In this document: piece by piece, positions 1-5,487 of the stretch | Position numbering within the stretch: position 1 is the stretch's first letter | Layout of the letters: each line of letters opens with the position of its first letter | Origin: a virus | Lineage: Duplodnaviria > Heunggongvirae > Uroviricota > Caudoviricetes | Length of the DNA: 5,487 nt | Strand: one strand, 5' to 3' | IMG/VR virus record: IMGVR_UViG_3300029521_000124 | The notes under the pieces: model-generated | The model's input: the letters and a program-made list of their open reading frames with translations, nothing else | The model's database searches: none | Told to the model about the DNA's origin: nothing | Program-made: the position numbers and the translations under genes

Positions 1-70
1 AAAAACTAGTATTAAGACTATCACTTAAATAAGTGATATTGGTTGTCTGGAGATTCAGGGGGCCAGTCTA
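1..70 (-). mobile_element. Terminal ~70 bp of an IS2-like (IS3 family) insertion sequence; outer terminus at 70, body of the element lies beyond the left edge of the window
   Basis: Reverse complement of 1-70 reads TAGACTGGCCCCCTGAATCTCCAGACAACCAATATCACTTATTTAAGTGATAGTCTTAATACTAGTTTTT, which matches my memory of the IS2 left terminal region upstream of its first transposase ORF. Recalled, not searched. Confidence 0.75.
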
Positions 71-391
71 GTCTAAAGGTTCATCGTAAAACATTCCCCA
101 TACTTATCAGTCCGTTCCGCGCCAGGTAGCTCATTGCCTTATCTGGCAACCTGTAATCAGGTTTCCGCTTTTTCAGTTGGCTGGTCGTTTAACCGACATA
201 GTTAATCCATTAATCTAGTTGCCGGATGTTGGTGGATTTTCGCGTTTTAGTTGTTCATAAAAGTGCACAGCTTTAACCAGTTCTTCTGATGTAACTGGGA
301 CTGGTGAGGCAGTGAATAAGGCCTGAATTTGATAGTTCGGCCTGTCGTTACAATCCTCTTTTTTCGGTACATATTTCCAGTCACCAGACCA

Positions 392-502
392 CTACTTCCC
401 CTGAAAGTCCGTAACGCCTTTTTTCACGTAGCGATATCGCCATGCCACTGGTTTTGCTTGCCCCGCCGTTTCATGCCCTTCCTGATAATTAATCTCGCTC
501 AT
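392..502 (-). CDS. Small hypothetical ORF, 36 aa (MSEINYQEGHETAGQAKPVAWRYRYVKKGVTDFQGK), ending at a TAG (392-394); the same frame stays open for 58 more codons to a TAG at 215-217, so this may be the 5' part of an amber-interrupted ~95-codon gene
   Basis: ATG at 502 on minus strand with weak G-rich stretch upstream; charged, protein-like composition. Below the size cutoff of the supplied ORF track; translated by hand. Confidence 0.25.
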   Translation of the reverse strand: MSEINYQEGHETAGQAKPVAWRYRYVKKGVTDFQGK

Positions 503-564
503 TCATCGCCCCACTCATCACAATATGCTTCGACCGGAGTTTTTCCCGCTTCATAGTCATCACG

Positions 565-690
565 CTAGGATTCGACATCAGCAGCACTTCCACCGCGTAA
601 CTCACCATAGTCCATTAATAGTTCATCCCGCTCTTCAAAACTGATGTTATATTTAGCTGAACAAAAATCAGCCACTTTGTTCTTCCTCAT
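565..690 (-). CDS. Small hypothetical ORF, 41 aa (MRKNKVADFCSAKYNISFEERDELLMDYGELRGGSAADVES)
   Basis: ATG at 690, TAG at 565-567, translated by hand; weak ribosome-binding site; acidic small protein typical of phage nin-region-like genes. Could be chance. Confidence 0.25.
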   Translation of the reverse strand: MRKNKVADFCSAKYNISFEERDELLMDYGELRGGSAADVES

Positions 691-739
691 CGTCTTTTAT
701 TTCGTGGTATGAGTAATTGCAGTAGTTAAAGAAAATTTC

Positions 740-850
740 TTATGCTCCGTCATGAATTTCCTCAGGTGTTGCGTCATCGTCCACTTCGAATACATCCTCA
801 AAATCTCCACCAGCTATTCCCGTTTCAATAATAATTTTGAACTTTCGCAT
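740..850 (-). CDS. Small hypothetical ORF, 36 aa (MRKFKIIIETGIAGGDFEDVFEVDDDATPEEIHDGA)
   Basis: ATG at 850, TAA at 740-742; first start in a frame open from 916; preceded by a GC hairpin (858-873) and an AGGAGG at 874-879 (minus sense). Shares the MRK.K N-terminus with the ORF at 565-690. Could be chance. Confidence 0.25.
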   Translation of the reverse strand: MRKFKIIIETGIAGGDFEDVFEVDDDATPEEIHDGA

Positions 851-982
851 TTCACTACCGCCCTTTCGGGCGGCCTCCTGATGTTCTGAGGGTGCAGAAA
901 TCCATCCGGTTAAGGATTAAATTTTATTTACAGAACTGAATTTAATTATTCAGATATACGTATCTGTAGCCTTACGAATCTA

Positions 983-1034
983 CTCACTGGATGCCTCTTT
1001 CATAAAAATAATCCAGTGGGTTTTATCGTTTTTT
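983..1034 (+). terminator. Candidate plus-strand intrinsic terminator: 10-bp stem (983-992 / 1011-1020, one G-U pair) with an 18-nt loop, followed by TTTTATCGTTTTTT (1021-1034)
   Basis: Inverted repeat CTCACTGGAT / ATCCAGTGGG followed by a T-run only on the plus strand. The loop is long, so this is weak; no plus-strand gene is evident upstream. Confidence 0.3.
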
Positions 1035-1112
1035 CCCTGTTCGTTGACAGATAACAGGTTTTCTGTCTGTCAGTGCCAGAATCTGGCTTACCGGTATTTG
1101 CGTTTCATTCCA

Positions 1113-1469
1113 TTAAAAAATCAGAACGCCGTGCGGCCTCAACACCCGAAAGGCTTCTTTAAATCTCTGTCGCGAATCATCACGCCAGGCATCTTTATTC
1201 AGCCGTCCATATTTCTTTCCCATCCAGGCGTTATCACCAACACTCTCAAGATGCGGAGGGTCTAATACAACCATCGAAAAAGATGCGTCTGCAAATGATA
1301 ATGCACGAAAATCTGCGATAATGTCAGGGCTGATAATCAAGCGTCTCCCATTGCGTAATGTGTATCCTTCTTTTCTGATATCGCTGAATATCGCCCGTTC
1401 GTCAGACTTATCGAACCAGAACATGCGGCTGCCACAGCACATATCAAGAATGGTTGCCGGTGCACTCAC
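1113..1469 (-). pseudogene. C-terminally truncated DNA amino-methyltransferase (N6-adenine/N4-cytosine type) fragment, 118 codons; resembles short prophage methyltransferase remnants such as K-12 YfdM
   Basis: Motif I-like LDMCCGSRMF near the N-terminus and motif IV-like VVLDPPH about 57 aa later (gamma-class order), then the ORF stops about 45 aa after DPPH with no target-recognition region. GTG start at 1469 overlaps the upstream gene's stop as GTGA. Sequence left of 1113 is AT-rich and unrelated. Confidence 0.55.
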
Positions 1470-1888
1470 TGCGCCACGTCCTGAAAATTACCCTGATAGA
1501 AAGCCAGTATGCGCTGCATAACTTCGCTCTTCCGGCACTCGCGACAGATTATGTTTAGGCGACTGTCGTAGCGACGTATTTCTCCGTCAGGTGATGACCA
1601 GATAAGGTCCGGATCAACCACAGCAGGTTTCTTCACCTTTGCCCTCGAGAGTTTTTTGCGGGCGTTTTGCCAGTCCTTACGCGCCTGTTCAGAGGGGAAT
1701 AACCCGTAGCCGGAGTTGTATACATCGCCACTGGCTACCAGCTCTCTGGCAAGAACGCTCATCAGATATCTAGTCGCACCTGTTTTAGCTTCCAGTTGCC
1801 GTAACGTCTCACGGCCGCTCTGGCGCACGAGTTCCACCACCTGCCATTTAATTTTTTCCCGCTCTTCTTGTGTAAAAACTTTTGCCAC
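1466..1888 (-). CDS. Hypothetical prophage early protein, 140 aa, unknown function
   Basis: GTG start at 1888 preceded by AAGGGGGA 4 nt upstream (minus sense); stop overlaps the methyltransferase start. No Walker A motif; a possible helix-turn-helix-like stretch (TLRQLEAKTGATRYLMSVLAREL) and a CRECRK element. Position matches the gene after the replication initiator in the CPS-53-type arrangement (from memory). Confidence 0.65.
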   Translation of the reverse strand: MAKVFTQEEREKIKWQVVELVRQSGRETLRQLEAKTGATRYLMSVLARELVASGDVYNSGYGLFPSEQARKDWQNARKKLSRAKVKKPAVVDPDLIWSSPDGEIRRYDSRLNIICRECRKSEVMQRILAFYQGNFQDVAQ

Positions 1889-1928
1889 AAGTCCCCCTTA
1901 AAATTACCTCATGACCTGAAATCAACAC

Positions 1929-2894
1929 TTATCCTCTGAAACCAGGCGGAATTTCTGTATCCGGTTCAGAAATATGATTAACACAACGCTGTACAGGTGA
2001 ACGTCCCAGGCGGATGACCAGTTCGTCCCATTTTTCGCGGAGCTTTGACGGGCTCATGATGTTTTTTACCCAGAATGGATCTCGCTGAACCCGACCAAAC
2101 ATTTCGCAAATTTGTCTGTGGCTTCTGCCATCCAGCATCCGCATTGTGCGCACGTCATTGGCCCAGGCAGTCCAGTTAGGCTCTTTTGGTCGCATGATCT
2201 CGCCATCATCACTGGCTGCCTGTTCGTAGAGACCCACGATCCGCCCCCAGATCCACTGCGCACACGCCAAATCCTCCCTGCTACCCCACTGGCGTTTTTT
2301 CGCACTAAACACAACCGCGTCGGAGTTCCGGGTTAAAAAATCCTGTTCAGTCGTCTGCGGGTCCGGTTGCGAAGCTTCCGGACGAAAAGTGTTTTTATTC
2401 TCTGTAGTAATCTCTGTTGTATTCTCTGTAAGATCATCAGGCCATTTTGACCCGATGACATTGGGTCGTTTTGAACCAATGGAGCGTTTCATTTTGACCT
2501 CTTCCATCGTGTCATTTTGACCTGATGGAGCGGCGCATTTTGAACCGATGGATTCGCTCAATTTGCCACCATCTAAAAGCTCGCTCCCATAGTTGATCGT
2601 GTAGAAATTGGTCATATCGCGCTTTGATTTATTGAGCTTTTCACAACGCAAAAGCCCCAGCGTTTTCAGACTTGCAAACGCGCGCTTTAACGTTGACTCT
2701 GACCAGAATGGGAACTGTTCCAGCCATTGTTCCGTTGTGTTATAAATCCAGCGAACACCATCACATTCCATGCCGGAGTTGGTATCTCTCAACCAGTAGT
2801 GCAGTTGTTGCAAAACAATGGCTTCGTTTAAGCCAATTTTCATTGCCAGCTGCGTGTTTATAACCAGTGGGCGTTCAGCAAAAAGAAGGCTCAT
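1929..2894 (-). CDS. Phage replication initiation protein (lambda O-like replisome organiser) with the origin embedded in its coding sequence
   Basis: The ORF track gives 1929-2948 with a TTG start; I prefer the ATG at 2894 (MSLLFAERPLVINTQ..., GGATGG 5 nt upstream), and an ATG at 2843 is also possible. N-terminal winged-helix-like region (LNEAIVLQQLHYWL...STLKRAFASLKTLGLL); central low-complexity linker with repeated SIGSK/IGSK peptides encoded by the iterons. Confidence 0.8.
   Translation of the reverse strand: MSLLFAERPLVINTQLAMKIGLNEAIVLQQLHYWLRDTNSGMECDGVRWIYNTTEQWLEQFPFWSESTLKRAFASLKTLGLLRCEKLNKSKRDMTNFYTINYGSELLDGGKLSESIGSKCAAPSGQNDTMEEVKMKRSIGSKRPNVIGSKWPDDLTENTTEITTENKNTFRPEASQPDPQTTEQDFLTRNSDAVVFSAKKRQWGSREDLACAQWIWGRIVGLYEQAASDDGEIMRPKEPNWTAWANDVRTMRMLDGRSHRQICEMFGRVQRDPFWVKNIMSPSKLREKWDELVIRLGRSPVQRCVNHISEPDTEIPPGFRG
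2386..2432. repeat. AT-rich segment with three TCTCTGT(A/T) repeats at exactly 12-bp spacing (2399, 2411, 2423); candidate DNA-unwinding element of the prophage origin
   Basis: Directly visible; lies immediately next to the iteron array inside the initiator gene, the same layout as lambda ori within O. Confidence 0.5.
2443..2551. repeat. Iteron array: five direct repeats of about 15 bp, consensus ATTTTGA(A/C)C(C/N)GATGG, spaced 22-25 bp (starts near 2444, 2468, 2491, 2514, 2537); candidate ori iterons bound by the initiator
   Basis: Repeats read directly from the sequence; they sit in frame inside the replication initiator gene. Confidence 0.6.
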
Positions 2895-3396
2895 AATTCC
2901 ATCCAGCTTTTTGTTGGTATTGCTGTCGATACGCAAGTTTGAAAGCAATTGCTTTTTCTATAAGTTCGTCAGTTTCACGATCCACTACGGCAGGATCAGC
3001 AAAAAGCAGTCCGGACTCCACCACATCGCCATATTCTTTGTTTAACCCGGCGATCATGCACGTGATGCTTTTTCCGTCAGTAATTTCACGATACAACCTG
3101 AAATCATTAATCCGGATAGCCTCCATAATTGCAGGCACTAGCGCCGTGAACTTTTCACGCTTATCCCTGGTGTCGATAGCCTTCCAGCGTTCAAATATCT
3201 TCACTCGATTAACGCCAAGCGCTCGCTGATCAATCGCGCCACCTTCATATGTGACACGCTGAACATCGATGTTCGGGCGCTCTTTCAAAGCCCAGAATGC
3301 TTCAGTGATTAATATCGTCGCCTGCTCCTGTGTCATTCCTGGTCGACATATCCAGGCATCCAGAGCCTCACGAGCCTGTTCAGGAGTGATTTTCAT
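2875..3396 (-). CDS. Hypothetical prophage early protein, 173 aa, between the cro-like gene and the replication initiator; possibly a CII-like/YdaT-like regulator (speculative)
   Basis: ATG at 3396 overlaps the dicC 3' end by 17 nt; its stop at 2875-2877 overlaps the preferred initiator start by 20 nt. No recognisable catalytic motif or Walker A. Function assigned only from position. Confidence 0.6.
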   Translation of the reverse strand: MKITPEQAREALDAWICRPGMTQEQATILITEAFWALKERPNIDVQRVTYEGGAIDQRALGVNRVKIFERWKAIDTRDKREKFTALVPAIMEAIRINDFRLYREITDGKSITCMIAGLNKEYGDVVESGLLFADPAVVDRETDELIEKAIAFKLAYRQQYQQKAGWNYEPSFC

Positions 3397-3610
3397 TGTT
3401 CAACCGCCCCGCCCGCTTCGTCTTACGATATTCATCATAAACTTTGGGATCATACTGAAGCTCCCCGCCAGATGCCTCCTGTAGACGCATCGCGCGACCT
3501 TCGGGAACTAAATCCCCTTTCCAGCTATAAAGCGAAGCCAAACGAATACCTGCTGCTTGTGCAAGTTTTGTTTTTGAACCGAAATACAAAAGAGCGTCAG
3601 TTTTAAGCAT
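3380..3610 (-). CDS. dicC: Cro-like HTH regulator DicC, 76 aa
   Basis: Protein MLKTDALLYFGSKTKLAQAAGIRLASLYSWKGDLVPEGRAMRLQEASGG... matches my memory of E. coli DicC. ATG at 3610 with AAGGTG 6-7 nt upstream; divergent from dicA. Confidence 0.88.
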   Translation of the reverse strand: MLKTDALLYFGSKTKLAQAAGIRLASLYSWKGDLVPEGRAMRLQEASGGELQYDPKVYDEYRKTKRAGRLNNENHS

Positions 3611-3693
3611 TTAAAACACCTTTATTGTTAGTCATAACTAACAAGATAGATGTTAACAAAAACATAGTCAATACGATTTAGCATTAGCTAACT
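3611..3693. promoter_or_regulatory. Divergent dicC/dicA promoter-operator region
   Basis: 83-bp AT-rich spacer between divergent start codons. Near-palindrome TTGTTAGTCATAACTAACAA at 3625-3644; candidate minus-strand promoter with -35 TTGACT (3671-3666) and -10 TATCTT (3648-3643) overlapping that palindrome; TTAGCTAA palindrome at 3684-3691 just before the dicA ATG, which has no obvious SD. Confidence 0.6.
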
Positions 3694-4101
3694 ATGGAAA
3701 CAAAAAATTTAACTATCGGCGAACGCATCAGGTATCGTCGGAAAAACCTCAAACACACCCAAAGGTCTCTTGCTAAAGCCCTGAAAATCTCCCATGTGTC
3801 TGTATCACAATGGGAACGGGGTGATAGTGAACCTACAGGGAAGAACCTTTTTGCCCTCAGCAAAGTATTGCAATGCTCACCAACATGGATTCTATTTGGC
3901 GATGAAGACAAGCAACCAACACCACCTGTTGAGAAGCCAGTTGCCTTATCCCCCAAAGAACTAGAGCTCCTTGAGCTGTTTAATGCACTGCCAGAATCAG
4001 AACAGGATACCCAGCTCGCCGAAATGCGAGCTCGAGTAAAAAACTTCAATAAACTCTTTGAAGAATTACTAAAAGCCCGTCAGCGGACAAATAAAAGATA
4101 A
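3694..4101 (+). CDS. dicA: XRE-family HTH repressor DicA (CI-like, no peptidase domain), 135 aa
   Basis: Protein METKNLTIGERIRYRRKNLKHTQRSLAKALKISHVSVSQWERGDSEPTGKNLFALSKVL... matches my memory of E. coli DicA; N-terminal HTH; divergent from the cro-like gene. Confidence 0.88.
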   Translation: METKNLTIGERIRYRRKNLKHTQRSLAKALKISHVSVSQWERGDSEPTGKNLFALSKVLQCSPTWILFGDEDKQPTPPVEKPVALSPKELELLELFNALPESEQDTQLAEMRARVKNFNKLFEELLKARQRTNKR

Positions 4102-4161
4102 CATCATCAATGAGTTATCTTTTACCACATCAATTGTGTTAGCTATAGCATACAAAATCAC

Positions 4162-4190
4162 TTGACCGATATGTTAGTCATGGCTAATCT
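4162..4190 (+). promoter_or_regulatory. Candidate sigma-70 promoter for the ydfA operon with an overlapping DicA operator-like site
   Basis: -35 TTGACC (4162-4167), 17-bp spacer, -10 TAATCT (4185-4190). The spacer/-10 contains TGTTAGTCATGGCTAA (4172-4187), sharing the 10-mer TGTTAGTCAT with the palindrome at 3625-3644. In K-12 the dicB operon promoter is DicA-repressed. Confidence 0.45.
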
Positions 4191-4267
4191 TGTTTGCATC
4201 AACACACCGCACGGTGTTCTCAGCAAACAGTTCCGCTACCCCAGCGTTAAGGGGAAATGAGGTCAGC

Positions 4268-4423
4268 ATGGATACTATCGATCTTGGCAACAACGAATCT
4301 CTGGTGTACGGCGTGTTTCCAAACCAGGACGGCACGTTCACCGCAATGACGTATACCAAAAGCAAAACGTTTAAAACCGAAAATGGTGCCCGTCGCTGGC
4401 TGGAAAGAAACTCAGGTGAGTGA
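4268..4423 (+). CDS. ydfA: YdfA-like small protein, 51 aa (MDTIDLGNNESLVYGVFPNQDGTFTAMTYTKSKTFKTENGARRWLERNSGE)
   Basis: ATG at 4268 with GAGG 5 nt upstream; the track ORF 4190-4423 is the same frame with a spurious N-terminal extension. Matches my memory of Qin prophage YdfA. Confidence 0.85.
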   Translation: MDTIDLGNNESLVYGVFPNQDGTFTAMTYTKSKTFKTENGARRWLERNSGE

Positions 4424-4424
4424 T

Positions 4425-4553
4425 ATGGATTTCGACACAATCATGGAAAAGGCTTACGAAGAATACTTCGAAGGCCTTGCCGAAGGCGAAGAAGCTCTCA
4501 GCTTCAGTGAGTTTAAACAGGCGCTTTCCAGTTCGGCAAAATCTAACGGCTGA
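4425..4553 (+). CDS. ydfB: YdfB-like small acidic protein, 42 aa (MDFDTIMEKAYEEYFEGLAEGEEALSFSEFKQALSSSAKSNG)
   Basis: Below the ORF-track cutoff; translated by hand. ATG at 4425 one nt after the ydfA stop (TGAtATG), AGGTGA upstream. Matches my memory of YdfB. Confidence 0.8.
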   Translation: MDFDTIMEKAYEEYFEGLAEGEEALSFSEFKQALSSSAKSNG

Positions 4554-4582
4554 TAAGCGAAACAGCACCGCGAGGAATCAGT

Positions 4583-4801
4583 ATGCAGAAACGAGAACCC
4601 GTCATCATCGCGCCAGACTATACCGATGATGAACTTTATGAGTGGATACACCAGAAAATTAAGGCTGCGCAGGACCTGAAATGGGCCAATGAAGCCAGGG
4701 CTAAGCAGGCTGAAAATCTGTCCGCTCTGGAGCAGGATATCACCAGGCTGGAAAAAGCAGCGGCATTAAGCATTGCCAGAATGATTACATACCCGCGTTA
4801 A
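4583..4801 (+). CDS. ydfC: YdfC-like protein, 72 aa
   Basis: ATG at 4583 with GAGG upstream; protein MQKREPVIIAPDYTDDELYEWIHQKIKAAQDLKW... matches my memory of YdfC. Confidence 0.85.
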   Translation: MQKREPVIIAPDYTDDELYEWIHQKIKAAQDLKWANEARAKQAENLSALEQDITRLEKAAALSIARMITYPR

Positions 4802-4823
4802 TAGCTAACCAACGAGGCTAATA

Positions 4824-5198
4824 ATGGAATTTAAAGATTTACCAATGCCATTCCAGGAAATGGCAGCGAATGTGGTTCGCTCTCAACTGGCGACTCTTGA
4901 CCTGAGTACCGTAGAAAAAGAAACCATCGACAATATATCCGGTAACGTACGCCGAGCCTTTATCGGGCTGTACGAAGAGAAGCAGCTCTCTGATAACCAG
5001 GATTTACATGAAAAATACTTTCTGGAATTAATGGACATCATTAATAAAGGATTTGGCTTGTTAATGAAAAAGAAAGGGATTCGAATAGCTCCCCTTGAAA
5101 ATCATTTTACAGCAAGCAGTATTAATTCCTGTGATTTAAAGCATCACACATCCGATGGGAAAGTTGAATCAAACAACAAAATATCAATTAATCATTAA
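4824..5198 (+). CDS. Hypothetical protein, 124 aa, unrecognised; last gene of the DicA-controlled plus-strand operon within the window
   Basis: ATG at 4824 with GAGG 6 nt upstream, 22 nt after the ydfC stop. No motif I recognise. The 3' third (from about 5040) is markedly AT-rich compared with the 5' part. Confidence 0.6.
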   Translation: MEFKDLPMPFQEMAANVVRSQLATLDLSTVEKETIDNISGNVRRAFIGLYEEKQLSDNQDLHEKYFLELMDIINKGFGLLMKKKGIRIAPLENHFTASSINSCDLKHHTSDGKVESNNKISINH

Positions 5199-5219
5199 TT
5201 TATTCACAGGTGAGGTAGA

Positions 5220-5487
5220 GTGCGTGCGCCGGACACGGATAAGAATCCGGCACTGACAGTTTACTGAAAGGATATTTCCATGAAAAGTCAGACCATAACG
5301 CGAAAGCGCACGGCGAGGTAGCTGGTTCATAGATAGCCTGTCGTTAAATTTTCGTCGACCGTGCGCTTCCGGTTGTGACACTCCGCGAAATGGCGCGGCG
5401 GTAAGTATGACGGGGTTATTCCTTCCCCGTTGAGGACACCGGGTTGTCAGGTTGACCATACGCTTAAGTGACAACCCCGCTGCAACG
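5220..5487. other. GC-rich, inverted-repeat-dense segment of unresolved nature (structured RNA or mobile-element end, or the 3' end of a convergent gene that starts beyond the window)
   Basis: Tandem GTGCG at 5220-5228; hairpin 5228-5233/5246-5251; perfect 10-bp inverted repeat 5304-5313/5359-5368 (45-nt loop); hairpin 5410-5415/5425-5430; perfect 9-bp inverted repeat 5441-5449/5469-5477. No plus-strand ORF; one minus-strand frame is open to the window edge. Confidence 0.3.

Follow-up and report, generated by a model that had tools for sequence, protein, structure and literature searches.

The DNA between about positions 2361 and 2568 of the window (the whole stretch of 5,487 nucleotides that was analysed) is probably the vegetative origin of replication of a lambdoid prophage with dicA/dicC-type immunity. 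Judging from its sequence, it is located within the gene that encodes its initiator, like the origin of phage lambda, and we put the probability of this reading at about four in five. The O-like initiator gene occupies positions 1929 to 2894 on the minus strand, which corrects the strand in the preliminary description, and encodes 321 amino acids followed by the stop codon. The element is ordinary in kind, a lambdoid origin inside an O-like gene. Its value is that a prophage module carried by about a third of complete E. coli genomes now has an assigned origin and initiator, and that precise positions are available for assays of binding and replication. Two by-products are more interesting: a block of short repeats that is found in several bacterial phyla together with a constant 23-bp iteron spacing, and an initiator that has a DnaT-like tail and no helicase loader gene beside it.

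The array has six iterons, of which five are good and one is degenerate, all on the minus strand, spaced 24, 23, 23, 23 and 23 bp apart, or about two helical turns; a looser spacing of 22-25 bp had been given before, and the measured values are 23-24 bp. The units had also been described as direct repeats. Instead they are imperfect palindromes with the core GGTCA-AAA-TGACC, some of them flanked by outer CCATC/GATGG arms. A 23-bp palindrome was considered as the unit and given up, as a 13-bp core palindrome with these arms as optional additions fits better. Numbered from the side of the N-terminal coding region, the core of iteron 1 lies at 2533 to 2545 (plus strand GCGCATTTTGAAC), that of iteron 2 at 2510 to 2522 (TGTCATTTTGACC; extended palindrome CCATCGTGTCATTTTGACCTGATGG at 2504-2528), that of iteron 3 at 2487 to 2499 (TTTCATTTTGACC, without outer arm), that of iteron 4 at 2464 to 2476 (GGTCGTTTTGAAC) and that of iteron 5, the closest to the AT-rich block, at 2440 to 2452 (GGCCATTTTGACC; extended palindrome at 2435-2457). 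The degenerate copy, iteron 0, is found at 2556 to 2568 (plus strand GCTCAATTTGCCA), 23 bp from the next one and with four mismatches to the core. The original count of five holds for the good copies and missed this sixth one, for which the related loci L002, L003 and L009-L013 have a good copy, GAGGTCAAAGTGA, in the same slot. The repeat consensus proposed earlier also needs an exception, as the third copy is without the GATGG half.

That these repeats are real and not random, as had been claimed, is borne out by their confinement to one spot, by their number above chance and by both TRF and a repeat finder. When up to two mismatches are allowed, CATTTTGAMCNRATG occurs four times in the window, all within 2443-2550, against 0.24 occurrences expected by chance, and none of 200 shuffles reached four. 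The core TTTTGAMC is present at 2445, 2469, 2492, 2515 and 2538, where 0.79 would be expected in the whole window, and TRF finds a period of 23 bp over 2469-2552. The iteron family seems to be undescribed. An explanation at the RNA level was dropped, as Rfam at its gathering thresholds gave no match anywhere in the window.

Next to iteron 5 lies a block of low stability (2384 to 2434, minus strand), which is probably the unwinding element. Of the 930 40-mers in the 966-bp gene, the one with the lowest stability falls in this block (rank 1; -44.3 kcal/mol against a mean of -55.1) and has a GC content of 27.5%. The block contains three 12-bp units at 2396-2431, which read ACAGAGAATAC-A-ACAGAGATTAC-T-ACAGAGAAT on the coding strand and have the motif ACAGAGAnTAC in common. 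The repeat finder places these units at 2396, 2408 and 2420, and TRF gives a 12-bp array of 2.7 copies at 2399-2430; together with the stability rank, this confirms the AT-rich block with 12-bp periodicity that had been noticed at the outset. On the distal side of the block there is an inverted repeat, GTCCGG-N11-CCGGAC, at 2361-2383. Taken alone it is weak (4 of 100 shuffles reach it); an inverted repeat is present at the same position in proteobacterial relatives, where the sequences of the arms differ, and is absent in Gram-positive relatives. It lies to the left of the element as first delimited and probably belongs to it.

The preliminary description had recognised here the lambda arrangement of ori within O, and the sequence features by which this can be tested follow one another and are oriented as in lambda, the inverted repeat among them being a weak one. 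The repeats (2440-2568) and the block (2396-2431) lie within the coding sequence (1929-2894), between the parts that encode the N-terminal and C-terminal domains. The lambda iterons, TCCCTC-AAAAC-GAGGGA, have the same design, palindromic with an A-tract at the centre; they start at 39034, 39054, 39078 and 39101 (spacing 20/24/23) and are followed by the AT-rich region. The least stable 40-mer of lambda O is at the equivalent place in the gene (-43.0 kcal/mol against a mean of -54.7), and in both phages this segment is purine-rich on the coding strand. In lambda it is followed by the inverted repeat GTCAGAG-N14-CTCTGAC, at the same position as the weak one found here. In BLASTP, the peptide TENTTEITTEN, which is encoded by the three units, aligns opposite the peptide of the lambda AT-rich region. 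The initiator gene comes after cro-like and cII-like genes in both cases and the C-terminal domains are homologous. There are also clear differences. The iteron is GGTCAAAATGACC here and TCCCTCAAAACGAGGGA in lambda, in five plus one copies compared to four; the N-terminal domains are dissimilar in sequence; no P gene follows the initiator, and lambda O is without the DnaT-like tail. Moreover, the block here is an ordered 12-bp repeat with 27-35% GC, whereas the lambda region is an A-run with 20-22% GC. By eye, the lambda AT-rich region resembles a degenerate version of the block, with three copies of A[CG]AAAAGA at 15 and 12 bp. The Stx phages 933W and P27 have an origin with six iterons, which is grouped with the lambda type (PMC7466680).

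The periodicity could in principle come from the protein, that is, from a duplicated low-complexity linker (xIGSK, TExT) whose repeats in the DNA have no function as DNA. This we consider highly improbable, even though part of the sequence would fit it. It had been stated that the repeats are in frame and encode SIGSK; iterons 1 and 4 are indeed read as SIGSK and iteron 5 as VIGSK (the fifth, second and first copies counted from the left), so that three of the five encode xIGSK. In addition, the block encodes TENTTEITTEN, and 82 of the 84 block instances that a DNA pattern retrieved share one reading frame. However, the fourth and third copies from the left, iterons 2 and 3, keep the DNA core in other frames, one as PSGQN and the other, in the third frame, as EEVKM. 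As 23 is not a multiple of three, the iterons fall in different frames, and their being read in three frames argues for selection acting on the DNA. The codons of the block point the same way. Among loci chosen by protein similarity only, Glu in the block is encoded by GAG 66 times and never by GAA, although GAA dominates outside the block (248 GAG to 464 GAA). This test is partly constrained by the detection of the units (at most one mismatch to CAGAGAnTAC) but still informative, because a GAA variant would have been detected. Thr is encoded by ACA or ACT in 137 of 142 cases, the spacing of the units is 12 bp in 40 cases and 11 bp in 2, and 4 of 72 units hold the DNA motif in a shifted frame, where it reads RDY. 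Finally, in the Bacillus plasmid pBSG3, three CCTACAGGGAAAGA repeats, spaced 24 and 23 bp apart, precede TTACAGAGATTACTACAGAGATTACTACAGAGATT in a place where there is no long ORF, and the frame that is open there (LQRLLQRL) differs from the one that would encode TEITTE. Because of the three-frame reading and the poor protein conservation in this part, we infer that the central, ori-encoded region of the initiator is a linker only and that the peptide is repetitive as a consequence of the repeats in the DNA.

Escherichia phage PhiR42_1 (host ECOR13), deposited as a complete phage genome, matches the window over 1929-2948 with 100% identity, and the same coding sequence is annotated there as 'DNA replication protein O'. 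For this segment, the identity is 98.3% with phage HannyBb and 96.9% with mEp460_ev081; both are phage records (HannyBb is labelled 'bird poop', with an E. coli host) and their gene is 97-98% identical in DNA. In PHROGs the protein matches phrog_391, 'replication initiation O-like', with E=1e-91. In Pfam no family reaches E<=0.01, and neither Phage_rep_O nor RepA_N is matched; Pfam and NCBIfam together did not yield an initiator family, giving only sub-threshold winged-helix matches and a match over 20 residues to the tail of DnaT. The N-terminal domain (amino acids 1-105, encoded at 2580 to 2894, minus strand) is the putative iteron binder. It is predicted to be a RepA_N/DnaD-like winged helix. 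The AlphaFold2 model of the N-terminal 110 residues is confident (pLDDT 86.3), and BLASTP gives no match between this domain and lambda O. The lambda-O-like C-terminal domain (amino acids 196-294, encoded at 2013 to 2309, minus strand) was defined by BLASTP. When the full proteins are compared, residues 147-294 of the initiator align with residues 135-270 of lambda O (E=1e-26), and the C-terminal halves alone are 38% identical (E=4e-26).

The last 21 amino acids of the initiator, VQRCVNHISEPDTEIPPGFRG (encoded at 1932 to 1994, minus strand), correspond to the C-terminal end of E. coli DnaT, so that the shared tail has the same terminal position in both proteins. With phmmer against the PDB chains 2ru8, 6aep and 9zbt_D, 16 of the 21 residues are identical (E=0.013-0.044), and of the NCBIfam DnaT profile only positions 160-179 are matched, with 16 bits compared to a cut-off of 201. 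Full-length similarity to DnaT was not found, the PDB matches being confined to these 21 residues, and the rest of the initiator is unrelated to DnaT. With no more than the tail in common, the mEp460 genes are misleadingly annotated as 'Primosomal protein I'. A 2026 paper on the preprimosome defines no role for the C-terminal tail of DnaT. The gene that follows the initiator is DUF977/Ren-like (1466-1888, minus strand), and there is no P, DnaC or DnaB gene after the initiator in the window/PhiR42_1, HannyBb, mEp460_ev081 or mEp460_4F5. An initiator without a loader that has copied a DnaT tail hints at a route by which the host helicase could be captured.

Outside the phages, the initiator resembles Rep of pSK41, one of the RepA_N theta plasmids of Gram-positive bacteria, which is also an initiator of about 320 amino acids with repeats in the centre of its own gene. 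The N-terminal domain of pSK41 Rep binds four Rep boxes there, the ori-encoded region is a linker and the C-terminal domain interacts with the replication proteins of the host (PMC5703833). In contrast to pSK41, we are dealing here with a phage in a Gram-negative host, with a lambda-O-like C-terminal domain and no match to the Pfam family RepA_N.

It had been proposed that absence of the repeats from homologous initiator genes would speak against an origin. This check was run and failed to refute it, as the repeats are kept down to about 50% protein identity. Phage mEp460_4F5 and a Klebsiella phage, at about 78% DNA identity, have the iterons at the same spacing as well as the block, and both elements are also kept in loci from Citrobacter, Raoultella, Enterobacter, Izhakiella, Trabulsiella and Edwardsiella that were picked by protein similarity alone. 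In Anoxybacillus and Bacillus relatives, with 53-56% identity in the N-terminal domain, GTTCAAAATGA-like repeats at 21-22 bp are followed by the block. Three loci from Veillonella, Bacillota and Collinsella metagenome-assembled genomes (L006, L007 and L021; 99-100% identity) were left out of this evidence for breadth because they look like mis-binned E. coli DNA. An ungapped conservation profile was made from 29 diverse loci; register differences diluted the logo and the slots were inspected one by one instead.

Among these relatives, a different N-terminal domain goes with different repeats. The Klebsiella phage protein has an N-terminal domain that is 73% identical, the same iterons and an unrelated C-terminal domain, whereas lambda O has only the C-terminal domain in common and iterons of its own. 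The O protein of an Stx2 phage shares neither domain by BLASTP and its gene has GGGAAA-type repeats, together with a 40-bp block that is 97.5% identical. In 68 non-redundant loci, pairs with a common repeated 7-mer upstream of the block have a median N-domain identity of 0.73, compared to 0.21 for the remaining pairs, and C-domain identity differs only slightly (0.13 versus 0.07). These comparisons of sequence suggest that the iteron type follows the type of N-terminal domain, which would be expected to bind it; the link is supportive and not decisive, because adjacency in the DNA contributes to it. Natural swaps of this kind, with one N-domain type joined to different C-domains and one unwinding block joined to many iteron types, could help to find out how recognition of the origin is coupled to melting and to helicase recruitment.

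The block itself extends far beyond these relatives. A 66-bp block query matches 88 phage records, among them 21 from Acinetobacter, 14 from Bacillus, 12 from Klebsiella and 9 from Staphylococcus, and further ones from Erwinia, Providencia, Pseudomonas, Xanthomonas and Geobacillus; nearly all annotated matches listed are in a gene labelled replication initiator, DnaD-like or primosomal protein. The pattern ACAGAGANTACNACAGAGANTAC is found in at least 120 IMG/VR loci. In nearly all of the 80 loci that were fetched, the block lies in the middle of an ORF (amino acids 135-200 of 260-370) and on the coding strand. It is preceded by 3-6 repeats with a nearly constant period of 23 bp, and the core of these repeats varies by lineage (TCAAAATG, GGGAAACC, GAGGGCAA, GACCCTCC, CAATTTGT and others).

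We tentatively propose, at somewhat less than even odds, that the block is a sequence-specific origin-opening element, (ACAGAGAnTAC) in 2-5 copies at 11-12 bp, which is present in several bacterial phyla. Where it occurs, it is accompanied by 23-bp iterons of many sequences and by winged-helix (RepA_N/DnaD-like) initiator genes in temperate phages. Among their hosts are Enterobacterales, Acinetobacter, Pseudomonas, Xanthomonas, Bacillus, Geobacillus and Staphylococcus, and in a Bacillus plasmid it is non-coding. The conservation of the block at the nucleotide level suggests that it is recognised by a conserved surface of the initiator or by a conserved host factor. By analogy, such recognition would resemble that of DnaA-trios or of the 13-mers bound by TrfA and go beyond a generic AT-rich stretch. 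At oriV of RK2, every one of the DUE 13-mers is required, as is their sequence, and the winged-helix protein TrfA binds one strand specifically (PMC4081077). As in RK2, and also in the 13-mers of oriC, we have a short motif with a period of about one helical turn next to iterons; the motif, the period (11-12 bp here compared to 13) and the initiator family are different. The RK2 13-mers may be a model for how the ACAGAGAnTAC units work, and it is tempting to speculate that the block is bound in a strand-specific way like them. If ACAGAGAnTAC is recognised specifically, it would be a marker for phage origins in different phyla and a new case in which an origin is melted sequence-specifically. 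No description of the ACAGAGAnTAC motif or of this type of origin was found in the searchable literature, whose coverage leaves out subscription journals.

It is also conceivable that the block is kept mainly as a patch of homology for recombination, at which origin-specific N-terminal modules and host-specific C-terminal modules are exchanged, and not as an unwinding element. The homology between the window and the Klebsiella phages ends where the block ends on its distal side (query 468-909), the O genes of Stx phages have only the 40-bp block in common, and many combinations of N- and C-domain types are seen around it, all of which would fit such a patch. Nevertheless, we regard it as unlikely to be the main reason why the block is kept. 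The block is conserved between phages of Firmicutes and of Proteobacteria whose flanks have diverged to about 50% protein identity, a distance over which exchange would be expected only seldom; no other part of the gene is less stable, its position is that of the unwinding region of lambda, and in pBSG3 it occurs with iterons in non-coding DNA, where there are no domains to swap. Besides, the two roles do not exclude each other, and a block that serves for unwinding could also serve for recombination.

If the region is an origin of this type, the analogy with lambda (PMC7466680) and pSK41 (PMC5703833) suggests that dimers of the N-terminal domain would bind to the palindromic iterons and build an O-some-like complex there. 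The resulting stress, together with transcription from a pR-like promoter, may then open the adjacent ACAGAGAnTAC block. A candidate for this promoter, TTGACT-17-TATCTT, is present at 3643 to 3671 on the minus strand, upstream of the cro-like gene, and would carry transcription across the origin; it is a single sigma-70-like site with 9 of 12 matches, a consensus match of which 0.5 would be expected by chance. The C-terminal domain and the DnaT-like tail might subsequently bring in host DnaB-DnaC, as the phage is without a loader gene next to the initiator.

The genes around the initiator identify the window as the early region of a lambdoid prophage. A cI-type repressor gene (3694-4101, plus strand) and a P22-Cro-like gene (3380-3610, minus strand; annotated as DicC in PhiR42_1) encode what we take to be DicA and DicC of the Qin prophage. 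A cII/YdaT-like gene follows at 2875-3396 on the minus strand. Beyond the DUF977/Ren-like gene lies a methyltransferase ORF (1113-1469, minus strand) that spans only positions 52-165 of the 229 of its profile, consistent with the truncation reported previously. The start of the window is multi-copy sequence, and in PhiR42_1 transposase genes are located immediately to the left. As an IS-like repeat and a truncated methyltransferase adjoin this copy, the whole prophage could be defective. In that case the region could be an origin by descent that is now a relic, and the degenerate state of iteron 0 compared to the relatives would agree with this. We nevertheless give little credence to a relic. 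The initiator ORF is intact and, over the gene, identical to a complete phage genome record; the five iterons proximal to the block are well kept, and lambda requires no more than its two proximal iterons in vitro (PMC7466680). The segment 2340-2600 is present in 1,860 of 5,426 complete E. coli genomes, and in most of these about 1,860 carriers its identity is 95% or more. A working origin remains our reading, and the statement in the preliminary description that the replication module is intact is plausible, given the full-length ORF and its identity to, or 97-98% agreement with, the three phage records named above. The small ORFs after the repressor gene, on the plus strand, correspond to YdfB and YdfC family proteins in the PhiR42_1 record, and among the E. 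coli matches listed the initiator gene is mostly labelled 'hypothetical protein'.

The nucleotide sequence of the block of ACAGAGAnTAC units (2396-2431) is conserved in the replication-initiator genes of phages of both Proteobacteria and Firmicutes (compared loci L004, L018-L034, and L051-L130). At these loci a block holds two to five units spaced 11 to 12 bp apart, and upstream of it there are always three to six repeats with a period of about 23 bp, the sequence of which differs between lineages. The same arrangement of repeats and ACAGAGAnTAC units is found in the Bacillus plasmid pBSG3 (L171, 744-846), where no long open reading frame surrounds it. We infer that the block serves as the unwinding element.

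The extreme C-terminus of the initiator resembles that of Escherichia coli DnaT. Of the last 21 residues of the protein (1932-1994, minus strand), 16 are identical to those at the end of DnaT (...SEPDTEIPPGFRG). Similar ends (...IPAGFRG and ...VPAGFRS) occur in relatives whose C-terminal domain is unrelated. No helicase-loader gene follows the initiator gene in the phage lineage to which the window belongs.

This common gene is an annotation problem. Among the RefSeq E. coli genome matches listed, most call the initiator gene (1929-2894) a "hypothetical protein"; the mEp460 records name it "Primosomal protein I", and a Klebsiella phage record has it as a "transcriptional regulator". The initiator gene of the E. 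coli prophage also appears, at 99 to 100% identity, on contigs assigned to metagenome-assembled genomes of Veillonella parvula, Bacillota, and Collinsella (L006, L007, and L021); these contigs are probably mis-binned Enterobacterales DNA.

Positions 1-75 of the window, which we take to be the reverse complement of the IS2 left end, are a repeated sequence in E. coli and occur at a median of 3 and a maximum of 41 places per genome, on chromosomes as well as plasmids, and in PhiR42_1 transposase genes lie immediately to the left of the matching position. About 1 kb of mostly noncoding-looking DNA separates this sequence from the DNA methyltransferase open reading frame (1113-1469, minus strand), which is truncated, as only positions 52-165 of the 229 in the phrog_954 profile are covered. 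At the right end, positions 5190-5487 contain no convincing open reading frame and have no Rfam match; in the Qin prophage of K-12 this is the position of dicF and dicB, and no Rfam match to DicF was obtained across the whole window. The segment is present in 4,314 of the 5,426 complete E. coli genomes, with up to 8 copies per genome.

What the first reader, a model, noticed from the sequence alone, without database searches (positions are those of the whole stretch)
4131..4190. Operator 10-mer TGTTAGTCAT repeated inside the candidate promoter of the ydfA operon
The exact 10-mer TGTTAGTCAT from the dicC/dicA operator (3626-3635) recurs at 4172-4181, within the 17-bp spacer of a good candidate promoter (TTGACC-17-TAATCT, 4162-4190). 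A related TGTTAGCTATAGCA lies at 4137-4150. This fits DicA repressing the downstream cargo operon by promoter occlusion, so the 124-aa gene would be silent in the lysogen.
Basis: partly seen in the sequence, partly recalled or inferred. Interest (0 to 1): 0.4.

Follow-up and report, generated by a model that had tools for sequence, protein, structure and literature searches.

The report
Known DicA operator at dicB promoter
The repeated 10-mer is real and is the repressor-binding site inside the already described DicA-controlled promoter (dicBp) of the E. coli Qin prophage, so the finding is correct but ordinary.

Summary
TGTTAGTCAT occurs exactly twice (3626 and 4172). The second copy lies in the 17-bp spacer of TTGACC-17-TAATCT. 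The related TGTTAGCTATAGCA is at 4137-4150. Window 3117-4821 is 99.2% identical to the dicC-dicA-ydfABC region of the K-12 Qin prophage, and the dicA-ydfA spacer differs from K-12 by one base. The promoter is therefore dicBp, which the literature describes as DicA-repressed with predicted operators overlapping it. A fragment equal to window 4102-4214 fused to lacZ is derepressed 22-fold when dicA is deleted. New support here comes from heteroimmune relatives that share the ydfA leader but carry different repressors. In the six repressor types examined, the dyad found between the cro-like and repressor genes recurs in the spacer/-10 of the promoter upstream of ydfA. In five of those types (the sixth was not examined for it), a second copy lies just upstream of the -35. 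Direct DicA binding at these exact bases has not been mapped. Co-transcription of the 124-aa gene is inferred. Verdict: already known, low interest.

The parts
3380..3610 (-). dicC, the Cro-like regulator (76 aa)
   Evidence: Pfam P22_Cro E=1.7e-11. Aligns with K-12 dicC.
3625..3644 (.). Oc operator TTGTTAGTCATAACTAACAA; holds the first copy of the 10-mer
   Evidence: Identical to the Oc sequence shown to be bound by DicA in vivo, where one A-to-C change abolishes binding (PMC3441716). Identical to K-12.
3676..3693 (.). Oa-like site with the core TTAGCATTAGCTAA, next to the dicA start
   Evidence: One of three TTAG-N6-CTAA hits. Yun et al. report no DicA binding to Oa or Om in their assay.
3694..4101 (+). 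dicA, the CI/C2-like repressor (135 aa)
   Evidence: Pfam HTH_3 E=1.3e-16 and Phage_CI_repr E=7.5e-6. Aligns with K-12 dicA.
4092..4124 (+). Hairpin across the dicA stop codon; probable dicA terminator that shields dicBp from read-through
   Evidence: 11-bp perfect inverted repeat. RNA fold -12 kcal/mol, z = -5.2. Compensatory stem changes in variants. The function is inferred.
4136..4155 (.). Upstream operator-like dyad GTGTTAGCTATAGCATACAA, just 5' of the -35
   Evidence: 2 mismatches to TGTTAG-N6-CTAACA. TGTTAG and ACAAAA are invariant in 17 distinct DicA-type sequences. An equivalent site is present in five repressor types, A-D and Rac.
4162..4167 (+). -35 hexamer TTGACC of dicBp
   Evidence: CTTGACC is invariant in 17 DicA-type variants. 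TTGAC(C/G/A/T) or TTGCCT sits at the same place in the other repressor types.
4171..4190 (.). Promoter-proximal operator ATGTTAGTCATGGCTAATCT covering the spacer and -10; holds the second copy of the 10-mer
   Evidence: Exact 10-mer. TTAG-N6-CTAA core at 4174-4187. Half-sites are invariant and the centre is variable. The motif changes together with the repressor type.
4185..4190 (+). -10 hexamer TAATCT of dicBp; overlaps the right operator half
   Evidence: Read from the sequence. TAATAT, TAAATT or TATAGT is at the same position in relatives.
4197..4267 (+). Predicted transcript start (about 4197-4198) and the conserved ydfA leader
   Evidence: Homology among heteroimmune loci begins at CATCAA, 5-6 nt after the -10. 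The start site is inferred and was not mapped here.
4268..4801 (+). ydfA (4268-4423), ydfB (4425-4553) and ydfC (4583-4801)
   Evidence: Coordinates transferred from the K-12 annotation. ydfA matches DUF1391, E=1.7e-28.
4824..5198 (+). 124-aa ORF inserted between ydfC and the dicF precursor region; absent from K-12
   Evidence: phrog_6937, unknown function, E=5.7e-78. No K-12 match for 4822-5204. A 97%-identical copy is in L005. The same arrangement occurs in 337 E. coli genomes.
5205..5487 (+). Region homologous to K-12 sequence just upstream of dicF
   Evidence: 95.4% identical to L001 3585-3867; K-12 dicF starts at L001 3883.

Best explanation
Window 4136-4198 is dicBp, the PL-like early promoter of a Qin-type cryptic prophage, together with its operators. 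A DicA dimer bound to the dyad at 4171-4190 covers the spacer and the -10 hexamer and keeps RNA polymerase off the promoter. A second, weaker dyad at 4136-4155 abuts the -35 hexamer, 35 bp centre to centre from the first. The operon ydfA-ydfB-ydfC-(124-aa gene)-dicF-dicB therefore stays off while DicA is present. The Cro-like DicC probably uses the same sites. Shown by others in K-12: DicA-dependent repression of this fragment. Shown here: sequence identity with K-12, non-random placement of the sites, and covariation with repressor type. Inferred: the exact bases contacted, the occlusion mechanism, the transcript start and co-transcription of the 124-aa gene.
For: The locus is 99.2% identical to K-12 Qin, and the dicA-ydfA spacer differs by one base in 181. 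Oc is identical to the experimentally bound operator. [quoted passage not shown] DicC ChIP-seq infers one site on either side of dicA. TTAG-N6-CTAA gives 3 hits against 0.07 expected, all flanking dicA. In six repressor types (four DicA-like types, RacR and a LexA-family type), the dyad of the cro/repressor spacer recurs in the spacer/-10 of the promoter upstream of ydfA. Matched repressor types share longer words (8.8-13.6 nt) than mismatched types (6.7-9.2 nt; highest for A with B, which share the TGTTAG half-site). In 17 distinct DicA-type sequences the half-sites, -35 and -10 are invariant while the operator centre and the linker vary.
Against: No direct binding of DicA to these bases is reported in the papers I could read. 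PMC7567609 calls the dicB site low-evidence with unknown location. DicA did not bind the operator-like sites Om and Oa in vivo, so resemblance to Oc does not guarantee binding. The right half of the 4171-4190 site departs from Oc (CTAATC instead of CTAACA). The -10 hexamer matches the consensus at only 3 of 6 positions and was not called by the scan. The original operator assignment (Bejar et al. 1988) could not be read.
Confidence: 0.88

Rival explanations
1. The sites are mainly DicC (Cro-like) operators, and DicA represses dicBp only indirectly or from elsewhere.
For: DicC ChIP-seq infers binding on both sides of dicA, with a palindromic TT(A/C/T)G...C(G/A/T)AA motif that fits TTAG-N6-CTAA. 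Direct DicA binding at dicBp is unmapped.
Against: Deleting dicA derepresses the isolated fragment 22-fold, whereas deleting dicC has no effect. DicA binds the Oc sequence that shares the 10-mer. In lambdoid switches the two proteins share operators, so this reading adds to the main one rather than replacing it.
Confidence: 0.06
2. The 10-mer recurrence is a chance repeat with no function.
For: Exact 10-mer pairs are common in the window: 34 observed against about 19 expected.
Against: The expected count in this spacer is 5e-4. The dyad core is enriched about 40-fold and confined to the dicA flanks. The motif covaries with repressor type in six types.
Confidence: 0.01
3. A host factor such as YjdC (DicD) or H-NS, rather than DicA, silences the promoter through these AT-rich sequences.
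For: YjdC occupies the dic locus and lowers dicA and dicB transcripts when overexpressed. H-NS with CnuK9E modulates the switch.
Against: dic transcripts are not significantly changed in a yjdC mutant. dicA deletion alone gives full derepression, with 100% promoter-on colonies. The dyad covaries with the phage repressor, not with any host factor.
Confidence: 0.05

Closest known systems
[quoted passage not shown]
   Same: Essentially the same sequence: one base differs in 181. Oc is identical. The gene order dicC-dicA-ydfABC is the same.
   Different: This copy carries an extra 124-aa gene between ydfC and dicF. It also has different genes upstream of position 3117, including a YdaT-family 173-aa protein and a DUF977 protein.
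Lambda OL/PL and P22 OL/PL controlled by CI/C2 and Cro
   Same: A repressor gene sits between two operator-bearing promoters. The same dyad occurs at both promoters. An operator overlaps the -10/spacer. A Cro-like partner is present. The comparison is made in the literature.
   Different: DicA is short (135 aa) and lacks the RecA cleavage site; it is relieved by the antirepressor Rem. Only two clear dyads are seen here, 35 bp apart. The lambda spacing of about 24 bp is from my own knowledge.
Rac prophage RacR with the ydaS/racR spacer and the promoter upstream of ydaF
   Same: The architecture is the same. TTAGGC-N3/4-GCCTA-type dyads occur in both spacers, one of them within TTGACA-17-TATAGT (L006). 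The ydfA/ydaF leader is conserved.
   Different: The repressor and the operator sequence are different.

Membership tests
Lambdoid immunity region, PL/OL-type operator-promoter (Qin dicBp) | CI/C2-type HTH repressor gene next to a divergent Cro-like gene | tested here: met
   HTH_3 and Phage_CI_repr for the 135-aa protein; P22_Cro for the 76-aa protein.
Lambdoid immunity region, PL/OL-type operator-promoter (Qin dicBp) | The same operator dyad lies at the cro-side promoter and at a second promoter beyond the repressor gene, overlapping its core elements | tested here: met
   with coordinates read.
Lambdoid immunity region, PL/OL-type operator-promoter (Qin dicBp) | Operators at both promoters change together with repressor specificity in heteroimmune relatives | tested here: met
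   Six repressor types examined. Matched against mismatched word lengths.
Lambdoid immunity region, PL/OL-type operator-promoter (Qin dicBp) | Repressor-dependent repression of the promoter | not testable with these tools
   Published for K-12: 22-fold derepression of the fragment equal to window 4102-4214. That fragment differs from the window by one base.
Lambdoid immunity region, PL/OL-type operator-promoter (Qin dicBp) | Direct binding of the repressor to the promoter-proximal operator | not testable with these tools
   Not reported in the papers read. The location is called unknown in PMC7567609. Oc binding is shown.
Orthologue of K-12 dicBp | Near-identity of sequence and synteny with K-12 Qin | tested here: met
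   99.2% identity over 1705 bases; 180 of 181 bases in the spacer.

The most novel reading that the evidence does not exclude
DicA bound at Oc (centre 3634.5) and at the dicBp operators (centre 4180.5, 546 bp away, about 52 helical turns) might interact through a DNA loop that encloses dicA. This would couple dicA autoactivation to dicBp repression, as the lambda OL-OR loop does. Nothing here tests this idea. The oligomerisation capacity of the short DicA protein is unknown.
Probability: 0.1. Interest if true: 0.4.

Novelty: already known. Interest (0 to 1): 0.1.

Why it matters
It matters little beyond annotation. The result confirms that this strain's copy of the toxic dicF/dicB early operon, and probably the extra 124-aa gene, sits under the known DicA switch. 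The useful addition is a base-level operator assignment for dicBp, supported by covariation across heteroimmune prophages. One 2020 paper (PMC7567609) describes that site as having an unknown location.

Tried and rejected
The consensus promoter scan did not call the promoter, because its -10 matches only 3 of 6 positions. An Rfam search of the window at E<=0.1 found nothing; the window ends 16 nt before dicF. Bejar 1986, Bejar 1988 and Cam 1988 are not held, so the original operator drawings could not be checked. The text of the ChIP-seq compendium paper does not mention DicA. I looked for a third dicBp operator, as the literature states, and found no convincing third dyad by eye or by the TGTTAG-N6-CTAACA scan with up to 3 mismatches. 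I considered using the published 'positions 813/814' RNase III site to back-calculate the transcript start. I dropped this because the origin of that numbering could not be verified.

Full report
**Observation.** The 10-mer TGTTAGTCAT occurs exactly twice in the window, at 3626-3635 and 4172-4181.
- By direct reading, TTGACC lies at 4162-4167 and TAATCT at 4185-4190, with a 17-nt spacer that contains the second copy.
- TGTTAGCTATAGCA lies at 4137-4150.
- Repeated 10-mers are common as such: 34 pairs in the window against about 19 expected.
- This recurrence is different. Only 5e-4 copies are expected in the 166-bp dicA-ydfA spacer.
- The dyad core TTAG-N6-CTAA occurs three times against 0.07 expected, always next to dicA.
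- The generic promoter scan missed this promoter because its -10 matches the consensus at 3 of 6 positions.

**Identity.** Window 3117-4821 is 99.2% identical to the K-12 Qin prophage region ydfX-dicC-dicA-ydfA-ydfB-ydfC.
- The dicC-dicA spacer is identical to K-12.
- The dicA-ydfA spacer differs by one base, G4136 instead of A.
- Window 3625-3644 is exactly the Oc operator TTGTTAGTCATAACTAACAA. DicA binds it in vivo, and one A-to-C change abolishes binding (PMC3441716).
- Pfam supports DicA as an HTH_3/CI-type repressor and DicC as P22 Cro-like.

**What is already published.**
- Operators are said to lie in both spacers, and DicA is predicted to exclude RNA polymerase (PMC10448788).
- dicA deletion gives 22-fold derepression of that fragment, and dicC deletion has no effect. 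The antirepressor Rem induces the in-locus fusion 165-fold.
- Lowering DicA 10-fold raises dicB transcripts about 3,700-fold and also raises ydfA.
- DicC ChIP-seq infers one site on each side of dicA.
- The exact DicA site at dicBp was called low-evidence with unknown location in 2020.

**New support from comparison.** A scan for the conserved ydfA leader gave 120 viral contigs, and E. coli genomes gave further loci.
- These loci share the leader from CATCAA onward. They carry four DicA-like repressors with different recognition helices, plus RacR and a LexA-family repressor.
- In all six types, the dyad of the cro/repressor spacer recurs inside the spacer/-10 of a TTGAC-type promoter 5-6 nt upstream of the leader.
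- In types A-D and Rac, a second copy lies just upstream of the -35. I did not look for it in the LexA-family locus.
- Examples are TGTTAG..CTAA, TTGAGTTTTCTCA, CTTAG..CTAA, TTAGGC..GCCTA and GGTAAC..GTTACC.
- Matched spacer pairs share longer words (means 10.7, 8.8, 9.9 and 13.6 nt) than mismatched pairs (6.7-9.2 nt). The highest mismatched value is A with B, which share TGTTAG.
- Among 17 distinct DicA-type sequences, TGTTAG, CAT, CTAAT and CTTGACC never vary. The operator centre and the -35-to-operator linker do vary.

**Mechanism.**
- A DicA dimer on 4171-4190 would cover roughly -27 to -8 of a transcript starting near 4197-4198 and block polymerase.
- The 4136-4155 dyad abuts the -35, 35 bp centre to centre from the first.
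- The right half of the proximal site (CTAATC) departs from Oc (CTAACA), apparently because it doubles as the -10.
- These steps are inferred. DicA failed to bind Om and Oa, so binding strength at each dicBp dyad needs a direct test.

**The 124-aa gene.**
- It belongs to phrog_6937, of unknown function, and is absent from K-12.
- A 97%-identical copy lies directly after ydfA under a different repressor.
- The ydfC-124aa-dicF arrangement occurs in 337 E. coli genomes.
- Its silence under DicA follows from its position only.

**Verdict.** Novelty: already known. Interest: 0.1.

Noticed in passing
window 4092-4124: A perfect 11-bp inverted repeat spans the dicA stop codon (fold -12 kcal/mol, z = -5.2). 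Variants show compensatory stem changes (GCA/TGC, ACA/TGT). It is probably the dicA terminator that insulates dicBp from dicA read-through.
   Followed up: partly
window 4822-5204: A 124-aa gene (phrog_6937, unknown function) is inserted between ydfC and the dicF precursor region and is absent from K-12. GC falls to about 30% towards its 3' end. The same gene sits directly after ydfA in L005, so it behaves as a movable cassette.
   Followed up: partly
window 4191-4200, and loci L002-L127: Homology between heteroimmune prophages starts almost exactly at the predicted transcript start (CATCAA). The immunity module, including the promoter and operators, is therefore exchanged as a unit ending at +1.
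   Followed up: partly
L127 1220-1936: The identical ydfABC-124aa-dicB operon lies downstream of a 238-aa LexA-family (cleavable CI-like) repressor. Its GGTAAC-N4-GTTACC dyad sits in the promoter spacer, so the same operon is wired to SOS-type and antirepressor-type switches in different strains.
   Followed up: partly
window 2380-2560: CATTTTGACC-type words are repeated at 2443, 2490 and 2513 inside the 339-aa ORF on the minus strand. They are possibly iteron-like repeats of a replication-initiator gene (one search list).
   Followed up: no
window 1-3116: Upstream of position 3117 the window departs from K-12 Qin. It encodes a YdaT-family 173-aa protein, an unassigned 339-aa protein, a DUF977 protein and a truncated-looking methyltransferase ORF.
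   Followed up: no

Follow-up and report, generated by a model that had tools for sequence, protein, structure and literature searches.

The question raised by this locus is what kind of element closes the window, by which we mean the whole stretch of 5,487 nucleotides of viral DNA analysed here. Composition changes abruptly towards its end, from a GC content of 0.31 over positions 5000-5214 to 0.54 over 5215-5487, a jump that a sequence-only reading had placed near 5215. The GC-rich segment 5220-5487 begins on the plus strand with a tandem GTGCG (GTGCGTGCG, 5220-5228), directly followed by a perfect 6-bp hairpin (GCCGGA/TCCGGC, 5228-5233 with 5246-5251). The three further perfect or near-perfect inverted repeats reported for it are all present: one of 13 nt with 92% complementarity (5301-5313/5359-5371), a perfect one of 6 nt (5410-5415/5425-5430) and a perfect one of 9 nt (5441-5449/5469-5477). 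The segment holds no plus-strand ORF of at least 50 aa. The sequence-only reading took it for a structured non-coding RNA region rather than coding sequence, a general suspicion that proved correct, and listed as candidates a group II intron, a retron msr/msd RNA, the terminus of an insertion sequence (IS) or other mobile element, and a convergent minus-strand gene.

The segment is very probably the untranslated spacer within dicBF, an early-left operon carried by a Qin-like lambdoid prophage; it is the source of DicF in the polycistronic RNA. In a genome search, positions 5100-5487 match E. coli chromosomes at 100%. In the source genome, NZ_CP023142.1 (L001), the segment is surrounded by a lambdoid prophage immunity and early-left region: upstream lie, in this order, a Cro/CI-type regulator, a LexA-family repressor, ydfA (DUF1391), ydfB, ydfC and a gene of 124 aa; downstream follow 540 nt without annotated gene, dicB, a DUF1482 (ydfD-like) gene, IS4, an exonuclease, an excisionase and an integrase. 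An Rfam scan of the gap places DicF (RF00039) at L001 9405-9456, with 76.7 bits and an E-value of 1.2e-16. Measured from the window end, its 5' end (position 5504 in window numbering) lies 17 nt downstream, and dicB 153 nt downstream. The Qin prophage of E. coli K-12 MG1655 has the equivalent order ydfC, dicF, dicB, and its ydfC-dicF spacer aligns with approximately 5207-5487 of the window at about 96% identity; in K-12-type strains, identity is 95.9% over 99% of 5216-5487. Among 5426 complete E. coli genomes, 4417 carry the segment, in up to eight copies each, and its position inside the dicBF operon is fixed across thousands of them, K-12 Qin included. No promoter-like site was found inside the segment. 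The locus itself is the already known DicF precursor region, ordinary in identity; this accounts for the hairpins and disposes of the intron, retron and IS proposals.

Compared with K-12 dicBF, the segment occupies the same operon place, shares about 96% identity over 5218-5487, is directly followed by canonical DicF and dicB, and has in common the stem with the published RNase III cut. The two differ at about ten points, including G to A at 5410, which weakens one pair of a pseudoknot and extends the helix H2 (both described below). They also differ in the 124-aa gene, placed here between ydfC and the spacer and missing from that position in K-12. This gene (4824-5198, plus strand; WP_000394528.1, hypothetical protein) matches PHROG 6937 with an E-value of 5.7e-78, a family whose function is listed as unknown; its first 60 or so residues also match three further PHROGs. 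It is AT-rich, with about 30% GC in its 3' half (5000-5214), and homology to K-12 starts at about 5207, directly past its stop codon. Only 460 genomes have the junction between gene and spacer, against 3503 with most of the spacer. The step in GC around 5207-5215 is therefore a mosaic or recombination joint, at which an AT-rich accessory gene abuts a conserved cassette, and no intron or IS boundary. The 124-aa gene looks like an accessory gene ('moron') inserted into the early-left operon. DicF has been described in a review as derived from the ydfC 3' UTR (PMC9438474); because the 124-aa gene intervenes, the spacer is not directly a ydfC 3' UTR here.

That the segment is a group II intron 5' end, a retron msr/msd RNA or an IS end, a view with nothing in its favour other than the likeness of GTGCGTGCG to a GUGYG start, the inverted-repeat density and the sharp GC boundary, can be set aside with near certainty: no group II domain I-VI structure (domain V included) and no retron RNA is detected, Rfam giving the segment no match at E<=1 either within the window or within the surrounding 2.1 kb of the source genome (L001 8000-10100), no reverse transcriptase is encoded within 9 kb downstream, where the genes run from dicB to the integrase, the place in the dicBF operon is fixed as described above, and the nearest IS (IS4) lies past dicB and the DUF1482 gene and is missing from other copies. 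The tandem GTGCG is not conserved either: many homologues have GTGGTCGTGCG or GAGATCGTGCG there and homology extends upstream of it. Its resemblance to an intron 5' end is due to chance. As a separate observation, CGUGCGCCGG is kept even where the preceding sequence varies.

It is also very improbable that a real protein gene on the minus strand (ORF 5184-5474) has its 3' part here. The frame does stay open to 5487, as had been noted, and runs beyond the window end to give an ORF of 105 aa with a TTG start in the source genome. It is intact in a subset of relatives as well, and some phage records carry a hypothetical protein annotated over the region. However, single-base indels or stops disrupt this frame in many copies of 95-98% identity, and it has no Pfam or PHROG match. 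No RefSeq gene lies beneath any of the 40 E. coli matches listed. The substitutions, moreover, track the pairing of a plus-strand RNA, and the H2 helix of that RNA changes in length by steps that are not multiples of three. On the plus strand, a 13-codon mini-ORF (MKSQTITRKRTAR, 5280-5321) with AAGGA seven bases upstream was considered and rejected as a conserved gene: it is probably no gene at all, because its ATG start is replaced by CTG in K-12 and most homologues.

The sequence-only reading had further called the hairpin density unusual. The structure is borne out by comparison of homologues; the density stands out weakly in this sequence alone. The fold energy of the segment gives z-scores of -2.3 for the plus strand, where 3 of 200 shuffles fold equally well, and -3.1 for the minus strand. 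Of 100 other 268-nt intervals of the stretch, 19 contain an equal count of perfect 6-bp inverted repeats. This count is a non-discriminating statistic, and the evidence for structure is comparative.

Relatives were collected by searches of phage, plasmid, viral-contig and genome collections, and 62 of the 113 loci having a match carry the whole segment. The 5' part of the conserved spacer, as delimited by the K-12 alignment (5207-5293, plus strand), holds GTGCGTGCG, the GCCGGA/UCCGGC hairpin and a second hairpin region at 5253-5291. It is followed on the same strand by a long irregular stem, module A (5294-5377), whose strands 5294-5316 and 5355-5377 form 21 bp in minimum free energy (MFE) folds and whose tip (5317-5354) is hypervariable. 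Stem A pairs CAUAAC.CG.AAGCGCACGGCGA with UCG.ACCGUGCGCUU.CC.GGUUGUG. It is predicted by MFE folding in 46 of 46 unique variants, in which 98.4% of the cells over the 21 basal pairs are standard pairs. Its substitutions affect one partner of a pair at a time, most of them creating or removing a G-U, and none is compensatory. Support for stem A is therefore thermodynamic and comes from the K-12 cleavage data, not from covariation.

In K-12, DicF is derived from the polycistronic dicBF RNA: RNase III creates the 5' end of a stable 190-nt species, which accumulates in stationary phase, and RNase E creates the 53-nt DicF (PMC10448788). The 3' end of DicF is provided by its own intrinsic terminator. 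In the same study there is no evidence of an internal promoter for DicF, and both terminated and read-through transcripts occur (PMC10448788). A sequence given in its supplementary figure, from GGUAGCUGG to the end of DicF, corresponds to the window from 5318 onward. Counting 190 - 53 = 137 nt upstream of 5504 puts a putative RNase III cut at C5366^U5367 on the plus strand, midway along the 3' strand of stem A; this placement derives from the published 190-nt length and the K-12 mapping. Module A would then be the RNase III substrate of the DicF precursor. Just 3' of the putative cut, the plus-strand heptamer GGUUGUG (5371-5377) serves two ends, as part of the 3' strand of stem A and as part of the 5' strand of the helix closing the next domain, and the two pairings are mutually exclusive. 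We also note that CGUGCGC occurs twice, at 5223-5229 and 5360-5366. GCGCACG (5306-5312), in the 5' strand of stem A, is complementary to both copies, which gives this strand an alternative partner upstream.

That next domain, module B, is a multi-helix RNA domain of about 115 nt (5372-5486), recognised among the relatives by eye and afterwards tested formally; all its elements lie on the plus strand. Its closing helix P1 (5372-5378/5480-5486) joins GUUGUGG with CCACAAC or CUGCAAC. Inside are H1 (5383-5387/5394-5398, CCGCG with CGCGG), H2, composed of a base at 5399-5402/5438-5441 (CGGU/ACCG) and a variable stem at its tip (5411-5415/5425-5429), and H3 (5442-5449/5469-5476, GGUUGUCA with UGACAACC), topped by an inner helix at 5450-5452/5462-5464. 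A pseudoknot connects GUAUGG (5405-5410) with CCAUAC of the H3 loop (5456-5461). The H2 tip stem differs among homologues, which have CGGGG/CCCCG, CUGGG/CCCAG, CGAGG/CCUCG, CCCGGG/CCCGGG, CAGGG/CCCUG or CAGGUG/CACCUG. H3 of Izhakiella consists of GGUAACCA with UGGUUACC. In phage P1 the pseudoknot is formed by GCAUGG with CCAUGC, and P7-like copies have a U-G intermediate: the pair concerned is U-A in 79 sequences, U-G in 3 and C-G, the form of phage P1, in 3.

Two alignments carry the case for this structure, which was drawn from the tested sequences themselves. In a MAFFT alignment of 24 representatives not fitted to structure (A2), 92.5% of the cells are paired, compared to 32-53% in slid controls, and 11 pairs are changed on both sides; at most 1 of 500 shuffles matches the observed values. 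In the alignment of 87 matches (85 distinct) to the covariance model R1 (A3), which is additionally model-fitted, 96.0% of the cells are paired against 32-55% in slid controls, 12 pairs have changes on both sides, and none of 500 shuffles matches the observed values. The model itself hits the 87 loci with 88-151 bits. At some fixed pairs G-U cells are found in, for example, 82, 58, 52 and 46 sequences; since these would be A-C mismatches on the other strand, it is the plus strand that acts as RNA. The 5' body of the 190-nt precursor is hence not arbitrary sequence, being a covariation-supported pseudoknotted domain.

Module B alone is the novel lead at this locus. It has no Rfam match in the window, in the 2.1 kb of the source genome or in ten related loci, where the only matches lie elsewhere (DicF, sub-threshold STnc100, tRNAs, C4 and isrK), and it is not described in Rfam 15 or in the searched literature, a scope to which the possibly relevant P1 genome paper did not belong. 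Its outline loosely resembles a cloverleaf, yet ARAGORN finds no tRNA or tmRNA in L001 9000-9700, and this candidate was dropped. In three loci (L031, L056 and L101), CGCGAAA of the stem A 5' strand is fused directly to CGCGAAA of H1, removing the remainder of stem A together with the 5' strand of the closing helix, in what looks like a short-repeat deletion.

Module B is not confined to the DicF context. Without module A, it is found in the ban-operon leader of P1 and P7, starting about 35 nt past the annotated P1ban promoter; the P1 record labels part of it 'dicF-like region'. It stands without module A also in the cdtI phage, CPS-53-like prophages, Salmonella phage F1055 and the 'Actinobacillus' phage pPE4, and it is present in genomes of Citrobacter, Trabulsiella, Erwinia tracheiphila and Izhakiella. 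Conversely, module B is missing from PhiR5_2, where module A and a DicF-like RNA are both present; module B is accordingly not strictly needed for such a small RNA. A second pattern scan of the viral contigs, for the different H3 loop GCGCGGCGGNAAGNATGG, returned near variants and chance matches only.

The P1/P7 ban leader has module B in common with the segment. Its copies score 96-104 bits against the model, the pseudoknot as well as H2 and H3 have undergone compensatory changes, and as here, a short RNA with an intrinsic terminator comes next. The leader differs in that module A and the DicF sequence are missing and the closing helix is different or absent, and also in its setting, about 35 nt from a C1-controlled promoter versus about 1 kb into the operon here.

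The slot 3' of module B is occupied by at least eight distinct small-RNA-like sequences, of which canonical DicF is the commonest. The variants were taken from twelve loci (L003, L004, L005, L006, L007, L009, L010, L022, L045, L047, L078 and L101). They end in a GC-rich hairpin and U run, except in Trabulsiella (L022 and L043), where the sequence was read up to 127 nt. Apart from canonical DicF, a single variant reaches the Rfam threshold. Several variants share AUUGCUGUGUGUAG, a motif unlike DicF. Qin-type lambdoids and P1 thus retain module B while swapping the small RNA behind it.

How might the two modules work together? In the long operon RNA, stem A would form and be cut by RNase III at C5366^U5367. 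The short duplex left over could then dissociate and free GGUUGUG, allowing module B to close, a putative switch between the two mutually exclusive pairings. Module B would become the compact folded 5' body of the stable 190-nt RNA and protect it, and it may hold the AU-rich linker, which is single-stranded, in place so that RNase E cuts precisely and the 53-nt DicF is released. Module B would then act as a stability and processing scaffold. Other small RNAs derived from 3' UTRs are likewise cut from a longer mRNA, have their own terminator and carry structure just upstream of the cut (PMC9438474); their structures are simple stem-loops, whereas here a pseudoknotted multi-helix domain and two nucleases acting in sequence would be involved. 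The scaffold model is compatible with the stem-loop-guided processing of such small RNAs. If module B is functional, it would explain the stability of the long DicF form, and it would offer a handle for finding new phage small RNAs through their common scaffold instead of their variable seeds.

Another possibility, which we consider improbable, is that module B acts in trans, for instance by binding or titrating a host or phage protein. The functional product would then be the whole 190-nt RNA, with DicF as just one of its exchangeable modules. The 190-nt species is indeed stable and accumulates in stationary phase, and the sequence of module B, above all its H3 loop GGUUGACCAUACGC, is kept across Escherichia, Citrobacter, Trabulsiella, Erwinia, Izhakiella and P1-type phages, with a varying small RNA. 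The pseudoknot, however, already accounts for part of this invariant loop.

Less improbable, though still unlikely, is a cis-acting role in transcription control, as an antiterminator comparable to HK022 put or as a riboswitch-like leader. Module B would decide between a stop at the intrinsic terminator of the small RNA and reading on into dicB, kil or ban, the small RNA being a by-product. The layout fits, for in all contexts read a small-RNA-like sequence lies about 10-130 nt past module B, with early genes beyond, and it has the hairpin and U run terminator in all but the two Trabulsiella loci. The promoter is close in P1 and P7, and in the cdtI phage module B stands about 275 nt past a strong promoter-like site that follows cI, an interval in which no N-like gene is annotated. 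A pseudoknotted junction with a nearly invariant loop also exceeds the needs of a spacer, and K-12 has both terminated and read-through transcripts. On the other hand, the Qin-type module B is about 1 kb from its promoter, behind three or four genes, and our data suggest no ligand or factor. Like module B, put is structured and precedes terminators in an early operon of a temperate enterobacterial phage, but by its published description it is an RNA of about 70 nt with two stem-loops and a triplex, near the PL and PR promoters (PMC9378689); module B, with its closing helix, three hairpins and pseudoknot over about 115 nt, is built differently, and the two showed no similarity in sequence. Nor was a conserved pairing between module B and the terminator found. 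In the MFE fold of the 190-nt RNA (L001 9268-9457), the DicF terminator does engage module B, its 3' half pairing with the module's 5' half in place of H1, H2 and the terminator; the idea of a riboswitch-like antiterminator pairing was dropped when this complementarity could not be seen by eye in the cdtI-type, L010-type and P1-type cassettes.

Returning to the scaffold and its alternatives together, we tentatively propose that module B belongs to an undescribed class of structured phage RNA with a specific function of its own, not a mere precursor sequence. The class may consist of a pseudoknot-locked multi-helix junction of about 115 nt placed directly before interchangeable, terminator-bearing small RNAs, within early operons of lambdoid prophages and P1-type phage-plasmids of Enterobacterales. 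Its function could be read-through control, protein binding or that of a dedicated maturation platform; the idea of such a class is plausible to us, if short of our favoured expectation.

The operons that harbour these cassettes show some further peculiarities. In phage vB_Apl-pPE4 (L005 1590-1780), recorded as an Actinobacillus phage yet equipped with E. coli-type DicA, YdaT and Kil genes, the cassette is tandemly duplicated, the repeated part starting with the closing helix (3' strand) and including the terminator. Sub-threshold matches to STnc100, a Salmonella small RNA family, score 28-43 bits against a gathering score of 47. Several prophages have them between dicF and dicB, and P1 and P7 have them upstream of tciA/terB; examples are L001 9454-9672, which lies outside the window, L003 2842-2961 and L008 2910-3025. 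The matches hint that such operons contain another conserved RNA element. Finally, in one E. coli prophage (L009 1900-3067) dicB is interrupted by a Rha-family regulator gene, and the insert brings with it isrK (69 bits) and the C4 antisense RNA (78 bits), that is, an immunity module of the P1/P7 type inside the dicBF operon.
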